A stretch of 64,000 nucleotides of DNA from Thermoplasmata archaeon (GTDB taxonomy: Archaea > Thermoplasmatota > Thermoplasmata > Lutacidiplasmatales > UBA184), in contig JBAWFC010000072.1 in NCBI GenBank assembly GCA_049591535.1, positions 4,054 through 68,053 on the forward strand, in the 5' to 3' direction. Made by a program: the position numbers and the translations under genes. Shown here piece by piece: positions 1-64,000 of this stretch. Each line of letters starts with the position of its first letter. The first letter of the stretch is position 1. The notes below the pieces were generated by a model. That model was not told where the DNA came from, did not search any database, and saw nothing but the letters and a program-made list of their open reading frames with translations.

Positions 1-850
1 CGACCGCGATCTCCCTTCCGACCGTCACCGGATGGTCGTGGTTGATCTCCTTCAGGAAGTCGAGCGCGGGGATCACGCCCTCGAGATCCTCGCCCGGCAC
101 CCCGAGGGTACGATGGGTGGACGTTCCGATCGAGAGGAACACGGCCTGGTACCCGTCCTCGAGGAGCTTCTCGACCGGGAATTGCGTCCCCACCTTCGTG
201 TCGTTGAGGAACGTCACGTCGAGGTCGCGGAACCGGGCCTTGTCGGTCTCTACGTCCGCGTCGGTCATCCGGTACGCCGGGATCGTCTGCATGAGCCCGC
301 CCAGCCGGTCCTCCTGCTCGTAGACCGTGACCGAATACCCCCGCACCCCGAGTTCCCACGCCGCCATGAGGCCCGCCGGCCCACCACCGACGACCGCTAC
401 CCGTTGGTTCTTCGGGCTGGAGGCGACGTACGCGAGGTCGCTGGCGCCGAATTCGAGCGCGACCCGCTTGAGGTGACGGATCGCGATCGGGACTCCCTTC
501 TTCTTGACGACGCACGCATCCTCGCAGTAGTGGTAGCAGACCTTGCAGAGGCAGGTGGAGAGGGGGTTCTCGCGCAGCGTCACGCGGGCGGCCCCGTCGA
601 AGTCCTCGACCGCGATGAGCCGGATGTACTCCCGGGCGTCCTGCGTGATCGGGCAGGCTTCGACGCACCACGGCCGTCGGCACTGGATGCACCGTTTCGC
701 TTCGAGGACCGCGTCCTCCTTGGAATAGGCGTGGAGCACCTCTCGGAAGTCGGTCGTCCGTACCTCGACCGGCTCTTCGTCGATCTTGACGCGCACCGGG
801 TTCAACTTCGGCGGCGTCGGCCTCGGAACGGCGGGGGCATCGGCGGACAT
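1..850 (-). CDS. GltD/PreT-family NADPH-dependent Fe-S/FAD oxidoreductase (glutamate synthase small-subunit-like). N-terminal ~283 codons only; the 3' end lies beyond the window edge.
   Basis: Not in the ORF track because it runs off the edge. My minus-strand translation from ATG 850..848 reads MSADAPAVPRPTPPKLNPVRV...AKRCIQCRRPWCVEACP (Cys cluster)...RVAVVGGGPAGLMAAWELGVRGYSVTVYEQEDRLGGL (GxGxxG dinucleotide fold). The listed + ORF 32..883 is its antisense. Confidence 0.75.
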   Translation of the reverse strand, partial: MSADAPAVPRPTPPKLNPVRVKIDEEPVEVRTTDFREVLHAYSKEDAVLEAKRCIQCRRPWCVEACPITQDAREYIRLIAVEDFDGAARVTLRENPLSTCLCKVCYHYCEDACVVKKKGVPIAIRHLKRVALEFGASDLAYVASSPKNQRVAVVGGGPAGLMAAWELGVRGYSVTVYEQEDRLGGLMQTIPAYRMTDADVETDKARFRDLDVTFLNDTKVGTQFPVEKLLEDGYQAVFLSIGTSTHRTLGVPGEDLEGVIPALDFLKEINHDHPVTVGREIAV

Positions 851-949
851 GGACCCGTCGAAAGAAGCGATTCTGGTCGATAAGAGCCTTACTCGCCCGG
901 AGAGACGACGACCGCATCGCATCTGTCGGGAACGGCTCCCGGACCACAA

Positions 950-957
950 GCTATAGG
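950..957 (+). promoter_or_regulatory. Candidate TATA-like box (GCTATAGG) about 45 nt upstream of the srp54 ATG
   Basis: It is an AT-containing island in otherwise GC-rich spacer. The same GCTATWAG core recurs upstream of rtcB and adh. Confidence 0.3.
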
Positions 958-1001
958 TGGCTATCTTCTCCTTCTTGGGACGCCGGTCGGCAGGTGGGGA
1001 G

Positions 1002-2342
1002 ATGGCGCTCGATACGCTCGGGAAATCGCTCCGCGCCGTCCTCCAGAAGATCGCCCGCGGGTCGACGGTCGACGAGGCCCTCCTCGCCGAGGTGGTACGC
1101 GACATCCAGCGGGCCCTCCTCCAGGCGGACGTCAACGTTCAGCTTGCGCTCGACCTCACGCAGCGGGTCCGTCGCCGGGCGACCGAGGAAAAGCCTCCCG
1201 CGGGGGCGAGCCTCCGCGACTTCCTCGTCCGCATCATCTACGAGGAGATCCGCGGGATCCTCGGGAAGGAGCGGGCCTTTGAACTCCGACCGAAGAAGAT
1301 CCTCCTGACCGGACTGTTCGGACAGGGAAAGACGACCACGGCGGGGAAGCTCGCGCGGTACTTCCAGAAGAAGGGGATCCGCGTCGCGCTCGTCGCGGCC
1401 GACGTCCATCGCCCCGCGGCGATCGACCAGCTGGAGCAACTGGCCAAGAAGGTCGGGGCCGAGTTCTACTCGAACCGGGGCGAGGGGAGGGCCGAAACGA
1501 TCGTCCGGGAGGCGATCGCGAAGTTCCCTCCCCATCTCGCGGTCATCGTCGATACCGCCGGTCGCAGCGGTATCGACGCCGAGCTCATCGAGGAGTTGAA
1601 GCGCGTTCGCGCGGCTTTCGAACCGGAGGAGACGCTGCTGGTGCTCGACGCAGCGATGGGCCAGAGCGCCGGCCGGAGCGCGGAGGCGTTCCACAAGGCC
1701 GTGGGACTCACGGGCGTGATCCTGACGAAGCTGGACGGATCCGCGAAGGGAGGCGGCGCGCTCTCCGCCGTCGCCGCGAGCGGCGCCCCGATCCTTTTCA
1801 TCGGAACGGGCGAGCACCTGGACGATCTCGAGCGGTTCGACCCGACTCGGTTCGTCTCCCGGCTGCTCGGGATGGGCGACATCCAGACGCTTCTCGAACG
1901 GTTCGAGGAGCTGACGAACAAGGAGGCGGCCGAAACCGCTGCGAAGAACCTGATGGGGGGCCGGTTCACGCTCCGGGACATGCGGGCCCAGCTCGCGTCG
2001 CTCGGCGAGATGGGACCGTTCTCCAAGCTCATGTCGATCGTCCCCGGTCTCGGGGCCGCTAAGGTCGACGAGAAACAGCTCGATGCGACCCAAGTGCGAC
2101 TGCAGCGATTCCGGACGATCCTGGATTCGATGACCGGCGAAGAACTCGACCAACCCCAGATCCTCAAGTCCGACCGTATCCATCGGATCGCTCGCGGGAG
2201 CGGCCAGCGACCCCAGGAGGTGCGGGCCCTCCTCAAGCATTACGAGACGACGCGAAAGGCGGCCCACGGCCTCGTTTCGAACCGCCGTCTCCGCCGCCAG
2301 CTCGAAAAGCAGTTCGGCGCCGGCGAGGCACCGGCCGAGTGA
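1002..2342 (+). CDS. srp54: Signal recognition particle protein SRP54
   Basis: ORF 957..2342. The canonical archaeal N-terminus MALDTLGKSL starts at ATG 1002, preceded by GGTGGGGAG. GTPase motifs present: GLFGQGKTTTAGKLA, DTAGR, TKLDG. Met-rich M-domain C-terminus. Confidence 0.95.
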   Translation: MALDTLGKSLRAVLQKIARGSTVDEALLAEVVRDIQRALLQADVNVQLALDLTQRVRRRATEEKPPAGASLRDFLVRIIYEEIRGILGKERAFELRPKKILLTGLFGQGKTTTAGKLARYFQKKGIRVALVAADVHRPAAIDQLEQLAKKVGAEFYSNRGEGRAETIVREAIAKFPPHLAVIVDTAGRSGIDAELIEELKRVRAAFEPEETLLVLDAAMGQSAGRSAEAFHKAVGLTGVILTKLDGSAKGGGALSAVAASGAPILFIGTGEHLDDLERFDPTRFVSRLLGMGDIQTLLERFEELTNKEAAETAAKNLMGGRFTLRDMRAQLASLGEMGPFSKLMSIVPGLGAAKVDEKQLDATQVRLQRFRTILDSMTGEELDQPQILKSDRIHRIARGSGQRPQEVRALLKHYETTRKAAHGLVSNRRLRRQLEKQFGAGEAPAE

Positions 2343-2358
2343 GTCGGAGGGGCGATCG

Positions 2359-2898
2359 ATGCCCGGCGCGTCCCCACCGGAAGCGGTCGCGGGACTGTTC
2401 CTCGTCTTCTTTCTACCGGGGTACGCCCTCACCCGAGCGATGTTCCCGGAGTGGCGCCTGCGCGGACCCGCGGCCTTCCTCCGGCTCGTCGAAACGGTGA
2501 CGTTGGCGTTCGTCCTCAGCGTAGGCCTGACGGTCCTTGCGGGCTACCTCCTCCTCACGGTCGCGCCCGGGGGCTTCCGGGCGTACTGGTCGGACCCCGT
2601 GCTCGAGGCGGTGCTCGCCGGGATCACGGTCGTCGCCTTCGTCGCCGGTTGGGTCGAGGGCGCCTACCGGCGCGAACCTCCGTCGACCCACGTCGCGGAC
2701 GGCGGGCTGGGAGACGAAGGTGCTTGGGAACTGACCCGGGAGCTGGACCGGCTCGGGAGGGAGGAACGGCGACTGAACCATGCGCTGCGAACGCTCGCGG
2801 TCCCTTCCGACGAGCCCCGGATCCGGGAGGAGCTCACCCAGGTCAGGGCCCGGCGCGAAGAGCTCCGACAGGTCCGGGAGGTCGAGTATGCCTCGTAG
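2359..2898 (+). CDS. Hypothetical membrane protein (DUF1616-like N-terminal pattern, C-terminal coiled-coil-like tail)
   Basis: N-terminus LFLVFFLPGYALTRAMFPEW followed by about 3 hydrophobic spans. The charged R/E-rich tail is RELDRLGREERRLN...RARREELRQVRE. High GC3 in this frame. Confidence 0.55.
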   Translation: MPGASPPEAVAGLFLVFFLPGYALTRAMFPEWRLRGPAAFLRLVETVTLAFVLSVGLTVLAGYLLLTVAPGGFRAYWSDPVLEAVLAGITVVAFVAGWVEGAYRREPPSTHVADGGLGDEGAWELTRELDRLGREERRLNHALRTLAVPSDEPRIREELTQVRARREELRQVREVEYAS

Positions 2899-3262
2899 CG
2901 GCGCCCCGGAGGAGTTCAAGATGGTGATGGTTCTTCGAGGAGAACTGAGACTCACCGCCGGCAAGATGGCCGTCCAGGCCGCCCACGCGGCGGTCATGTT
3001 GACCCGAAACGCCGAGCGGCGGGACCGTGCCGGACTCGAGACGTGGCTCTCGCAGGGACAACGAAAGATTGCGCTCGTGGTCGCCACCCTCGCCGATCTC
3101 GAAGCGCTCGAACGTCAGGCCCGAGGGAAGCGGATCCCGACGGTGTGGGTGGAGGACGCCGGATTCACCGAGGTGCCTCCGGGCACCCGGACGTGCCTCG
3201 GACTCGGACCCGCGCGCTCGGCCGAGGTCGATTCCGTATCCGGTGCCCTTCCCCTCCTGTAG
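2888..3262 (+). CDS. pth2: Peptidyl-tRNA hydrolase, archaeal type (Pth2)
   Basis: C-terminal 125 aa of ORF 2780..3262: MVMVLRGELRLTAGKMAVQAAHAAV...KIALVV...VWVEDAGFTEVPPGTRTCLGLGP. ATG 2888 overlaps the upstream stop; ATG 2921 is an alternative start. Confidence 0.9.
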   Translation: MPRSGAPEEFKMVMVLRGELRLTAGKMAVQAAHAAVMLTRNAERRDRAGLETWLSQGQRKIALVVATLADLEALERQARGKRIPTVWVEDAGFTEVPPGTRTCLGLGPARSAEVDSVSGALPLL

Positions 3263-3440
3263 AGCGGGCCATCGCCTGCCTCGGCTCGAGGTGGGCGCAT
3301 CCCGAGCGGCGAGGGCGTTTCTGACCCGGGTTCGTCGCCCACGGCCCCTCGGTGGGGGGGGGGTCCCGAAAAATCAAGGACTAAATACCACATCCAGATT
3401 GGAGGGGTGGGCCGGTTGCGGCGGCCGGGGGGAAATCGCG

Positions 3441-4676
3441 ATGCAGATGTGGGTCTATATCGTGCGCCGACTCCTTCTCCTGATTCCGATCCTCATCGGA
3501 GTTCTTACCATTCTTTTTGCCATCATCTCCGCCCTTCCCACCACCGAACGGATTGCTGCCGAGTTGGGGGCGGATAAGGGCGGGACCCCGATCACCCCGA
3601 CCATCCCGTGTAACAACGCGACCACCACGTCCAACCCTTCCTCTTCCGGCCTCTCCTCTGCTTCTACGGGTCAATGTCCGAACCCTGCGTATCAAAATGC
3701 GATCAGTCGTCTCGGTTTAAACAAACCCATCCCCGTCCAATGGGGAATTTACGTCTGGGCCGGAGTCACCCTCAACTGGGGGATGACGTCGCCGGCCAGT
3801 TTCATGTCGTCCCAGATCGGCGAGGGGCACCACTCGATCCCCGTGACGACCGTCCTCAGCTGGTACCTCCCCTTCACCATACAGCTCGCTGCCCTGTCTC
3901 TCCTCATCATCCTCGCACTCTCGATCCCTCTCGGAAACTACTCGGCGGTCTTCCGCAACCGTCCGCTCGACCAGGGCACCCGGATCATGTCGTTCTCGGG
4001 CTACGCGTTGGCCACGTTCCTGCTCGCGAGCTTACTGCTCATCGCGGGCGTTGACCTGCTCGGTGGGTCGTCCACGACCATCTGCGGGGCGTCCGCCTAT
4101 GCTGCGGTGTATGGTTCTTGGCCGGTCCAGCAGACCTCGTGTTTCAATATCATCGGCTTATCGTGGATAGGCACCCACAACTACGCACCGACCTCCCCCA
4201 CGGGGTTCCCGATCGTCGACTCGATGATCCATGGCCAGTGGGCTCTCGCACTGTCGGCATTCTCGCGGGAGGTGCTCCCGGCGCTCGCGATCGCGTACCT
4301 CTCTCTCGCAGGGATCCTGCGCTACGTGCGCAACAGCATGCTGGAAGTGATGAACCAGGATTACATCCGGACCGCGCGAGCCAAGGGAGTGCCCGAGTCG
4401 ACCGTCATCCGGAAGCACGCCGGGCGGAACTCGCTGACCGTCACGGTCGCGGTCCTCGGGCTCACCTTCGCCGGGTTCATCGGCGGGTTCCCCGTCATCG
4501 AAGAGGTGTTCGGCCTGAACGGCATCGGAAAGGTGCTCGTGTGGTCGATCCTGGCGCCCATGGATTACGGGATGATCTTCGGGGCCACCATATTGTTCAC
4601 GATCATCGTCGTCCTCGCGAACGTCATGGTCGACGTCATTCAGGCGTACCTGGACCCCCGAATCCGACTGGGGTAG
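3441..4676 (+). CDS. ABC transporter permease, peptide/nickel (DppB/OppB) family
   Basis: The real start MQMWVYIVRRLLLLIPILIGVLT is inside ORF 3027..4676. Typical C-terminal motifs DYIRTARAKGVPESTVIRKHAGRNSL and DVIQAYLDPRIRL. Confidence 0.9.
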   Translation: MQMWVYIVRRLLLLIPILIGVLTILFAIISALPTTERIAAELGADKGGTPITPTIPCNNATTTSNPSSSGLSSASTGQCPNPAYQNAISRLGLNKPIPVQWGIYVWAGVTLNWGMTSPASFMSSQIGEGHHSIPVTTVLSWYLPFTIQLAALSLLIILALSIPLGNYSAVFRNRPLDQGTRIMSFSGYALATFLLASLLLIAGVDLLGGSSTTICGASAYAAVYGSWPVQQTSCFNIIGLSWIGTHNYAPTSPTGFPIVDSMIHGQWALALSAFSREVLPALAIAYLSLAGILRYVRNSMLEVMNQDYIRTARAKGVPESTVIRKHAGRNSLTVTVAVLGLTFAGFIGGFPVIEEVFGLNGIGKVLVWSILAPMDYGMIFGATILFTIIVVLANVMVDVIQAYLDPRIRLG

Positions 4677-4695
4677 AGGGGGCAGGAGAAACCTC

Positions 4696-5877
4696 GTGCA
4701 GGCCCCCACCGTCGACCCCGAGACGACGGCCCGGAACGAGGCAGCCGCGCTGCTGTCCGCGGACCCGGGCAAGAAGAAACACCCGAACCCCCGGGTCGAT
4801 CAGGCGCGCCGGACGTTCTACCTGCTGAGAAAGAACGGGCTCGCCATGGTCGGGCTCGTCCTCCTGATCCTCTTCGCCGCCCTGCTGATCGGTTCGTTCT
4901 TTTACAGCGCCCCGAGCACCACGATGGGGCTCTACTGCGGCACGTACTACTCCGGCGTTCAAAACTACCCCTCCGGGACCTGCACCGGCGCCGGGACCGT
5001 CATTTGTACCTACCCCATTGGTTCGCCCCCTCCGGTGCCAAACTGCTACCCGACCGACCCCAGTAACCCATCGTTCGTTGGCCCTACTGCTTCGTTGGTC
5101 GCGCATCAGCTCGGGCCTTTGCCGCTCGGCTCGCTCGCGACGGCTCCCTCGAGCGGCGAGTTCTACAACTTATTTGCCGGGCTCGTGAAAGGATCACAGT
5201 GGAGCATCACCATCTCCCTCGCGATCGTCGCCATCGGCGCGGTCGTGGGCCTCGTGCTCGGCGCGCTCGCCGGGGTCGCCGGGGGTCTCGTGGACGAGAC
5301 GATCATGCGGGTCACCGACATCTTCCTCTCGGTACCCCAGCTGTTGCTCGTGCTGGTGTTAATTATCGTCTTAGAGCCGATCCCATTATTCACCACGCTC
5401 ACGGGCCGCGTCGGCGTCCTGATCATCGGCTTTGCCATCACTTGGTGGCCGTTCTACACCCGCATCGTGCGTTCCCAGGTGATCGTCGTACGGGAGCAGA
5501 AGTACGTGGAGGCGGCACGGGCGAGCGGCGCCAACATGGGCCGCATCCTCCGTAAGCACATCATTCCCAACTCCCTGTTCCCCGTCTTCGTCCAGATTGC
5601 CCTCGACGTGGGGGCCATCCCGCTGATCATCGGCAGCATCGTGTTCCTCGGGGTACCCTTGTGGACCGGCGGGACCGTGTTCCCCGAGTGGGGGACGATC
5701 GCGGCGAACGCGGTCTCCCCGAACGTGATCAGTGACCTCCTCTTCGGCTCCTCGAGTACCTACTTCCCGTGGTGGCAGATCCTCTTCCCGGGACTGATTC
5801 TCTTCCTCTTCGCGATCTCCGTCAACTTTTTCTCGGACGGACTCCGCGACGCACTCGACCCTCGGCTGAGGCGGTGA
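4696..5877 (+). CDS. ABC transporter permease, peptide/nickel (DppC/OppC) family
   Basis: GTG start after GGCAGGAG. Motifs YVEAARASGANMGRILRKHIIPNSL and FFSDGLRDALDPRLR. Confidence 0.9.
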   Translation: MQAPTVDPETTARNEAAALLSADPGKKKHPNPRVDQARRTFYLLRKNGLAMVGLVLLILFAALLIGSFFYSAPSTTMGLYCGTYYSGVQNYPSGTCTGAGTVICTYPIGSPPPVPNCYPTDPSNPSFVGPTASLVAHQLGPLPLGSLATAPSSGEFYNLFAGLVKGSQWSITISLAIVAIGAVVGLVLGALAGVAGGLVDETIMRVTDIFLSVPQLLLVLVLIIVLEPIPLFTTLTGRVGVLIIGFAITWWPFYTRIVRSQVIVVREQKYVEAARASGANMGRILRKHIIPNSLFPVFVQIALDVGAIPLIIGSIVFLGVPLWTGGTVFPEWGTIAANAVSPNVISDLLFGSSSTYFPWWQILFPGLILFLFAISVNFFSDGLRDALDPRLRR

Positions 5878-7503
5878 GTGCTCGGCGTGTCGGCAGCGGC
5901 CATGCCTACTGCCACGGCAGCTACCCCCCCGCCCTCGCCGGCGACCGCCTCGCTGTCCGAGGCCGCGTCGGAACTGGCTTCGACCGACGTCGTGCTCGAC
6001 GTACGCGACCTGAAGACGTACTTCTACACCTATGACGGAGTCGTTCACGCCCTCGAGGGAGTGAAGTTCAAGATCCGTCGAGGAGAGACGCTCGGGCTGG
6101 TCGGGGAGACCGGCTGCGGAAAGAGCGTTACCGCGTTCTCCATCACCCGGCTCATCCCCGACCCGCCGGGACGGATCATGGGAGGAAGGATCCTCCTCCA
6201 CGGCGCCAACCTGCTCTGGGGCATCGAGAAGGAAGCGAGGTTCAAGGAGGTCCGCAAGTCGGGCCGGTACACCATCAAACGCAAGTACCGGCTGCTGCGG
6301 GAGGTCCAGCGTCGGATGATCGCCGTCCGCGGATCGATGATCTCGACGATCTTCCAGGAACCGATGCTCGCGCTCAACCCGGTGTTCCGGGTATCCGACC
6401 AGGTCGGGGAGTCGCTCACGCTGCACCGCCTGCGCCCGATCATCGAGGAGATGTTCCAGGCCTCGTCGGTCGACATGTCGACCGCGGAGGCCGCGGTCGA
6501 CCGGCTGGTCGATGCCGCGGTCCGCCGCGACTCCCCCACGATGCGGAAGGCCGCCCAGGAGATCGCCGAGATCACGGGCCTGACCTCGTTCGGCACCGAA
6601 GCGTACTACACCGCACGGGAGGAGGCCGTGCTCCACTCCAACCGGATGAAGGCCGAAGTGAAACGGCGTCTAGTACGCGCCCACGTCTCGGGCCTTCAGC
6701 GCTCCTTTCTCGCGTACCGGGAGCACGCGGCGGCACTGGATGACGAGCTCCGCCAGATCTACCTCCAGGAGATGCGACAGGAGGCCCCGGAGCGCGCCCA
6801 GCGCCGGTCGATCCAGCGGCGCCGCCGAGCACTCCAGCTCCGGGGCCTGGTCTACAAGCTTCCGGGGCTCAAGCGCTACGTCCAACGCCCGTTGAACAGC
6901 GAGCTGTTCTGGCGTTCGGTCCGGCTGCTGGAGCAGGTCTCGATCGCCAACCCCGCCCAGGTCGCTCGCAGCTACCCCCACGAGCTCTCGGGCGGCATGC
7001 TCCAGCGCGTGATGATCGCGATGGCGCTCTCCTCCGAGCCCGAGATCCTCATCGCGGACGAACCGACCACTGCCCTGGACGTCACTATCCAGGCCCAGAT
7101 CCTCGAGCTGATGCGCAACCTGAAGACCCGGGTCGGGACGGCGATCCTGCTCATCACGCACGACCTGGGTGTCATCGCCGAGGTCGCGGACCGGGTCTGC
7201 GTGATGTACGCCGGTAACATCATCGAGACCGCCGCTGTCGGAGAGCTGTTCCGGCGGCCGCTCCATCCCTACACGCAGGGCCTCCTCGCCTCGATTCCGC
7301 GGGTCGATGACCCGGGCAAGAAGCTCGAGTCGATCCCGGGGTCGGTGCCGAACCTGATCACCCCGCCGACCGGCTGCCGGTTCCACCCCCGTTGCTCGTT
7401 CGCCATGCCGGTGTGCAAGGAGCAGGCACCGCCGACGACCGTCGAGGGCCCGCTGCACACGGTCGCCTGCTTCCTCTACAACGGAACGGAGGAGAGGGCC
7501 TAG
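5878..7503 (+). CDS. ABC transporter ATP-binding protein (OppD/DppD-like) with large internal insertions
   Basis: Walker [13 protein letters not shown]-loop IFQEP, signature LSGGMLQRV, Walker [14 protein letters not shown]-terminal oligopeptide-type CRFHPRC motif. The GTG start abuts the upstream TGA. Confidence 0.9.
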
Positions 7504-7523
7504 GGGCCTTCGCGCAGAGGAGC

Positions 7524-8735
7524 ATGGCGACCAACGGGGAAGCACCGGTCCTGATGGCCGTCCGCAATCTTCGCAAGTACTTCCCGATCCGTGGCGGATT
7601 GCTCTCGACCCACGTCGGCGACGTCCAGGCCGTCGACGGGATCTCGTTCGACATCCGCCAGGGGCAGACGATCGGCCTGGTCGGCGAGTCCGGCTGCGGA
7701 AAGACGACCGCGGGGCGGCTCATCCTGCGCCTGATCGAGCCGACGTCCGGGCACACCTTCTACCGTCCGTCCCCCGAGGACTACGACCGGCTGAACGAGA
7801 TCTATGCCGAGCTCGCTCCGTATGCGGCGAGCGGGGACGAGAACGGCGCGCCCGCGCGGAAACCCCCGGCGGCCCTGGTCAAGGAGCTCAACGGCCTGGC
7901 ACAGAAGTACTCGATCTACCGCAAGGGCCGCGCGCAGATGAAGCAACTGCGCGGCAAGCTGCAGATCGTCTTCCAGGACCCGTTCTCGTCCCTCAGCCCG
8001 CGCCTCCCCGTTCGGGAGATCGTCCTCGAGCCGCTCGAGGTCCACCACTCGGGGACCGCCCGCGAGCGCAACCAGCGCATCACGGACCTCATGACCTCGG
8101 TCGGGCTCAATCCGGAGCATCTCTGGCGGTTCCCCCACGAGTTCTCGGGCGGCCAACGCCAGCGGATCGGCATTGCCCGCGCCCTGGCCCTCCGCCCCGA
8201 CTTCATCGTGTTGGACGAACCGACGAGCGCGCTCGACGTCTCGGTCCAGGCTCAGATCCTGAACATCCTGAAGCGATTGCAGCAGGAGGAGAACCTCTCG
8301 TACCTGTTCATCTCGCACCACCTATCCGTCGTGCGCGCGATCTCGAACGAGGTCGTCGTCATGTACCTCGGCCAGGTCGTGGAACGGGCCCCGACGGAAG
8401 AGCTGTTCACCCACCCGCTCCACCCGTACACCCAGGCCCTGCTCGCCTCCATCCCCATCCCGGACCCGACTCTCAAGCGCGAGCGGATCATCCTGAAGGG
8501 CGAGGTACCGAGCCCGGCCGCTCCGCCTCCCGGTTGCCGCTTCCACACCCGATGCCCCGCCGTCATGCCGGTCTGCTCCCGGATCGCCCCCATGCTGCGC
8601 CCGAGCGATCAGCTCGCCGGGCACTGGGTCTCGTGCCATCTCTATCACCCTCCGAGCGAGGAGGCGATCGCGGCGACGTCCGAGTCCGCAGCGCTCCCGA
8701 CGGCGGAGCCCACGGAAGCCCCCCTCGCTTCGTAG
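7524..8735 (+). CDS. ABC transporter ATP-binding protein (OppF/DppF-like) with insertion before the Q-loop
   Basis: The real start MATNGEAPVLMAVRNLRKYF (ATG 7524) is inside ORF 7392..8735. Motifs GLVGESGCGKTT, VFQDP, FSGGQRQRIGIARAL, FIVLDEPTSALD, CRFHTRCP. Confidence 0.9.
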   Translation: MATNGEAPVLMAVRNLRKYFPIRGGLLSTHVGDVQAVDGISFDIRQGQTIGLVGESGCGKTTAGRLILRLIEPTSGHTFYRPSPEDYDRLNEIYAELAPYAASGDENGAPARKPPAALVKELNGLAQKYSIYRKGRAQMKQLRGKLQIVFQDPFSSLSPRLPVREIVLEPLEVHHSGTARERNQRITDLMTSVGLNPEHLWRFPHEFSGGQRQRIGIARALALRPDFIVLDEPTSALDVSVQAQILNILKRLQQEENLSYLFISHHLSVVRAISNEVVVMYLGQVVERAPTEELFTHPLHPYTQALLASIPIPDPTLKRERIILKGEVPSPAAPPPGCRFHTRCPAVMPVCSRIAPMLRPSDQLAGHWVSCHLYHPPSEEAIAATSESAALPTAEPTEAPLAS

Positions 8736-8760
8736 GACGGACCGCGGCCCGATCTCTCCC

Positions 8761-9183
8761 ATGCCGCTCTTTGGTCCGCGGCAAAGCAACCTAAGCCCCG
8801 ACGAGGACCAGAAGGCCCGCGAGGCGGCGATCGCGGCGCCCGGGCCCGGTTGGAAGGAGTGGTTCTACGACTCGTTCCTCAAGGTATGGGTGGTGTTCGC
8901 GTTCTTCCTCATCGACGTCTGGGTCGTGGTCGCCTGGCTCTCTCCGTTCGACTCCGGCCGTGTCGCGTACGCCTTCCTCTCGCTCCTGGGCGCGATGTAC
9001 CTCGAGTACCTGGGCTACCAGTGCCTCTGGTACGAGGCTCCCGAACTCGCGAGGAGCTCCCACGAGGTGGGCCGGCCCAACCTGGTGCATCCGGTGCTCC
9101 GGGGTCGATGGACGCCCGAGTGGGCCGCTGCGAAGGCGGGGCCGCCCCCCGAGCCGGGCTCCGACCCGAGAGAGTTCCTGTAG
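8761..9183 (+). CDS. Hypothetical small membrane protein (2 predicted TM helices)
   Basis: ORF with good GC3. Hydrophobic spans VWVVFAFFLIDVWVVVAWL and AYAFLSLLGAMYLEYLGY. No family recognised. Confidence 0.5.
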   Translation: MPLFGPRQSNLSPDEDQKAREAAIAAPGPGWKEWFYDSFLKVWVVFAFFLIDVWVVVAWLSPFDSGRVAYAFLSLLGAMYLEYLGYQCLWYEAPELARSSHEVGRPNLVHPVLRGRWTPEWAAAKAGPPPEPGSDPREFL

Positions 9184-9210
9184 TGGCGCGGCCACCGAAC
9201 TGGGCAGACC

Positions 9211-9703
9211 CTACCGGGGTCCGAGCCGGCCCGGGGTATCCGTCCCCGTCGAGGGCCCTTGCGCACCGCGTCCAGGACTCGCCTTCCCCTCCTCCTTCCG
9301 ATAGCGACGGATACGGCCAGCACTCCCCCCACCGTGCGGACACTCCTCGTCGATCGATCCGACGGAGCCCCGCTCCGCCTCCTGCCCCCGCGGCCGGTGG
9401 AGCGACCCCTCGGCGGAGGGGAGTCCGAGGTCGCGGGGCCGGCCGAGATCGACCACCGCCTGGCGTGAGTAGTCGGTGACCTTCGGTCGGCTCCGTGCCC
9501 CCCTTGGATCTTGAGCGGGGTCGTCTCCTGCCCGTCGAATGTGCGTAGAACTCCGCGCGGGGGCGGGTCTCGCACGCGAGAGCGATGACGGCGATCCGCG
9601 GGGGTCTGTTTCGCTCGTAGTTCGCGAGGACGCGAGCCGACGCATCTTCTTCGCCTCTTCCCCAAAACCTCGCTCGCAGACCCTGGGTCCATGGGTCCGG
9701 CAT
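9211..9703 (-). pseudogene. Possible frameshifted gene remnant of unknown family
   Basis: Coding-like stretches with high GC3 run consecutively through three minus frames. They read MPDPW...ASARVLANYERNRPPRIAVIALACETRPRAEFYA, then TFDGQETTPLKIQGGHGA, then KVTDYSRQAVVDLGRPRDLGLPSAEGSLHRPRGQEAERGSVGSIDEECPHGGG. No single intact ORF looks protein-like. Confidence 0.3.
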
Positions 9704-10069
9704 GGCGATCCCCCGGACACCACCTCCGGTCCAGAACTCAACCAACTCTATCGGTCACACCACGGGAAGCGTCCCCGGGTTGCGGCCCCCACCAGGGTCC
9801 GGACCTGAGACCGGGCCTCAGGTGACCCACCGCCCGAAGGGCAGGATGCCGACGGTGGGAGTTAGGGCGGCTGCCGCCATGACTCCCCAAGCGTCGGCGG
9901 CCGGGCGTAGGCACGTCGACCCGCAAAGACGGGCACAGGAGCCGAGTCCGCCAACTGCCCTCCCCACGACTCACCGGCGACCGACACCCCGAGGGTGGGG
10001 GTCGTCGGGGTTGGATAGGTCGATAGACGTACCAGAGAATGAGACACCCCCGAAGGGGGGAAAGGGTTC

Positions 10070-10097
10070 CCGGCCGCCCTCGCGCGAGGGCGGCCGG
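10070..10097. terminator. Perfect 28-nt GC palindrome (14-bp arms) 29 nt downstream of the SBP stop codon
   Basis: The half ccggccgccctcgc is followed directly by its reverse complement gcgagggcggccgg. A second small hairpin, ccccc-gaa-ggggg, sits at about 10047..10059. On the minus strand short T runs follow. Confidence 0.35.
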
Positions 10098-10125
10098 TCC
10101 TAGCTCGAACTCCCGTTCGCCCAGC

Positions 10126-13100
10126 TTACCCCGGCAGCCCGTTCCCCGTGATCTGGTAGAACACGTCGTCGTCCCCGCCCGCGGAGGACGTGAGCTGAGT
10201 GTTCAGGCTGGACACGTGAATCCACGGCGCCACGTTCCACGCTCCGAGCGACTCATCCTGATAGGTGTACAGGGCCAGCGCGCGACCGATCTGGGAGATC
10301 ATCGCGTAGTACAGCGCCTGCAGCGTCGCGCTCGGAGTGTGCGTTGCCTCCTTGAACCCGAGCAGCATCGCCTGGTAGGCGAGGCCCTGGCACGCCTGGG
10401 GGATACCCGGGTTGTTCTGGGAGTAGGTCGCCCACGCGCCGAAGTCCGTCGCCCCCGGGCAGCCCGCCGCACCGCTCGACTGAGCGGGGAGGTTGGCCTG
10501 CTGCGAGACCGCGTCACCGAACGTGTAGGTCGAGTTCGCCTGCCAGAGCGGCGTGATGTAATCCGTGGGGTTCGGATAGTCGGGAGACCACCCGAGCGTG
10601 TAGACCGGCAGCGGGCTCTGGCCCGGAGAGCTGTAGAGCGACCCAATCACGATCGTGAAAAAGGTCGTGTCCACCAACAGCGCATTGATCGCACCGCCCG
10701 AGATCTTGTTGATCTGAGCGATCCACAACGCGTTCTGGATGTCTCCCGGCGGGTTCCCCGTCTGGCCGATGATCGGCAGAGTGCACGGCGTGCTCGGTGT
10801 GCAGTCCGTCGCGATCTCCGAGTCGTAGTACGGGTTGCCCGGGGTGATGGCCTCGTGCCACCAGAACCACGCGCTCGTGTTGACCGTGGGCGTCGGCGTG
10901 GCGCTCGGGTCCGTGTTCGGCCACGTCACGTTCGTCGGGTAGTACTGCATGCCCGGCGCGATCGCTCCACCGTAGTTCGCTCCCGCGACGACCCCGTCAA
11001 CATCGAGGATCGCCTTGTAGATCGACTCGTACGGGTATGCGGTCGAGAAGAACATCCGCATCGCCTCCGAGCTGAAGAAGTCGGTCGGCGCGGTGATCGT
11101 GGTCGGGGTCAACGCCTGGGCGGAGGCCAGGTTGAAGTCCCAGTCGAAGGGGTAGAAGAAGATCCCCAGGGTCGGGAACTGGGTGAACTGGACCTTCCCC
11201 TGCGATACCAGCTGCAGAAGCAGGCTGGTGTCGGTCGACGAGAACGAGGCTACCGCCGCCTGGCCCGCTTCGATCGCGGCGATACCCGCGTCCGGTCCGT
11301 TCTCCCAGTACTGGGTCACGCTGGGGACGTAGGCGGTGGTCGCGGGCTGGCAGGAGACCGAGCCGATGCAATCCGGGTTGGGCGCGTACCCGGGGTTCGC
11401 CGACAGGGTGTACTCCACGCCGTTGTCGAAGTAGGACATGTAGTACGGGCCGCTGCCCGCCATGATGTCCTGCGCGGCGACGCTTCCCGTCGGGAAGCCG
11501 AGCGCCCCTGAACCGGCGATCTGCGAGGCATCCCACATCGTGGGGTTCGCGAGCGCGTAGTTCATCCAAGCCTGGAAACCGGGGTCCTGTGACGAGGCGT
11601 TGAGGCTGCTCGAGTCACTGGGGAGGGTCACCGGGTGGTCACCGCCGTTCGCACACGAGATGTTCCAGTCGGGGAGCGGAGAGCCCTGGCAGCTCATCCA
11701 GCCGGCCGGGGTGATCGACGCGCCGAGGTTGTCGGTCATCAGCTGGTCGAGCGCGACCGGAGTCCACGCTTCGCCGAGCCCGTTCGCAACGATCGTCACG
11801 CAGCCGTGGTAGCCGGCCCCGTACGCTGCCGCCGGGCAGAAGTTGGAGTCGTTCACGAGCAGGTGCGAGAAGATCTGGTAGGGGGTGTTGTTCCCCGGTG
11901 CGTGGATTCCGGCACCGCCCGTGATGGACATCTGATCCCACGACGAGTTCCCGCTCGGTAGGAACGCCTGCGCCTCGATCCAGCCGTTGTTGCCGCCCCA
12001 CGACGGGATGACGGCGAACGAGGCGGTCCGGGCGAACGAGTAGACCACGTCCGTGGGGTAGACGCCCCACATGCCCTTGTTGACCGGATCGTAGAACTGC
12101 GACGCGCCGCTGAGCACGTAGGTGTAGTTGTAGCCGTCCGTCAGGTTCTCTCCGAAGAGGGTGGTGCACTGGGTCGAGCCGGGCACACAGGCGGCCGCCA
12201 TCGGAACGAAACTCGTGACCGAGGTGGTGTTGTACTGCACCAGGGTCTGGTACACATTCTCGAGGGGCTCATAGCCGACCGTCTCGTAGTCGATCGCCGG
12301 GTCGAGCGTGGTCGGACCGGATCCGCCCGTGTTGTCGTACGACACGATACGCGAGGCTTGGGTGGACGGTGCCGTGACGTAGGCGGGGGTCTTCGCCACT
12401 CCGCCGGAGCCCGCGATCACCGTGAACGTGTTGTTCTGGGACGCGGAGCCCGAGGAGCTGTTGGCGTTCGCGATGAACCCGACGGTGTAGGTTCCGGCGC
12501 TGCTGAAGAGGAACGTCCCCTGTCCGGTCGCCGTAGTGATCGTCTTCGAGGTGAGCGACGCGCCGCCGGAGGGCCCGGAGAGAATCGCCAGGCTCGGGGC
12601 GACCGCGGCGTACTGAGCGTTGATCGGGGTACCGGTGTACGTCCCGGTGATCGTCACGCTCCCGCCCAGGGCGACAACGCCCGTCGGGTTGCTCGTGCTC
12701 GAGCTGTTGGAGAGGATGCTGGCCGACACGGCCGGAACCAGCTGGGCCGCCGCGACGCCGTAGGTCGAGCGGACCTCCAGGTAGCCGATGTTCAGGTTGT
12801 TGTTGTGCGTGACGCCGTTGACGTCCGCCGTGACCTGAACGAGGTACGTTCCCGGAGACGCGTAGGAGTAGCTCGCGGTCGCCGCGCCCGCCGCGCCCGT
12901 GATGGTGTCCGTCGGGGAACCGTCACCAAAATTGAAAGTGAATTCAGACGCTGTTTCTCCCGTGGGGAGAGAGGCAGTGAAGGGAGTGCTCTGTCCGATC
13001 AGGGTGGATTGCACCGGGACCAACAGATTGATGTCCTCTGTCGCGGCGGAGGCAACGCACACCGGGCTGTTCGCGGGCGTACAGCTGGTGATGGTCGTCC

Positions 13101-13227
13101 CCTTCGTTCCACCGCTCAGGGAGAACGCCGCAACGGCTCCCCCAATCACGACGACGATGACCAGGATAATCGCTCCGACCATCGAAGACACGGCACGCCG
13201 ATTTCTCATGTCGCTCATTTGTTTCAT
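10126..13227 (-). CDS. ABC transporter substrate-binding protein (family 5, peptide type) with class III/type IV pilin-like signal peptide and N-terminal PKD/Ig-like domains
   Basis: N-terminus MKQMSDMRNRRAVSSMVGAIILVIVVVIGGAVAAFSL. PKD-like FNFGDGSPTD...YASPGTYLVQVTADVNG. The SBP_5 core starts near TTLDPAIDYETVGYEPLENVYQTLVQYN. Confidence 0.9.
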   Translation of the reverse strand: MKQMSDMRNRRAVSSMVGAIILVIVVVIGGAVAAFSLSGGTKGTTITSCTPANSPVCVASAATEDINLLVPVQSTLIGQSTPFTASLPTGETASEFTFNFGDGSPTDTITGAAGAATASYSYASPGTYLVQVTADVNGVTHNNNLNIGYLEVRSTYGVAAAQLVPAVSASILSNSSSTSNPTGVVALGGSVTITGTYTGTPINAQYAAVAPSLAILSGPSGGASLTSKTITTATGQGTFLFSSAGTYTVGFIANANSSSGSASQNNTFTVIAGSGGVAKTPAYVTAPSTQASRIVSYDNTGGSGPTTLDPAIDYETVGYEPLENVYQTLVQYNTTSVTSFVPMAAACVPGSTQCTTLFGENLTDGYNYTYVLSGASQFYDPVNKGMWGVYPTDVVYSFARTASFAVIPSWGGNNGWIEAQAFLPSGNSSWDQMSITGGAGIHAPGNNTPYQIFSHLLVNDSNFCPAAAYGAGYHGCVTIVANGLGEAWTPVALDQLMTDNLGASITPAGWMSCQGSPLPDWNISCANGGDHPVTLPSDSSSLNASSQDPGFQAWMNYALANPTMWDASQIAGSGALGFPTGSVAAQDIMAGSGPYYMSYFDNGVEYTLSANPGYAPNPDCIGSVSCQPATTAYVPSVTQYWENGPDAGIAAIEAGQAAVASFSSTDTSLLLQLVSQGKVQFTQFPTLGIFFYPFDWDFNLASAQALTPTTITAPTDFFSSEAMRMFFSTAYPYESIYKAILDVDGVVAGANYGGAIAPGMQYYPTNVTWPNTDPSATPTPTVNTSAWFWWHEAITPGNPYYDSEIATDCTPSTPCTLPIIGQTGNPPGDIQNALWIAQINKISGGAINALLVDTTFFTIVIGSLYSSPGQSPLPVYTLGWSPDYPNPTDYITPLWQANSTYTFGDAVSQQANLPAQSSGAAGCPGATDFGAWATYSQNNPGIPQACQGLAYQAMLLGFKEATHTPSATLQALYYAMISQIGRALALYTYQDESLGAWNVAPWIHVSSLNTQLTSSAGGDDDVFYQITGNGLPG

Positions 13228-13276
13228 CCGGTGGTTCCAGCGGCTCTGGAGCCTACCGAAAGCGAAGTGGGAGTGG

Positions 13277-13284
13277 TATAAATA
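13277..13284 (-). promoter_or_regulatory. Candidate TATA box (TATTTATA on the minus strand) about 50 nt upstream of the SBP start codon
   Basis: The sequence ggtataaatacc is the only AT-rich octamer in the 250-bp divergent spacer between the SBP gene and rpe. Confidence 0.4.
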
Positions 13285-13478
13285 CCCTTTATCAAGGGCC
13301 GGGTCTCGAGTTTACCCACGACCTGGGGGCGGCCGACCCGCACGGCGTGGTAGCCGCCCGGCGGGGTCTCTCCGACCTCGTGCTCGAGACCCACCCGCGC
13401 ACGTTGCGTCCCAGAGTGCCGTTTCTGGTGCCGGCGCCGGCGCTCGCATTAAATCCTGAGCCCCCGTGAGCACCCGCG

Positions 13479-14168
13479 ATGGTCGGCCGTCGGCGCCTCC
13501 GGTGGGCCCCCTCGCTGCTCAGCGCAAACTTCGGGCGGCTGGACGAGCAGGTCCTCGCCGCGGAGCAGGCGGGCGCCGACGCCCTCCATCTGGACATCAT
13601 GGACGGCCACTTCGTTCCGAACATCTCGTTCGGTCCCGCGATCGTTCGGGCCGTCCGTGCGCGTACCGCCCTCCCGCTCGACATCCACCTGATGATCAGC
13701 CGCCCCGACCAGTACGCCGCGGTCTTTGCCCGCGCGGGGGGCACCACCCTGGTCTTCCACCGGGAATCAGCGGCCGAGCCCGGGGCGATGATCCGCCAGA
13801 TCCGCGAACTCGGGCTGGAGGCCGGGCTCGCGCTCCGTCCGTCGACCCCGCTCGAGGCGGTCGCCCCGTGGCTCGCTACGGTGGACCAACTGCTGGTCAT
13901 GAGCGTCGAGCCCGGATTCTCCGGACAGACGTTCCTCCCCGCGACCCCGGCGAAACTTGCCGACGCACGCGAGAGGCTCGATCGTCTCGACTCCGGCGCC
14001 GACCTCTCGGTGGACGGGGGGGTCACGACGGCCACCGCCCCCCTCGCCGCCTCGGCCGGCGCCACTTTCCTCGTATGCGGAGACAGCGTGTTCGCACACG
14101 GAGAGGTGGCCGCGAACCTAAAGGCGCTCCGGGCTTCGATCACGAACGCTCCCCATGCTGTTCGCTGA
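13479..14168 (+). CDS. rpe: Ribulose-phosphate 3-epimerase
   Basis: SLLSANFGRLDEQVLAAEQAGADALHLDIMDGHFVPNISFGP; VMSVEPGFSGQTF; DGGV. Confidence 0.93.
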   Translation: MVGRRRLRWAPSLLSANFGRLDEQVLAAEQAGADALHLDIMDGHFVPNISFGPAIVRAVRARTALPLDIHLMISRPDQYAAVFARAGGTTLVFHRESAAEPGAMIRQIRELGLEAGLALRPSTPLEAVAPWLATVDQLLVMSVEPGFSGQTFLPATPAKLADARERLDRLDSGADLSVDGGVTTATAPLAASAGATFLVCGDSVFAHGEVAANLKALRASITNAPHAVR

Positions 14169-15951
14169 GCTCGTTCGGACCTACGAGGAACTTCAGCGGA
14201 CCTCCCGACGCACGGAGAGCCGTGAGCATCTGGCCGCCCTCCTGCGCTCCGTACCCCCCGGCGAGATCGCCTCCGTCGTGTACCTCACGCAGGGGACGGT
14301 ACGCCCGGCCTACGAAGGGGTCGAGCTGGGGGTCGCCGGGTCCCTGGCCCGTCGGGCGGTCGCCCTTGCCACCGGAGCCGACGAGACGACGGTCGGCGCC
14401 CGGCTTCGAGAGCTCGGGGACCTCGGTTCGACCGTCCAGGAGCTGCTCGCGAGCGGGTCGCCTCCGGCACCGTCCGTACCCCTCTCCGTCCGGGACGTCC
14501 ACGGCGGTCTGCTTGCGATCGCCCGTCTCTCCGGCGTGGGCTCGCAGGAACGCAAGGTCTCGGCGGTGCTGGAACTCCTCGCCCGGTCGACGCCCACCGA
14601 GGCGAAGTACGTCATCCGGTTCGTCCTGGACGAGCTCCGACTGGGCGTCCGGGACCAGACGATCCTCGACGCCCTGAACTTCGCGTTCGCCGCGGGCGAC
14701 AAGGACTCGCGCAAGCGGATCGAGGGGGCGTACAACCTCTCGAGCGACCTCGGCGACGTCGCCGAGCGGCTGGCCGAGCACGGCGTCCCCGGCCTCGACG
14801 CGATCGTCATCTCGGCCGGTCGACCGATCCGCCCGATGCTCGCGGAGCGGGAACCGTCGCTCGAGGCGGTCCTGAAGCGGATGGACGGACGAGCCGCCTT
14901 GGAGTACAAGTACGATGGGCTCAGAGTCCAGGCGCACCTCGCGTCCGACGGGTCCGTCCGGCTGTTCTCCCGGAGGCTCGAGGAGATCGGCGCGCAGTTC
15001 CCCGATGTCGTCGCATCCCTCCCGGCGTCGGTGGCAGAGCGCCCCACGATCGTCGAGGGCGAGTGCGTCTCCATCGACCCCGATACCGACGAGATCCGGC
15101 CGTTCCAGGAGGTCTCCCGGCGGCGCGGACGCAAGCACAACCTCGAGCAGGCCCAGAAGGAGGTCCCGGTTTGCCTCTTCCTGTTCGACGTACTGCTCGC
15201 CGGGGGAACCCCGGTCTTCGAGCGGAGCTTCCCCGAACGGCGGGAGATCCTCGAGCGGATCGTCCGGCCGAGCTCCGGCGTACGCCTCGCGGTCCAACGG
15301 GTCGTCGACTCCGTCCCCGACGCCCAGGCGTTCTTCGACGAGGGCGTGGAGAGCGGGGCCGAGGGGATCATGGCGAAGTCGCTCTCTCCCGACAGCGCGT
15401 ACCGAGCGGGCGCCCGGGGGTTCTGGTGGATCAAGTACAAGCGGGAGTACGCGACCGGGCTCGACGACTCCATCGACGGGGTGGTCGTGGGCGGGTTCCA
15501 CGGCCGGGGACGGCGGGCGGGCCGGTTCGGTGCGTACCTCCTGGCCGCATACGACCCCCAGCGGGACCGGTTCGAGACGTTCACGAAGGTCGGTACGGGT
15601 TTTGACGACGAAGCGCTCGCCGAAATGGCGCGGCGGACGGAACCGCTCGTGGTGCCCGATAAACCGGACAGCGTCGATACCGGGCTCACGGCCGATACCT
15701 GGTTCCGGCCCTCCCTGGTCCTCGAGGTCCGGGGAGCCGAGCTCTCCCTGAGCCCGACCCATCGGGCCGGCGAAGGACGCATCCGACCCGGGGTCGGCTT
15801 CGCGCTCCGGTTCCCCCGGTTCACCGGCCGCTACCGGGACGACAAGGGCGCCTCGGAAGCCACGACCGTCGATGAGCTCGTCACGATGTACCGTGCGCAG
15901 GTGCGCCGGGTCGACGAAGAAGAGCCGAAATCCGGCGTCTCCGATGGCTGA
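14155..15951 (+). CDS. lig: ATP-dependent DNA ligase
   Basis: 598 aa. Adenylation motif I EYKYDGLRVQAH. Also EGIMAKS and WIKYKREY. Overlaps the rpe end by 14 nt. Confidence 0.95.
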   Translation: MLFAELVRTYEELQRTSRRTESREHLAALLRSVPPGEIASVVYLTQGTVRPAYEGVELGVAGSLARRAVALATGADETTVGARLRELGDLGSTVQELLASGSPPAPSVPLSVRDVHGGLLAIARLSGVGSQERKVSAVLELLARSTPTEAKYVIRFVLDELRLGVRDQTILDALNFAFAAGDKDSRKRIEGAYNLSSDLGDVAERLAEHGVPGLDAIVISAGRPIRPMLAEREPSLEAVLKRMDGRAALEYKYDGLRVQAHLASDGSVRLFSRRLEEIGAQFPDVVASLPASVAERPTIVEGECVSIDPDTDEIRPFQEVSRRRGRKHNLEQAQKEVPVCLFLFDVLLAGGTPVFERSFPERREILERIVRPSSGVRLAVQRVVDSVPDAQAFFDEGVESGAEGIMAKSLSPDSAYRAGARGFWWIKYKREYATGLDDSIDGVVVGGFHGRGRRAGRFGAYLLAAYDPQRDRFETFTKVGTGFDDEALAEMARRTEPLVVPDKPDSVDTGLTADTWFRPSLVLEVRGAELSLSPTHRAGEGRIRPGVGFALRFPRFTGRYRDDKGASEATTVDELVTMYRAQVRRVDEEEPKSGVSDG

Positions 15952-16063
15952 CGCGAGGCGAAGGTATCTCGGGCACCGGACCCGCGGGACCGGGCAGAGG
16001 AACTACGCAACGGGGCGTCCCCGTAGGATAGTGAAAACCCCGGCTTTGGTCCGGAGGAAGGGG

Positions 16064-16081
16064 TTCGTGCGGGCCCCGGCA
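16064..16081 (-). terminator. Hairpin (ccccggc-aggc-gccgggg) followed on the minus strand by a T4 run (16034..16037), downstream of the surface-protein stop
   Basis: Read directly from the sequence. Archaeal termination normally uses oligo-T, so this is tentative. Confidence 0.3.
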
Positions 16082-16093
16082 GGCGCCGGGGTC

Positions 16094-18091
16094 TCAGTTC
16101 ATCCCGTGCTCGGCCTTCGCGTGCGCCTGGAGTTCCTCCGCCGAGGGGAAGCTCTGTCCGCACACACTGCAGGTGTTGGCACCCGGGGTGGTCGTCTTCG
16201 AGTCGCCGCTCCACGCCTGGGGGGCCGCCTGGGGAGCCTTCGACCGCTGGACCGACGCCGCGACCAACAGGGCCACGATCATGCCGATGATCAACCCGAC
16301 GACCAAGAGGATCGTGCCCGCTACTTGCGGGGAGAGCCCTCCGAATGCGGTCTGGTTGTAGTACGTCGTGGTGGTCTTGGTCACGCCGGTATTCACGATG
16401 GTCAGGCTACTGTTGACGTACGTCGGGGCGCCGTAGGCGTTGACCACCTGGATCGAGGTGGTGTAGGCTCCGGCCGCTGCGGGCGACCAAGTAACGGGCT
16501 GGTACTGGCCCGGCCACGCCGGCGCCGCCAGAAGCACCGAGTTCAGGACGATCGTAGTCCCGAGCAGGACCTGGAGCTTCACGCTCGAGATGAACTGGCC
16601 GGTCGCACTGACCACGAAGGTCACATTCCCGAGTCCCAGCGTCGTCGACCCCGGAGAGAGGAGGGTGGCGTTCGTTGCCTCTCCCGGAACTCCGGTGAGC
16701 AGCAAGTTGGTCGAGACGGTCGATGCCGCCGTGGAGTTGGTCGAGTCCAGCGGTGCGAACGTACCCGTCACGTTGACGTAGGCCGTGAAGCCGATCGTGT
16801 CGGCCGCGAGGTTGCACGCCGTGTTGTTGAGCGACCCCGACAGCGTGGTCTGGTTGACGCCGAACGAGTAGCTGCTCTGGCCATTGACGACCGGGACCGA
16901 GAACCAGCCGCAGGCGGCGCCCGCCGTGATGTCGACCACATTGACCGCGAGACTGGTGGTGGCCGTGCTGACCGGCACGGTGAACCCGGCATCGCTGGTG
17001 GCCGTCTTCCCGAGGCTGATGTTGAGGCTCAGCGAGAAGGGAATGCTCGAGTAGATCGACGGAGGCGCGCTCGTGTAGTAGATCGAGGCCGTCGTGACGT
17101 TCGTCGCGAACACGGCCGAAACTGCTGAGCTGTCCGCGGCCGCCGTTCCGCCCTCCGTGGTGCCGTCCTCTTCGATGTAGAACGTCAGGGCCGAAACTTG
17201 GTAGGGGATCGCGAAGCCGCCGACCGTTACGCTCCAAGTGTAGGCCCAGTACCCCGTGCCGTTCGCGGTGTCATTGGACGTTGTGACGTCCGCCGCGACC
17301 ACCGTGTTGTTGAGGCTCCAGGTCTGGAGGGTCGAACCGCTGAGAGTGTCCACCAGGGTGAACCAGGCGCTCGTGGTCGCGTTGGTGATGTTCCCCTGGG
17401 CGATGGTCGTGGTGACGACCGCGTCGTAGGGAGTCGGCACGAACAGCGGAAGCGCCGCCTCCGAGATCGCGATCGAGGTCGTGTGGGGGAGCACGGTGAT
17501 GCTGAACGAGGTCACGCTCGTGACGGTCGTGCCTCCGAACGAGGCGCCGTTCTCCACCACGTAAACGGTGATGTTCAGCACGTTGCCCGGCGCGTAGAGG
17601 GTGCCGCACCACGGGTCTGCCCCGCAGGTGTAGGCGCCTTGGTTCACCGTGAAGCCGCTCACGTTGGTCAGGCCCCAGGTGAAGGTCTGGTAGGTGTACC
17701 CGGTGAGTTGGTCGGTCACGTTCGCGACCGGGCCGGGAACGGTGCCATTGAAGCTCAGAACCGAAGTAAGCTCGCTCGAGTTCGTGTTCTCCACCGTCAA
17801 CCACATCGACGTCGTCGAGTTGTTCGTGTCCCCGTTAGTGATCGTCGTGGTGACCTGCAAGGGGAACGGCACCGACACGTCCGTCGTGGGTGTGGCAAGT
17901 GAGGTGGCTACGCTCGTCGGAAGCGTCCCGTCCGCGTGGAGGGCTGCCGCGCCGGAGGCCGATCCCACGCCGCCCGAAGACGAGGCCGGCGCAAGCGTCA
18001 GCGCCGGGGCGATGGCCAGCCCAATGACGACCATCACGGTCAACAGTCCCAGTCCAACCATCCACGAAAAACGTCCAGTCTCCCGGAGCAT
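16094..18091 (-). CDS. Surface glycoprotein-like protein: signal peptide, repeated Thr/Ser/Asn-rich Ig-like modules, C-terminal TM anchor, cytoplasmic C2H2 zinc-finger tail
   Basis: N-terminus MLRETGRFSWMVGLGLLTVMVVIGLAIAPALTLAPA. I count about 22 N-X-S/T sequons. TM helix VAGTILLVVGLIIGMIVALLVAASV. Tail CSVCGQSFPSAEELQAHAKAEH fits C-X2-C-X12-H-X4-H. Confidence 0.75.
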   Translation of the reverse strand: MLRETGRFSWMVGLGLLTVMVVIGLAIAPALTLAPASSSGGVGSASGAAALHADGTLPTSVATSLATPTTDVSVPFPLQVTTTITNGDTNNSTTSMWLTVENTNSSELTSVLSFNGTVPGPVANVTDQLTGYTYQTFTWGLTNVSGFTVNQGAYTCGADPWCGTLYAPGNVLNITVYVVENGASFGGTTVTSVTSFSITVLPHTTSIAISEAALPLFVPTPYDAVVTTTIAQGNITNATTSAWFTLVDTLSGSTLQTWSLNNTVVAADVTTSNDTANGTGYWAYTWSVTVGGFAIPYQVSALTFYIEEDGTTEGGTAAADSSAVSAVFATNVTTASIYYTSAPPSIYSSIPFSLSLNISLGKTATSDAGFTVPVSTATTSLAVNVVDITAGAACGWFSVPVVNGQSSYSFGVNQTTLSGSLNNTACNLAADTIGFTAYVNVTGTFAPLDSTNSTAASTVSTNLLLTGVPGEATNATLLSPGSTTLGLGNVTFVVSATGQFISSVKLQVLLGTTIVLNSVLLAAPAWPGQYQPVTWSPAAAGAYTTSIQVVNAYGAPTYVNSSLTIVNTGVTKTTTTYYNQTAFGGLSPQVAGTILLVVGLIIGMIVALLVAASVQRSKAPQAAPQAWSGDSKTTTPGANTCSVCGQSFPSAEELQAHAKAEHGMN

Positions 18092-18111
18092 GAGCGTCCC
18101 GGAGGCCTTGC

Positions 18112-18124
18112 AATACTTAAATTC
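18112..18124 (-). promoter_or_regulatory. Candidate TATA box (GAATTTAAGTATT on the minus strand) 21-33 nt upstream of the surface-protein ATG; implies a leaderless or near-leaderless mRNA
   Basis: AT-rich island aatacttaaattc immediately upstream of start 18091. Confidence 0.35.
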
Positions 18125-18578
18125 TCTCTAACCGCCCAATCCGAACCGCTCCCGACGTTCTCCGCACTCGAGCCGAGGGTGGAGGGCGGCGCAACCTCAT
18201 CTTTTCGGGTCCCGCCGGTCCTCCGTTCGGTCGCCGCGCATCGGCACCTTTGGCGTTGTCCGCTGCACCATCCGGCGCATTTCGCCCGCCGGCACGCTAC
18301 CGAATCGTGGATACGAAAGAATGAGGGGGCGCGCCGCAGTCGGGTCGACGGAGGCGCGTCCGTTTCGCTCCCGCCGCAGTCACCGGCCGCCCCGGAGGAC
18401 GTTGGGGGGAGTTTACTGCGACGCGGGGCGCACGTGAAGCACGCCGGTTTCCGCAGAAACGCACTCCGGGGGCGACCCCTCCGGGCTGTACCCACAACAG
18501 AAACCCACAACCTGAGCTGCCGTTCCGCCCAAAGGCATATGAGGCCCCCGCCCCGTCGCGAGCTACCGGTAGCAGGCC

Positions 18579-18881
18579 ATGCTGGTCGAAATTACGGAGC
18601 TGATGGGGCGACAGGTGTACACTCCCGACGGACGACTCCTCGGCGAGGTAGACAACGTCATCGTGGACGTGGAGAACTCGAAGATCGAGGGTCTCTACAT
18701 CGATGAGACGAGCCCCATGTTAGTCGAGGACTCCCGACCGACCAGCGTCCCGTATCGTTGGGTGTCGGCGGTCAACGACGTGGTCATCCTCAAGTTCTTC
18801 CCGAAGCGCGTGTCGGTCAAGAAGGCCCCCGCGCGCGGCGCGAAGGACGCGGAACCCGCCGCGGCCCCTGTCCCGCGATAG
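18579..18881 (+). CDS. PRC-barrel domain protein
   Basis: MLVEITELMGRQVYTPDGRLLGEVDNVIVDVENSKIEGLYID is a typical archaeal PRC-barrel N-terminus. Confidence 0.8.
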   Translation: MLVEITELMGRQVYTPDGRLLGEVDNVIVDVENSKIEGLYIDETSPMLVEDSRPTSVPYRWVSAVNDVVILKFFPKRVSVKKAPARGAKDAEPAAAPVPR

Positions 18882-18885
18882 CGGT

Positions 18886-18991
18886 GCGGGGATAGCCAAG
18901 CTTGGTAACGGCGCAGGACTTAAACGGCGGCTCCTCCGCCGAAGAGATCCTGCCGCGCAGGCGTTCGCCGGTTCAAATCCGGCTCCCCGCT
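18886..18991 (+). tRNA. tRNA-Leu(UAA) with a ~22-nt intron at or next to the canonical 37/38 position
   Basis: Acceptor GCGGGGA/TCCCCGC. D arm GCC...GGC. Anticodon stem CAGGA/TCCTG with loop CTTAAA (anticodon 18921..18923). Intron cggcggctcctccgccgaagag (18925..18946) forms a CGGCGG/CCGCCG hairpin. Long variable arm. T arm GCCGG-TTCAAAT-CCGGC. No encoded CCA. Confidence 0.85.
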
Positions 18992-19005
18992 TCGCTCAGT
19001 GCCTC

Positions 19006-19662
19006 GTGGGGAACGACACGGTCATGCCTGCGTCCGAACTGCGTGGGACCGTGCGTCGCGCCGATCTCGTCCGCCAGTTGGCCCGGGTCCCGACCCCGGA
19101 GGACCCGAAGGCGGTCTGGGAGCAGGTCGTCACGCCCCCCGAGGCGGCCGCGGAACTCCTGTTCTCGGCCCTCGCTGCGGACGACCTGCTCGGCCGTTCG
19201 GTCCTCGACCTCGGCGCGGGAACCGGGCGTCTCGCGATCGGTGCCGCGCTCCTCGGCGCGACGTCGGTGCGGGGGGTGGAGATCGACTCGGAGCTGGTGA
19301 CGGCGGCGAACGCCGCCGCGAAGCTCGCCGACGTCGGCGCGGAGTTCGCCGGTGCGGACGTCGGCTCCTGGAACGAGCCCGCGGACCTCGTCGTGATGAA
19401 CCCCCCGTTCGGCGCCCAGCGACGACACGCCGACCGGCCGTTCTGGGACGCCGCGTTCCGCCTGGCCCGACGTTCGGTCTACGCCTTCGCCCTCGCCGAG
19501 TCCCGAACCTTTATAGTACGCCGCGCGGTGGACGCCGGGGCCCACGTCCTCGGGACGCGGCCCGTCGCCTGGGAGTTGCCGCGGACGTTTCCGCACCACA
19601 CCCGGCGACGGGTGGCGCTCGCCGTCGATCTCTGGGCTATCCGGACGGAACGAACCCCATGA
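19006..19662 (+). CDS. Class I SAM-dependent RNA methyltransferase (COG2263 / METTL5-like, NPPF motif)
   Basis: VLDLGAGTGRLAIGAALLGA (motif I); VVMNPPFGAQRRHADRPFW (N6-adenine type motif IV). Confidence 0.8.
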   Translation: MGNDTVMPASELRGTVRRADLVRQLARVPTPEDPKAVWEQVVTPPEAAAELLFSALAADDLLGRSVLDLGAGTGRLAIGAALLGATSVRGVEIDSELVTAANAAAKLADVGAEFAGADVGSWNEPADLVVMNPPFGAQRRHADRPFWDAAFRLARRSVYAFALAESRTFIVRRAVDAGAHVLGTRPVAWELPRTFPHHTRRRVALAVDLWAIRTERTP

Positions 19663-20252
19663 GCACTCCGACGCTACCGAACCTGGTCCTTCCCGGCGAC
19701 TACCTGGGCGCTGCGGAGGAGTTCCTCCCCGGCCGGGGCACGTACGAAGACCGCGGCCGGATCTACGCGTCGGTCCTCGGGACACCCCGCATCGACCCGC
19801 AGGACCGGACCGTGCACGTCACCCCGCGGAACGCGATCCCCGAGATCGCGGAAGGCGACCTCGTGTACGCCCGGGTGGACGAACTCAAGGCCGCGATGGC
19901 GATCTGCACGGTGATCGCGACCGGAACGAGCCACCGGACCGTGCCGGGAGCTCCCGAGGGAACGGTGCACATCTCGAAGGCGAAGGACGGCTACACCGAG
20001 TCGCTCTCGACCGAGTTCGCGATCGGGGACGTCGTCGTCGCCCGCGTCCTCCAGGCCCACCCGTCCGTCAAGCTGACGACCGCGCCGTCGAACCTCGGCG
20101 TCGTCTCCGCACACTGCCAGGTCTGCCACGCCCTGCTTACCCCCGGCCCGAAGGAGCTCGTCTGCCCCCGGTGCGGCCACCACGAGCGTCGTAAGCTGGC
20201 GAAGGGGGACCCCTCCGCGAAACCCGGTCCGGATGGTTCCGACCGCGAGTGA
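19659..20252 (+). CDS. csl4: Exosome complex RNA-binding protein Csl4
   Basis: ATG 19659 overlaps the methyltransferase stop (ATGA). LPGDYLGAAEEFLPGRGTYEDRGRIYASVLG, an S1-like core, and C-terminal zinc ribbon CQVCHALL...CPRCGH. The longer ORF 18999..20252 is a spurious 5' extension. Confidence 0.85.
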   Translation: MSTPTLPNLVLPGDYLGAAEEFLPGRGTYEDRGRIYASVLGTPRIDPQDRTVHVTPRNAIPEIAEGDLVYARVDELKAAMAICTVIATGTSHRTVPGAPEGTVHISKAKDGYTESLSTEFAIGDVVVARVLQAHPSVKLTTAPSNLGVVSAHCQVCHALLTPGPKELVCPRCGHHERRKLAKGDPSAKPGPDGSDRE

Positions 20253-21465
20253 GGAGGAGCGCCGCCTCGCGGCACTCGTCCGTTCCCACGACCGCTGGCG
20301 CGGACGGGACGTCTTCAATCTCTTGGCGAGCGAGAACGCGGTCTCGCCGACCGCGCGCAAGTACCTCTCGAGCGACCTCGCGGGACGGTACACTCTCCCG
20401 ATGGTCGCCCCGTTCGACGGGGAGACGATCGACAACAGCTACACCGGCACCCGGTACACCGACCAGATCGAAGCGCTCGCGAACTCCGCCGCGGCTCGCC
20501 TGTTCCACGGCCGGTTCGCGACGACCCGTCCCCTCTCCGGGCACATCGCGGCGCTCTCCGCGCTGGTGCCGCTCCTCCCGCCGAAGTCCCGTATCCTCGC
20601 GATCGCCCCCGACGAAGGGGGATACGACGGTTACGCGCCGGGGTTCGTTCCCTCCGTCCTCGGCTACACGGTCCGCCCGCTGCCCGCCGACGGGCCCGGC
20701 CACCAGGTCCGGGCAGAGTCCGCGGTCGAGACGATCCGCCGGGAACGGCCGAACGCGGTCGTCCTCGGTCAGAGCTTCTTCCTGTTCCCCTACCCCCTCC
20801 GAGAGATCGCGGAGGCGGCGCACTCCGAGAACGCGCTTGTCTTCTACGACGCGTCGCACGTCCTCGGCCTGATCGCGGGCGGCCAGTTCCAGGACCCCTT
20901 GCGGGAGGGCGCCGACGTGCTGTTCGGCAGCACCCACAAGTCGTTCCCGGGCCCCCAGGGCGGACTCCTCGTCACGGACCGCGAGGACCTGTTCCAGCAG
21001 CTCGACCCGGCGCTCGTCTGGAGGGTGTTCGACAACGCGCACTGGAACCGGATCGCGGCTCTCGCCCAGACCCTGCTCGAGCTCGAACGGTGCGGGACCG
21101 AATACGCCGCCACCGTCGTGGAGAACGCCCGCGCCCTCGGCCGCGCGCTCTCCGACCGGGGCGTCCCGCTCGTCGCGGAAGCCGAAGGGTTCACCCGGTC
21201 CCACCAGCTCCACCTCGACCGAGCGGCCCTCCGGGCCCGGCACGACGTCGGCGCCGGCGTCCTCGCACGGCGGCTCGAACGCCAGCGCCTCCTGATCGAC
21301 CTCGTGGGACGCATCGGCACCGCGGAGGTCGCCCGGCTCGGCCTCACTCCCGCGGACATGCCGCGCCTCGCGGACCTCTGGGTCCGCGGTGGGCTGAAAC
21401 AGGAGCGGGTCGGGGCCGAGGTGCTCGCCTGGCGTCGCACGTTCCGCGCCCTCCGATTCGCCTAG
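20233..21465 (+). CDS. glyA: Serine hydroxymethyltransferase
   Basis: NLLASENAVSPTARKYLSSDLAGRY; PLP-lysine region GSTHKSFPGPQGG. Confidence 0.95.
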   Translation: MVPTASEEERRLAALVRSHDRWRGRDVFNLLASENAVSPTARKYLSSDLAGRYTLPMVAPFDGETIDNSYTGTRYTDQIEALANSAAARLFHGRFATTRPLSGHIAALSALVPLLPPKSRILAIAPDEGGYDGYAPGFVPSVLGYTVRPLPADGPGHQVRAESAVETIRRERPNAVVLGQSFFLFPYPLREIAEAAHSENALVFYDASHVLGLIAGGQFQDPLREGADVLFGSTHKSFPGPQGGLLVTDREDLFQQLDPALVWRVFDNAHWNRIAALAQTLLELERCGTEYAATVVENARALGRALSDRGVPLVAEAEGFTRSHQLHLDRAALRARHDVGAGVLARRLERQRLLIDLVGRIGTAEVARLGLTPADMPRLADLWVRGGLKQERVGAEVLAWRRTFRALRFA

Positions 21466-21475
21466 GAAGGCGCCG

Positions 21476-22021
21476 GTGGCCCGGACCGTAGCGCTCACCG
21501 GGACCCCCGGTACCGGGAAGAGCTCCGTCGCGGAGCGCCTCGCTCCCCGGTGGCACTGCGTGGAGGTCGCCTCCCTCGCCCGGACGCACCACGCGGCGCG
21601 AACGGTTGCGGGCGGGGTCGAGGTCGACCTCCCCCGGCTGCGACGGGAGCTCGCGAAGCCGGGCGGACTCCGGGGCATCGATGTCGTCGTCGGCCATCTC
21701 GCGCACCTCCTACCGGTGCGGGACGTCGTCGTGCTGCGATGTCACCCGATCGAGCTCGAGCAGCGCCTCCGGCGCGCCCGGCGCGGCTCCCCGTCGGACC
21801 GGCGGGAGAATGCGAGCGCCGAGGCGACCGACGTCGTGCTGGCCGAAGCGGTAGGGCCGGGCCGTCGCGTCTGGGAGTTCGATACGACCGGGCGGACCGT
21901 GTCGGCCGTCGCCCGGTCGGTCGCGCGCCGACTTCGGCTCCGGGGTCCGTCGGTCGTGGGGGCGGTCGATTGGCTCGCCGACCCGACGGTGACCGCGCAC
22001 CTTTTGGAGCGACCGCCCTAG
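21476..22021 (+). CDS. Fap7/AK6-like nucleotide kinase (putative adenylate kinase, archaeal COG1936)
   Basis: GTG start; P-loop VALTGTPGTGKSSVAERL; size about 180 aa. Confidence 0.7.
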   Translation: MARTVALTGTPGTGKSSVAERLAPRWHCVEVASLARTHHAARTVAGGVEVDLPRLRRELAKPGGLRGIDVVVGHLAHLLPVRDVVVLRCHPIELEQRLRRARRGSPSDRRENASAEATDVVLAEAVGPGRRVWEFDTTGRTVSAVARSVARRLRLRGPSVVGAVDWLADPTVTAHLLERPP

Positions 22022-22029
22022 GGACCTGT

Positions 22030-22692
22030 ATGGTACTAGAAGGGTACCGAGCCCGGGTCGCTCCGTACGTCGCCCGGATGGCGCGACCGTTCCTGGGCTG
22101 GCGCCCAAGCTGGCTCAGCTGGACCGCGCTCGGCCTGGCGGGCGCCGCGGCCGTACTCGCGGCGCTCGTCCACTGGTCGTCGCCGCTGCTCTTCCTCCCG
22201 GTCGCGGTGCTGATCTTTCTCGCGGGGCTGTTCGACGTCCTGGACGGCGCGGTCGCCCGCACGACCGGTCGGACCTCGCTCCGCGGCGACGTCCTCGACC
22301 ACGTGATCGACCGATACGCCGACATCCTGTTCGTGCTCGGGATCGCGATCTCGGGGTTCGCGAACCCGATCCTCGCGCTGCTCGCGCTCGTGAGCCTCCT
22401 CCTGACGAGCTACATGGGCGCTCAGGCCCAAGCGGTAGGGCAGGGGCGGAGCTACGGCGGTCTCCTCTCCCGCGCCGACCGGCTCGTGGTGCTCGCGATC
22501 GCGACGTTCCTCGAATTCGACTGGTCGCTGCCGTGGCCGTGGGCGCCGTCGGAGCCGTGGGCCCGGTTCCACCTCGGGGGGGTCGAGTTCACCGTGATCG
22601 ACGTCGCGTTCCTCTACTTCGTCATCGCGGGCCAGTGGACCGCGCTCGCCCGTGGGCTCCGGACGTATCGGGCCCTCCCTCCGGCGCCGTGA
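22030..22692 (+). CDS. CDP-alcohol phosphatidyltransferase (archaeal phospholipid head-group synthase; specific substrate not assignable)
   Basis: ATG 22030 lies inside ORF 21550..22692. Motif DVLDGAVARTTGRTSLRGDVLDHVIDRYAD fits D-x2-DG-x2-AR...G-x3-D-x3-D. Multiple TM helices. Confidence 0.85.
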   Translation: MVLEGYRARVAPYVARMARPFLGWRPSWLSWTALGLAGAAAVLAALVHWSSPLLFLPVAVLIFLAGLFDVLDGAVARTTGRTSLRGDVLDHVIDRYADILFVLGIAISGFANPILALLALVSLLLTSYMGAQAQAVGQGRSYGGLLSRADRLVVLAIATFLEFDWSLPWPWAPSEPWARFHLGGVEFTVIDVAFLYFVIAGQWTALARGLRTYRALPPAP

Positions 22693-23815
22693 CCGGGGGC
22701 GCGTCGTCGGACGACCCGCGCTCGACTAGCACGCCGCCCCGGATCCGGTAGTACTGGAGGGGATGCCGGAGGTACTCCTCGTGGCAGAGCCGGTCCGGCG
22801 GCCGGTCGACCGGTGAGGGCGCCGACGGGTCCCCCTCCCGCACGCAGAGACCGTGGCTGCGCAACGTGTCGCACTCGGGAGGCTCGTACCCGACCCCGCC
22901 GTTCCGCTGGGTGATGTGCTCCACCTGGTAGCGCGTGACCGACTCATCGAAGTCGGGGGCGCCCCGGTACGCGTCGACGATCGTCTCGAAGTCGGCCCCG
23001 ACCCGGTGGAGGAACGAGGCGAGCGCGAACCGTCCGGAGTGCGAGAGGTTCTCTCCCGCCTGGAGGGTGCGCTGCATCTTCCGGATGCAGGGCGGGAAGC
23101 GGCTCGGCAGGATCGAGCCGGCCGGCCCCGTCGTCCGCGCTACGGGGAGCGGGATCCGCTCGGCGAGGGTGCCGAACAGCTCCGCCTCCCGCTCGCGCGC
23201 GAGGTGCCGGACGTCCTCGGCGAGGGGAACGGCGACGGCGAGCCGCAGGCGCACGGCCTCCTGGAGCAGCCGCGCCGCCCGCACCCGCCCGACGACGACC
23301 CGTCCGTGGTCGACGTCCTGACGGGCGAGGCGGAAGTCGGCCTCACGGATCGGCACGGCGAGGCGCAGGTAGTCGACGAGCGGGACCCCGACCCGATCCG
23401 CCCCGACCGCCTCCATCGCAAACCCGAGCCGGCCGGCGACCTCGACCAGCTCCTCCGGGGGGACGTCCCGCAGGCGGCCGTACGTCCGCTTCGCCTCGGC
23501 GACGGCCCACCGTCGGAGGCCCGCGGGCGACGGGGCGGCGGCGAGGAGGATCCGCGCGAAGAGGAACGAGAGGTACCGGACGTCGGGCTCCGCTCCCGCG
23601 AGCTCTTCCACGTCCTTCGTCGCCCGGGGGTCGTCGGCCGCCGCGAGGACACGGGCCCGGCCGATCGCGCGGGCGCGGGCGTACGCCGCGTCGGCGAGCA
23701 GCGCGCGGACGGAGACGGGCTCGTCCCCGAGGAGCGTCTCCGCCCCCGCGAGGAACGGGTACTCCGCGAAGAGCGAGCGCTCGTCTAGAGGAGTCGAGGA
23801 ACGACGAACTGCCAT
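22622..23815 (-). CDS. priL: DNA primase large subunit PriL
   Basis: ATG 23815 (MAVRRSSTPLDERSLFAEYPF) lies inside ORF 22622..25039. Fe-S domain region FPPCIRKMQRTLQAGENLSHSGRFALASFLHRVG. Confidence 0.85.
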   Translation of the reverse strand: MAVRRSSTPLDERSLFAEYPFLAGAETLLGDEPVSVRALLADAAYARARAIGRARVLAAADDPRATKDVEELAGAEPDVRYLSFLFARILLAAAPSPAGLRRWAVAEAKRTYGRLRDVPPEELVEVAGRLGFAMEAVGADRVGVPLVDYLRLAVPIREADFRLARQDVDHGRVVVGRVRAARLLQEAVRLRLAVAVPLAEDVRHLAREREAELFGTLAERIPLPVARTTGPAGSILPSRFPPCIRKMQRTLQAGENLSHSGRFALASFLHRVGADFETIVDAYRGAPDFDESVTRYQVEHITQRNGGVGYEPPECDTLRSHGLCVREGDPSAPSPVDRPPDRLCHEEYLRHPLQYYRIRGGVLVERGSSDDAPPVTAPEGGPDTSGAHGRARSTGPR

Positions 23816-25197
23816 GCGAGGAGCACGAGGACGATGAGGGACGACGCGGTCACGGCGCGCGAGCCGAACGAGTCCAACTGCGCGGCGCTCCATGCTTTGC
23901 GGAAGCGCGCCGCGATCGACGCGGCGAAGTCCCGGAACAGAAGCCCCCCGTCGAGCGGTACCAGCGGAAGCGCGTTCGACGCCCCGAGCAGGAGGTTCAT
24001 CCAGGCGAGCCAGTAGAGGATGTTCGCGGCGATCCAGAACGTCGACGGGTTCGCCCCGGCCAGCGGGCCCGACAGGTGGTAGAAGTTCATCGTCGAGCCA
24101 TCGACCGGCTCGAGGGTCGCGAGCGGGAGGACCAGCCAATCGAGGGCGCCCGTGACCGGTCCGTACGGACTCGAGAGGGGGGAGACGAGGGAGTTGCGGA
24201 GTTCGGTGGGGGTGAGGAAGGCGACCCCGACCCCGAGGAAGCCGCGGCCCGCGACCGTCGGGCTCGGTGCGAGCGTCACGTTCGTCGTGACCGTGCGGGC
24301 GAGCGCGGCCGAATAGAACACCACGGTGACGACCTGTCCCGGATGGGTATCGACGAGCGACGACTCGAACAGGTTGTTGTTCGTCGTGGCCGTCCCGTTG
24401 ATCGAGAGGATGATGTCTCCCGGAACGAGGGTCGCGTTGGCGGCGGGCGTGTTCGATTCGACGAGCGTGACGCCGACCCCGTTCGCGTTCGGCGTGACGG
24501 ACGAAGCGACCAGCAGGGAGAGCGCGACGAAGAACAAGAGCGTGAGCGCGAAGTTCGCGAGGACCCCCGCCGCGGCGACGCGGTCGCGTCGCCGCCGGGA
24601 GGCGGCCATCATGTCCGCGTCGTCCTGTTCGACGAACGCCCCGACCGGGACGACGCACCAGAGGATCCCGAGCGTCTTGACCCCGATCCCCTGGGAGCGC
24701 GCCACGACGCCGTGGGCGAGTTCGTGGAGGACGACGCCGACGACGAGGGCCAGGATCCCGTAGCCGATCGGGATGATCGGGTTGATCCCGGGAAGCCCGA
24801 GGGCCTCGCTGACCGGAGGCGCCGTCGCGGCCGTGAGCCGGAACGAGAGGACCGCGTCGAACAGGAGCAGCACGACGATCGCGGCCATCGCGATCGCCGC
24901 GAGCGCGATGCCGAGGTCGGCGGCGTAGGTCCAGAACCGACGGAAGCGCGCCCAGTGCTCGAGGGCGGACCGTCCCCGGCGCGTCTTGATCATCAGTGCC
25001 GGGCCCATGAGGGTCAGCGCACGGTCGGGTCCGATCCAACCGGCCCGGTAGAACGCGTAGACGAGGACGCCGTAGGCCACGACAACGACGAGCGCGATCT
25101 CGTAGCCCAAGTACGGGTCCAACGACGCGCCTCGGCCCGGATACGCCGCGCGTTGGTTATGAGGTCTTTCGGGGCCGGAGGACGGGGCGTGGGTCAA
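23785..25197 (-). CDS. Site-2 protease family (M50) membrane metalloprotease with PDZ-like insert
   Basis: HELAHGVVARSQGIGVK (HExxH), multiple TM helices, NALPLVPLDGG motif. Confidence 0.85.
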   Translation of the reverse strand: MTHAPSSGPERPHNQRAAYPGRGASLDPYLGYEIALVVVVAYGVLVYAFYRAGWIGPDRALTLMGPALMIKTRRGRSALEHWARFRRFWTYAADLGIALAAIAMAAIVVLLLFDAVLSFRLTAATAPPVSEALGLPGINPIIPIGYGILALVVGVVLHELAHGVVARSQGIGVKTLGILWCVVPVGAFVEQDDADMMAASRRRRDRVAAAGVLANFALTLLFFVALSLLVASSVTPNANGVGVTLVESNTPAANATLVPGDIILSINGTATTNNNLFESSLVDTHPGQVVTVVFYSAALARTVTTNVTLAPSPTVAGRGFLGVGVAFLTPTELRNSLVSPLSSPYGPVTGALDWLVLPLATLEPVDGSTMNFYHLSGPLAGANPSTFWIAANILYWLAWMNLLLGASNALPLVPLDGGLLFRDFAASIAARFRKAWSAAQLDSFGSRAVTASSLIVLVLLAWQFVVPRLL

Positions 25198-25233
25198 ACA
25201 TATGGGCGAGGGACGACCCTAGGTACCGGGACG

Positions 25234-28200
25234 ATGTCGCGGCGGGTGATCTCGGCCCTGCTCACTGCGGGGATCCTCCTCGTCTCGAGTCTTCTGTTCG
25301 TGGGAGCGGCGGGCCCGACCGCCCCTGGGTCGCCGGGGGATCTGCTGTCGGTCGGGGACTCCGCCGCCTTCGCGACCCCCGCGGCTTCGGTCGTCGTGGT
25401 CGCGCCGGGGTTTTCTCCCGGCACCGGGGTCCGCGACCTGGGCCCCGTACCCCACTCGACCTTGTTCGACGTGGCCGTGGGCGTCGCCCCGCAGAACCCC
25501 TCGGGCCTCACCGCGTACCTCGCGGCGCTCTACTTCCCCGGATCGCCCGCGTACCATCACTTCCTTTCGGACGCGACGCTGTCGAAGGAGTTCGGGGCGA
25601 CGCCCGCATCGCTCGCTTCCGTGGTCGACTACTTCGAGTCGTACGGGCTTCGGGCGACCGTCAGTCCGGACCGGCTCCTCGTGACCGTGGAGGGAACCGC
25701 GGCGGACCTGGGTCCGGCGTTCGGAACGTCGTTCCAGGAGTACGGTGCGCTCTCGGGGGTCGATTTCGTCAGCCATTCGAGCCCGGCCGAACTCCCCGCG
25801 GACCTCGCGGTCACCGGCGTTCTGGGCTTGGGCAACGCGACCCCGATCCTCCCGTCGGTCGCCGGTACGGCGCCCCTCGAACCGATCGGGGGTCCGGACG
25901 CCACCTGTTCCGGGAATGCCGGCGGACCCTACTCGCCGTGCCAGATCCAGACAGCGTACGACATGACCGGCACCCTCGACAACGGCACCGACGGGGCCGG
26001 CGTCACGATCGCGGTCGTGGACGCCTACGACGGCACACAAACTCAGGATCAACTGGAGTCCGACCTTGCCTCCTTCGATTCCGGGTTCCAACTTCCCACT
26101 CCGAGCGTCCAGTATCTCTACCCCGTGGCGTCCGACCACGACCTCAATACGTCCGACACCGGATGGGGCGACGAAGAGGCGCTCGACCTCGAGTGGTCCC
26201 ACGCGAGCGCGCCCGGGGCCGCGATCGACATGACGTTCTCTCCCAACCCCGGCGCCGGTCTCTACGAGGCGGTCGACTACCTGGTCGCGCACCAGGTCGT
26301 CGACGTGATCTCGTTGAGCTGGGGCGAGCCGGACGTCGGGGTCTACAACTCCTACAGCGGGCCCTGCTCGTCCGCGTGCAACGCCTCCACGGACGGGTCG
26401 TATGCCATCCTCGGCCCCGTGCTCGAGTTCGCCGCAGCGGAAGGGATCAGCGTTTTCGCGGCGAGCGGCGACTGCGGCGGGGCGGACGGTACGAACGGTC
26501 TCTCCACGAACTTCCCCGCGTCCGACCCGTACGTCACGGGCGTCGGAGGGACCGTCCTCTCCGCGGCCGCCGACGGCACCTACGCGGGGGAGACCGGCTG
26601 GAGCGGTAGCGCGTCCGGGTCCCGTTCCCCGGGGTGTCAGAACCAGGGGGGCTCGGGCGGGGGCTTCGCTCCGTTCCCCCAGCCGTGGTGGCAGCAGGGC
26701 GAGGGCGTCCCGTCCGGGAGCGCCTACCGCGGCGTGCCGGACGTCTCCGCGGTCTCGATGCCGGGCGTGGAGTTCTATTACGCGGGAGGGTTCTCGTCGG
26801 TCGCCGGCACGAGCCTCGCGACCCCGATCTGGGCCGGGATCGCCGCCCTCGCCGACCAGTACTCCGGTACCCCGCTCGGCCTCCTCAACCCGTCGCTCTA
26901 CTCCGTTCTGCGGAACGCGACGAGCTACGCCGACGCCTTCCACGACGTCGTCTCCGGGAACAACACCTACGGCGCGGGCGCCGGATGGGACCCGGTGACC
27001 GGGATCGGCTCCCCCATCGTCGGCGGGCTGCTACCGGAGCTGATGGCGAGTCCGCGCGCACTGAGCAGTCTGGAGGTCGCGCTCCACGTCTCGGCGACTT
27101 CGGGTCGGGCGCCGCTGAACGTGTCGTTCACCGTGAGCGCGACGAACGGCTCGGGGTCGTATCCGCTCGAGGGGGTGTACTTCGGCGACGGCACGGCCGG
27201 GCTCGCCGTGGACGGGGCGGCGAGCCACACGTACACCACCGCCGGCGTCTTCGCGGCGCAGGCGTACGCGGTCGACCGGTCGGGGAACACATCGACCTCC
27301 GTCCCGATCGCGCTCGTGGTCGGCGGCGGGAGCGCGCTCGCAGTGAACCTGACCGCGTCCAGCCTCGACCCCTCGGTCGGCTCCGAGGTCGACCTCACCG
27401 CGAGCGCGACCGGCGGCACCGGCCCCGACTCCTTCGAGTACTCCTTCGGAGATGGGACGTTCCTGAACTGGACGGGGGCCGCCTCGGTCGAGCACGCCTA
27501 CGCCGTTCGCGGGTCGTTCTGCGCGGAGGTGGTGGTGCGCGACTCCGGCTCACCGCCCGCCGGTGGGTCGAGCCGGCCGGTCGGGATCGCGGTCGGCACC
27601 GCGACGTCTCCGACGTGCGGTCCGCCGGACCTTCCGCTCGTCGTCTCCGCGAACTCCTCGGCCCAGGCCCGGGACGCCCCCGCCGACTTCCCGGCGCTGT
27701 TCGGCGTCTCGGGAGGGTCGGGGACGACGACCGAGCAGTACCGTTCGAGCGACCCGTACGTAGCCGCGTGCAACTGCGCGATCTTCCCGTCGTCGGGGAC
27801 CGGACCCGAGCCGGTCTGGTTGTACGTGAACGACAGCGCCGGCCAGAGGGCGGTCGCCGAGACGAACGTGACGGTGGAGCCGCCGCTGGCCGCGTTGCTC
27901 GCGACCTCGCGACCGTACGGGCCCGCGCCCTGGACGGTCGTGTTCACGGCGAGCGTCAGCGGAGGCGACGCGGCGAACGCGGCCGACACCGAGTGGACCT
28001 TCGGGGACGGGGGCACCGCGACCGGCGCCTCGGTCCGCGAGACGTATCCCGACCCCGGGATGTACTGGGCCCTCGGCCAACTCTCCGACGGGGGGGAGGG
28101 GAACGCGAGCGAGGCGTTCCTGGTCGACGTATCGGGGCCGGGGGCGCCGGCCCCGGACTACCTCCGCGCGACCGTCGACCCCGCGGTGGACGTCCCCTCC

Positions 28201-29121
28201 GGCGGGACGGTCGACTTTTCGGCCGGGGGATGGAGCCCGATCGGCGTGCCGACCTCCGCCAACTTCACCTGGACCGTCGGCGGAGCGGTCGACTCGTATT
28301 CGGGCGAATTCAACCGGACGTTCTACGCCCCGGCCCTCGGGGCGGCCACCTTCTCGGTCTCGGGCCAGGTCTCGGCCGAGTTTGCCGCCCTCGGAGACAA
28401 CCTTTCGGCGCCGTTGCAGCTCGCCCCGTTCTTCGCGGTCGAGCCCGGCGGCTTCGTCCCGGCGTCCGACGCGCTCACGCTCGCCGACACGCCCGGCCCC
28501 GCGTCGGGGCTGCCACCGCTCGCCTGGAGCGCCACCGCGAGCGCGACCGGGCCCGGGAGCCCCACGTTCTCGTGGACGTTCGGGGACGGCGGGCTCTCCA
28601 CCGGGGGGAACGTCTCACACTCCTACACCACTCCCGGCAACTTCACGGCCGGGGTGCGCGCCACGGACGGGTGGGGGGATGTAGCGGTCGATTCGCACGG
28701 GGTCTCGGTGGTGAACGACTCCGGTCCCCCGCTCGGGCTCGACTGCTCCGCTTCGCGGGAATCGGGAACGGCTCCGCTCCTCGTCGACTTCACGGCCCAG
28801 GCCTCGGGGGGAACCGGCACGCCGTACCGGTACGACTGGCAGTTCGGGGACGGCGCCGACGGCTCCTCCGCCGACGTGAACCACACCTACGGGACGGCGG
28901 GCGTCTACCGAGCGATCGTCACCGCGCTCGACTCGGACGGCGCATCGATCGAACGGAACGTGTCGATCGTCGTCTCCGCCCCCTCGACGGCCGCGGCGCC
29001 GTTGCTCGACGGGGTCTCGATGGCCGGCCTCGTCCTGCTGGTGGGGCTCGTCGTGGGAGCCGTCGCGGGGGTCGTGCTCGGCCGGACGCCCGGGCCGGGG
29101 CGACGCACCCCTAGCCCTTGA
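25234..29121 (+). CDS. Secreted sedolisin/kumamolisin-type serine peptidase (S53) with pro-domain, at least 5 PKD-like domains and a C-terminal TM anchor
   Basis: ATG 25234 gives signal peptide MSRRVISALLTAGILLVSSLLFVGAAG. Pro-kumamolisin-like region ...YHHFLSDATLSKEFGATPASL...LLVTVEGTAADL. Catalytic-domain motifs VTIAVVDAYD, EEALDLEWSHASAPGA, AGTSLATPIWAG. FGDG-containing PKD repeats occur 5 times. C-terminal TM MAGLVLLVGLVVGAVAGVVLG. Confidence 0.85.
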   Translation: MSRRVISALLTAGILLVSSLLFVGAAGPTAPGSPGDLLSVGDSAAFATPAASVVVVAPGFSPGTGVRDLGPVPHSTLFDVAVGVAPQNPSGLTAYLAALYFPGSPAYHHFLSDATLSKEFGATPASLASVVDYFESYGLRATVSPDRLLVTVEGTAADLGPAFGTSFQEYGALSGVDFVSHSSPAELPADLAVTGVLGLGNATPILPSVAGTAPLEPIGGPDATCSGNAGGPYSPCQIQTAYDMTGTLDNGTDGAGVTIAVVDAYDGTQTQDQLESDLASFDSGFQLPTPSVQYLYPVASDHDLNTSDTGWGDEEALDLEWSHASAPGAAIDMTFSPNPGAGLYEAVDYLVAHQVVDVISLSWGEPDVGVYNSYSGPCSSACNASTDGSYAILGPVLEFAAAEGISVFAASGDCGGADGTNGLSTNFPASDPYVTGVGGTVLSAAADGTYAGETGWSGSASGSRSPGCQNQGGSGGGFAPFPQPWWQQGEGVPSGSAYRGVPDVSAVSMPGVEFYYAGGFSSVAGTSLATPIWAGIAALADQYSGTPLGLLNPSLYSVLRNATSYADAFHDVVSGNNTYGAGAGWDPVTGIGSPIVGGLLPELMASPRALSSLEVALHVSATSGRAPLNVSFTVSATNGSGSYPLEGVYFGDGTAGLAVDGAASHTYTTAGVFAAQAYAVDRSGNTSTSVPIALVVGGGSALAVNLTASSLDPSVGSEVDLTASATGGTGPDSFEYSFGDGTFLNWTGAASVEHAYAVRGSFCAEVVVRDSGSPPAGGSSRPVGIAVGTATSPTCGPPDLPLVVSANSSAQARDAPADFPALFGVSGGSGTTTEQYRSSDPYVAACNCAIFPSSGTGPEPVWLYVNDSAGQRAVAETNVTVEPPLAALLATSRPYGPAPWTVVFTASVSGGDAANAADTEWTFGDGGTATGASVRETYPDPGMYWALGQLSDGGEGNASEAFLVDVSGPGAPAPDYLRATVDPAVDVPSGGTVDFSAGGWSPIGVPTSANFTWTVGGAVDSYSGEFNRTFYAPALGAATFSVSGQVSAEFAALGDNLSAPLQLAPFFAVEPGGFVPASDALTLADTPGPASGLPPLAWSATASATGPGSPTFSWTFGDGGLSTGGNVSHSYTTPGNFTAGVRATDGWGDVAVDSHGVSVVNDSGPPLGLDCSASRESGTAPLLVDFTAQASGGTGTPYRYDWQFGDGADGSSADVNHTYGTAGVYRAIVTALDSDGASIERNVSIVVSAPSTAAAPLLDGVSMAGLVLLVGLVVGAVAGVVLGRTPGPGRRTPSP

Positions 29122-30565
29122 CGACCCCGAGCGGCACGAGGCGGGCGACCCGCCGCGTGAGGCCCGCGCCCTCGGCTACCCGCACGACCTCTTCGACGTT
29201 CTTGTACGCCCCGGGCGCTTCCTCGGTCACTCCCTCGCGGGACGCCGAACGGACGACGATCCCCTTGCCGGCGAGCGCGCGGGTGACCTCGTCGTACCGG
29301 AACGCCCGGACGGCCGCGTGGCGGGAGAGGCGGCGCCCGGCCCCGTGGCAGGAGGAACCGAACGACCGCTCCATCGAGGTCGGAAGGCCGGCCAGCACGT
29401 AGCTCGCGGTCCCCATGTCGCCCGGGATGAGGACGGGTTGGCCGAACGGGCGGTACGCCGCCGGAACCTCCTCCCGCCCGGCCGGGAAGGCGCGGGTCGC
29501 GCCCTTGCGGTGCACGAGGAGGCGCTTGCGCACCCCCTCGTCGACCGCGTGCTCCTCGACCTTCGCCATGTTGTGGGAGATGTCGTAGACGACCGAGAGG
29601 TCGAGGTCCTCCTCCCCCCGCTCGAAGACGGTCGCGAACGCCCGCCGGACACCGTGGGTGATCCCCTGGCGGTTCGCCCAGGCAAAGTTCGCCGCGGCGG
29701 CCATCGCGCCGAGGTACCGCTGGCCGGGCTCGGAAGAGACGGGGGCGCACGAGAGCTGCCGGTCGACGAGGGTCACTCCGTCGCGGGCGAGCCGCCGGTC
29801 CATCTCCTGGATGAAATCCGTAGCGACCTGATGGCCCAGCCCACGGGAGCCGGTGTGCAACATGACGAACACCCGTCCCGGAACGAGCCCGAGCACCTCG
29901 GCGAACGCCGGGTCGAACACCTCGTCGACCGCCTGGACCTCGAGAAAGTGGTTACCGGAGCCGAGCGTTCCGAGCTGCTTCAGCCCGCGCTTCCGCGCCC
30001 CCTCGGAGACCGAAGCGGGTTGCGCCCCCGCGAGGCGGCCCTCCTCCTCCTGGACCGGCAGGTCCGCGGTCCGACCGAGCCCGTGCTCGACGGCCCAGCG
30101 GGCGCCGCCGGCGAGCACCTCGTCGATCTCGGAGTGCGATAGCGGGTGTCCGCCGCGCGAGCCGACGCCCGACGGGACCTCGCGGTAGAGTCGCTCGACG
30201 AGCGACGCGAGCCGCGGGCGGACCTCCTCCACACTCAGCGAGGTCCGGATCAGCCGGACCCCGCAGTTGATGTCGTATCCGATCCCGCCGGGCGAGACCA
30301 CGCCCTCGTCGAGGTCGAACGCGGCGACGCCGCCGACCGGAAAACCGTAGCCGAAGTGGATGTCCGGCATGGCGAGGGCGAACCGCGCGATCCCGGGGAG
30401 GGTGGCGACGTTCGCGAGCTGGCCGAGGGACGGGTCCCCCGTCACTCCGTTGAGGAGCGCCTCGTTCGAGAAGAGGAGTCCGGGCACGCGCATCCCCGCC
30501 GCCTCGTCCCGCGGGATCTCGTAGGTGAACTCGTCGCGCCGGACGAGGGTCGGAGGGTTCGGCAC
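29111..30565 (-). CDS. rtcB: RNA-splicing ligase RtcB
   Basis: GTG start. GGIGYDINCGVR, GSGNHFLEVQ, SSCHGAGRRLSR. 484 aa, no intein-sized insertion. Confidence 0.95.
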   Translation of the reverse strand: MPNPPTLVRRDEFTYEIPRDEAAGMRVPGLLFSNEALLNGVTGDPSLGQLANVATLPGIARFALAMPDIHFGYGFPVGGVAAFDLDEGVVSPGGIGYDINCGVRLIRTSLSVEEVRPRLASLVERLYREVPSGVGSRGGHPLSHSEIDEVLAGGARWAVEHGLGRTADLPVQEEEGRLAGAQPASVSEGARKRGLKQLGTLGSGNHFLEVQAVDEVFDPAFAEVLGLVPGRVFVMLHTGSRGLGHQVATDFIQEMDRRLARDGVTLVDRQLSCAPVSSEPGQRYLGAMAAAANFAWANRQGITHGVRRAFATVFERGEEDLDLSVVYDISHNMAKVEEHAVDEGVRKRLLVHRKGATRAFPAGREEVPAAYRPFGQPVLIPGDMGTASYVLAGLPTSMERSFGSSCHGAGRRLSRHAAVRAFRYDEVTRALAGKGIVVRSASREGVTEEAPGAYKNVEEVVRVAEGAGLTRRVARLVPLGVVKG

Positions 30566-30586
30566 GGCGGGCGCCGAGCCGCGGGC

Positions 30587-30594
30587 GCTATTAG
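30587..30594. promoter_or_regulatory. Candidate bidirectional TATA-like box (GCTATTAG / CTAATAGC) 22-29 nt upstream of the rtcB GTG start
   Basis: It is the only AT-containing octamer in the 98-bp divergent spacer. Its position fits a leaderless rtcB mRNA. Confidence 0.35.
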
Positions 30595-30663
30595 AGCCGG
30601 TCGGAGGCGCGGGGGGTCGGGCACGTCCCCGAGGCCAAAGGAGATGAACGGCGGGGCGCCTAC

Positions 30664-31032
30664 ATGTCGCGCAGGCGACCCGCGTCGATGATGTTCCGCA
30701 CCCTCCTCACGCTGGTCAACTTCGCCACGATCGCCGCGGCCGTGGCGGTGCTCCTGATCTATCCCCAGTACGCCGCGATCGCGTTCTACGTCCTCCTCGG
30801 GTGGATGTTCGCGAGCCTCGCACTGATGTACCATCCGCGCGCGAGCCGCCCGGTGACGGCCTCCGCGTCCGCGCCCTCCGGGCTCACCGTCTCGGCCGAC
30901 TCGCCGCTCTCGTCGAGCTCCGGTCACGAGCACTCGAGCTCGATCGGCTTCTGCATGTACTGTGCGGCGCCGATCCCGCCCGGAACGGTCCGATGCCCGG
31001 CGTGCGGGCGCAGCCTGCCGCACTTTTCGTAG
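30664..31032 (+). CDS. Hypothetical membrane protein with C-terminal zinc-ribbon
   Basis: Two hydrophobic spans, then CMYCAAPIPPGTVRCPACG (CxxC-x9-CxxC). Confidence 0.5.
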   Translation: MSRRRPASMMFRTLLTLVNFATIAAAVAVLLIYPQYAAIAFYVLLGWMFASLALMYHPRASRPVTASASAPSGLTVSADSPLSSSSGHEHSSSIGFCMYCAAPIPPGTVRCPACGRSLPHFS

Positions 31033-31044
31033 AGGAGCGGAACG

Positions 31045-31479
31045 TTGGGCTGGGAGGCGTTCGGAAGGGTCCCGCTGCCCGCCGTGGCGGCCGCGCTCGC
31101 ACTGATCTCGTTCGGGATCGTCGCACTGGGCATCTATCTCCACCTCGGGATGTACTGGCCGGTCCTCCTCGTTCTTCCGCTCGCGATCGCGGCGGTCTAC
31201 ATCTCGCAGTACTCCCGCCGTCCGTTCGAACCCAGCCCTCCGAGAACGACGGGGGAACCCGCAACGGACGAGCCGTTCGACGACCCGGTCGAGGAAGCCG
31301 ATCGGATCGAGGCGGCCGCCCCCGAGGGTACCACCCCGCCCACGGACGAGGCATTCGACGATCCGGTGGAGGAGGCGGACCGCTTGGGCGGGAACGAGGG
31401 CGACCCGGAGCCCCCGCCGAACCCGGACGGCGCGGACTCCAGCGAGCCGCCGGCGGCGGGGAGCCGGACCGGCGAGTGA
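31045..31479 (+). CDS. Hypothetical membrane protein with acidic tail carrying a duplicated DE-x-FDDPVEEADR motif
   Basis: TTG start; 2 TM helices; TDEPFDDPVEEADRIE and TDEAFDDPVEEADRLG. Confidence 0.5.
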   Translation: MGWEAFGRVPLPAVAAALALISFGIVALGIYLHLGMYWPVLLVLPLAIAAVYISQYSRRPFEPSPPRTTGEPATDEPFDDPVEEADRIEAAAPEGTTPPTDEAFDDPVEEADRLGGNEGDPEPPPNPDGADSSEPPAAGSRTGE

Positions 31480-31487
31480 GCGTCGGC

Positions 31488-32042
31488 TCACTCCGACGCG
31501 ACGAACAGCATCGGGTCCCGCGCCCGGGCGTTCGACCCGGTCTGGACCTTCAAACCCCGGACGACCCCGTCGACCGGGGTCGTGACCTCGTTGCGCATCT
31601 TCATCGCCTCGAGGACGAGGAGCACGTCGCCCTTCCGGACCCGGTCTCCCTCCCGAACGCGGACCTCGATCACCTTTCCCGGCATCGGGGGAACGATCGG
31701 GGTCCCCGATTCCGACACCGGCGGGGGGGCCGCGACGCCGGAGCTCGCCGGGGGCGACGCGAGGGGTCGGGGAACGGCCGGGAGTCCGGGCGTCGTGGCG
31801 CCCCGTGTCACCCCCACCTTCCAGCGCTCGCCGTTGACGTCCACCGGCCCGGGAGGCTCGGGGAAGTGCTCGGGCCAGTTCTCGACGAGCACCTTCTCGC
31901 CGGCGATCTCGAGCTCGACGAGCAGCGCGGTCGTCCGGACGACCGTCACCGGGTACTGCTCGGTACCGACCGTGACGAAGTCTCCTCCCGGGGCGACGTC
32001 GACGGTCGTCGTCCTACCGTTGAGCACGATCGTGACGCGCAT
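31488..32042 (-). CDS. Biotin carboxyl carrier protein (1.3S-like biotinyl subunit)
   Basis: C-terminal biotinyl domain GDVLLVLEAMKMRNEVTTPVDGVV. The likely start MRVTIVLNG (ATG 32042) overlaps the upstream gene end; the ORF track start is 32063. Confidence 0.85.
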   Translation of the reverse strand: MRVTIVLNGRTTTVDVAPGGDFVTVGTEQYPVTVVRTTALLVELEIAGEKVLVENWPEHFPEPPGPVDVNGERWKVGVTRGATTPGLPAVPRPLASPPASSGVAAPPPVSESGTPIVPPMPGKVIEVRVREGDRVRKGDVLLVLEAMKMRNEVTTPVDGVVRGLKVQTGSNARARDPMLFVASE

Positions 32043-33543
32043 CGACCCACCTCCGTTGCGCATGCAGGCGGGAGCGGCCCTCGTGGGCCCAGGGGCTGAT
32101 GCCGCCGCCGGTCCCGACGGCCACCGGCGGCGCCATCGGAGGAGGCGCCGGCGCGCGGAGCGCGCCGATCACCCCGATCGCCGCGGTCGTGAGCACGTCG
32201 GACGTGAGCCCCCGGTGGATCGTCGCCCGATAGGACCGGTAGACCGCCGGGAAGAGCGCATAGGAGAGCGCCTCCGCGTCGTCCGCGGCGGGTACGAGCG
32301 CGCGGACCTCGTGGAGCATCTTCTCGAACTCGGGCGGGAGGAGGTCGGCCGGGCGGCCGGTGATCGCCGGGGCGCCGGCGGTCACCTTCGCGAGGAGGTC
32401 CGGGTCGATCGGCGCCGGTGGCGTACCGTAGAGGCCGCGGACGTAGTCGCGGACCTCCTGGGTGATCTGCCGGTACCGGCCGCCGGTGAGCACGTTGAAC
32501 ACCGCCTGGATCCCGACGATCTGGCTCGTGGGGGTCACGAGCGGCGGGTACCCCAGGTCGGCACGGACCCGGGGCACTTCCGCGAGGACCTCGGTCAGCC
32601 GGTCGAGCGCATCCTGCTCCTGGAGCTGGGAGAGCAGGTTCGACAGCATGCCGCCCGGAACCTGGTGGATCAGGATCAGCGGGTCGGTCTGCAGGGAACG
32701 CAGGTTGAGGAGGGGCCGATAGTGGTCGAGGACCCCGCGGAAGTAGGCGGCGAGGTCGGCGAGGGCGTTCAGGTCGAGCTTGGGGTCGAGCGCGGTGCCG
32801 CGCATCGCTCCGACGAGCGTCTCGGTCGGCGGCTGGGAGGCGCCCCCCGAGAACGGGCTGATCGCGCTGTCGACGGCCGTCGCACCGGCCTCCGCGACCG
32901 CGAGGCACGTCAGCGTGGACATCCCGCTCGAGGAGTGGGTGTGCACGACGACGGGCAGACCCACCTGCTTCACGAGCGCGCGAACGAGGGCGGCCCCTTC
33001 CGTCGGCGGAAGGAACCCGGCCATGTCCTTCACGCAGAGTTCGTCCGCCCCCATCGCCGCGAGGCGCCGCCCGAGCTCGACGAACGTTTCGAGGGTGTGG
33101 ACCGGCGACTGCGTGTAGCAGATCGTGGCCTGGGCCCGCGCGCCCGACTTCTTGACCGCGTCGAGCGCGACGCGCATGTTCTCGGGGTCGTTGAGCGCGT
33201 CGAACACGCGGAAGATGTCGATCCCCTGGCGGGCTGCCTCCGGGACGAACTTGCGTACGACGTCGTCCGGGTAGTGACGGTACCCGACCAGGTTCTGGCC
33301 CCGGAGCAGCATCTGGAGCGGCGTGCGCGGCATCGCGCGCTTTAGCGACCGGAGCCGTTCCCACGGGTCCTCGCGCAGGAACCGCAGGCAGACGTCGAAC
33401 GTGGCTCCCCCCCACACCTCGAGGGAGCGGTAGCCGATCGCGTCGAGGCGCTCGGCCGCCGGAAGCATGTCGCGGGTGCGCATCCGGGTCGCGAGGAGCG
33501 ACTGGTGTCCGTCGCGCAGTACGGTCTCGGTGATGCCGACCAT
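32014..33543 (-). CDS. Biotin-dependent carboxyltransferase, 5S / oxaloacetate decarboxylase alpha / PycB-type subunit (no fused biotinyl domain)
   Basis: MVGITETVLRDGHQSLLATRMRTRDMLPAAERLDAIGYRSLEVWGGATFD; HTHSSSGMS. Confidence 0.9.
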   Translation of the reverse strand: MVGITETVLRDGHQSLLATRMRTRDMLPAAERLDAIGYRSLEVWGGATFDVCLRFLREDPWERLRSLKRAMPRTPLQMLLRGQNLVGYRHYPDDVVRKFVPEAARQGIDIFRVFDALNDPENMRVALDAVKKSGARAQATICYTQSPVHTLETFVELGRRLAAMGADELCVKDMAGFLPPTEGAALVRALVKQVGLPVVVHTHSSSGMSTLTCLAVAEAGATAVDSAISPFSGGASQPPTETLVGAMRGTALDPKLDLNALADLAAYFRGVLDHYRPLLNLRSLQTDPLILIHQVPGGMLSNLLSQLQEQDALDRLTEVLAEVPRVRADLGYPPLVTPTSQIVGIQAVFNVLTGGRYRQITQEVRDYVRGLYGTPPAPIDPDLLAKVTAGAPAITGRPADLLPPEFEKMLHEVRALVPAADDAEALSYALFPAVYRSYRATIHRGLTSDVLTTAAIGVIGALRAPAPPPMAPPVAVGTGGGISPWAHEGRSRLHAQRRWVDARHDRAQR

Positions 33544-33558
33544 GCTCGACGCCGCCGT

Positions 33559-35109
33559 TCAGAGGGGAATGTTCCCGTGCTTCCTCGCGGGCCGCTCGTC
33601 GCGCTTCGAGGAGAGCATCCGGAGCCCGGCCACGAGGTGCGCCCGCGTTCCGGCGGGGTCGATGACGTCGTCGATATACCCTCGTTCCGCGGCCAGGTAC
33701 GGGTTGAGGAACTCCTTCCGGTACTCGGCCGTGAGGCGGGCGCGCACCGTCTCGCGGTCGGCCGCGGGAGCGGTTTCTAGGTCCCGACGGAACAGGATGT
33801 TGACCGCCCCATCCGCTCCCATCACCGCGATCTCGGCCGTCGGCCAAGCGAGGTTCAGGTCCCCGCCGAGGTGCTTCGAGCACATGACGTCGTACGCGCC
33901 GCCGTACGCCTTCCGGAGGATGACCGTCAGGAGGGGAACCGTCGCCTCGGCGTAGGCGTACAGGAGCTTCGCCCCGTGGCGGATGATCCCGCCGTGCTCC
34001 TGGGCGGCGCCCGGGAGGAAGCCGGGGACGTCGACGAACGTCAGGAGCGGGAGGTTGAACGCGTCGCAGAACCGCACGAACCGCGCCCCCTTCGTCGACG
34101 CGTTGATGTCGAGGGTCCCGGCGAGGACCGCCGGGTTGTTCGCCACCACGCCGACGGGGTGGCCCGCGAGGCGCGCCAGTCCGACCACGAGGTTCCCGGC
34201 CCACCCGGACTGCACCTCGAGGAACGACCCTGTATCCAGGACCCGGGCGATGACCTCGTGGACGTCGTAGGGCGCGTTCGCGTCCTCGGGAACGACGCGC
34301 AACAGCTCGGCCGCGGCCGAGTCCGGTGGAGCGGAGACGGCGGCGGCCGGGGCCTCCTCGAGGTTGTTCAGCGGCAGGTACGACAGGAGACTCCGGGCGA
34401 GCTGAAGGGCGTCGGCATCCGAGGCGGCGGTGAAGTGGGAGACGCCGCTCAGGGTCGCGTGGGCCTCGGCTCCCCCGAGCGCGTCCATGGTGACCTCCTC
34501 TCCGGTGACGGCCCGCACCACGTCCGGCCCGGTGATGAACATCTGGCCGGTGCCCTGGACCATGATCACGAAGTCGGTGATCGCCGGTGAGTAGACCGCA
34601 CCGCCGGCGCACGGCCCGAGGATGAGGGAGATCTGCGGGACGACGCCCGAGAGCGTGACGTTCCGGAAGAACACCTCCCCGTACCCGCCGAGGCTCATCA
34701 CGCCCTCCTGGATCCGCGCCCCGCCCGAGTCGTCGAGTCCCACGATCGGGACACCGGCCTTCCGGGCGGTCTCCATCACCTTGACGATCTTCATCGCGTG
34801 GGCCTCCCCGAGGGCACCGCCGAAGACCGTCGCGTCCTGGGCGAAGGCGCAGACCGGGCGTCCGTCGACCTCGCCCCAGCCGGTGACGACCCCGTCGCCG
34901 GGGGGTCGTCGGTCGGCGAGGCCGAACTTCTCGACGCGGTGCGTGACGAACGGGTCGACCTCGGTGAAGGTCCCCGCATCGAAGAACGACTCGAGTCGCT
35001 CCCGCGCCGTCAGCTTCCCCGCGGCCCGGTGCTTCGCGACCCGGTCCGCGCCTCCGCCCTCCCGCGCCGTGCGCTTCAGCACCGTCCATCGGTCGAAGGC
35101 GTCGCTCAT
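33559..35109 (-). CDS. Acyl-CoA carboxyltransferase, 12S / propionyl-CoA carboxylase beta / methylmalonyl-CoA decarboxylase alpha family
   Basis: ATG 35109 (MSDAFDRWTVLKRTAREGGG...KLTARERLESFFDAGTFTEVD) lies inside ORF 33559..35898. Also DSGGARIQEG and GGAYDVM. Confidence 0.92.
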   Translation of the reverse strand: MSDAFDRWTVLKRTAREGGGADRVAKHRAAGKLTARERLESFFDAGTFTEVDPFVTHRVEKFGLADRRPPGDGVVTGWGEVDGRPVCAFAQDATVFGGALGEAHAMKIVKVMETARKAGVPIVGLDDSGGARIQEGVMSLGGYGEVFFRNVTLSGVVPQISLILGPCAGGAVYSPAITDFVIMVQGTGQMFITGPDVVRAVTGEEVTMDALGGAEAHATLSGVSHFTAASDADALQLARSLLSYLPLNNLEEAPAAAVSAPPDSAAAELLRVVPEDANAPYDVHEVIARVLDTGSFLEVQSGWAGNLVVGLARLAGHPVGVVANNPAVLAGTLDINASTKGARFVRFCDAFNLPLLTFVDVPGFLPGAAQEHGGIIRHGAKLLYAYAEATVPLLTVILRKAYGGAYDVMCSKHLGGDLNLAWPTAEIAVMGADGAVNILFRRDLETAPAADRETVRARLTAEYRKEFLNPYLAAERGYIDDVIDPAGTRAHLVAGLRMLSSKRDERPARKHGNIPL

Positions 35110-35846
35110 CCGTTCTCCTCCACGCGAACGTCGCCGGCTCTTATGGCCACCCGCTCGCCGTCGCGCTCGAGGAGGAGCTCGCCGTCGTCCCCGAGATCGA
35201 GGATCGTGCCGGCGGGGCGCCCGTCCACGAGGACCGAACGACCCCGGCCGTAGAGCATCCGCCGGCACAACGCCCGCGTCGCCTCGACCCCGCCGGGACC
35301 TCGAAGGCCGATCGCCGCCCGCATCGCGCCGTGGACCATGATCGTCTCGACCGCGTCGAGGGTTGGGGCCCGCGACGTCCCTTGCGCCAGAGAGGTCGCG
35401 AAGTCCCGGAGCTCCGGGGGGAACGCGTCCCTTTCCGTCGTGACGTTCACGCCGATCCCGGCGACCGCGAGCGGGCCCCGCTCGGGCGACTCGACGCGGT
35501 CGACCAGGATCCCTCCGACCTTCCGCGGTCTCCCCGAGGAGGGGGCCATAAGGATGTCGTTCGGCCACTGGACGACGAACCGCCGGGGGTCGACCTCCCC
35601 GAGGCCCTGGGCCAGCCGCGCGCCGAGGGCGAGCGGAAGCAGGGTCACGTGCTCCGGTGGCGGTCGGAGTACGATGGAGAGGTAGACTCCCCCGGGCGGA
35701 GAAGCCCAACGGTGGTCCAGACGTCCGCGGCCGTGGGTCTGACTGCGCGCGACCACCCGCGTTCCCTCGAGGGCTCCGCCGCGCACCAGCTCGATCGCGC
35801 GGTCCTGGGTGCTGGGGATCTCTTGGTGAAACTCGCGAGGACCCAC
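35106..35846 (-). CDS. birA: Biotin--protein ligase BirA (catalytic domain, no obvious N-terminal HTH)
   Basis: IPSTQDRAIELV...VVARSQTHGRGRLDHRWASPPGGVYLSIVLRP (GRGRxxRxW). Confidence 0.88.
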   Translation of the reverse strand: MGPREFHQEIPSTQDRAIELVRGGALEGTRVVARSQTHGRGRLDHRWASPPGGVYLSIVLRPPPEHVTLLPLALGARLAQGLGEVDPRRFVVQWPNDILMAPSSGRPRKVGGILVDRVESPERGPLAVAGIGVNVTTERDAFPPELRDFATSLAQGTSRAPTLDAVETIMVHGAMRAAIGLRGPGGVEATRALCRRMLYGRGRSVLVDGRPAGTILDLGDDGELLLERDGERVAIRAGDVRVEENG

Positions 35847-35963
35847 GAGCGGCGCCCCGACCTTCGAGGGAGGGACGAATCCGCTTAACGATTCTCAACC
35901 ACCTCCCCGACGGAGCGTCCCGTAGGCGAACGGGGACGCCCGGCCCGCGCCCGGCGCCGAGCG

Positions 35964-35971
35964 GCTATTAG
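35964..35971 (+). promoter_or_regulatory. Candidate TATA-like box (GCTATTAG) 31-38 nt upstream of the adh ATG
   Basis: Same octamer as upstream of rtcB. Confidence 0.35.
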
Positions 35972-36001
35972 GGTCGCTTCGACTGGGTCCCTCGAAGTTC
36001 C

Positions 36002-37006
36002 ATGAAAGCGGTTCGGGTCCCCGGACCGGGAGGCACCCTTGAGCTGGTCGACGTGGCGCAGCCGAGCCCCACGGCCCGTCAGGTCCTGATCCACGTCGAC
36101 GCCTGCGGGATCTGCCACAGCGACGCGGTGACCGTGTCCGGTGGCCGGCCGGGAATGCAGTACCCACGGATCCCCGGCCACGAGGTCGTCGGGACCGTCG
36201 TGGAGGTCGGAGCCGAGGTACCGAGATGGAAGACGGGCGAACGGGTCGGGATCGGCTGGCACGGTTGGCACGACGGCACGTGCCCAACCTGTCGGCGCGG
36301 CGACCCGTTCGCGTGCCCCCAGCAGCAGATCACGGGGCTCTCGTTCGACGGAGGGTACGCGCAGTACATGGTCGCACCGTACGAGGGGCTCGCCGCCGTG
36401 CCGACCGAGCTCTCGGCTGTCGACGCGGCGCCGCTCCTGTGCGCCGGGGTCACGACGTTCAACGCCTTGCGGAATTGCGGCGCGAGACCCGGTGACCTCG
36501 TCGCCGTACTGGGCCTCGGCGGGCTCGGGCACCTGGCGGTCCAGTACGCCGCGAAGATGGGATTCCGCACGGTCGTTGTCGCCCGCGGGCCGGAGAAGTC
36601 GTCGTTCGCGCGTCAGCTCGGCGCCACGGCGTATGTCGACAGCCTTGCGCAGAACGCCGCCGAGGAGCTCACCGGACTCGGGGGCGCCCAAGTGATCCTC
36701 TCCACGGTCACCGACGCGCAGGCGATCGGCGACCTCATCGGAGGGCTCTCGGTCCACGGGACGCTGATCTCGGTCGGCGTCCCTCGGGATCCCGTCCCGG
36801 TGTCGATCGGTTCCCTCCTCGCCGGCCGTAGATCCGTCCAGGGCTGGTACAGCGGCGTCGCCGTCGATTCGGAGGATGCGCTCCGGTTCAGCGTCCAGAC
36901 CGGGGTCCGCCCGATGTCCGAGGTCTTCCCTCTCGAGAACGCGCCGGCCGCCTTCGAACGGATGCTCCGCGGGACCGTCCGGTTCCGGGCGGTGCTGCAA
37001 CCGTAG
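36002..37006 (+). CDS. Zinc-dependent alcohol dehydrogenase (MDR family)
   Basis: MKAVRVPGPGGTLELVDV...HVDACGICHSD...GHEVVGTVVEVG; GLGGLGHLAVQYA. Confidence 0.9.
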   Translation: MKAVRVPGPGGTLELVDVAQPSPTARQVLIHVDACGICHSDAVTVSGGRPGMQYPRIPGHEVVGTVVEVGAEVPRWKTGERVGIGWHGWHDGTCPTCRRGDPFACPQQQITGLSFDGGYAQYMVAPYEGLAAVPTELSAVDAAPLLCAGVTTFNALRNCGARPGDLVAVLGLGGLGHLAVQYAAKMGFRTVVVARGPEKSSFARQLGATAYVDSLAQNAAEELTGLGGAQVILSTVTDAQAIGDLIGGLSVHGTLISVGVPRDPVPVSIGSLLAGRRSVQGWYSGVAVDSEDALRFSVQTGVRPMSEVFPLENAPAAFERMLRGTVRFRAVLQP

Positions 37007-37060
37007 CGCCGGGGCTCGGGGACCCCGCCCCCTATATCCCCCGCCGCCTCCCCGAGTCGG

Positions 37061-37417
37061 ATGAGCTGCGTCGAGGGCCTGCTGCGGGACGCCGGGAAGA
37101 AGTTCGAGCCCGAGATCCAGAGCCGGCTCACGGGCTTCCTCGGGGGGATCGTTCGCAGCTATCTTCCCCAGGCGTGGGTCTTCCGCACGGACGACGGAAC
37201 CGCGACCCTGCTCGTCGACAAGGACGGCCACGTCTCGGTCGTGAGTGGCGAAGCCCCCCACCCGGACGTGACCGTCGAGATCCCGCACGACCGGCTGGTC
37301 GCCGCGCTGCGGACCCGCAAGCGAGAGTCCGTTCCCCCGGGCCCGTTGACGGTGACGCCCCATACGGCGAAGGGCCGGACCGCGTTCGACTACCTCCGGG
37401 GCCGGATCGGACTCTGA
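37061..37417 (+). CDS. Hypothetical protein, possibly SCP2/sterol-carrier-like fold
   Basis: 118 aa with good GC3. Weak resemblance only (WVFRTDDGTATLLVDKDGHVSVVSGEAPHPDVTVEIPHDRLVAAL). Confidence 0.4.
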   Translation: MSCVEGLLRDAGKKFEPEIQSRLTGFLGGIVRSYLPQAWVFRTDDGTATLLVDKDGHVSVVSGEAPHPDVTVEIPHDRLVAALRTRKRESVPPGPLTVTPHTAKGRTAFDYLRGRIGL

Positions 37418-37761
37418 GTGTTCACCCGAAGTGCGCAAGGTATTTTCCGCCCGCCCCCCTCGGAACGAGGGAAGGAGGCGAACCGATGTCGTGTTCCCCG
37501 CACGGTTCCGCGCTCGCGTCTCGGCTGCGACGTACGATCCCCCTCCGTCGGGAGCGGTGAGCCCCCATCCCGGCCGCGGAGACGTGGCCCGCTTCCGAGG
37601 GCCGGTCGGCGCCCCCGAGCTTTCGACGGGCGCTCGCGAGTCGCCCGTTCTTCCTGCTCTGGAGCTCGCAACTCATCTCCCAGTCGGGGGACTTCATCTT
37701 CGACATCGCGCTGATCTGGCTCGTCCTCCAGTCGACCGGCTCGGTCTTCGCCGTCAGTCTC

Positions 37762-38835
37762 GTGGTCGTCGCGACGCTCGTCCCCGCGGTCCTGCTCGGG
37801 CCGGTGCTCGGGGTCTACGCGGATCGGTGGCCCCGGCGGACGGTCCTGATCGCGACCAACGTCGCCCAGGGGGCGCTCGTCGCGGGTCTCTCGGGGCTGA
37901 TCCTGGCGCACGACGCCGGTCTCGACGTCCTCATCGCGATCGTGCTCGCGCTGGGGGTCGGGGGCCAGTTCGTCCGCATCACGTCGAACGCGATGGTCCC
38001 GCAGACGGTCGGGGCCGAGGACCTCGCGCCGGCGAATGGCCTGCTCTCGTTCAGCAACTCGACGACCCAGGTCGTCGGCCTGTCGATCGGGGGGGTCGTC
38101 GTCGCGCTGTTCGGGGTGACGCTGCCGATCGAGTACGATGCGCTGACGTTCCTGGTCGCGGCCGCGATCCTCGGGGCGATGTCGCGCGCGGTCGGGCGTC
38201 CGGAGCCGACGGCTCCCGGTACCGTTCGCCGGTTCGGGACCGAGCTCCGCGAGGGCTGGGACTACCTCACGCACCAACGGTTCCTCGTGGAGATCATCGT
38301 GCTCGGCCTGATCGTCAACTTCTTCGCGAACGCGGTGTTCGCGCTCTGGGCGCCGTACGCCGACCTGGTCCTCCACGGAGGGCCGGCCACCTACGGATTC
38401 CTGGGCGCCGCGATCGCTCTCGGGGCGATCGGGGGGGCGGTGGCGATCGGCCGCGTCAACACCCGGCGGTCCGCCGGGAAGTACCTGTTCGCGGGCTCGC
38501 TCGGCATCGGCGTCCTGATCGTCCTTCTGGGACTCGCCCGGTCGGTGCCCCTCGCGCTCGCGGAGGCGTTCGTCCTCGGCGTGTTCCTCTCGGTCACGAA
38601 CATCCCGATCCTGGTGCTCGTCCAGGCGAAGGTCCCGTCCCGCCTCATGGGCCGGGTGCTGTCGGTGCTCAGTTCGTGCATCCTCGCCGCGGCACCGGTC
38701 GGCGCGTTCTTCGCCGGCACCTTCGCCGCGGCGACGTCGATCGGAACGGTCTACGTCGTCTCGGGGCTCCTTTTCTTCGCCGCGTGCGCGGTCGGCGCCG
38801 TGGTGATGGGGGCGGTACGCACCGTGGAGTACTGA
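37762..38835 (+). CDS. MFS transporter (MFS_3 / EntS-like). The first canonical start is internal; conserved TM1 coding continues upstream to 37561 (see finding).
   Basis: VYADRWPRRTVLIATNVAQG and about 10 further TM helices. Upstream in frame: SFRRALASRPFFLLWSSQLISQSGDFIFDIALIWLVLQSTGS, with no ATG/GTG/TTG. Confidence 0.8.
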   Translation: MVVATLVPAVLLGPVLGVYADRWPRRTVLIATNVAQGALVAGLSGLILAHDAGLDVLIAIVLALGVGGQFVRITSNAMVPQTVGAEDLAPANGLLSFSNSTTQVVGLSIGGVVVALFGVTLPIEYDALTFLVAAAILGAMSRAVGRPEPTAPGTVRRFGTELREGWDYLTHQRFLVEIIVLGLIVNFFANAVFALWAPYADLVLHGGPATYGFLGAAIALGAIGGAVAIGRVNTRRSAGKYLFAGSLGIGVLIVLLGLARSVPLALAEAFVLGVFLSVTNIPILVLVQAKVPSRLMGRVLSVLSSCILAAAPVGAFFAGTFAAATSIGTVYVVSGLLFFAACAVGAVVMGAVRTVEY

Positions 38836-38842
38836 GGCCCGT

Positions 38843-39283
38843 CTACCCGAGCTCGCGCAGCCGGCGGACCATCTTGACGACCGCGCGCACGGCATTCCCC
38901 GCGTTCTCGATCCGGTCCTGCGCCTGGAGCCGCGTCTCGCCCGGTCCCGAGATGCCGAGCCCGAGCGGTTTCCCGAACTCGACCGAAAGGTCCGTGAGCT
39001 TCCGGGCCGCCTGGTTCATCACGACCTCGTCGTGGTCGGTCTCGCCCTCGATCACCGCACCGAGCGCGACCACCGCGTCCACGTCCCGTCGAGCGAAGAG
39101 TACCTTGACCGCGAGCGGCATGTCGTAGACCCCGGGGGTCTTCACGACCGGCCCGAGGGTCGCTCCCAGGAAGTCGACCTCCTCCTTCGCTCGCTCGAGC
39201 ATCATGAGCGTCACATCGAAGTTGTACTCGCTCGCCACGATCGCCACGGTCACGCCGCGCCCGTCCTTCGCTCCCTTCGCCAT
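38843..39283 (-). CDS. ribH: 6,7-dimethyl-8-ribityllumazine synthase
   Basis: ATG 39283. VAIVASEYNFDVTLMMLERAKEE...VKTPGVYDMPLAVKVL...DAVVALGAVIEGETDHDEVV. Confidence 0.92.
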   Translation of the reverse strand: MAKGAKDGRGVTVAIVASEYNFDVTLMMLERAKEEVDFLGATLGPVVKTPGVYDMPLAVKVLFARRDVDAVVALGAVIEGETDHDEVVMNQAARKLTDLSVEFGKPLGLGISGPGETRLQAQDRIENAGNAVRAVVKMVRRLRELG

Positions 39284-39306
39284 GATTTGGTGATTCCTCC
39301 CGATTG

Positions 39307-40936
<1,630 letters not shown>

Positions 40937-41079
40937 CGGTGAACGAATTCAGCCACGGCTAATAAAATAAGCGTAGATACCCAAAAATGGGTTGATGGCC
41001 GACAGGAGAGGAGAGATGCGCGAAGCACGCTCAGCACGTCGGATCGCGACCCGAGCGCCGACAGACGGTCGGCGTTCTT

Positions 41080-42548
<1,469 letters not shown>

Positions 42549-42857
42549 TGTTGGCACACTTTTCGCTGTGTGCGGGAATACATTGTGGTCGTGAACCGAT
42601 CTATACTGACTGGCGGAATTGCTCTTTTGCTATCGATGAGCTATTCGCGTACTTTTCGCTGAACATCTCTCCTCCGTCAGTCCCGAGAGGTCACTCCCCG
42701 TCTCCGGGGAGGGGTTCTCGGGGCTCCACGCCCCATCGGGCCATCTGTGGCGCTGCCCTGGAAAAGACCGGATCATGAATCCCCGGCCCGCCGTGGCGGC
42801 GTCGCCGTGCCGCGCCTCCGAAGAAGCGGGCTCGGTAGCGTAGGGAGGAACGGTCGG

Positions 42858-42864
42858 TATTTAA
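42858..42864 (-). promoter_or_regulatory. Candidate 16S rRNA promoter TATA box (TTAAATA on the minus strand) about 310 nt upstream of the mature 5' end, overlapping the HAD gene stop
   Basis: It is the strongest AT heptamer upstream of the 16S gene. This call rests on position alone. Confidence 0.25.
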
Positions 42865-43586
42865 GCCGGGCGGCGGGCCCGGTTCGGATCCGGCGCGCCG
42901 GGCTCTTCGAGGCGCTCGAGACAGAGTGGGACCTCGAGCAGCGACGTGATCTCGGGCGGGTCTTCGGACATCCCGGTTCCCGCCCGGTTGAGCCACATCG
43001 CGCGGAGACCGGCCTCGCGGGCCGCCTCGGCGTCGGTGAACGCCAAGTTCCCGACGTAGAACGCCTCGGGCGGCTCGAGCTCCATCCGGTGCACCGCACG
43101 GTGGAAGATCTCGGGACTCGGTTTCTCGACCCCCTCCGTCCCGGAGGAGACGACTCGTTCGAAGTATGGGAGGATCCCGGTCTCGTGGAGGATCGACCGG
43201 CAGCGGGCCTCGCTGGAGCTGTTGGAGACGACCCCCAGGCGACGACCCTCCGCACGCAGCCGTTCGAGGCAGCGCCGGGTGTCCGAATAGAGGCGGGCGA
43301 ACCCCGGGTGTTGGCGAAGCAGTGCAATGAACCGCTCCGCGGTCGCGCGCTCCACGTCCCGCCCCGACGCGCGGGACAGGGTGAGCCGCCAGAATTCCGT
43401 GTGGTTCGGCCGATCGCGGACATCCGTCTCCCGCTCGACGTCAAAGAACGCCTGGGCGAGCGCTTCCTCCGGGAAATCGACAAAGCACCGCTGGGCGAGT
43501 TCCGTCCAGTGGGCGAAGTCGTGGTAGTCGACGAGCGTACCTCCGAGGTCGAAGAGGACGGCGCGGATTCGAGGCCGGTGGGACAT
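42861..43586 (-). CDS. HAD-superfamily hydrolase
   Basis: Likely start MSHRPRIRAVLFDLGGTLVDY (motif I DxDxT-like). Also VVSNSSSE (motif II) and YVGNLAFTD. Confidence 0.8.
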   Translation of the reverse strand: MSHRPRIRAVLFDLGGTLVDYHDFAHWTELAQRCFVDFPEEALAQAFFDVERETDVRDRPNHTEFWRLTLSRASGRDVERATAERFIALLRQHPGFARLYSDTRRCLERLRAEGRRLGVVSNSSSEARCRSILHETGILPYFERVVSSGTEGVEKPSPEIFHRAVHRMELEPPEAFYVGNLAFTDAEAAREAGLRAMWLNRAGTGMSEDPPEITSLLEVPLCLERLEEPGAPDPNRARRPA

Positions 43587-43708
43587 TATCGGACCCGAAC
43601 CACCGACGCTACCATTTATCTCTAGGTCTCGCACCCCGCCTCGGGGTCGACCGGACCCAGAAACGACGGTCCGCCCAGCCGCCGCACGCCGGTCGTCTTC
43701 CCCCGTTC

Positions 43709-44626
43709 CTATGGGCGCTCGGCGAGCTCGGGAACGGGATCGGTGGCCAGTGCGCCGGCGAGCAGACGCAGTCCTATCCGCTGGAGCTCGGGGTCACCGA
43801 ACTTGCGCGCTCGAACAATCGTATGGGAGGCGACGAGGCGACGGTAGGCGTCCGCTCGTTCCAGGAAGTGCGGGTCCGGGGGACCGCCGTAGGCTCGGAG
43901 CATGGCGGGGCCGAGATACGACATCCAACCCATCACTCCGAAGTCGAACGCCGGGTCTCCGAACTCCACGTCTCCCCAATCGAGGAGACCGGTGATCTGG
44001 GCCCTCTTCGGGTCGACGAGGACGTGGACCGGTAGGAGGTCGTTGTGGGTAACGACCGGCCGGAACGAGTACAGCTCGCGACGACGGAGCCGTTCGAGCA
44101 GGGCGTCTAGGCGACGCCGAGAGGTCCCATCGAGGAGGGGGCCGACCCGCGTTCGAATACGGCTCCCCCATCGAAGGAAGGTCAAGCGGCAGTCGTCGAT
44201 CGACCGGAACGGGATACCCGCGCGGGTCACGGCCCGTGCGGGAAGCGCGTGGAGTCGGGCCACGGCGCGCCCGAGCTCCTCGCCGACCCGTGCGAGGCCG
44301 GGTCCCGTGAGGTGCGCTCGGTCGACCCGGATCCCCGGAAGCCGAGGATACCCTCCGAAGCGGTGGGGGAATGAACGGGTCGGCTCGGAGCGGAACCGGT
44401 ACTCGGGGATCGGAACCCCGAGCCGGCGGCCCAGGAGCGGAAGGATGCCGAACTCTCGGCGGATCTGCTCCTCCGGCCGTTGATGGGCCGGGAAGCGGAA
44501 CACCCACTTCCGGTCGACTTCGAAGGTGAGGAAGTCCCACCCGCCGGGCAGCGCGCGGAAGGACCGGGCGCGGACCTCGGGAAAGGAGCGCCTCAGGGCC
44601 GCCCGGGCCGCTTCGCGCTCCGTCGT
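43709..44626 (-). CDS. Aminoglycoside/choline-kinase-type phosphotransferase (APH family). Start uncertain: the first canonical start is GTG 44503, but conserved coding extends to about 44626.
   Basis: VVTHNDLLPVHVLVDPKRAQITGLLDWGDVEFGDPAFDF (catalytic HxDxxxxN and DWG/DFG-like). Upstream in frame: TTEREAARAALRRSFPEVRARSFRALPGGWDFLTFEVDRKWVFRFP. Confidence 0.7.
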   Translation of the reverse strand, partial: TTEREAARAALRRSFPEVRARSFRALPGGWDFLTFEVDRKWVFRFPAHQRPEEQIRREFGILPLLGRRLGVPIPEYRFRSEPTRSFPHRFGGYPRLPGIRVDRAHLTGPGLARVGEELGRAVARLHALPARAVTRAGIPFRSIDDCRLTFLRWGSRIRTRVGPLLDGTSRRRLDALLERLRRRELYSFRPVVTHNDLLPVHVLVDPKRAQITGLLDWGDVEFGDPAFDFGVMGWMSYLGPAMLRAYGGPPDPHFLERADAYRRLVASHTIVRARKFGDPELQRIGLRLLAGALATDPVPELAERP

Positions 44627-44641
44627 GGGCCCCTGTCCGAA

Positions 44642-45235
44642 CTACGGGAACGGCGCCGACGCGACCGAGCCGACGATACCGTTGGCTCCGATGCAGACGA
44701 GCTGTTCCCCGTCGAGACCGTACTCGGGTCCGGTGGAGGCCGTATCCACGCTGAGCAAGTCACCACTGGCGAAGTGCCCCGAGAACCCGGGGTAGGACGT
44801 CCGCTCTGCCGTCGCCGTGTCGTACTGGGCGGAGGGCACCGTGTCCCCGACGAGCGACAGAGATACCGTATCGTTCAAGGGCGCTGGCGGCCACGGAACG
44901 GTTCTACCCGCAGCGCCCTGAAGTGCAAGGCTCACGCTCGAAGCCGAGACCGAATCACTCGTCGCGACCTCGATCGTGTAGCAATAATGTCCGGGGGCCA
45001 CCGGGCCCCCGGGAGGTGTCGTGCCCGTCGAGTTCAGTGGTTGTCCCCATCCGAATAGCGGCTGCCCGCCTGTCGGAAAAGAGCCCGACTGCGCTGCCGG
45101 CGGGAAGAGCGTGCCCGAGACTTGGAGCGCGAGGAGCCCGAGCGCGACGCCGAGGACGACCCCTATCGCGTCGTACGGGGCGAAAGGGCCCGCCGCGCGA
45201 TGCGGCGGGCGCGACGGTGGAAGAGCGGCCGGCAC
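44642..45235 (-). CDS. Hypothetical N-terminally anchored extracytoplasmic protein
   Basis: TM helix AIGVVLGVALGLLALQV, then a Pro/Thr/Ser-rich beta-like region with NST and NDT sequons. Confidence 0.5.
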   Translation of the reverse strand: MPAALPPSRPPHRAAGPFAPYDAIGVVLGVALGLLALQVSGTLFPPAAQSGSFPTGGQPLFGWGQPLNSTGTTPPGGPVAPGHYCYTIEVATSDSVSASSVSLALQGAAGRTVPWPPAPLNDTVSLSLVGDTVPSAQYDTATAERTSYPGFSGHFASGDLLSVDTASTGPEYGLDGEQLVCIGANGIVGSVASAPFP

Positions 45236-45332
45236 GCGGACCTCTACCGGGAGAGCGCCGCGGTGCCTCTTGAACCCCGCCGATGCATCGGAGACGGTAG
45301 CCTGCCGAGGCCGGGAGCGCGTCGCGACGGCG

Positions 45333-45758
45333 TCAGGAGACGCTGACGCTGACGACGTCCGTGTGGCGCAGGAGGACCGCCCGGGCGACCTTGAGGTTCT
45401 TTCCGGCCTTCCCGATCGCCCGGGCCTTCCACGCCGGGTCGACCGTGACCGTCGCGTGCCGGCCCTTGCCCTTCGGCTGGAAGTCGACGCGCTTCGGGGA
45501 GTACCAGTAGAAGATGTTCTTGACGAGGGTCTCCGGGTCGTCGGCGTACTCGACGACCTGGATCTCCTTCTTCAGCATCCCCTTGAGCCGGTCGACGAGT
45601 ACCCCGCCCGGCCCGACCGCCTTGTGGACCTCCCCGGGGTAGACGAGGAAGACGAGCTTGTCCTCCGCGGAAAGACAGTCCTTCACGCGCGCGCCGGTCC
45701 GCGCCTCGAACAGCTGGATGTAGCCGAGGGTCTCGTTGTCGAGGGTGATCTCGGTCAT
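45333..45758 (-). CDS. nusA: Archaeal NusA-like transcription factor (two KH domains)
   Basis: ATG 45758. MTEITLDNETLGYIQLFEARTGARVKDC...AVGPGGVLVDRLKGML...ARAIGKAGKNLKVARAVL. Confidence 0.85.
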   Translation of the reverse strand: MTEITLDNETLGYIQLFEARTGARVKDCLSAEDKLVFLVYPGEVHKAVGPGGVLVDRLKGMLKKEIQVVEYADDPETLVKNIFYWYSPKRVDFQPKGKGRHATVTVDPAWKARAIGKAGKNLKVARAVLLRHTDVVSVSVS

Positions 45759-45790
45759 CGGTCGGAAGGGGTTCGTTCGGTCCCCCGGGC

Positions 45791-46078
45791 TCACGTCTCG
45801 AGGGTGAGGATCGCGCTCGACCCGGGGTCGAGGATCGCCATCGCGCTGATCGGGAACGGCCGTCCGCACGCCTGGCCCAAGTCGACCGCGGTCCCCTCGT
45901 AGTGGTAGACCGGGATCTTCCCTACCGCCCGCTCCTTCGTGAGCGTCGGGTCCGGGCACGTCTTCGCGACGATCAGAAGGCGGGCCTTCTTCGACTTCGC
46001 CGCGTCGAGGGTCTCGGAAAGTCCGATGCGTACCGTGCCGGTCTCGAGGGCGACCTTGAGGGCGTGCGCGAGGTCCAT
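45791..46078 (-). CDS. rpl30e: 50S ribosomal protein L30e
   Basis: MDLAHALKVALETGTVRIGLSETLDAAKSKKARLLIVAKTCP...PVYHYEGTAVDLGQACGRPFPISAMAI. Confidence 0.9.
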   Translation of the reverse strand: MDLAHALKVALETGTVRIGLSETLDAAKSKKARLLIVAKTCPDPTLTKERAVGKIPVYHYEGTAVDLGQACGRPFPISAMAILDPGSSAILTLET

Positions 46079-46082
46079 CGGC

Positions 46083-47393
46083 CTACGCCTCCCCCTGGGC
46101 TTCCTCGACGGGGACGGTCTTCGGCGCCGCGGTGGGCGACGGCGTGAGGGGCTTGTAGACGAGGTTGACCGCGCCCGTGCCGAGCGTGATCGGCTGGCCG
46201 ACGATGATGTTCTCGGCGACGCCCTTCAGCTCGTCGACCTCGCCGGTGATCGCGGCGCGGAGCAGGTGGGCGGCGGTGATCTCGAACGCGGCCCGGGCGA
46301 GGACGCTCGTCTTCTTCCCGGAGATACCGTGGCGGCCGATCGCGCGGATGTCGCCCTCGTTGGTCATCACGTCCGCGACGAGCATCAGGTGGCGGATGTC
46401 GACGCCGAGGCCCTGCTCGGCGAGCGTGCGGTTCGCCTCGTGGATGAGCGCCGCACGGGCCGCCTCGACCCCGTACACCCGGTAGATCTCGAACACCGAG
46501 TTCGTGGTCGTGCGGACCGCGTCGACCCCGAGGATCTCGATGACGCCTTCGAGGTTCGAACCCTCCGTGTAGACGACGTACTCCTCCTTCTCCTTGCGGA
46601 TCAACGCCCGGCGGATGCCCGTGACGCCCTTGATCCGGATCGATTTCGATTCCTCGCTCGCGATGAGGAGCTTCTTGAACGGCATCTCCTCGACGAGCTC
46701 CTCCTTCTTCGACTTCGTCGCGCCCGGAGCCGACTCCTTGAGGTGGATCTCGATCGACCGGGTCTCGCCGCTGCCCGATCCCGACTTGATCTCGAAGAGG
46801 CGCGGGTCCAGGTTCTCGACGAGCGCGGCGAGGAGCTCGTCGCGCTTGACGCCGCGCTCCTCGAGGCGCGCCGCGATCGGCGAGACGACGACCTTCAGGT
46901 CCTCGATGACCGTCCCGATCGACGCCACGTCCGGGACGGTCGTGACCTCGATCTGGAGCGCGATCTTGTGGACCGCGTCGCGGTCGTTCTTGAACTTCTT
47001 CTCGACGTGGACCGTCATCATCGGGGTGGACGGCACGCGGCGCGCGTCGACGAGCTCAATGAGGCGCGGGAGACCGAGTGTGACGTTCATCTCCGCGACC
47101 CCCGCGTAGTGGAACGTCCGCAGCGTCATCTGCGTCCCCGGCTCGCCGATCGACTGCGCGGCGATGATCCCCACCGACTCGTGCGCGTCGACCTCGGCAC
47201 GCTGGAACCGGCGGACGACCTCGCGGACGATCTTCATCGCGTCGCCCGGCGCGAGCCTCAGGTGCTGGAGCTTCGCCTTGAGCTCCTCCGCCACCAGCGG
47301 CGGGAGGGTGACGCCCTCCTTCCGGGCGATGTCGTGGATCCGCTGGATCGTGTCGCGCGGCGCTGCGGCCTTCTTTTCCTCCGCCATCGTCAT
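46083..47393 (-). CDS. rpoA2: DNA-directed RNA polymerase subunit A''
   Basis: [46 protein letters not shown]. Confidence 0.95.
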
Positions 47394-50182
47394 TCGCCTC
47401 CGAACTCGGGGCCTTCCTCGGGGGTGCCGAACTCCTCGGTCTCCTCGTCGTCCCCTTCCTCTTCGAGCTGCGCCTCGGCCTGGAGGTCCATCTCCTCCTC
47501 GGTGACCGGCGGCGCCCCGGCGATTCCGCCCTCGGGCTTGCGCTCGTCCGACGAGCGGACGCGGCGACCCAGCACCTGGGAGACGACCTCGTCGAGCGAG
47601 ACCGCCGCCCCTTGGTAGGAACGGGTCGGGTCGATGCCGTCCTCGCCGTACTCGAACTCGATGACGGTCCCCGCGGTGTTCCGGACCGTGCGGTCCTCGG
47701 CGACCTTGAGGTCCTCGAGGGCGTTGATCAGCCGGCGCTGCATGTAGCCGGACCGGCTCGTACGGACCGCGGTATCGACGAGCGATTCACGTCCGCCCAT
47801 CGAGTGGAAGAAGTACTCCGTCGGGGAGAGTCCGCGCTTGTAGCTCGAGGAGACGAAGCCGCGGGCGCCCGAACCGAGGTCGCCGCGCTCGAAGTGCGGC
47901 AGCGTCCGGTTGAAGTATCCGCGCATCAGCCGCTCGCCCCGGACCGACTGCTGGCCCACGGCCCCGGCCATCTGCGTCAGGTTGAGCATCGAGCCCCGGG
48001 CCCCGGATTTCGCCAGGATCACGGCGGGGTTCTCGAGACCGAGGTACCGACCCGCGATCTCACCGGCCTTGTCCCGGGCCTGGCCGAGCTCGCGTCGCAC
48101 CATCACCTCGAGCGTCTCCTCGACCGAGCGGCCGGGCATCTGTTCGAGCTTGTGGTGGCGGTACTGCTCGACGAGCTCGTTGACGCGGTCGCGGGCGTCG
48201 GCGAGGGCGGTGAGGATCTCCTTGAGGGCGGGCTCGGGGACGTCCTCGTCGTCGATCCCCGTCGAGAGGCCCTTCAACCCGATCGCGGTGATCGCGAGGC
48301 GGCTCATCTCGTCGAGGAACTGTCGGGCCCGCGGCATCCCGTCGTTCCGGGCGATCGCGTCCAGGACGGCGCCCTTCTCGTAGGCGATCGCCTTCTTGTC
48401 GATCGTCCCGGCCTTCAGCACACCGTTCTCGATGACGACCCAGGCATCGTGCTTGCAGTTCAACGGGGAGCAGGTGCACCCGGCCCAGATGTTCGAGCGG
48501 AACTCGAGCGTGAGGTCCTTCGGCAGCGTCAGCGAGAACAGCTGCTTTCCCGACCAGAACGGCTGGCCGTCCTTGTCCTTCCCCGCGGGGGGTGGGAGCG
48601 GGTAGTTCAGCTTCGAGAGGAGGTACGTGACCTCGCTGCGCGAGTACGACGGGTCCTGGTACGTGAGCAGGAACGCGGCGGTGATGTGGTCGTGCAGCAT
48701 CCCGATGATCGGGCCGCCGTACCGGGGCGAGAGGATGTGCTCCTCGACCTTCATCAGGACCTTCGCCTCGGCGCGGGCCTCCTGGCTCTGGAGCACGTGC
48801 AGGTTCATCTCGTCGCCATCGAAGTCCGCGTTGTAGGGCGGGCAGTCGCACAGGTTGAACCGGAACGTCTTGTTCGGAAGGATCCGGACGAAGTGGGCCA
48901 TCATGCTCATCCGGTGGAGGCTCGGCTGCCGGTTGAACAGGACGATGTCGCCGTCGATCAGCTGGCGCTCCACGACCGAACCGGGCGTGACGAGCTCCGC
49001 GCACGCCTCGGCGTTCTTCTCCATGACCTTGATCCGCTGGCCGTCCTCGCGTACGAGGTAGTTGACCCCGCACCGGTACCGGGCGTCGGCGTCCGGCGGT
49101 GGCGTCGGCCCGCGCTTGACGAGCTCCTTCGCGACCTCCTGGTTGTGGAGCGTGACCTCGAGCGGTACCGTCAGGCCCCGCGCGACCTCGGCCGGGATCC
49201 CGACCTCGTTGATCGAGAGCAGCGGGTCCGGGCTGATCACGGTGCGTGCCGAGAAGTTGACCCGCTTTCCCGAAAGGTTCGAACGGAACCGGCCGTCCTT
49301 TCCCTTCAGGCGCTGGGCGAGTGTCTTGAGCGGTCGCCCGGACCGGTGCCGCGCCGGCGGGATGCCGCTCGTCTGGTTGTCGAAGTAGGTCGTGACGTGA
49401 TACTGGAGCAGCTCCCAGAGATCCTCGACGACGAGCTGCGGGGCGCCCATGTCGCGGTTCTCTCGCAGGCGCTGGTTGATCCGCAGGACGTCGACCAGCT
49501 TGTGGGTGAGGTCGTCCTCGCTCCGTTCCCCGCTCTCCAGGGTGATCGACGGGCGGACCTGGACGGGCGGGACCGGCAGGACGGTCAGGACCATCCACTC
49601 CGGGCGGCCGAACTTCGGGTTGAGCCCGAGGAAGCGGACGTCCTCGTCGGGGATCCGCTCGAGCCGCGCGCGGACCTCCTTCGGGGTGATCTTGTGGCTG
49701 TTCTCGCGGAACGTCGTCGGCTTGTCGAGGACGATCCGCTGCTGGATCTCGTGGCAGTGGGGACAGGAACGGTCCTCCTTCGGTTCGCGCGTCCGCGGCG
49801 CCGGAGGCGCGTCGTCGTCCGCCACCGCTTCCGCGCGCGGGGTCGGCGCGTCGGGGAGCATGCGGCCGCAGGCACGGCACGTCGAGTGCAGGAGCCGCTT
49901 GATCTCCTTCGCGTAGCCGACGTGGATCACGGGCATCGCGAGCTCGATGATCCCGAAGTGCCCGGGGCACTCGTTCACGCGGCCCCCGCAGGTCCGGCAC
50001 CGCAGGTTCGGTTCGATGACCCCGAGATGGAGGTCCATCAACCCCATCTCGATCGGGTAGCCGTCGTCGTCGTACGTGTCCGCCGTGATGATCTTCACGC
50101 CGCTCATCCGGCGGATCTCGTCCGGGGAGAGAAACGCGAACTGGAGGCCCTTGATGCGCTTCGAAAGTCCCTGCGTCGTCAT
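47390..50182 (-). CDS. rpoA1: DNA-directed RNA polymerase subunit A'
   Basis: ATG 50182. [27 protein letters not shown]; zinc motif [16 protein letters not shown]; active site [13 protein letters not shown]. Confidence 0.95.
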
Positions 50183-50190
50183 GGTTCCCC

Positions 50191-53100
50191 CTACCGCATC
50201 TCCTCGAGCTGGAGCCGCATGATCACGCCGAGACTGATCAGCTCCTCGAGCAGGAGCTTGAACGAGTAGCTCATCTCGACCGGATAGATCGACGACGTGT
50301 TCCCGCAGCTCGGGCACCGCAGCGAGTTCGCGCGCGTGTCCGGGATCGCGATGTGGCCGCAGTCCGGGTTCCCGCAGACGTACTGGATCGTCCCGTCCGA
50401 CTCGTCGAGCAGCCGGTCCTTGATGACCATCGCGACGCCGTGGCCGATCAAGCAGTCGCGCTCCATCTCACCGAACCGCAGGCCGCCCTGGCGCGAGCGT
50501 CCCTCGGTCGGCTGGCGCGTCAGGATCTGGACCGGTCCGCGCGAGCGCATGTGCATCTTGCCCGCGACCATGTGGTGGAGCTTCTGGTAGTAGATCACGC
50601 CGACGAAGATCTCGGCCTCGAACCGCCGGCCGGTGAGCCCGTCGTACAGCGTCTCGCGGCCCGACGGGTGGAAGCCGACCGCCTTGAGACCCTCCCGGAG
50701 CGCTTCTTCCCGGGCGCCGGAGAACGCCGTGCCGTCGACCGTCTTGCCCTCGAGCGCCCCGACCTTGCCGCCGAGCATCTCGAGCACGTGCGCGACCGTC
50801 ATGCGCGACGGGATCGCGTGCGGATTGATCAGAAGGTCCGGAGTGACCCCGTCGCGAGTGAACGGCAGGTTCTCCTGCGGGACGATGAGGCCGATGACCC
50901 CCTTCTGCCCGTGGCGGCTCGCGAACTTGTCGCCGAGTTCCGGCACCCGCTGGTTGCGGACCTTGACCTTGACGAGCTTCGAGATGTTCTCGCCCTCGGT
51001 CAGGATGACATTGTCGACCCATCCGGACTCGCCGAAGCGGACCGTGACGCTCGTCTCGCGCCGCTTCTGCGGGGTCAGGAGGTCGGTCTTCTCCTCGAGG
51101 AACCGCGGCGGGCTCGTCTTGCCGACCAGCACGTCGCCTTCGGTGACCTCGAGCTCGGGGAAGATCAGGCCGTCCTCACCCAGGTTGCGGTACGCGGTAT
51201 CGACCCGAGCACCCGCGACGTCCGGTCGCGGAATCTCGAACCGGTCCTCCTGGCCGCCGGGGTACTTGCGTTCCTCCCCGCGGTAGGTCCGGAAGAACGA
51301 CGAGCGTCCGAGGCCGCGGTCGATGGCGCCCTTCGAAAAGACGAGGGCGTCCTGCATGTTGTACCCCTCGTAGGAGAGGACCGCGACGACGAAGTTCTGG
51401 CCCGCCGGCCGCTCGGTGAAGTGGACGTAGCGCATCGTCTGCGTCTGGAGCAGCGGTGCCTGCGGGTAGTGGAGCAGGTGTCCGCGGGTGTCGGGGCGCC
51501 GCCGATAGTTGACCGACTCGACCCCGAGCGCCTGCTTCGCCATCCCGGAGCCCATCGTGTTCCGGGGGGCGGAGTTGTGCTCGGGGTACGGGATGAGCCC
51601 CGTGCAGACGCCGAGCATCAGGTTCGGGTCGATCTCGAGGTGGGTGTGGATCTCCGAGATGAGGCTCGCGGTCGGGAACTCGGACTTGCAGTGGCCGCAC
51701 TCGACCATCGCCTGGTCGCGCTTATCGCCCATCGACACCCAGCGGATGTCGCCGCGGCTCAGCGCGCGCTCGCACTTCGGGCAGCGGTCGGGCGGAACGA
51801 ACGGCTCGATCGCGATGAGGGAGTCCTCCTCCTCTTCGGCGTCGAGCCACTCGATCTTGCCCTCGCGGATCAGGTCGGTGAACGAGCGGGTGCCCCGCGC
51901 GAGCTCGTCGAGGTCGGTGCGCGTCGCTCGCGGGACGCCGTTCTTGACGACGACGAGCGGGCGGCGGAGCCGGCCGGGGTCGCAGTGGACGATGACCTCG
52001 TTCATCTCCGCGTCGTAGCGGACGTTGATCTCGTAGGTCTTGTCCTCGAGCGTGGACGACAGCGTCCGGGTCCGCCGGCGTTCGCGGATGTCGCGGACGA
52101 GGTCGAGCGGCTGCGAGTGGAGCCCGATCAGGTTCCCGTTGACGTAGACCCGGGCGGCCCGCTTCCCGCGCGGCGCGGCCGCCTCCTGGAAGACCTCGGG
52201 GCCGATCTCGCGGGTGTTGTTGTCGCGCAGGATGAGGGTGACCTCCTCCTCGTCGGTCCCTTCGGAGACGTCGACGCAGAGTGCGTAGTTCTTGACGAGG
52301 CCGCAGTTCTGCCCTTCGGGGGTCTCGTTCGGGCAGAGGCGCCCCCACTGGGTCGGGTGCAGGTCGCGCGCCTCGAAGTGCGGTTGGGTACGGGTGAGCG
52401 GGCTCGTCACCCGGCGCAGATGGCTGATCGTCGACATGTGGCTCGTCCGGTCCAGCACCTGGCTGACCCCGGCGCGGCCGCCGACCCAGTTGCCCGTCGC
52501 GAGCGCGTGGACGAGGCGCTGGGTCAGGAGGTCCGGCCGGATCGCGCTCGCGATCCGAAGGTCCTTCTTGCGCGCGAACGAGCGCTCGAGCTGGTACTTG
52601 AGATCCTTGAGGAGGAGGGAGAACGCGACTCGGAACAGGTCCTCCATCAGGTCGCCGGCGAGCTTCAAGCGCTTGTTTGCGTAGTGGTCCTTGTCGTCCT
52701 CGCCCCGGACCTTGAGGTGGAGCTCGAGGACGGTACGCGCCATCCGCGCGAGGTAGAGCGCCTTCTTCAGGCGGTCGTGTTTCGTGTCTCCCAGGTGCGG
52801 GAGCAGCGACCGGTCGAGGATCCCGTCGACCTTGCGCTGGCGGTATTCCTTCGCCTGGCCGGTCGCGAACTTCTTCTCGAGGAAGACGAGCGCGTCCTCG
52901 GTCGAAAGCACCCCTTCGGGCGGGTAGAGCTTCTTCGAGACGCACTCCTCGAGGTTGACGTTGAGCAGATGCTTCATCGTCTGGACGAACGGTTCGTCCA
53001 GCGGCAGCAGCTCCCCGAGGACCGCCTGGAAGATCTCCTCGTCGTTCTTCATCCCGAGGGCCTTCATCAGGATCACGAGCGGGATCTGCCCGCTCGCCGT

Positions 53101-53862
53101 CGGGACCGAGACCTGGAGCACGCCGTCCTTCTTCTTCTCGACGACCGTGAGCGACCGGTACCCGCCGCGCTGGCTGAACACCTTGGCGCTCTCGATCGGG
53201 GTGCCGTAGCGCTCGTTGTACTCGGCGAAGATCCGGTTCGGTGCGAGGTCCTCGAGACTGATGATGACCCGTTCGGTCCCGCCGATGATCGCGTACCCTC
53301 CGGGGTCGAGCGGGTCCTCGCCGTACTCGACGAGCTTCGCGCGGTACTCGTCGTCGGAGAGCGCGATCTGCCCGTCGGACTCGATGTTCGACTTGGAGAG
53401 GTTGCACTGTCGGCTCTTGACCATGATCGGGAGGTCGCCGATGTGGACGGTCTCGCTCGCGCGCTCGACCCCGTTCTCGACGACGGTGACGTCGAGGTAG
53501 ATCGGGGCCTGGTACGTGAGGTTCCGCAGGCGCGCTTCCATCGGCGTGAGCGTCGGCTTCGAACCGACCGGTTCCTTGACGAACGGCTTGCCGATCCGGA
53601 TCGTGGGCTCGGCGGACGGGCTGACGTAGCCGCGCGCGTCGCGTCGGCGGCCGACGCGGACCTGGATCGAGCTCTTCGTCTTCTGGACGTCGAGGCGGAC
53701 CATCCCGTGCTCGGTCGAGTCCTCGCTGACGCGGGCCTCGTCGACGATCCGCTGCATGCGCGAGTTCGGGTTGTCTTCCGTCGGGAGGAAGTCGTTGAAG
53801 CTGGCGAGGTGGTGGTTGACGATCGAGCGCTCCCGGAAGAAGGCGTCTACGATTTCGCGCAT
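50191..53862 (-). CDS. rpoB: DNA-directed RNA polymerase subunit B, unsplit (B' and B'' fused, 1223 aa)
   Basis: ATG 53862 ([26 protein letters not shown]) to the C-terminal zinc ribbon CGNPDCGH...CPSCG. Continuous frame; [12 protein letters not shown] and ERDCLIGHG present. Confidence 0.95.
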
Positions 53863-53869
53863 GGATTCG

Positions 53870-54208
53870 TCAGCTCCCCCCGACCGCGGGGACGATGAGG
53901 CGGTAGGCGATCGCTTCGCCGGCGGTGGCGCTCGGGCGACGGACCCGGACGAGCCGGCCGGTGAAGTTCTCGCCGGCGTCGCGCCCCGTGACGAACTTGG
54001 GGTCGGTCTGGAGACCCGGGTCACCGACGAGGATCTTGGGCATGCGCTCCGCGACGGTCTCGAGCTCCTCGAGGACCTTCTTCGTCTCCTCCTCGCTCAG
54101 GATCTCGTGACGCGGCAGGAGATGATGCGCCACGAACGGGCGCACGGGCTTCGGCGGCGCTCCGGCGGCAGGTCGCTTCTTCGAACGGCGTACGGGACTC
54201 GGGGTCAT
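53870..54208 (-). CDS. rpoH: DNA-directed RNA polymerase subunit H
   Basis: [22 protein letters not shown]...[10 protein letters not shown]...[20 protein letters not shown]. An alternative GTG start at 54133 would remove the basic 25-aa N-terminal extension. Confidence 0.9.
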
Positions 54209-54229
54209 GCGTGCACTCCAGGAACGTCA

Positions 54230-54372
54230 CGGGCCCGGGGGGATGCTCGGAGCGACTCCGCGCGCCGCGCGGGGCGGCTCGTTCGAACCCCCGACCAACT
54301 GGTTAAAAGCCAGATGCTCTTTGTAGGGCCGGCGGGTGTGCCGCGCGGCCAACCTAGCTGAGCTACGGGCCC
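54230..54372 (-). tRNA. tRNA-Lys(UUU) interrupted by two non-canonical introns: about 31 nt in the D-loop and 38 nt in the T-loop
   Basis: Minus-strand read: GGGCCCG-TA-GCTC-AGCTAGG[..insert..]A-GAGC-A-TCTGG-CTTTTAA-CCAGT-TGGTC-GGGGG-TTCGAA[..38 nt..]T-CCCCC-CGGGCCC-G. Anticodon TTT is at 54307..54305. The exons assemble into a 74-75 nt cloverleaf. Confidence 0.8.
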
Positions 54373-54431
54373 GATTCCGTTCCGGACGGAAGCGACGGGA
54401 CCGTCGTATTTCAGCGTATCCCTGACGGAAA

Positions 54432-54749
54432 TCACTGGATGCTCTCCAGGCTCGAGATGATCGACCAGATCGCGGTGCGTCCGTGCGTCGGGATGTTGGG
54501 GTCGTTCGCGAGGTCGTCGAGTACGTAGACCGCGCTCGCGATCCGTACGTCGAGGGCGACGCGCGGCTTCGACAGTTCGTCCCGCGCCGACTGGGCGCCG
54601 CGCCGGATGTTGCGCGGGACGGACCCGTCGTCGGCGAGCTCGGTGAGCGATTCGAACACGCGTTGGAGCGCGGGGGTCTCGTGTCCGACCGTCACGTTCG
54701 GAGGAGAGGCCACGCTCGCGTCCGGTGCGGCCGGCGGAGTCGGCGTCAC
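54432..54749 (-). CDS. UPF0147-family conserved archaeal protein
   Basis: DGSVPRNIRRGAQSARDEL...LDVRIASAVYVLDDLANDPNIPTHGRTAIWSIISSLE matches the UPF0147 pattern as I recall it. Confidence 0.7.
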   Translation of the reverse strand: MTPTPPAAPDASVASPPNVTVGHETPALQRVFESLTELADDGSVPRNIRRGAQSARDELSKPRVALDVRIASAVYVLDDLANDPNIPTHGRTAIWSIISSLESIQ

Positions 54750-55150
54750 GACGACCTCGCCTCGCCGCCTTCCTTGTACGCCGTCACGACCAGGAGCGTC
54801 TTCGTCTCGCGGATGCCGCGGACGGCGGGGAGCCGGTGCAGGACGAAGTCCTTGAGCTCGTCATAGTGGGGGAACCGGACCTTGAGAAAGATGTCGGTGT
54901 CACCGGTCACGAGGAACACGTCCTCGACCTCGGCGAACCGGGCCACCTCGCTGGCGACCGTGTCGGCTTCCGCAGTCTCGACCTTGAGCGCGATGAGGGC
55001 GACGACATGGTCGTCTCCCCAGACCTTGGTGAACGCGCTCTCGACGGCGCGACTGACCGGCGGCTTGGACGACGTGGACTTCTGCATGTTCCTCCCCCTC
55101 GATGCGATATCCTTCCTTGTGACAGCGAATGCCCCGTGCGCGTCCGACAC
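54746..55150 (-). CDS. Stand-alone Lrp/AsnC-type ligand-binding (RAM) domain protein, no HTH
   Basis: VVALIALKVETAEADTVASEVARFAEVEDVFLVTGDTDIFLKVRFPHYDELKDFVLHRLPAVRGIRETKTLLV. The GTG start overlaps the upstream stop by 1 nt. Confidence 0.7.
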   Translation of the reverse strand: MSDAHGAFAVTRKDIASRGRNMQKSTSSKPPVSRAVESAFTKVWGDDHVVALIALKVETAEADTVASEVARFAEVEDVFLVTGDTDIFLKVRFPHYDELKDFVLHRLPAVRGIRETKTLLVVTAYKEGGEARSS

Positions 55151-55323
55151 TACGCCACTGGGGCGGACTCGAACTCCTCTTGGAGGTCGTTGATCACCTG
55201 GTCGATCACGGACCCTGCGGAAGGGCTCCGGTACTCCCGGACCCCCCCGGCTTCGCTCGACACGCGCGCGACGAGCTCGGCGGGCCCGCGAAGAAACTCG
55301 ACACTACAGATGAACTCCTCCAT
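55150..55323 (-). CDS. Hypothetical small protein (57 aa)
   Basis: ATG 55323 (MEEFICSVEFLRGPAELVARV...) lies about 45 nt downstream of a TATA box. High GC3. The 100-aa track version (start 55452) would begin upstream of that TATA. Confidence 0.4.
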   Translation of the reverse strand: MEEFICSVEFLRGPAELVARVSSEAGGVREYRSPSAGSVIDQVINDLQEEFESAPVA

Positions 55324-55367
55324 GATGGCCGGCCCCCCAGCAAGCCGACCGCCCGAAAAAGTCCCCC

Positions 55368-55374
55368 TATAAAT
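55368..55374. promoter_or_regulatory. Candidate TATA box (TATAAAT / ATTTATA) in the divergent spacer between the small-ORF operon and purS
   Basis: The sequence cccctataaatgatttcc is the only AT-rich element in the spacer. Confidence 0.35.
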
Positions 55375-55525
55375 GATTTCCTGCGCCGCGGCCGACCCCC
55401 CCGGTTCCGGGGTCGCTCCGCGGCGGGGGACCGGACCCGAAGCGACCCCCATTTTGCCTCCTCCGGCGCGGGCCGGAGGTCACGGTTATGAGCCTGCTTC
55501 GGTCACGAGCGTCGAGGGCGCTCAG

Positions 55526-55792
55526 TTGGACCCCGCGTCGCGGCCGATCGTGCTCGAAATCCGGGTGGAACTCAAGCCCGGGGTGCTGGACGCGGAAGCC
55601 GAAAGCGTGGAAAAATCACTCGGTCTCCTCGGGATATCGGGGGTCCGGAACGTGCGCACCGCCCGGATCTACGACCTCGAGTTCTCCGACGCCACTGCAA
55701 CGGAGGCCCACCGCCGGGCGCAGGAAGCGGTGGACCGGCTCCTCGCCAACCCCGTGATCCATCGCGTCACGATCCGCCCGTTGCCGGGATAA
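55526..55792 (+). CDS. purS: Phosphoribosylformylglycinamidine synthase subunit PurS
   Basis: VLEIRVELKPGVLDAEAESVEKSLGLLGISGVRNVRTARIYDLEF. Start is either TTG 55526 or GTG 55550; there is no in-frame ATG. Confidence 0.85.
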   Translation: MDPASRPIVLEIRVELKPGVLDAEAESVEKSLGLLGISGVRNVRTARIYDLEFSDATATEAHRRAQEAVDRLLANPVIHRVTIRPLPG

Positions 55793-55796
55793 CGCG

Positions 55797-58127
55797 ATGC
55801 CACGGCTCCGAGCGAAGTCGCCGGTGACCTGGGCGGTGGGCGTTACGTCGGTCCCGTTTCGTGAGGCGGGCCTCGCGCCGCTCGAGCGCACCTCGCGGGA
55901 ACGCGGCCTCGGGTTCGACGCGCGGGAACTCGAGCGGATCCGCGACTACTTCCGGCGGGAGGGCCGGGACCCCACGGACGTCGAGCTCGCGGGGCTCGCC
56001 CAAAGCTGGAGCGAGCACTGCAGTTACAAGAGTTCGCGACCGTTCCTCCGGAAGGCGTTCTCGGCGCTCCACCCTTCGTCTCGGGTCCTCGGGACCGGCG
56101 ACGCGGGGGTGATGCGGTTCGAGAAGGGGTTCGCGTACGCGCTCCGCATCGAGTCGCACAACCACCCGTCGGCCGTGGAGCCGTACGGCGGCGCCGCGAC
56201 CGGGATCGGCGGCATCCTTCGCGACGTGCTCGCGGTCGGCGCGCGACCGATCGCGCTCACCGACCCGCTGTTCTTCGGCCCGCTCGACCTGCCACCCGAC
56301 CGGCTCCCGGCCGGCGTGAAGAGTCCCCGGTACCTCGCGACCGGCGTCATCGCGGGCATCCGGGACTACGGCAACCGGGTCGGGGTCCCGACGGTCTCGG
56401 GAGGGATCTACTTCGACCCGTCGTACGTAGTGAACCCCCTCGTCAACGTCGGCTGCGTCGGATTCCTGCCGCGGTCCCGCCTGCGACCGAACCGGGCGCA
56501 CGCCGTGGGAGACCGGCTCGTCCTCGTCGGCGGGCTGACCGGTCGGGACGGGATCGGTGGAGTGGCGTTCGCGTCGAAAGAACTGAACGACCGGAGCGAA
56601 TCCGAATCGCGGGGTGCCGTGCAACTCGGTAACCCGATCATGAAGGAGCCGCTGATCCACGCGTGCCTCGAGGCGTTCGACCGAGGGCTCGTGCGAGGTC
56701 TCAAGGATCTGGGCGGGGGCGGGCTCGCCTCGGCCGCCGGGGAGCTGGTCCACGCCGGCGGGTTTGGGATGACGATCGACCTCGCGAACGTGCCGATGCG
56801 CGAGCAGGGACTCCGGCCGTGGGAGGTCTGGGTCTCGGAATCGCAGGAGCGGATGGTCCTCGACGTCAGGCCGGCGGACCTGCCGGCCGTCACGGAGATC
56901 TTCCGTCGGTTCGACGTGCCGGTCACGGACCTCGGAGCCGTGACCGCACCCCCGTTCGAGACGGTCGAATGGGCCGGCGAGCCCGCCGCTCACCTCCGCG
57001 TGGGATTCCGGGTCGCCCCCACCCCGCTGCATCGGCCGGTGCGCGCGCGTCCTCGGCGCACCCGCCCCACGCCCGGCGTTCCCTCGAAGGATCTCCGTGC
57101 GCTCGTCGAGGAGCTCGTGCTCGCACCCGACTCCGTCTCACGAGAACCGGTGATCCGGATGTACGACCACGAGGTCCAGGGGCGGACGGTCGTCAAGCCG
57201 CTGCACGGTCGGGTCACCAGCCCGTCCCACGGCGACGCAGCGGTCCTCCAGCCCCGCCCGGAAAGTCGAAGGGGACTCGCGGTCACCACCGCAGCCCAAC
57301 CGTGGGCGTGCCGAGACGACCCGCTCGGCGGCGCCACGTGGGTCGTCGAGGAAGCCGCGCGCAACCTCTACTCGGTCGGGGCACGACCGGATGCGTTCAC
57401 CAATTGCCTCAATTTCGGCAATCCCGAGGACCCGACCGTACTCGCGGACCTCGCGGCGGTGACCCGGGGCCTCGCCGCCGGCGCCCGGGGGCTCGGATTC
57501 GCCGTCCCGTCCGGCAACGTGAGCCTGTACAACGGGGGGCTCGGCGCCGCCATCCTTCCCACGCCCGTGCTGATGGCCACGGGCATCGTGGCGGACTTGG
57601 ATCACGCCACGACGTCCGACTTCAAACGGACGGGCGACGCGATCTACCTCGTCGGGGACTCGGGACCGGAGCTGGGAGGATCCCTCTGGGCCCGACGGCG
57701 GGGAGTCACGGAGATCGCGATCGCGCAGACCGACCCGGGACGCCTGCGACGGGCCGGTGAGAAGTTGCTCACGGCGATGCGGCAGGGCGCGGTCCGCGCC
57801 GCCCACGATGTCTCCGACGGAGGTCTCGCGGTCGCGTGCGCGGAGATGGCGTTCGGCGGAGGGTTGGGGTTCACCGTCGACCTGGAGCCGGTCGGCCTCG
57901 CGTCGCCGGGTCTCGCGGTCGCCGCCGAAGGCGCCTCTCGGTTCGTCGTGGAGGTGCCGGGATCGAAGGAGCGTTCGTTCCGTCGGATCCTCGCCGGGGT
58001 CCCGCGCACCCGGCTCGGTACGGTCGAGAACTCGCTCGGAACCTTCTGCTGGGGAGACCGCGCCCTCGCCGAGGTCGACCTCGATGCCCTCTACGGAGCC
58101 TGGCACACCGGGCTCGGTCTCCCCTAG
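55797..58127 (+). CDS. purL: Phosphoribosylformylglycinamidine synthase subunit PurL (FGAM synthase II)
   Basis: ELAGLAQSWSEHCSYKSS; ESHNHPSAVEPYGGAATGIGGILRD; 776 aa. Confidence 0.95.
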   Translation: MPRLRAKSPVTWAVGVTSVPFREAGLAPLERTSRERGLGFDARELERIRDYFRREGRDPTDVELAGLAQSWSEHCSYKSSRPFLRKAFSALHPSSRVLGTGDAGVMRFEKGFAYALRIESHNHPSAVEPYGGAATGIGGILRDVLAVGARPIALTDPLFFGPLDLPPDRLPAGVKSPRYLATGVIAGIRDYGNRVGVPTVSGGIYFDPSYVVNPLVNVGCVGFLPRSRLRPNRAHAVGDRLVLVGGLTGRDGIGGVAFASKELNDRSESESRGAVQLGNPIMKEPLIHACLEAFDRGLVRGLKDLGGGGLASAAGELVHAGGFGMTIDLANVPMREQGLRPWEVWVSESQERMVLDVRPADLPAVTEIFRRFDVPVTDLGAVTAPPFETVEWAGEPAAHLRVGFRVAPTPLHRPVRARPRRTRPTPGVPSKDLRALVEELVLAPDSVSREPVIRMYDHEVQGRTVVKPLHGRVTSPSHGDAAVLQPRPESRRGLAVTTAAQPWACRDDPLGGATWVVEEAARNLYSVGARPDAFTNCLNFGNPEDPTVLADLAAVTRGLAAGARGLGFAVPSGNVSLYNGGLGAAILPTPVLMATGIVADLDHATTSDFKRTGDAIYLVGDSGPELGGSLWARRRGVTEIAIAQTDPGRLRRAGEKLLTAMRQGAVRAAHDVSDGGLAVACAEMAFGGGLGFTVDLEPVGLASPGLAVAAEGASRFVVEVPGSKERSFRRILAGVPRTRLGTVENSLGTFCWGDRALAEVDLDALYGAWHTGLGLP

Positions 58128-58136
58128 CGAGCGGCG

Positions 58137-58841
58137 ATGACGGTCAGTGCGCTCGTCTCGGGCGGCAAGGATTCGATCTACTCTGCCTATCTTGCCGACA
58201 CGCAGGGGCGGACGGTGACCGAACTCGTGGTTCTCCGTCCGGACGATCCCGAGTCGATGATGTTCCACACTCCGAACCTCGAACTCGTCGAGCTGCAGGC
58301 CCGGGCGTGGGGGAAGGAGCATCGCTCGGTTCCCGTCGGGGGACGAGACGAAGCGACCGAGCTGGCGGCGTTGGAGCGGTCGATCTCTCCGGGGGATGGC
58401 TGGGTCGTTTCGGGTGCGATCGCCTCGTCCTACCAGTGGTCGCGTCTCTTGGAGGTGGCCGGACGCGCGGGCCGACCCGTGTACACTCCCCTGTGGAGGA
58501 AGGAACCCGGGCGCGTCGTCCGCGAGGAGATCGCCGCGGGCCTCGACATCCGGCTCGTCCATCTCGCCGCCGAACCGCTCGACCCCGAACTGCTCGGCCG
58601 CCGCCTCGATCGACCGCTCCTCGAGGAGCTCGAGCGTCGGAGCGCGACCGTCCGACGGACGAACGTGGCCGGCGAGGGCGGCGAGTACGAGACGGTCGTC
58701 CTCGATGCTCCGTTCTTCCGCTCCCGGATCGAGCTCGATGAGGTCGAGACGGTCGTCAGCCCGACCACGAGCCGACTCGTCGTCCACCGCGCTCACCTCG
58801 CCCGAAAGGACCCTTCGCCCGAGGGCGGGAGGAGCTCGTGA
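58137..58841 (+). CDS. dph6: Diphthine--ammonia ligase-like N-type ATP pyrophosphatase (DUF71 / MJ0570 family)
   Basis: PP-loop ALVSGGKDS; GEGGEYETVVLDAPFF. Confidence 0.8.
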   Translation: MTVSALVSGGKDSIYSAYLADTQGRTVTELVVLRPDDPESMMFHTPNLELVELQARAWGKEHRSVPVGGRDEATELAALERSISPGDGWVVSGAIASSYQWSRLLEVAGRAGRPVYTPLWRKEPGRVVREEIAAGLDIRLVHLAAEPLDPELLGRRLDRPLLEELERRSATVRRTNVAGEGGEYETVVLDAPFFRSRIELDEVETVVSPTTSRLVVHRAHLARKDPSPEGGRSS

Positions 58842-59662
58842 GCGGACCCGCGCCCCGCCGCCCGCAGTCCCGGGCGGCCCAACGGGCCCTCGGCGACGCA
58901 CGGGCGGCCCCGAATGTGCCCTGGATCGCCTCCCTTTCGGGAGCGTCAACGCGGGAACTGACGGAGCTCCTCGCCGAGATCGACGAGCTCGTTCCTGTCG
59001 AGTCGGAGATCAGGGCGGCCCACCTGGCCGCCGGGCGCCCGGGGTACGCCCAGATCCACGCGCCGTTCGACCTCTACGCACTGGTCCGGCTGGGACGGCC
59101 CGACCACATCGTCGAGGCCGGGGTGAGCAGCGGAGTTTCCTCGGCGCACTTCCTCCTCGCGCTCGCAAAGAACCGTCACGGCCGCCTTCACTCGATCGAT
59201 TGGCCGACGTTCCAAGAGGGCCCGCAGCTCGGAACGCGCGAATCCCCGGTCTCGATCCCTCCCGGCCACCGCAGCGGCTGGGCCGTCCCCGACCGCTGGA
59301 AGGCCGGCTGGGACCTGCGGATCGGGAAGAGTCAGGACCTCCTCCCGAAACTGATCGAGGAACTCCCCTCGGTCGGGATCTTCCTCCACGACGACCTGCA
59401 CACGCCCCGCCACCTTGCGTTCGAGCTCCGCACCGTTCGCCCGAAGCTCGCCCCCGGGTCGGTCGTCCTGGCGGACAACACCGTGTGGACGGGGAAGGCG
59501 TTCCCCCGGTTTGCGCGGTCGCTCGGGGTCCCGTGGTTCCGCCGCGCACGGAGCGACCTGGTCGGCCTCCGGACTCCCGAAGGGGCGCCCCGGTCCCGGG
59601 GGAGTTCGCCCTCGAAGGAGCGGCGGCGCCCCCGGCCTTATCCCCGTCGGCGCCTCTCTTGA
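58838..59662 (+). CDS. Class I SAM-dependent methyltransferase-like protein (Methyltransf_24 / CmcI-like)
   Basis: HIVEAGVSSGVSSAHFLLAL; IFLHDDLHT. The GTG start overlaps the upstream stop. Family assignment is tentative. Confidence 0.6.
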   Translation: MSGPAPRRPQSRAAQRALGDARAAPNVPWIASLSGASTRELTELLAEIDELVPVESEIRAAHLAAGRPGYAQIHAPFDLYALVRLGRPDHIVEAGVSSGVSSAHFLLALAKNRHGRLHSIDWPTFQEGPQLGTRESPVSIPPGHRSGWAVPDRWKAGWDLRIGKSQDLLPKLIEELPSVGIFLHDDLHTPRHLAFELRTVRPKLAPGSVVLADNTVWTGKAFPRFARSLGVPWFRRARSDLVGLRTPEGAPRSRGSSPSKERRRPRPYPRRRLS

Positions 59663-59666
59663 ACCG

Positions 59667-61385
<1,719 letters not shown>

Positions 61386-61414
61386 CGGACCGGGCGCTCC
61401 CCCCCTGAACGCTT

Positions 61415-62866
61415 ATGCCGAAACCCCGCGCGGAGCCCCGAGCACTCGGGGGCGCCGAGGAGTACCGATCGACGCTCGACGCGCTCTACCGTCGTCGCCG
61501 GTTCGGCCTCGAGCCCGGCCTCGAGGTGATCTCGGCGCTGCTCGGTGCGCTCGACCACCCCGAGCAGAAGTTCCCGTCGATCCACGTCACGGGCAGCAAG
61601 GGCAAGGGCTCGGTCTCCACCATGGCCCAGGCGATCCTCACCTCCCACGGCGTGCGCACGGGCCTCTACACCTCGCCGCACCTCGAGAGCTACCGCGAGC
61701 GCGTCCGGGTCGACGGGGTACCGATCTCGCCGGACGAGGTCGTCGCGGGGATCGCGAGGGTCGAGGCCGCCGCGGAGGCGCTGGAACGGTCCGGGGCGAT
61801 CGACCGCGCTCCGACGTTCTTCGAGGTGACGACCGCGCTCGCCTTCGACCGGTTCGCCCGGGCCGGGGTCGCCGCGGCGGTCGTCGAGGTCGGCATCGGG
61901 GGTCGCCTCGACGCGACGAACGTCCTCGCGAGCCGCGTGGGAGTGATCACGACCGTCGAGCTCGAGCACACCGACATCCTCGGCGATACCCTCACCGCGA
62001 TCGCGACCGAGAAGTCGGGGATCTTCCGCACCGGGATGACCGGTGTGGTCGGCGAGCTTCCCGCCGAGGCCCGCCGGGTGGTCGACTCCGAGGCGAAGCG
62101 GCTCGGGGTCCGCCTCTGGCACCTGGGCGAAGAGGTGCACGCCGACGCCCGGGAGCTCTCCGAGGACGGGCAGACGTTCGACGTCCACGTTCCCGGACGC
62201 ACCGTGGACGGCGTCGCGCTGCCGCTCTACGGCCGGTTCCAACCGGGGAACGCCGCGATGGCGGTCGCCGCGGTCGCCCGCTTCGGCGAGGCGACGGGGC
62301 TCGCGCTCGACGACCGGCGGCTCCGCGCGGCGCTCTCGAAGGTCGTGTGGCCGGGCCGCCTGCAGCGGGTCGGGCGCCGCCCCGACCTGTTCTACGACGT
62401 CGCCCACACCCCCGACAGCGCGCGGCTCCTGGCGCAGAGCCTCGGCGAGATGCTCCCGCTGGCCGACCCGACGGAGAACGCGGTCGTCTTCGGTTGCCTG
62501 CGCGGGAAGAACATCTCCCGGATCCTCGACGCGCTGGCCCCGCTCGCACGGACCCTCGTCATCGTCCCGGTCCGCTCCGAGCGCGGGGCGCCGCCGGCGG
62601 AGGTCCGGGTGCAGGCGCTCGGGCGATTCCCGCGGATCGTGATCGCCCGGTCCGCTTCCGAGGGGGTCCGCCTGGGCCGGGTGGCGACGGGCGCCGACGG
62701 CTTCACGCTCGTCGTCGGGAGCGACTACCTGATCGGCGAGCTCCTTCGGGAGGCGCACGGGGGGAACGACGAACCGGACCTCTCCGACCCCGGACGGGGG
62801 CCCCGGCCGGCGGCCGAGGGGACCGCGAAATCCGTGCCGCCTCCCGCCGCCCGGAGGCGACCGTGA
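61415..62866 (+). CDS. folC: Folylpolyglutamate synthase / dihydrofolate synthase family (Mur ligase fold)
   Basis: HVTGSKGKGSVSTMAQAIL; VVEVGIGGRLDATNV; LEHTDILGDTL. Confidence 0.88.
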   Translation: MPKPRAEPRALGGAEEYRSTLDALYRRRRFGLEPGLEVISALLGALDHPEQKFPSIHVTGSKGKGSVSTMAQAILTSHGVRTGLYTSPHLESYRERVRVDGVPISPDEVVAGIARVEAAAEALERSGAIDRAPTFFEVTTALAFDRFARAGVAAAVVEVGIGGRLDATNVLASRVGVITTVELEHTDILGDTLTAIATEKSGIFRTGMTGVVGELPAEARRVVDSEAKRLGVRLWHLGEEVHADARELSEDGQTFDVHVPGRTVDGVALPLYGRFQPGNAAMAVAAVARFGEATGLALDDRRLRAALSKVVWPGRLQRVGRRPDLFYDVAHTPDSARLLAQSLGEMLPLADPTENAVVFGCLRGKNISRILDALAPLARTLVIVPVRSERGAPPAEVRVQALGRFPRIVIARSASEGVRLGRVATGADGFTLVVGSDYLIGELLREAHGGNDEPDLSDPGRGPRPAAEGTAKSVPPPAARRRP

Positions 62867-63711
62867 CCGCGCGCGCTCCGCTCGACTGGGTGACGGTCCT
62901 CGACCGGCTCTCCGCGTTCTACCATACCGGCGACTGGCGGACGCCGTACCTCCGGGACCATGCGGAGAACCCGTTCCAGGTGCTCATCGGGACGATCCTC
63001 TCCCAGCGGACCCGGGACGAGGCGACCGACGCGGCGAGCGCGCGCCTCTTCGCGAAGTACCCGGACGCCGCCGGGCTCTCCCGCGCTCCGGCGCGTGCGA
63101 CCGAACCGCTCATCCGGGAGACCGGGTTCTACCACACGAAGGCCCGCACGATCCGCGCCTGCGCCGAGGAGGTGCTCACCCGATTCGGGGGGCTGGTGCC
63201 GAGGACGTTCGAGGAACTCACGTCCCTGCCCGGCGTCGGCCCGAAGACCGCGAACTGCGTCCTCGTCTTCGGCTACGGCATCCCGGCGATCCCGGTCGAC
63301 ACCCACGTGCACCGGATCGCGAACCGGCTCGGCGTCGTCCGCACGCGCACCCCCGAAGAGACGGAAGAGCGCCTGCGGGTCGTCCTGCCCCGCGAGTTCT
63401 GGATCCCGCTCAACCCGTTGCTCGTGCAGCACGGACAGAACGTCTGTCGACCGATCGGACCGAAATGCCCCGAATGCCCGATCGCCGACGCGTGCGCGAC
63501 CGGCCGCGCGCTCAGGGCGGGGCGGGACCCGCCGCGGGCAGCGGACCGGCCGAATCCGCGCGCTCGGTCGCGGGGAGCCAGAGCAGCACGAGGAGCGTCC
63601 CGAGCATCGCCGCCGCGAGGAACTCCCACCCGACGGAGTACGACCGGATCGAAACGACCCAGCCGAACAGGAACGAGACGACCGCGCCGCCCGTCAGCTG
63701 GATCGCGTTGA
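62863..63711 (+). CDS. nth: Endonuclease III (HhH-GPD DNA glycosylase with 4Fe-4S cluster)
   Basis: The GTG start overlaps the folC stop. FQVLIGTILSQRTRDE; LPGVGPKTANCVL; VDTHVHRIANRLG; CRPIGPKCPECPIADAC. It has a ~60-aa basic C-terminal tail. Confidence 0.88.
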   Translation: MTARAPLDWVTVLDRLSAFYHTGDWRTPYLRDHAENPFQVLIGTILSQRTRDEATDAASARLFAKYPDAAGLSRAPARATEPLIRETGFYHTKARTIRACAEEVLTRFGGLVPRTFEELTSLPGVGPKTANCVLVFGYGIPAIPVDTHVHRIANRLGVVRTRTPEETEERLRVVLPREFWIPLNPLLVQHGQNVCRPIGPKCPECPIADACATGRALRAGRDPPRAADRPNPRARSRGARAARGASRASPPRGTPTRRSTTGSKRPSRTGTRRPRRPSAGSR

Positions 63712-64000
63712 ACAGCCCGATCGCGATCGGGATCTCCTCGGGCGGTACCGCCCTCCAGAAGTGCGGGAGCACGTACATCACGGCGTAGAGGAACCCGTAG
63801 GCGAACGAGAAGACGACCCCGATCAGGAGGGCCGTCGCGAGCCCGGCCCACGGCAGGAGCGCCAGGACCGCCGCCCCGGCGACGGTGGCGGCGACGAACT
63901 GGGTCCGGTGGTTGCGGAACCGCTCGGCGACCGACCCGCCGACGGGGCCGCCGAACGTGCTCGGGAAGACGAACATCATCCCCACGACCCCCGCGAGGAG
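63512..64000 (-). CDS. MFS-type transporter, C-terminal part; the 5' end lies beyond the window
   Basis: ORF 63512..63985 plus upstream in-frame sequence. Consecutive hydrophobic helices (VAATVAGAAVLALLPWAGLATALLIGVVFSFAYGFLYAVMYV...). Confidence 0.65.
   Translation of the reverse strand, partial: LLAGVVGMMFVFPSTFGGPVGGSVAERFRNHRTQFVAATVAGAAVLALLPWAGLATALLIGVVFSFAYGFLYAVMYVLPHFWRAVPPEEIPIAIGLFNAIQLTGGAVVSFLFGWVVSIRSYSVGWEFLAAAMLGTLLVLLWLPATERADSAGPLPAAGPAPP

Follow-up and report, generated by a model that had tools for sequence, protein, structure and literature searches.

A putative tRNA-Lys(UUU) gene with D-loop and T-loop introns upstream of rpoH in an uncultured soil Thermoplasmata archaeon

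Multi-intron tRNA genes in archaea and the locus under study

tRNA genes with more than one intron are known from Thermoproteales and other Crenarchaeota, Thaumarchaeota, Nanoarchaeum, Korarchaeum, and ARMAN-1/2 (PMC3488258, PMC4033280, PMC8450103). For the euryarchaeal-type lineages, the wider group to which the Thermoplasmata belong, a review gives single introns at position 37/38 only (PMC4090602), and Thermoplasmata are absent from the published lists of multi-intron tRNAs (PMC4033280). Both sources agree with an initial sequence-only reading of the DNA analyzed here, which had considered such introns unusual in a euryarchaeal-type lineage. A related case is the pre-tRNA-Glu(UUC) of Methanopyrus kandleri, which contains a canonical intron together with a D-loop HBh' intron at position 20b/21, whereby the EndA of this organism has no specific loop (PMC5829648).

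The window, that is, the whole stretch of 64,000 nt that was analyzed, carries on its minus strand a 143-nt locus (54230..54372), which is very probably a real tRNA-Lys(UUU) gene that functions in an uncultured Thermoplasmata archaeon from soil and contains two BHB (protein-spliced) introns. The assignment is based on the sequence, on in-silico splicing, and on 83 of 83 related loci. The gene runs from its 5' end at 54372 to the discriminator G at 54230 and does not encode CCA. Read from 54372 to 54230, the exon pieces comprise the acceptor GGGCCCG/CGGGCCC, the D stem GCTC/GAGC, the anticodon arm TCTGG-CTTTTAA-CCAGT, the variable loop TGGTC, the T stem GGGGG/CCCCC, and the discriminator G, exactly as described in the sequence-only reading. 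Exon 1 (54352..54372, plus 54351 in an alternative register) contains the 5' acceptor strand, U8 A9, the 5' D-stem strand, and the D-loop up to G18 G19 U20. It is followed by intron 1 in the D-loop (54321..54351) and by exon 2 (54282..54320), which spans A21, the 3' D-stem strand, the anticodon arm with the anticodon TTT at 54307..54305, the variable loop, the 5' T-stem strand, and the T-loop nucleotides 54-59 (TTCGAA). Intron 2 (54244..54281, 38 nt) lies in the T-loop between positions 59 and 60, and exon 3 (54230..54243) provides T60, the 3' T-stem strand, the 3' acceptor strand, and G73. The in-silico spliced product is a cloverleaf with the anticodon UUU and the universal nucleotides U8, A14, G18 G19, A21, U33, T54-C56, and A58.

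As in the known multi-intron tRNA genes, there is more than one intron, exon-intron pairing leads to a BHB motif, and the cloverleaf is restored on excision (PMC3488258, PMC4033280, PMC8450103). Unlike in those genes, the host is a member of the Thermoplasmata and the EndA of its relatives is an alpha'2 enzyme without a loop insertion at the known sites, instead of an (alpha-beta)2 or epsilon2 enzyme. The locus is a new case of a phenomenon known from elsewhere, in an unexpected group. With it, the range of multi-intron tRNA genes whose introns lie at non-canonical positions comes to include the Thermoplasmata, whose relatives appear in the literature only with single canonical introns and strict alpha'2 endonucleases. 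With M. kandleri it shares the euryarchaeal-type organism, a D-loop intron beside A21 with a relaxed 3' side, and a loop-less endonuclease. However, the second intron is located in the T-loop and not at 37/38, and the isoacceptor is Lys and not Glu.

Structure of the two intron motifs

The predicted T-loop motif has the strict hBHBh' form. Its outer helix h is the T stem GGGGG/CCCCC, which is 100% paired among the relatives. The central helix H2 is formed by exonic TTCG (T54 T55 C56 G57, 54284..54287) with intronic CGAG (54246..54249), one pair being U-G, and the inner helix h'2 by GAGC (54277..54280) with GCTC (54250..54253). Two 3-nt bulges, AAC and CAT, lie on opposite strands with the 4-bp helix between them, and h and h' directly adjoin the bulges. 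In 77 distinct sequences, H2 is 98.7% paired and the intron side carries only A or G opposite the two U (UA:50 UG:23; UG:45 UA:32), whereas h'2 is 93% paired, with both-side changes in three of its four pairs. Intron 2 is 38 nt long in most relatives and 35 or 29 nt in some. With the canonical 37/38 intron, which is likewise a strict hBHBh', it shares a stem of 5 bp and a loop of 7 nt that is interrupted after its position 6, a central helix of 4 bp made of loop nucleotides 1-4 and the 3' end of the intron, and two 3-nt bulges; it differs in being located in the T arm (59/60). The window also holds a tRNA-Leu(UAA) gene (18886..18991), which has an ordinary 37/38 intron.

In the D-loop, the central helix H1 of the RNAalifold consensus is formed by exonic TAGG (U17 A17a G18 G19, 54353..54356) with intronic CCTA (54324..54327). 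A 3-nt 5' bulge (54350..54352) precedes the inner helix h'1, in which GCCG (54346..54349) pairs with CGGC (54328..54331). Within H1 (columns 17-20/47-50), the pair counts include UA:51 CG:16 UG:9 and AU:50 CG:27, and h'1 is 92% paired with both-side changes in five of six pairs. The 4-bp central helix, the 5' bulge, and the inner helix are thus all present, but there is no clean 3-nt bulge at the 3' site that is adjoined by the outer helix h. Instead, the 3' site lies opposite A14 G15 (N16) in an internal loop of 2-3 x 3-4 nt, and the D stem begins only beyond this loop. As judged from the predicted fold, the D-loop motif is therefore a relaxed HBh'-type or HBh'-like motif and no strict BHB. 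The sequence-only reading had regarded both motifs as relaxed BHBs with 3-bp central helices (TAG/CTA and TCG/CGA). This holds for the D-loop with respect to the relaxed form, whereas the T-loop motif is strict, and both helices turned out to be 4 bp long (TAGG/CCTA and UUCG/CGAG). When the two introns were read by eye, no C/D-box sRNA motifs were seen in them.

The T-loop insert previously placed at 54244..54281 (38 nt) coincides exactly with the splice model. For intron 1, two registers are allowed, namely 31 nt (54351..54321, position 20/21) or 29 nt (54350..54322, position 20a/20b). Since both are isoenergetic (-46.1 kcal/mol each), the boundaries cannot be fixed from sequence and are ambiguous by 1 nt per side, so that the cut sites in the D-loop, like splicing itself, are predictions. 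In the 29-nt register the 4-bp helix is held in essentially all 77 sequences, and the intron length is nearly constant across the relatives. The 31-nt register, which had been the one proposed at the outset, reproduces the 9-nt D-loop AGCTAGGTA of intron-less orthologues; because of this D-loop, the equally stable 29-nt intron was dropped as the sole splice model.

Detection, conservation, and the splicing endonuclease

On the raw DNA of the locus, ARAGORN gave no match, neither in plain nor in intron mode, and the Rfam tRNA model had no match at the gathering threshold nor at E<=5. All 83 interrupted loci were missed by both tools. Annotations relying on tools of this kind would omit tRNA-Lys(UUU), which would skew the tRNA counts used for genome quality as well as codon-usage inference. 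After both inserts had been cut out, ARAGORN reported tRNA-Lys(ttt) in either D-loop register (76 nt or 74 nt). Removal of a single insert yielded no tRNA-Lys call, and the T-loop-excised form alone was mis-called as tRNA-Stop(tta) with a spurious intron. A blind scan was carried out on both strands of the whole window (128 kb of strand in total), in which ARAGORN was applied to each of 18,704 candidates for a BHB-like excision and to each of 52,620 double excisions. The scan, a type of check that the sequence-only reading had suggested, recovered the locus at the exact boundaries 54350..54322 and 54281..54244, that is, with the same T-loop boundaries as before and the 29-nt D-loop register. 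Otherwise, the double excisions yielded only a different cut of this locus and a single false positive within rpoA'. Folding of the unspliced RNA gave a z score of -3.65 against dinucleotide-preserving shuffles.

Every informative related locus from Thermoplasmata MAGs (83 of 83, with 77 distinct sequences) has both introns, whereby a related locus was counted as informative if it included enough upstream DNA. The exons are near-invariant and the introns variable. In exon 1, columns 1-15 and 19-20 are invariant and column 21 is T in 76 of 77 distinct sequences, whereas columns 16-18 (D-loop 16-17a) are variable and change together with the intron columns 49-51. All columns of exon 3 are invariant. 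Unconstrained RNAalifold yielded the cloverleaf together with both BHB motifs; 96.8% of cells are paired in this consensus structure and compensatory changes occur in 14 pairs. The observed values were reached in 0 of 500 shuffles, and slid controls gave 36-57%.

Intron-less orthologues were found as well. The uninterrupted tRNA-Lys(UUU) genes of the metagenome loci L199, L156, and L133 are also located directly upstream of rpoH. The spliced form is identical to the L199 gene at 72 of 74 positions, and the D-loop (in the 31-nt register) and the T-loop TTCGAAT are those of this type of gene. These loci differ in being intron-less, in lying on low-GC contigs (31-48%), and in an RpoB N-terminus that is about 50% identical; at this distance the tRNA gene is intron-less. 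In a lineage that is more distant than the 83 loci but closer than these (L148, L170, and L088, RpoB N-terminus 61-62% identical), introns are located at the same two positions. Overall, orthologous loci upstream of rpoH occur in three states, i.e., intron-less, with the T-loop intron only, and with both introns, which makes the series clean material for studying intron gain. Because of the conservation, the covariation, and the intron-less orthologues, the earlier proposal of a tRNA-Lys(UUU) gene with D-loop and T-loop introns upstream of rpoH is well supported.

In order to find the endonuclease of the clade, a Halorubrum fragment served as query in an exhaustive HMMER search, which was combined with a composition filter for GC-rich non-halophiles, a profile search, and contig look-ups. 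The EndA identified has 354 aa and the domain order PF02778-PF01974-PF02778-PF01974, which corresponds to two units in one polypeptide. It shares a MAG with the interrupted tRNA gene in three cases, DASPQG01 (L070/P0351), JBAQAF01 (L051/P0342), and JBEKEY01 (L017/P0378), whereby the link consists in shared accession prefixes and concerns three related MAGs, the MAG of the window itself not being among them. The C-terminal unit carries Y292, H300, and K331, none of which varies among 24 sequences; in the N-terminal unit no aligned Tyr-His-Lys triad was seen when the alignment was checked by eye. The structural model (pLDDT 92.6) has no low-confidence loop and matches two-unit EndAs over the full length (5x89, 2gjw, 1r11, and 2ohc, TM 0.76-0.90). 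Its best structural match is the fused M. kandleri enzyme (5x89, TM 0.86/0.90); in M. kandleri, alpha and beta are separate subunits and assemble into a heterotetramer. At the ASL/CSL site, which carries the insert in the AFU-ASL chimera 3p1y, the clade EndA has no insertion (YGSRVGDRLELSLLEA versus YGSEKGDLVTLSLIES in AFU), and its Tyr-His and His-Lys intervals and its C-terminus are as long as those of M. jannaschii EndA. Sequence and model thus point to an alpha'2-type EndA without insertion at the known specificity-loop sites in the three related MAGs. The hallmark of broad specificity, a loop beside the active site as in (alpha-beta)2 enzymes with L1, epsilon2 enzymes with L2, and L3-bearing alpha4 enzymes, is absent, so that the expectation of a broadened-specificity endonuclease was not borne out in these relatives. 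Neither M. jannaschii EndA nor the A. fulgidus C-domain, used as tblastn queries, detected an EndA in the window or in the retrieved loci; a weak match at 33659..33760 falls inside a carboxylase gene and was discarded. A homologue search with the A. fulgidus C-domain returned only proteins of 100-189 aa and none from Thermoplasmata, whereby a query of this length may miss two-unit enzymes.

It is hardly credible that the locus is a tRNA pseudogene, whether decayed or disrupted by an insertion, or that it reflects a chance cloverleaf or a faulty assembly. The failure of ARAGORN and the Rfam tRNA model to report it would fit such an origin, but the comparative sequence data already contradict it. 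The same architecture recurs in the 83 loci, which come from numerous independent assemblies and projects, the exons stay invariant while RpoH diverges to 56% identity, the covariation is strong, and the blind scan pointed to this locus alone on 128 kb of searched strand. It could also be that the inserts are retained as expansion hairpins of the D-loop and T-loop, with a non-translational role or in an unusual tRNA-like RNA. The hairpins are themselves conserved structures and splicing is predicted here from sequence. However, the inserts part G18 G19 from A21 and break the T-loop at 59/60, thus hitting elements that build the tRNA elbow. Moreover, the covarying helices are exon-intron BHB helices with 3-nt bulges at a fixed distance, for which a mere expansion hairpin has no need, and orthologous loci of other lineages carry a plain 74-nt tRNA. 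We consider retention of the inserts highly improbable.

A more serious alternative, although still rather unlikely, is that both introns are real but that the D-loop intron is no ordinary substrate of the loop-less alpha'2 endonuclease. It might be cut at other positions, or only after loss of the T-loop intron, or with the help of an accessory factor, or the specificity of the enzyme might have been widened without the known L1-L3 loops. Intron 1 has no clean bulge at its 3' site, which is part of an internal loop instead, and the clade EndA lacks insertions at the ASL/CSL site as well as in the Tyr-His and His-Lys intervals and at the C-terminus. A comparable D-loop HBh' intron was poorly processed in vitro by the AFU alpha'2 enzyme and by M. 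kandleri EndA (PMC5829648), and for this reason a loop-less alpha'2 enzyme is not obviously sufficient for intron 1. On the other hand, the 4-bp helix is paired in 99.7% of cells (77 sequences) with compensatory changes and is combined with a 3-nt 5' bulge, as predicted if EndA measures its substrate in the ordinary way. The length of the intron is near-fixed (29 nt, with one of 30 nt), and no candidate accessory factor was found.

Proposed processing and linkage to the RNA polymerase operon

rpoH (53870..54208, minus strand; PF01191) encodes a protein of 112 aa, a length that is kept in the homologues, and is the first gene of the rpoH-rpoB-rpoA' cluster. As noticed in the sequence-only reading, it starts 21 nt past the tRNA gene, and a spacer of exactly this length is found in 63 of 77 loci. 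The spacer contains no A/T-rich element, and the tRNA-rpoH synteny is kept in distant lineages. Given these three features, coupling of the tRNA gene to rpoH expression is plausible. Upstream of the tRNA gene lies the promoter-like element ATACGCTGAAATACG (54405..54419, minus strand, about -47..-33 from the tRNA 5' end), whose columns are 70-99% conserved in 77 loci and which might act as BRE/TATA. The gene is furthermore flanked by a leader-trailer helix formed by GGAACGG (54377..54383) and CGTTCC (54221..54226). It is paired in 85% of cells in 71 distinct leader/trailer combinations, compared to 43-57% in slid controls, and was matched in 0 of 1000 shuffles. A third BHB was ruled out for this helix, as the unpaired nucleotides face each other and are not offset by 4 bp. 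A Shine-Dalgarno-like GGAG (54219..54216) lies between the trailer half and the rpoH ATG (54208). Co-transcription of the tRNA with the RNA polymerase operon is likely, since the two are separated by the 21-nt, GGAG-bearing spacer only and the tRNA gene has its own promoter-like element and the flanking helix. A literature search for tRNA-rpoH co-transcription in archaea yielded nothing relevant.

We suggest the following processing pathway for the doubly interrupted gene. Transcription would start some 10-12 nt before the mature 5' end, driven by the conserved A/T-rich element, and the precursor would fold into the cloverleaf with two extra hairpins. EndA, in relatives the two-unit alpha'2 type, would then cleave two nucleotides into each 3-nt bulge, whereby the T-loop intron, as a strict substrate, should be cleavable by any EndA. 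The three exons would be joined by an RtcB-type ligase, followed by end trimming by RNase P and RNase Z and by CCA addition. The RNA polymerase operon is probably read through the tRNA, and 3' processing of the tRNA probably creates the 5' end of the mRNA, as the tRNA-rpoH arrangement also suggests.

Two linked proposals go beyond the interrupted gene itself and are put forward together as a tentative possibility. The lineage may use a loop-less alpha'2 EndA on a D-loop intron without a proper 3' bulge, and the tRNA may be the 5' module of the rpoH-rpoB-rpoA transcript. If the former is true, either alpha'2 enzymes have a wider specificity in vivo than one would expect from the published correlation of loops with disrupted tRNAs, or this enzyme took an undescribed route of widening. 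If the latter is true, the 5' end of the RNA polymerase mRNA, and perhaps its yield, would be set by the way in which a doubly interrupted tRNA folds, is spliced, and is trimmed at its 3' end. The clade offers a natural test for the proposed co-evolution of EndA specificity loops and disrupted tRNA genes. The promoter-like element is located just past the stop codon of an upstream UPF0147 gene.

Detection and conservation of the interrupted tRNA-Lys(UUU) gene

The tRNA-Lys(UUU) gene occupies 143 nt of the minus strand (54372 to 54230). Its 5' part reads GGGCCCG TA GCTC AGCTAGGT[...]A GAGC A TCTGG CTTTTAA CCAGT TGGTC and its 3' part GGGGG TTCGAA[...]T CCCCC CGGGCCC G, whereby [...] marks the inserts in the D-loop and T-loop, and all stems named in the sequence-only reading are present. 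At the unspliced locus, no tRNA was called by ARAGORN in the raw DNA with intron mode on or off, and no Rfam tRNA model matched at the gathering score or at E<=5. The sole tRNA reported by either tool in the window was tRNA-Leu(UAA) at 18886..18991 on the plus strand. This gene carries a 22-nt intron of the ordinary type after position 37, and by eye its central helix (CUUA vs GAAG) seems to contain one A-G mismatch. After in silico excision of both inserts, ARAGORN called tRNA-Lys(ttt). Excision of a single insert yielded no tRNA-Lys call by ARAGORN, one such product being mis-read as a tRNA-Stop with a spurious intron.

As a control for chance, the whole window was scanned blindly on both strands for bulge-helix-bulge (BHB) motifs, defined as a 4-bp helix, a 3-nt bulge and an inner helix of >=3 bp, with excisable segments of 12-110 nt. 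The resulting 18,704 BHB-like excision candidates were excised singly and as 52,620 pairs, and ARAGORN was run on every product. A tRNA-Lys was obtained from one double excision only (54350..54322 plus 54281..54244). The remaining double-excision calls were an alternative cut at the tRNA-Lys locus and a false tRNA-SeC inside rpoA'. The tRNA-SeC and tRNA-Ser calls that appeared after excision at 47761..47938 (minus) and 49750..49796 (plus), inside rpoA'/rpoB, were taken as false positives of the scan because these positions fall in conserved coding sequence. The unspliced RNA had a folding z-score of -3.65 against dinucleotide-preserving shuffles.

RpoH (112 aa), which is encoded 21 nt downstream of the tRNA, has hundreds of close homologues in MAGs named Thermoplasmata archaeon at NCBI, and four contigs carry an identical RpoH together with an identical tRNA locus. 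Another 80 loci came from one scan of species-representative genomes; all are titled as Thermoplasmata MAGs, including UBA184, except one labelled "bacterium". Every locus with sufficient upstream DNA (83/83) has the doubly interrupted gene, flanked by a UPF0147 gene and rpoH; one additional, truncated locus is outside this count. The alignment of the 77 distinct sequences is nearly gap-free, with invariant acceptor, D stem, T stem and most loop positions and with variable inserts. Insert 1 is nearly fixed in length, and insert 2 is mostly 38 nt long, with 35 or 29 nt in some relatives. With this alignment as sole input, RNAalifold returned the cloverleaf plus two BHB motifs. On this structure 96.8% of cells pair and 14 pairs show changes on both sides; 0/500 shuffles matched the observed pairing values, and with partners slid by 1-3 columns merely 36-57% of cells pair. 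Overall, the tRNA-Lys(UUU) gene with two introns is real and conserved, and it is almost certainly functional. The sequence-only reading of a tRNA-Lys(UUU) split by D-loop and T-loop introns is confirmed, with three refinements: a strict T-loop motif, a loop-less alpha'2-type endonuclease in relatives, and a 1-nt ambiguity on either side of the D-loop intron.

Motifs and boundaries of the two introns

In the T-loop motif, the T stem (GGGGG/CCCCC) serves as outer helix, exon T54 T55 C56 G57 and intron CGAG form the central helix of 4 bp, AAC and CAT are the bulges, and GAGC/GCTC is the inner helix. Cuts two nucleotides into each bulge give TTCGAA|...|T, which corresponds to an intron at position 59/60 and a T-loop TTCGAAT. 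The intron strand of the central helix differs among relatives by A/G changes only, opposite the two U, and the inner helix shows compensatory changes. By its predicted pairing the motif is a strict hBHBh' with the same geometry as that of the canonical 37/38 intron, shifted by one arm, and it fits a strict endonuclease without difficulty. The earlier description of both inserts as relaxed BHB motifs thus holds for the D-loop, which is HBh'-type, but not for the T-loop.

The D-loop intron is the interesting case of the two for a strict endonuclease. Its central helix pairs exon U17 A17a G18 G19 with intron CCTA in 99.7% of cells across the 77 sequences, with the variants UA:51/CG:16/UG:9 and AU:50/CG:27; after it come a 3-nt bulge and an inner helix rich in GC. 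A small internal loop, in which A14 G15 (N16) lie opposite the 3' site, precedes the D stem; therefore, the motif is of the relaxed HBh' type. Since either G19 or the G after the bulge can pair with the same C, two bulge placements exist, which are equal in energy (-46.1 kcal/mol each). Register (i) places a 29-nt intron at 54350..54322, leaves 11 nt in the D-loop and keeps the 4-bp central helix in essentially all 77 sequences. Register (ii), with the 31-nt intron 54351..54321 of the sequence-only reading, allows the fourth pair (columns 16/51) in 27/77 sequences only. Its product has the D-loop AGCTAGGTA, which is identical to that of intron-less orthologues, and the product as a whole is identical at 72/74 positions to the metagenome locus L199. 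The 31-nt insert thus stands as one of two registers, its boundaries being ambiguous by 1 nt on each side, and on sequence alone the choice between 29 and 31 nt is ambiguous.

The splicing endonuclease of relatives

No gene for the archaeal tRNA splicing endonuclease (EndA) was found in the window or in the first fetched loci. A Halorubrum EndA fragment served as query for an exhaustive HMMER search, which was followed by a composition filter (GC-rich but non-halophile), a profile search and contig look-ups. The profile search led to a large family of 354-aa proteins titled tRNA-intron lyase [Thermoplasmata archaeon], which in three cases share a MAG with the tRNA locus: DASPQG01 (L070), JBAQAF01 (L051) and JBEKEY01 (L017). 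Their domain order is PF02778-PF01974-PF02778-PF01974, and the catalytic residues Y292, H300 and K331 form an invariant Tyr-His-Lys triad that, by inspection of the alignment, is confined to the C-terminal unit. At the site of the ARMAN/crenarchaeal specificity loop, located from the AFU-ASL chimera 3p1y, they match A. fulgidus and M. jannaschii EndA in length, and the Tyr-His interval, the His-Lys interval and the C-terminus are not extended either. The AlphaFold model (pLDDT 92.6, no low-confidence segments) had its best structural matches in the fused M. kandleri enzyme 5x89 (TM-score query/target 0.86/0.90), followed by the alpha'2 enzymes of A. fulgidus (0.76/0.86-0.88) and T. acidophilum (0.64/0.77). 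By domain order, triad, site lengths and model matches, this is thus an enzyme of the alpha'2 type that lacks the known loops. This answers the question of subunit type for three related MAGs, and the broadened-specificity endonuclease that had been expected is not what the relatives encode.

Both D-loop and T-loop introns, as well as tRNAs with several introns, are well documented (PMC3488258, PMC8450103). The published lists of multi-intron tRNAs include Crenarchaeota, Nanoarchaeum, Korarchaeum and ARMAN as well as two euryarchaea, M. kandleri and M. thermautotrophicus, whereas Thermoplasmata are absent (PMC4033280). The tRNA-Lys(UUU) gene adds one case of this known phenomenon in a lineage where it was unexpected. 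According to reviews, Euryarchaeota with alpha4 or alpha2 enzymes have a single intron at the canonical position only (PMC4090602). Cluster II lineages have alpha'2 exclusively, disrupted tRNA genes track EndA specificity loops, and a D-loop HBh' intron is removed inefficiently by A. fulgidus alpha'2 and the loop-less M. kandleri enzyme (PMC5829648).

The endA neighbourhood is conserved in related MAGs (L205-L213). Upstream are genes for a peptidase M20/M28, a CarS-like protein and a phosphoribosyltransferase, of which the last has a 4-nt overlap with endA; downstream, in most of these loci, tryptophan synthase alpha is encoded on the opposite strand.

Age of the introns and linkage to rpoH

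A scan of metagenome contigs for the exon pattern, in which the D-loop insert could be short or missing, gave at least 120 loci. Among the matches listed, at least 38 have an RpoH homologue directly downstream of tRNA-Lys(UUU), and these are mostly plain 74-nt tRNAs. Also among the matches listed, at least two rpoH-adjacent loci carry the T-loop intron only (L115, L157), at least three carry introns at both positions (L088, L148, L170), and at least two more are interrupted at both positions with the rpoH neighbour unconfirmed (L085, L136). Identity to the window over the first 400 RpoB residues, used as divergence scale, is 86.5-100% in the 84-locus clade, 61-62% in the two-intron outgroup (L148, L170, L088), about 50% for intron-less loci and 48% for L115. 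By the values for the clade and the outgroup, the two-intron state is old and vertically kept. The at least 38 contigs with linked tRNA-Lys(UUU) and rpoH (e.g., L199, L156, L133) belong to distant, mostly low-GC lineages with RpoH 31-43% identical; by this distribution the adjacency is older still, far older than the introns. Other lineages have T-loop-only inserts, with a length of about 30 nt (L115, L157), about 68 nt (L137) or about 150 nt (L089, A/T-rich).

Upstream of the tRNA, a strongly conserved 15-nt element, ATAnnCTGAAATACG (54419..54405, minus strand), comes directly past the UPF0147 stop codon, at a distance of about 33-47 nt from the tRNA. This element probably represents the BRE/TATA in the promoter of the tRNA (and the rpoH operon); transcription would then start about 10-12 nt upstream of the mature 5' end. 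The leader half GGAACGG (-11..-5; 54383..54377, minus) pairs with the trailer half CGTTCC (+3..+9; 54226..54221, minus) in a 6-7 bp helix. This helix lengthens the acceptor stem, from which it is separated by an internal loop of roughly 4 x 3 nt. In 71 distinct combinations, pairing is seen in 85% of cells, compared to 43-57% in slid controls, and 0/1000 shuffles reach the observed value; the helix is conserved in the clade with some covariation (-8/+6: GC 36, AT 14, GT 12). The trailer strand directly abuts a Shine-Dalgarno-like GGAG, which is followed by the rpoH ATG. The spacer between tRNA and rpoH is 21 nt in 63/77 loci, and no A/T-rich element was found between the T arm and rpoH. In the simplest reading, the tRNA would be co-transcribed with rpoH-rpoB-rpoA', whereby tRNA 3' processing would make the 5' end of the mRNA.

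Elsewhere in the window, rpoB (50191..53862) is unsplit and encodes 1223 aa. A complete archaeal 16S rRNA gene is located at 41080..42548 (minus) and a 23S or 5S match is absent from the window, which suggests that the rRNA genes are unlinked. At its N-terminus, RpoH (53870..54208, minus) carries a basic extension of about 25 residues; alignments to the majority of distant homologues begin only at about residue 25-28, and within the clade the length of the extension and several residues (P21, R23, P24, F25) are conserved.
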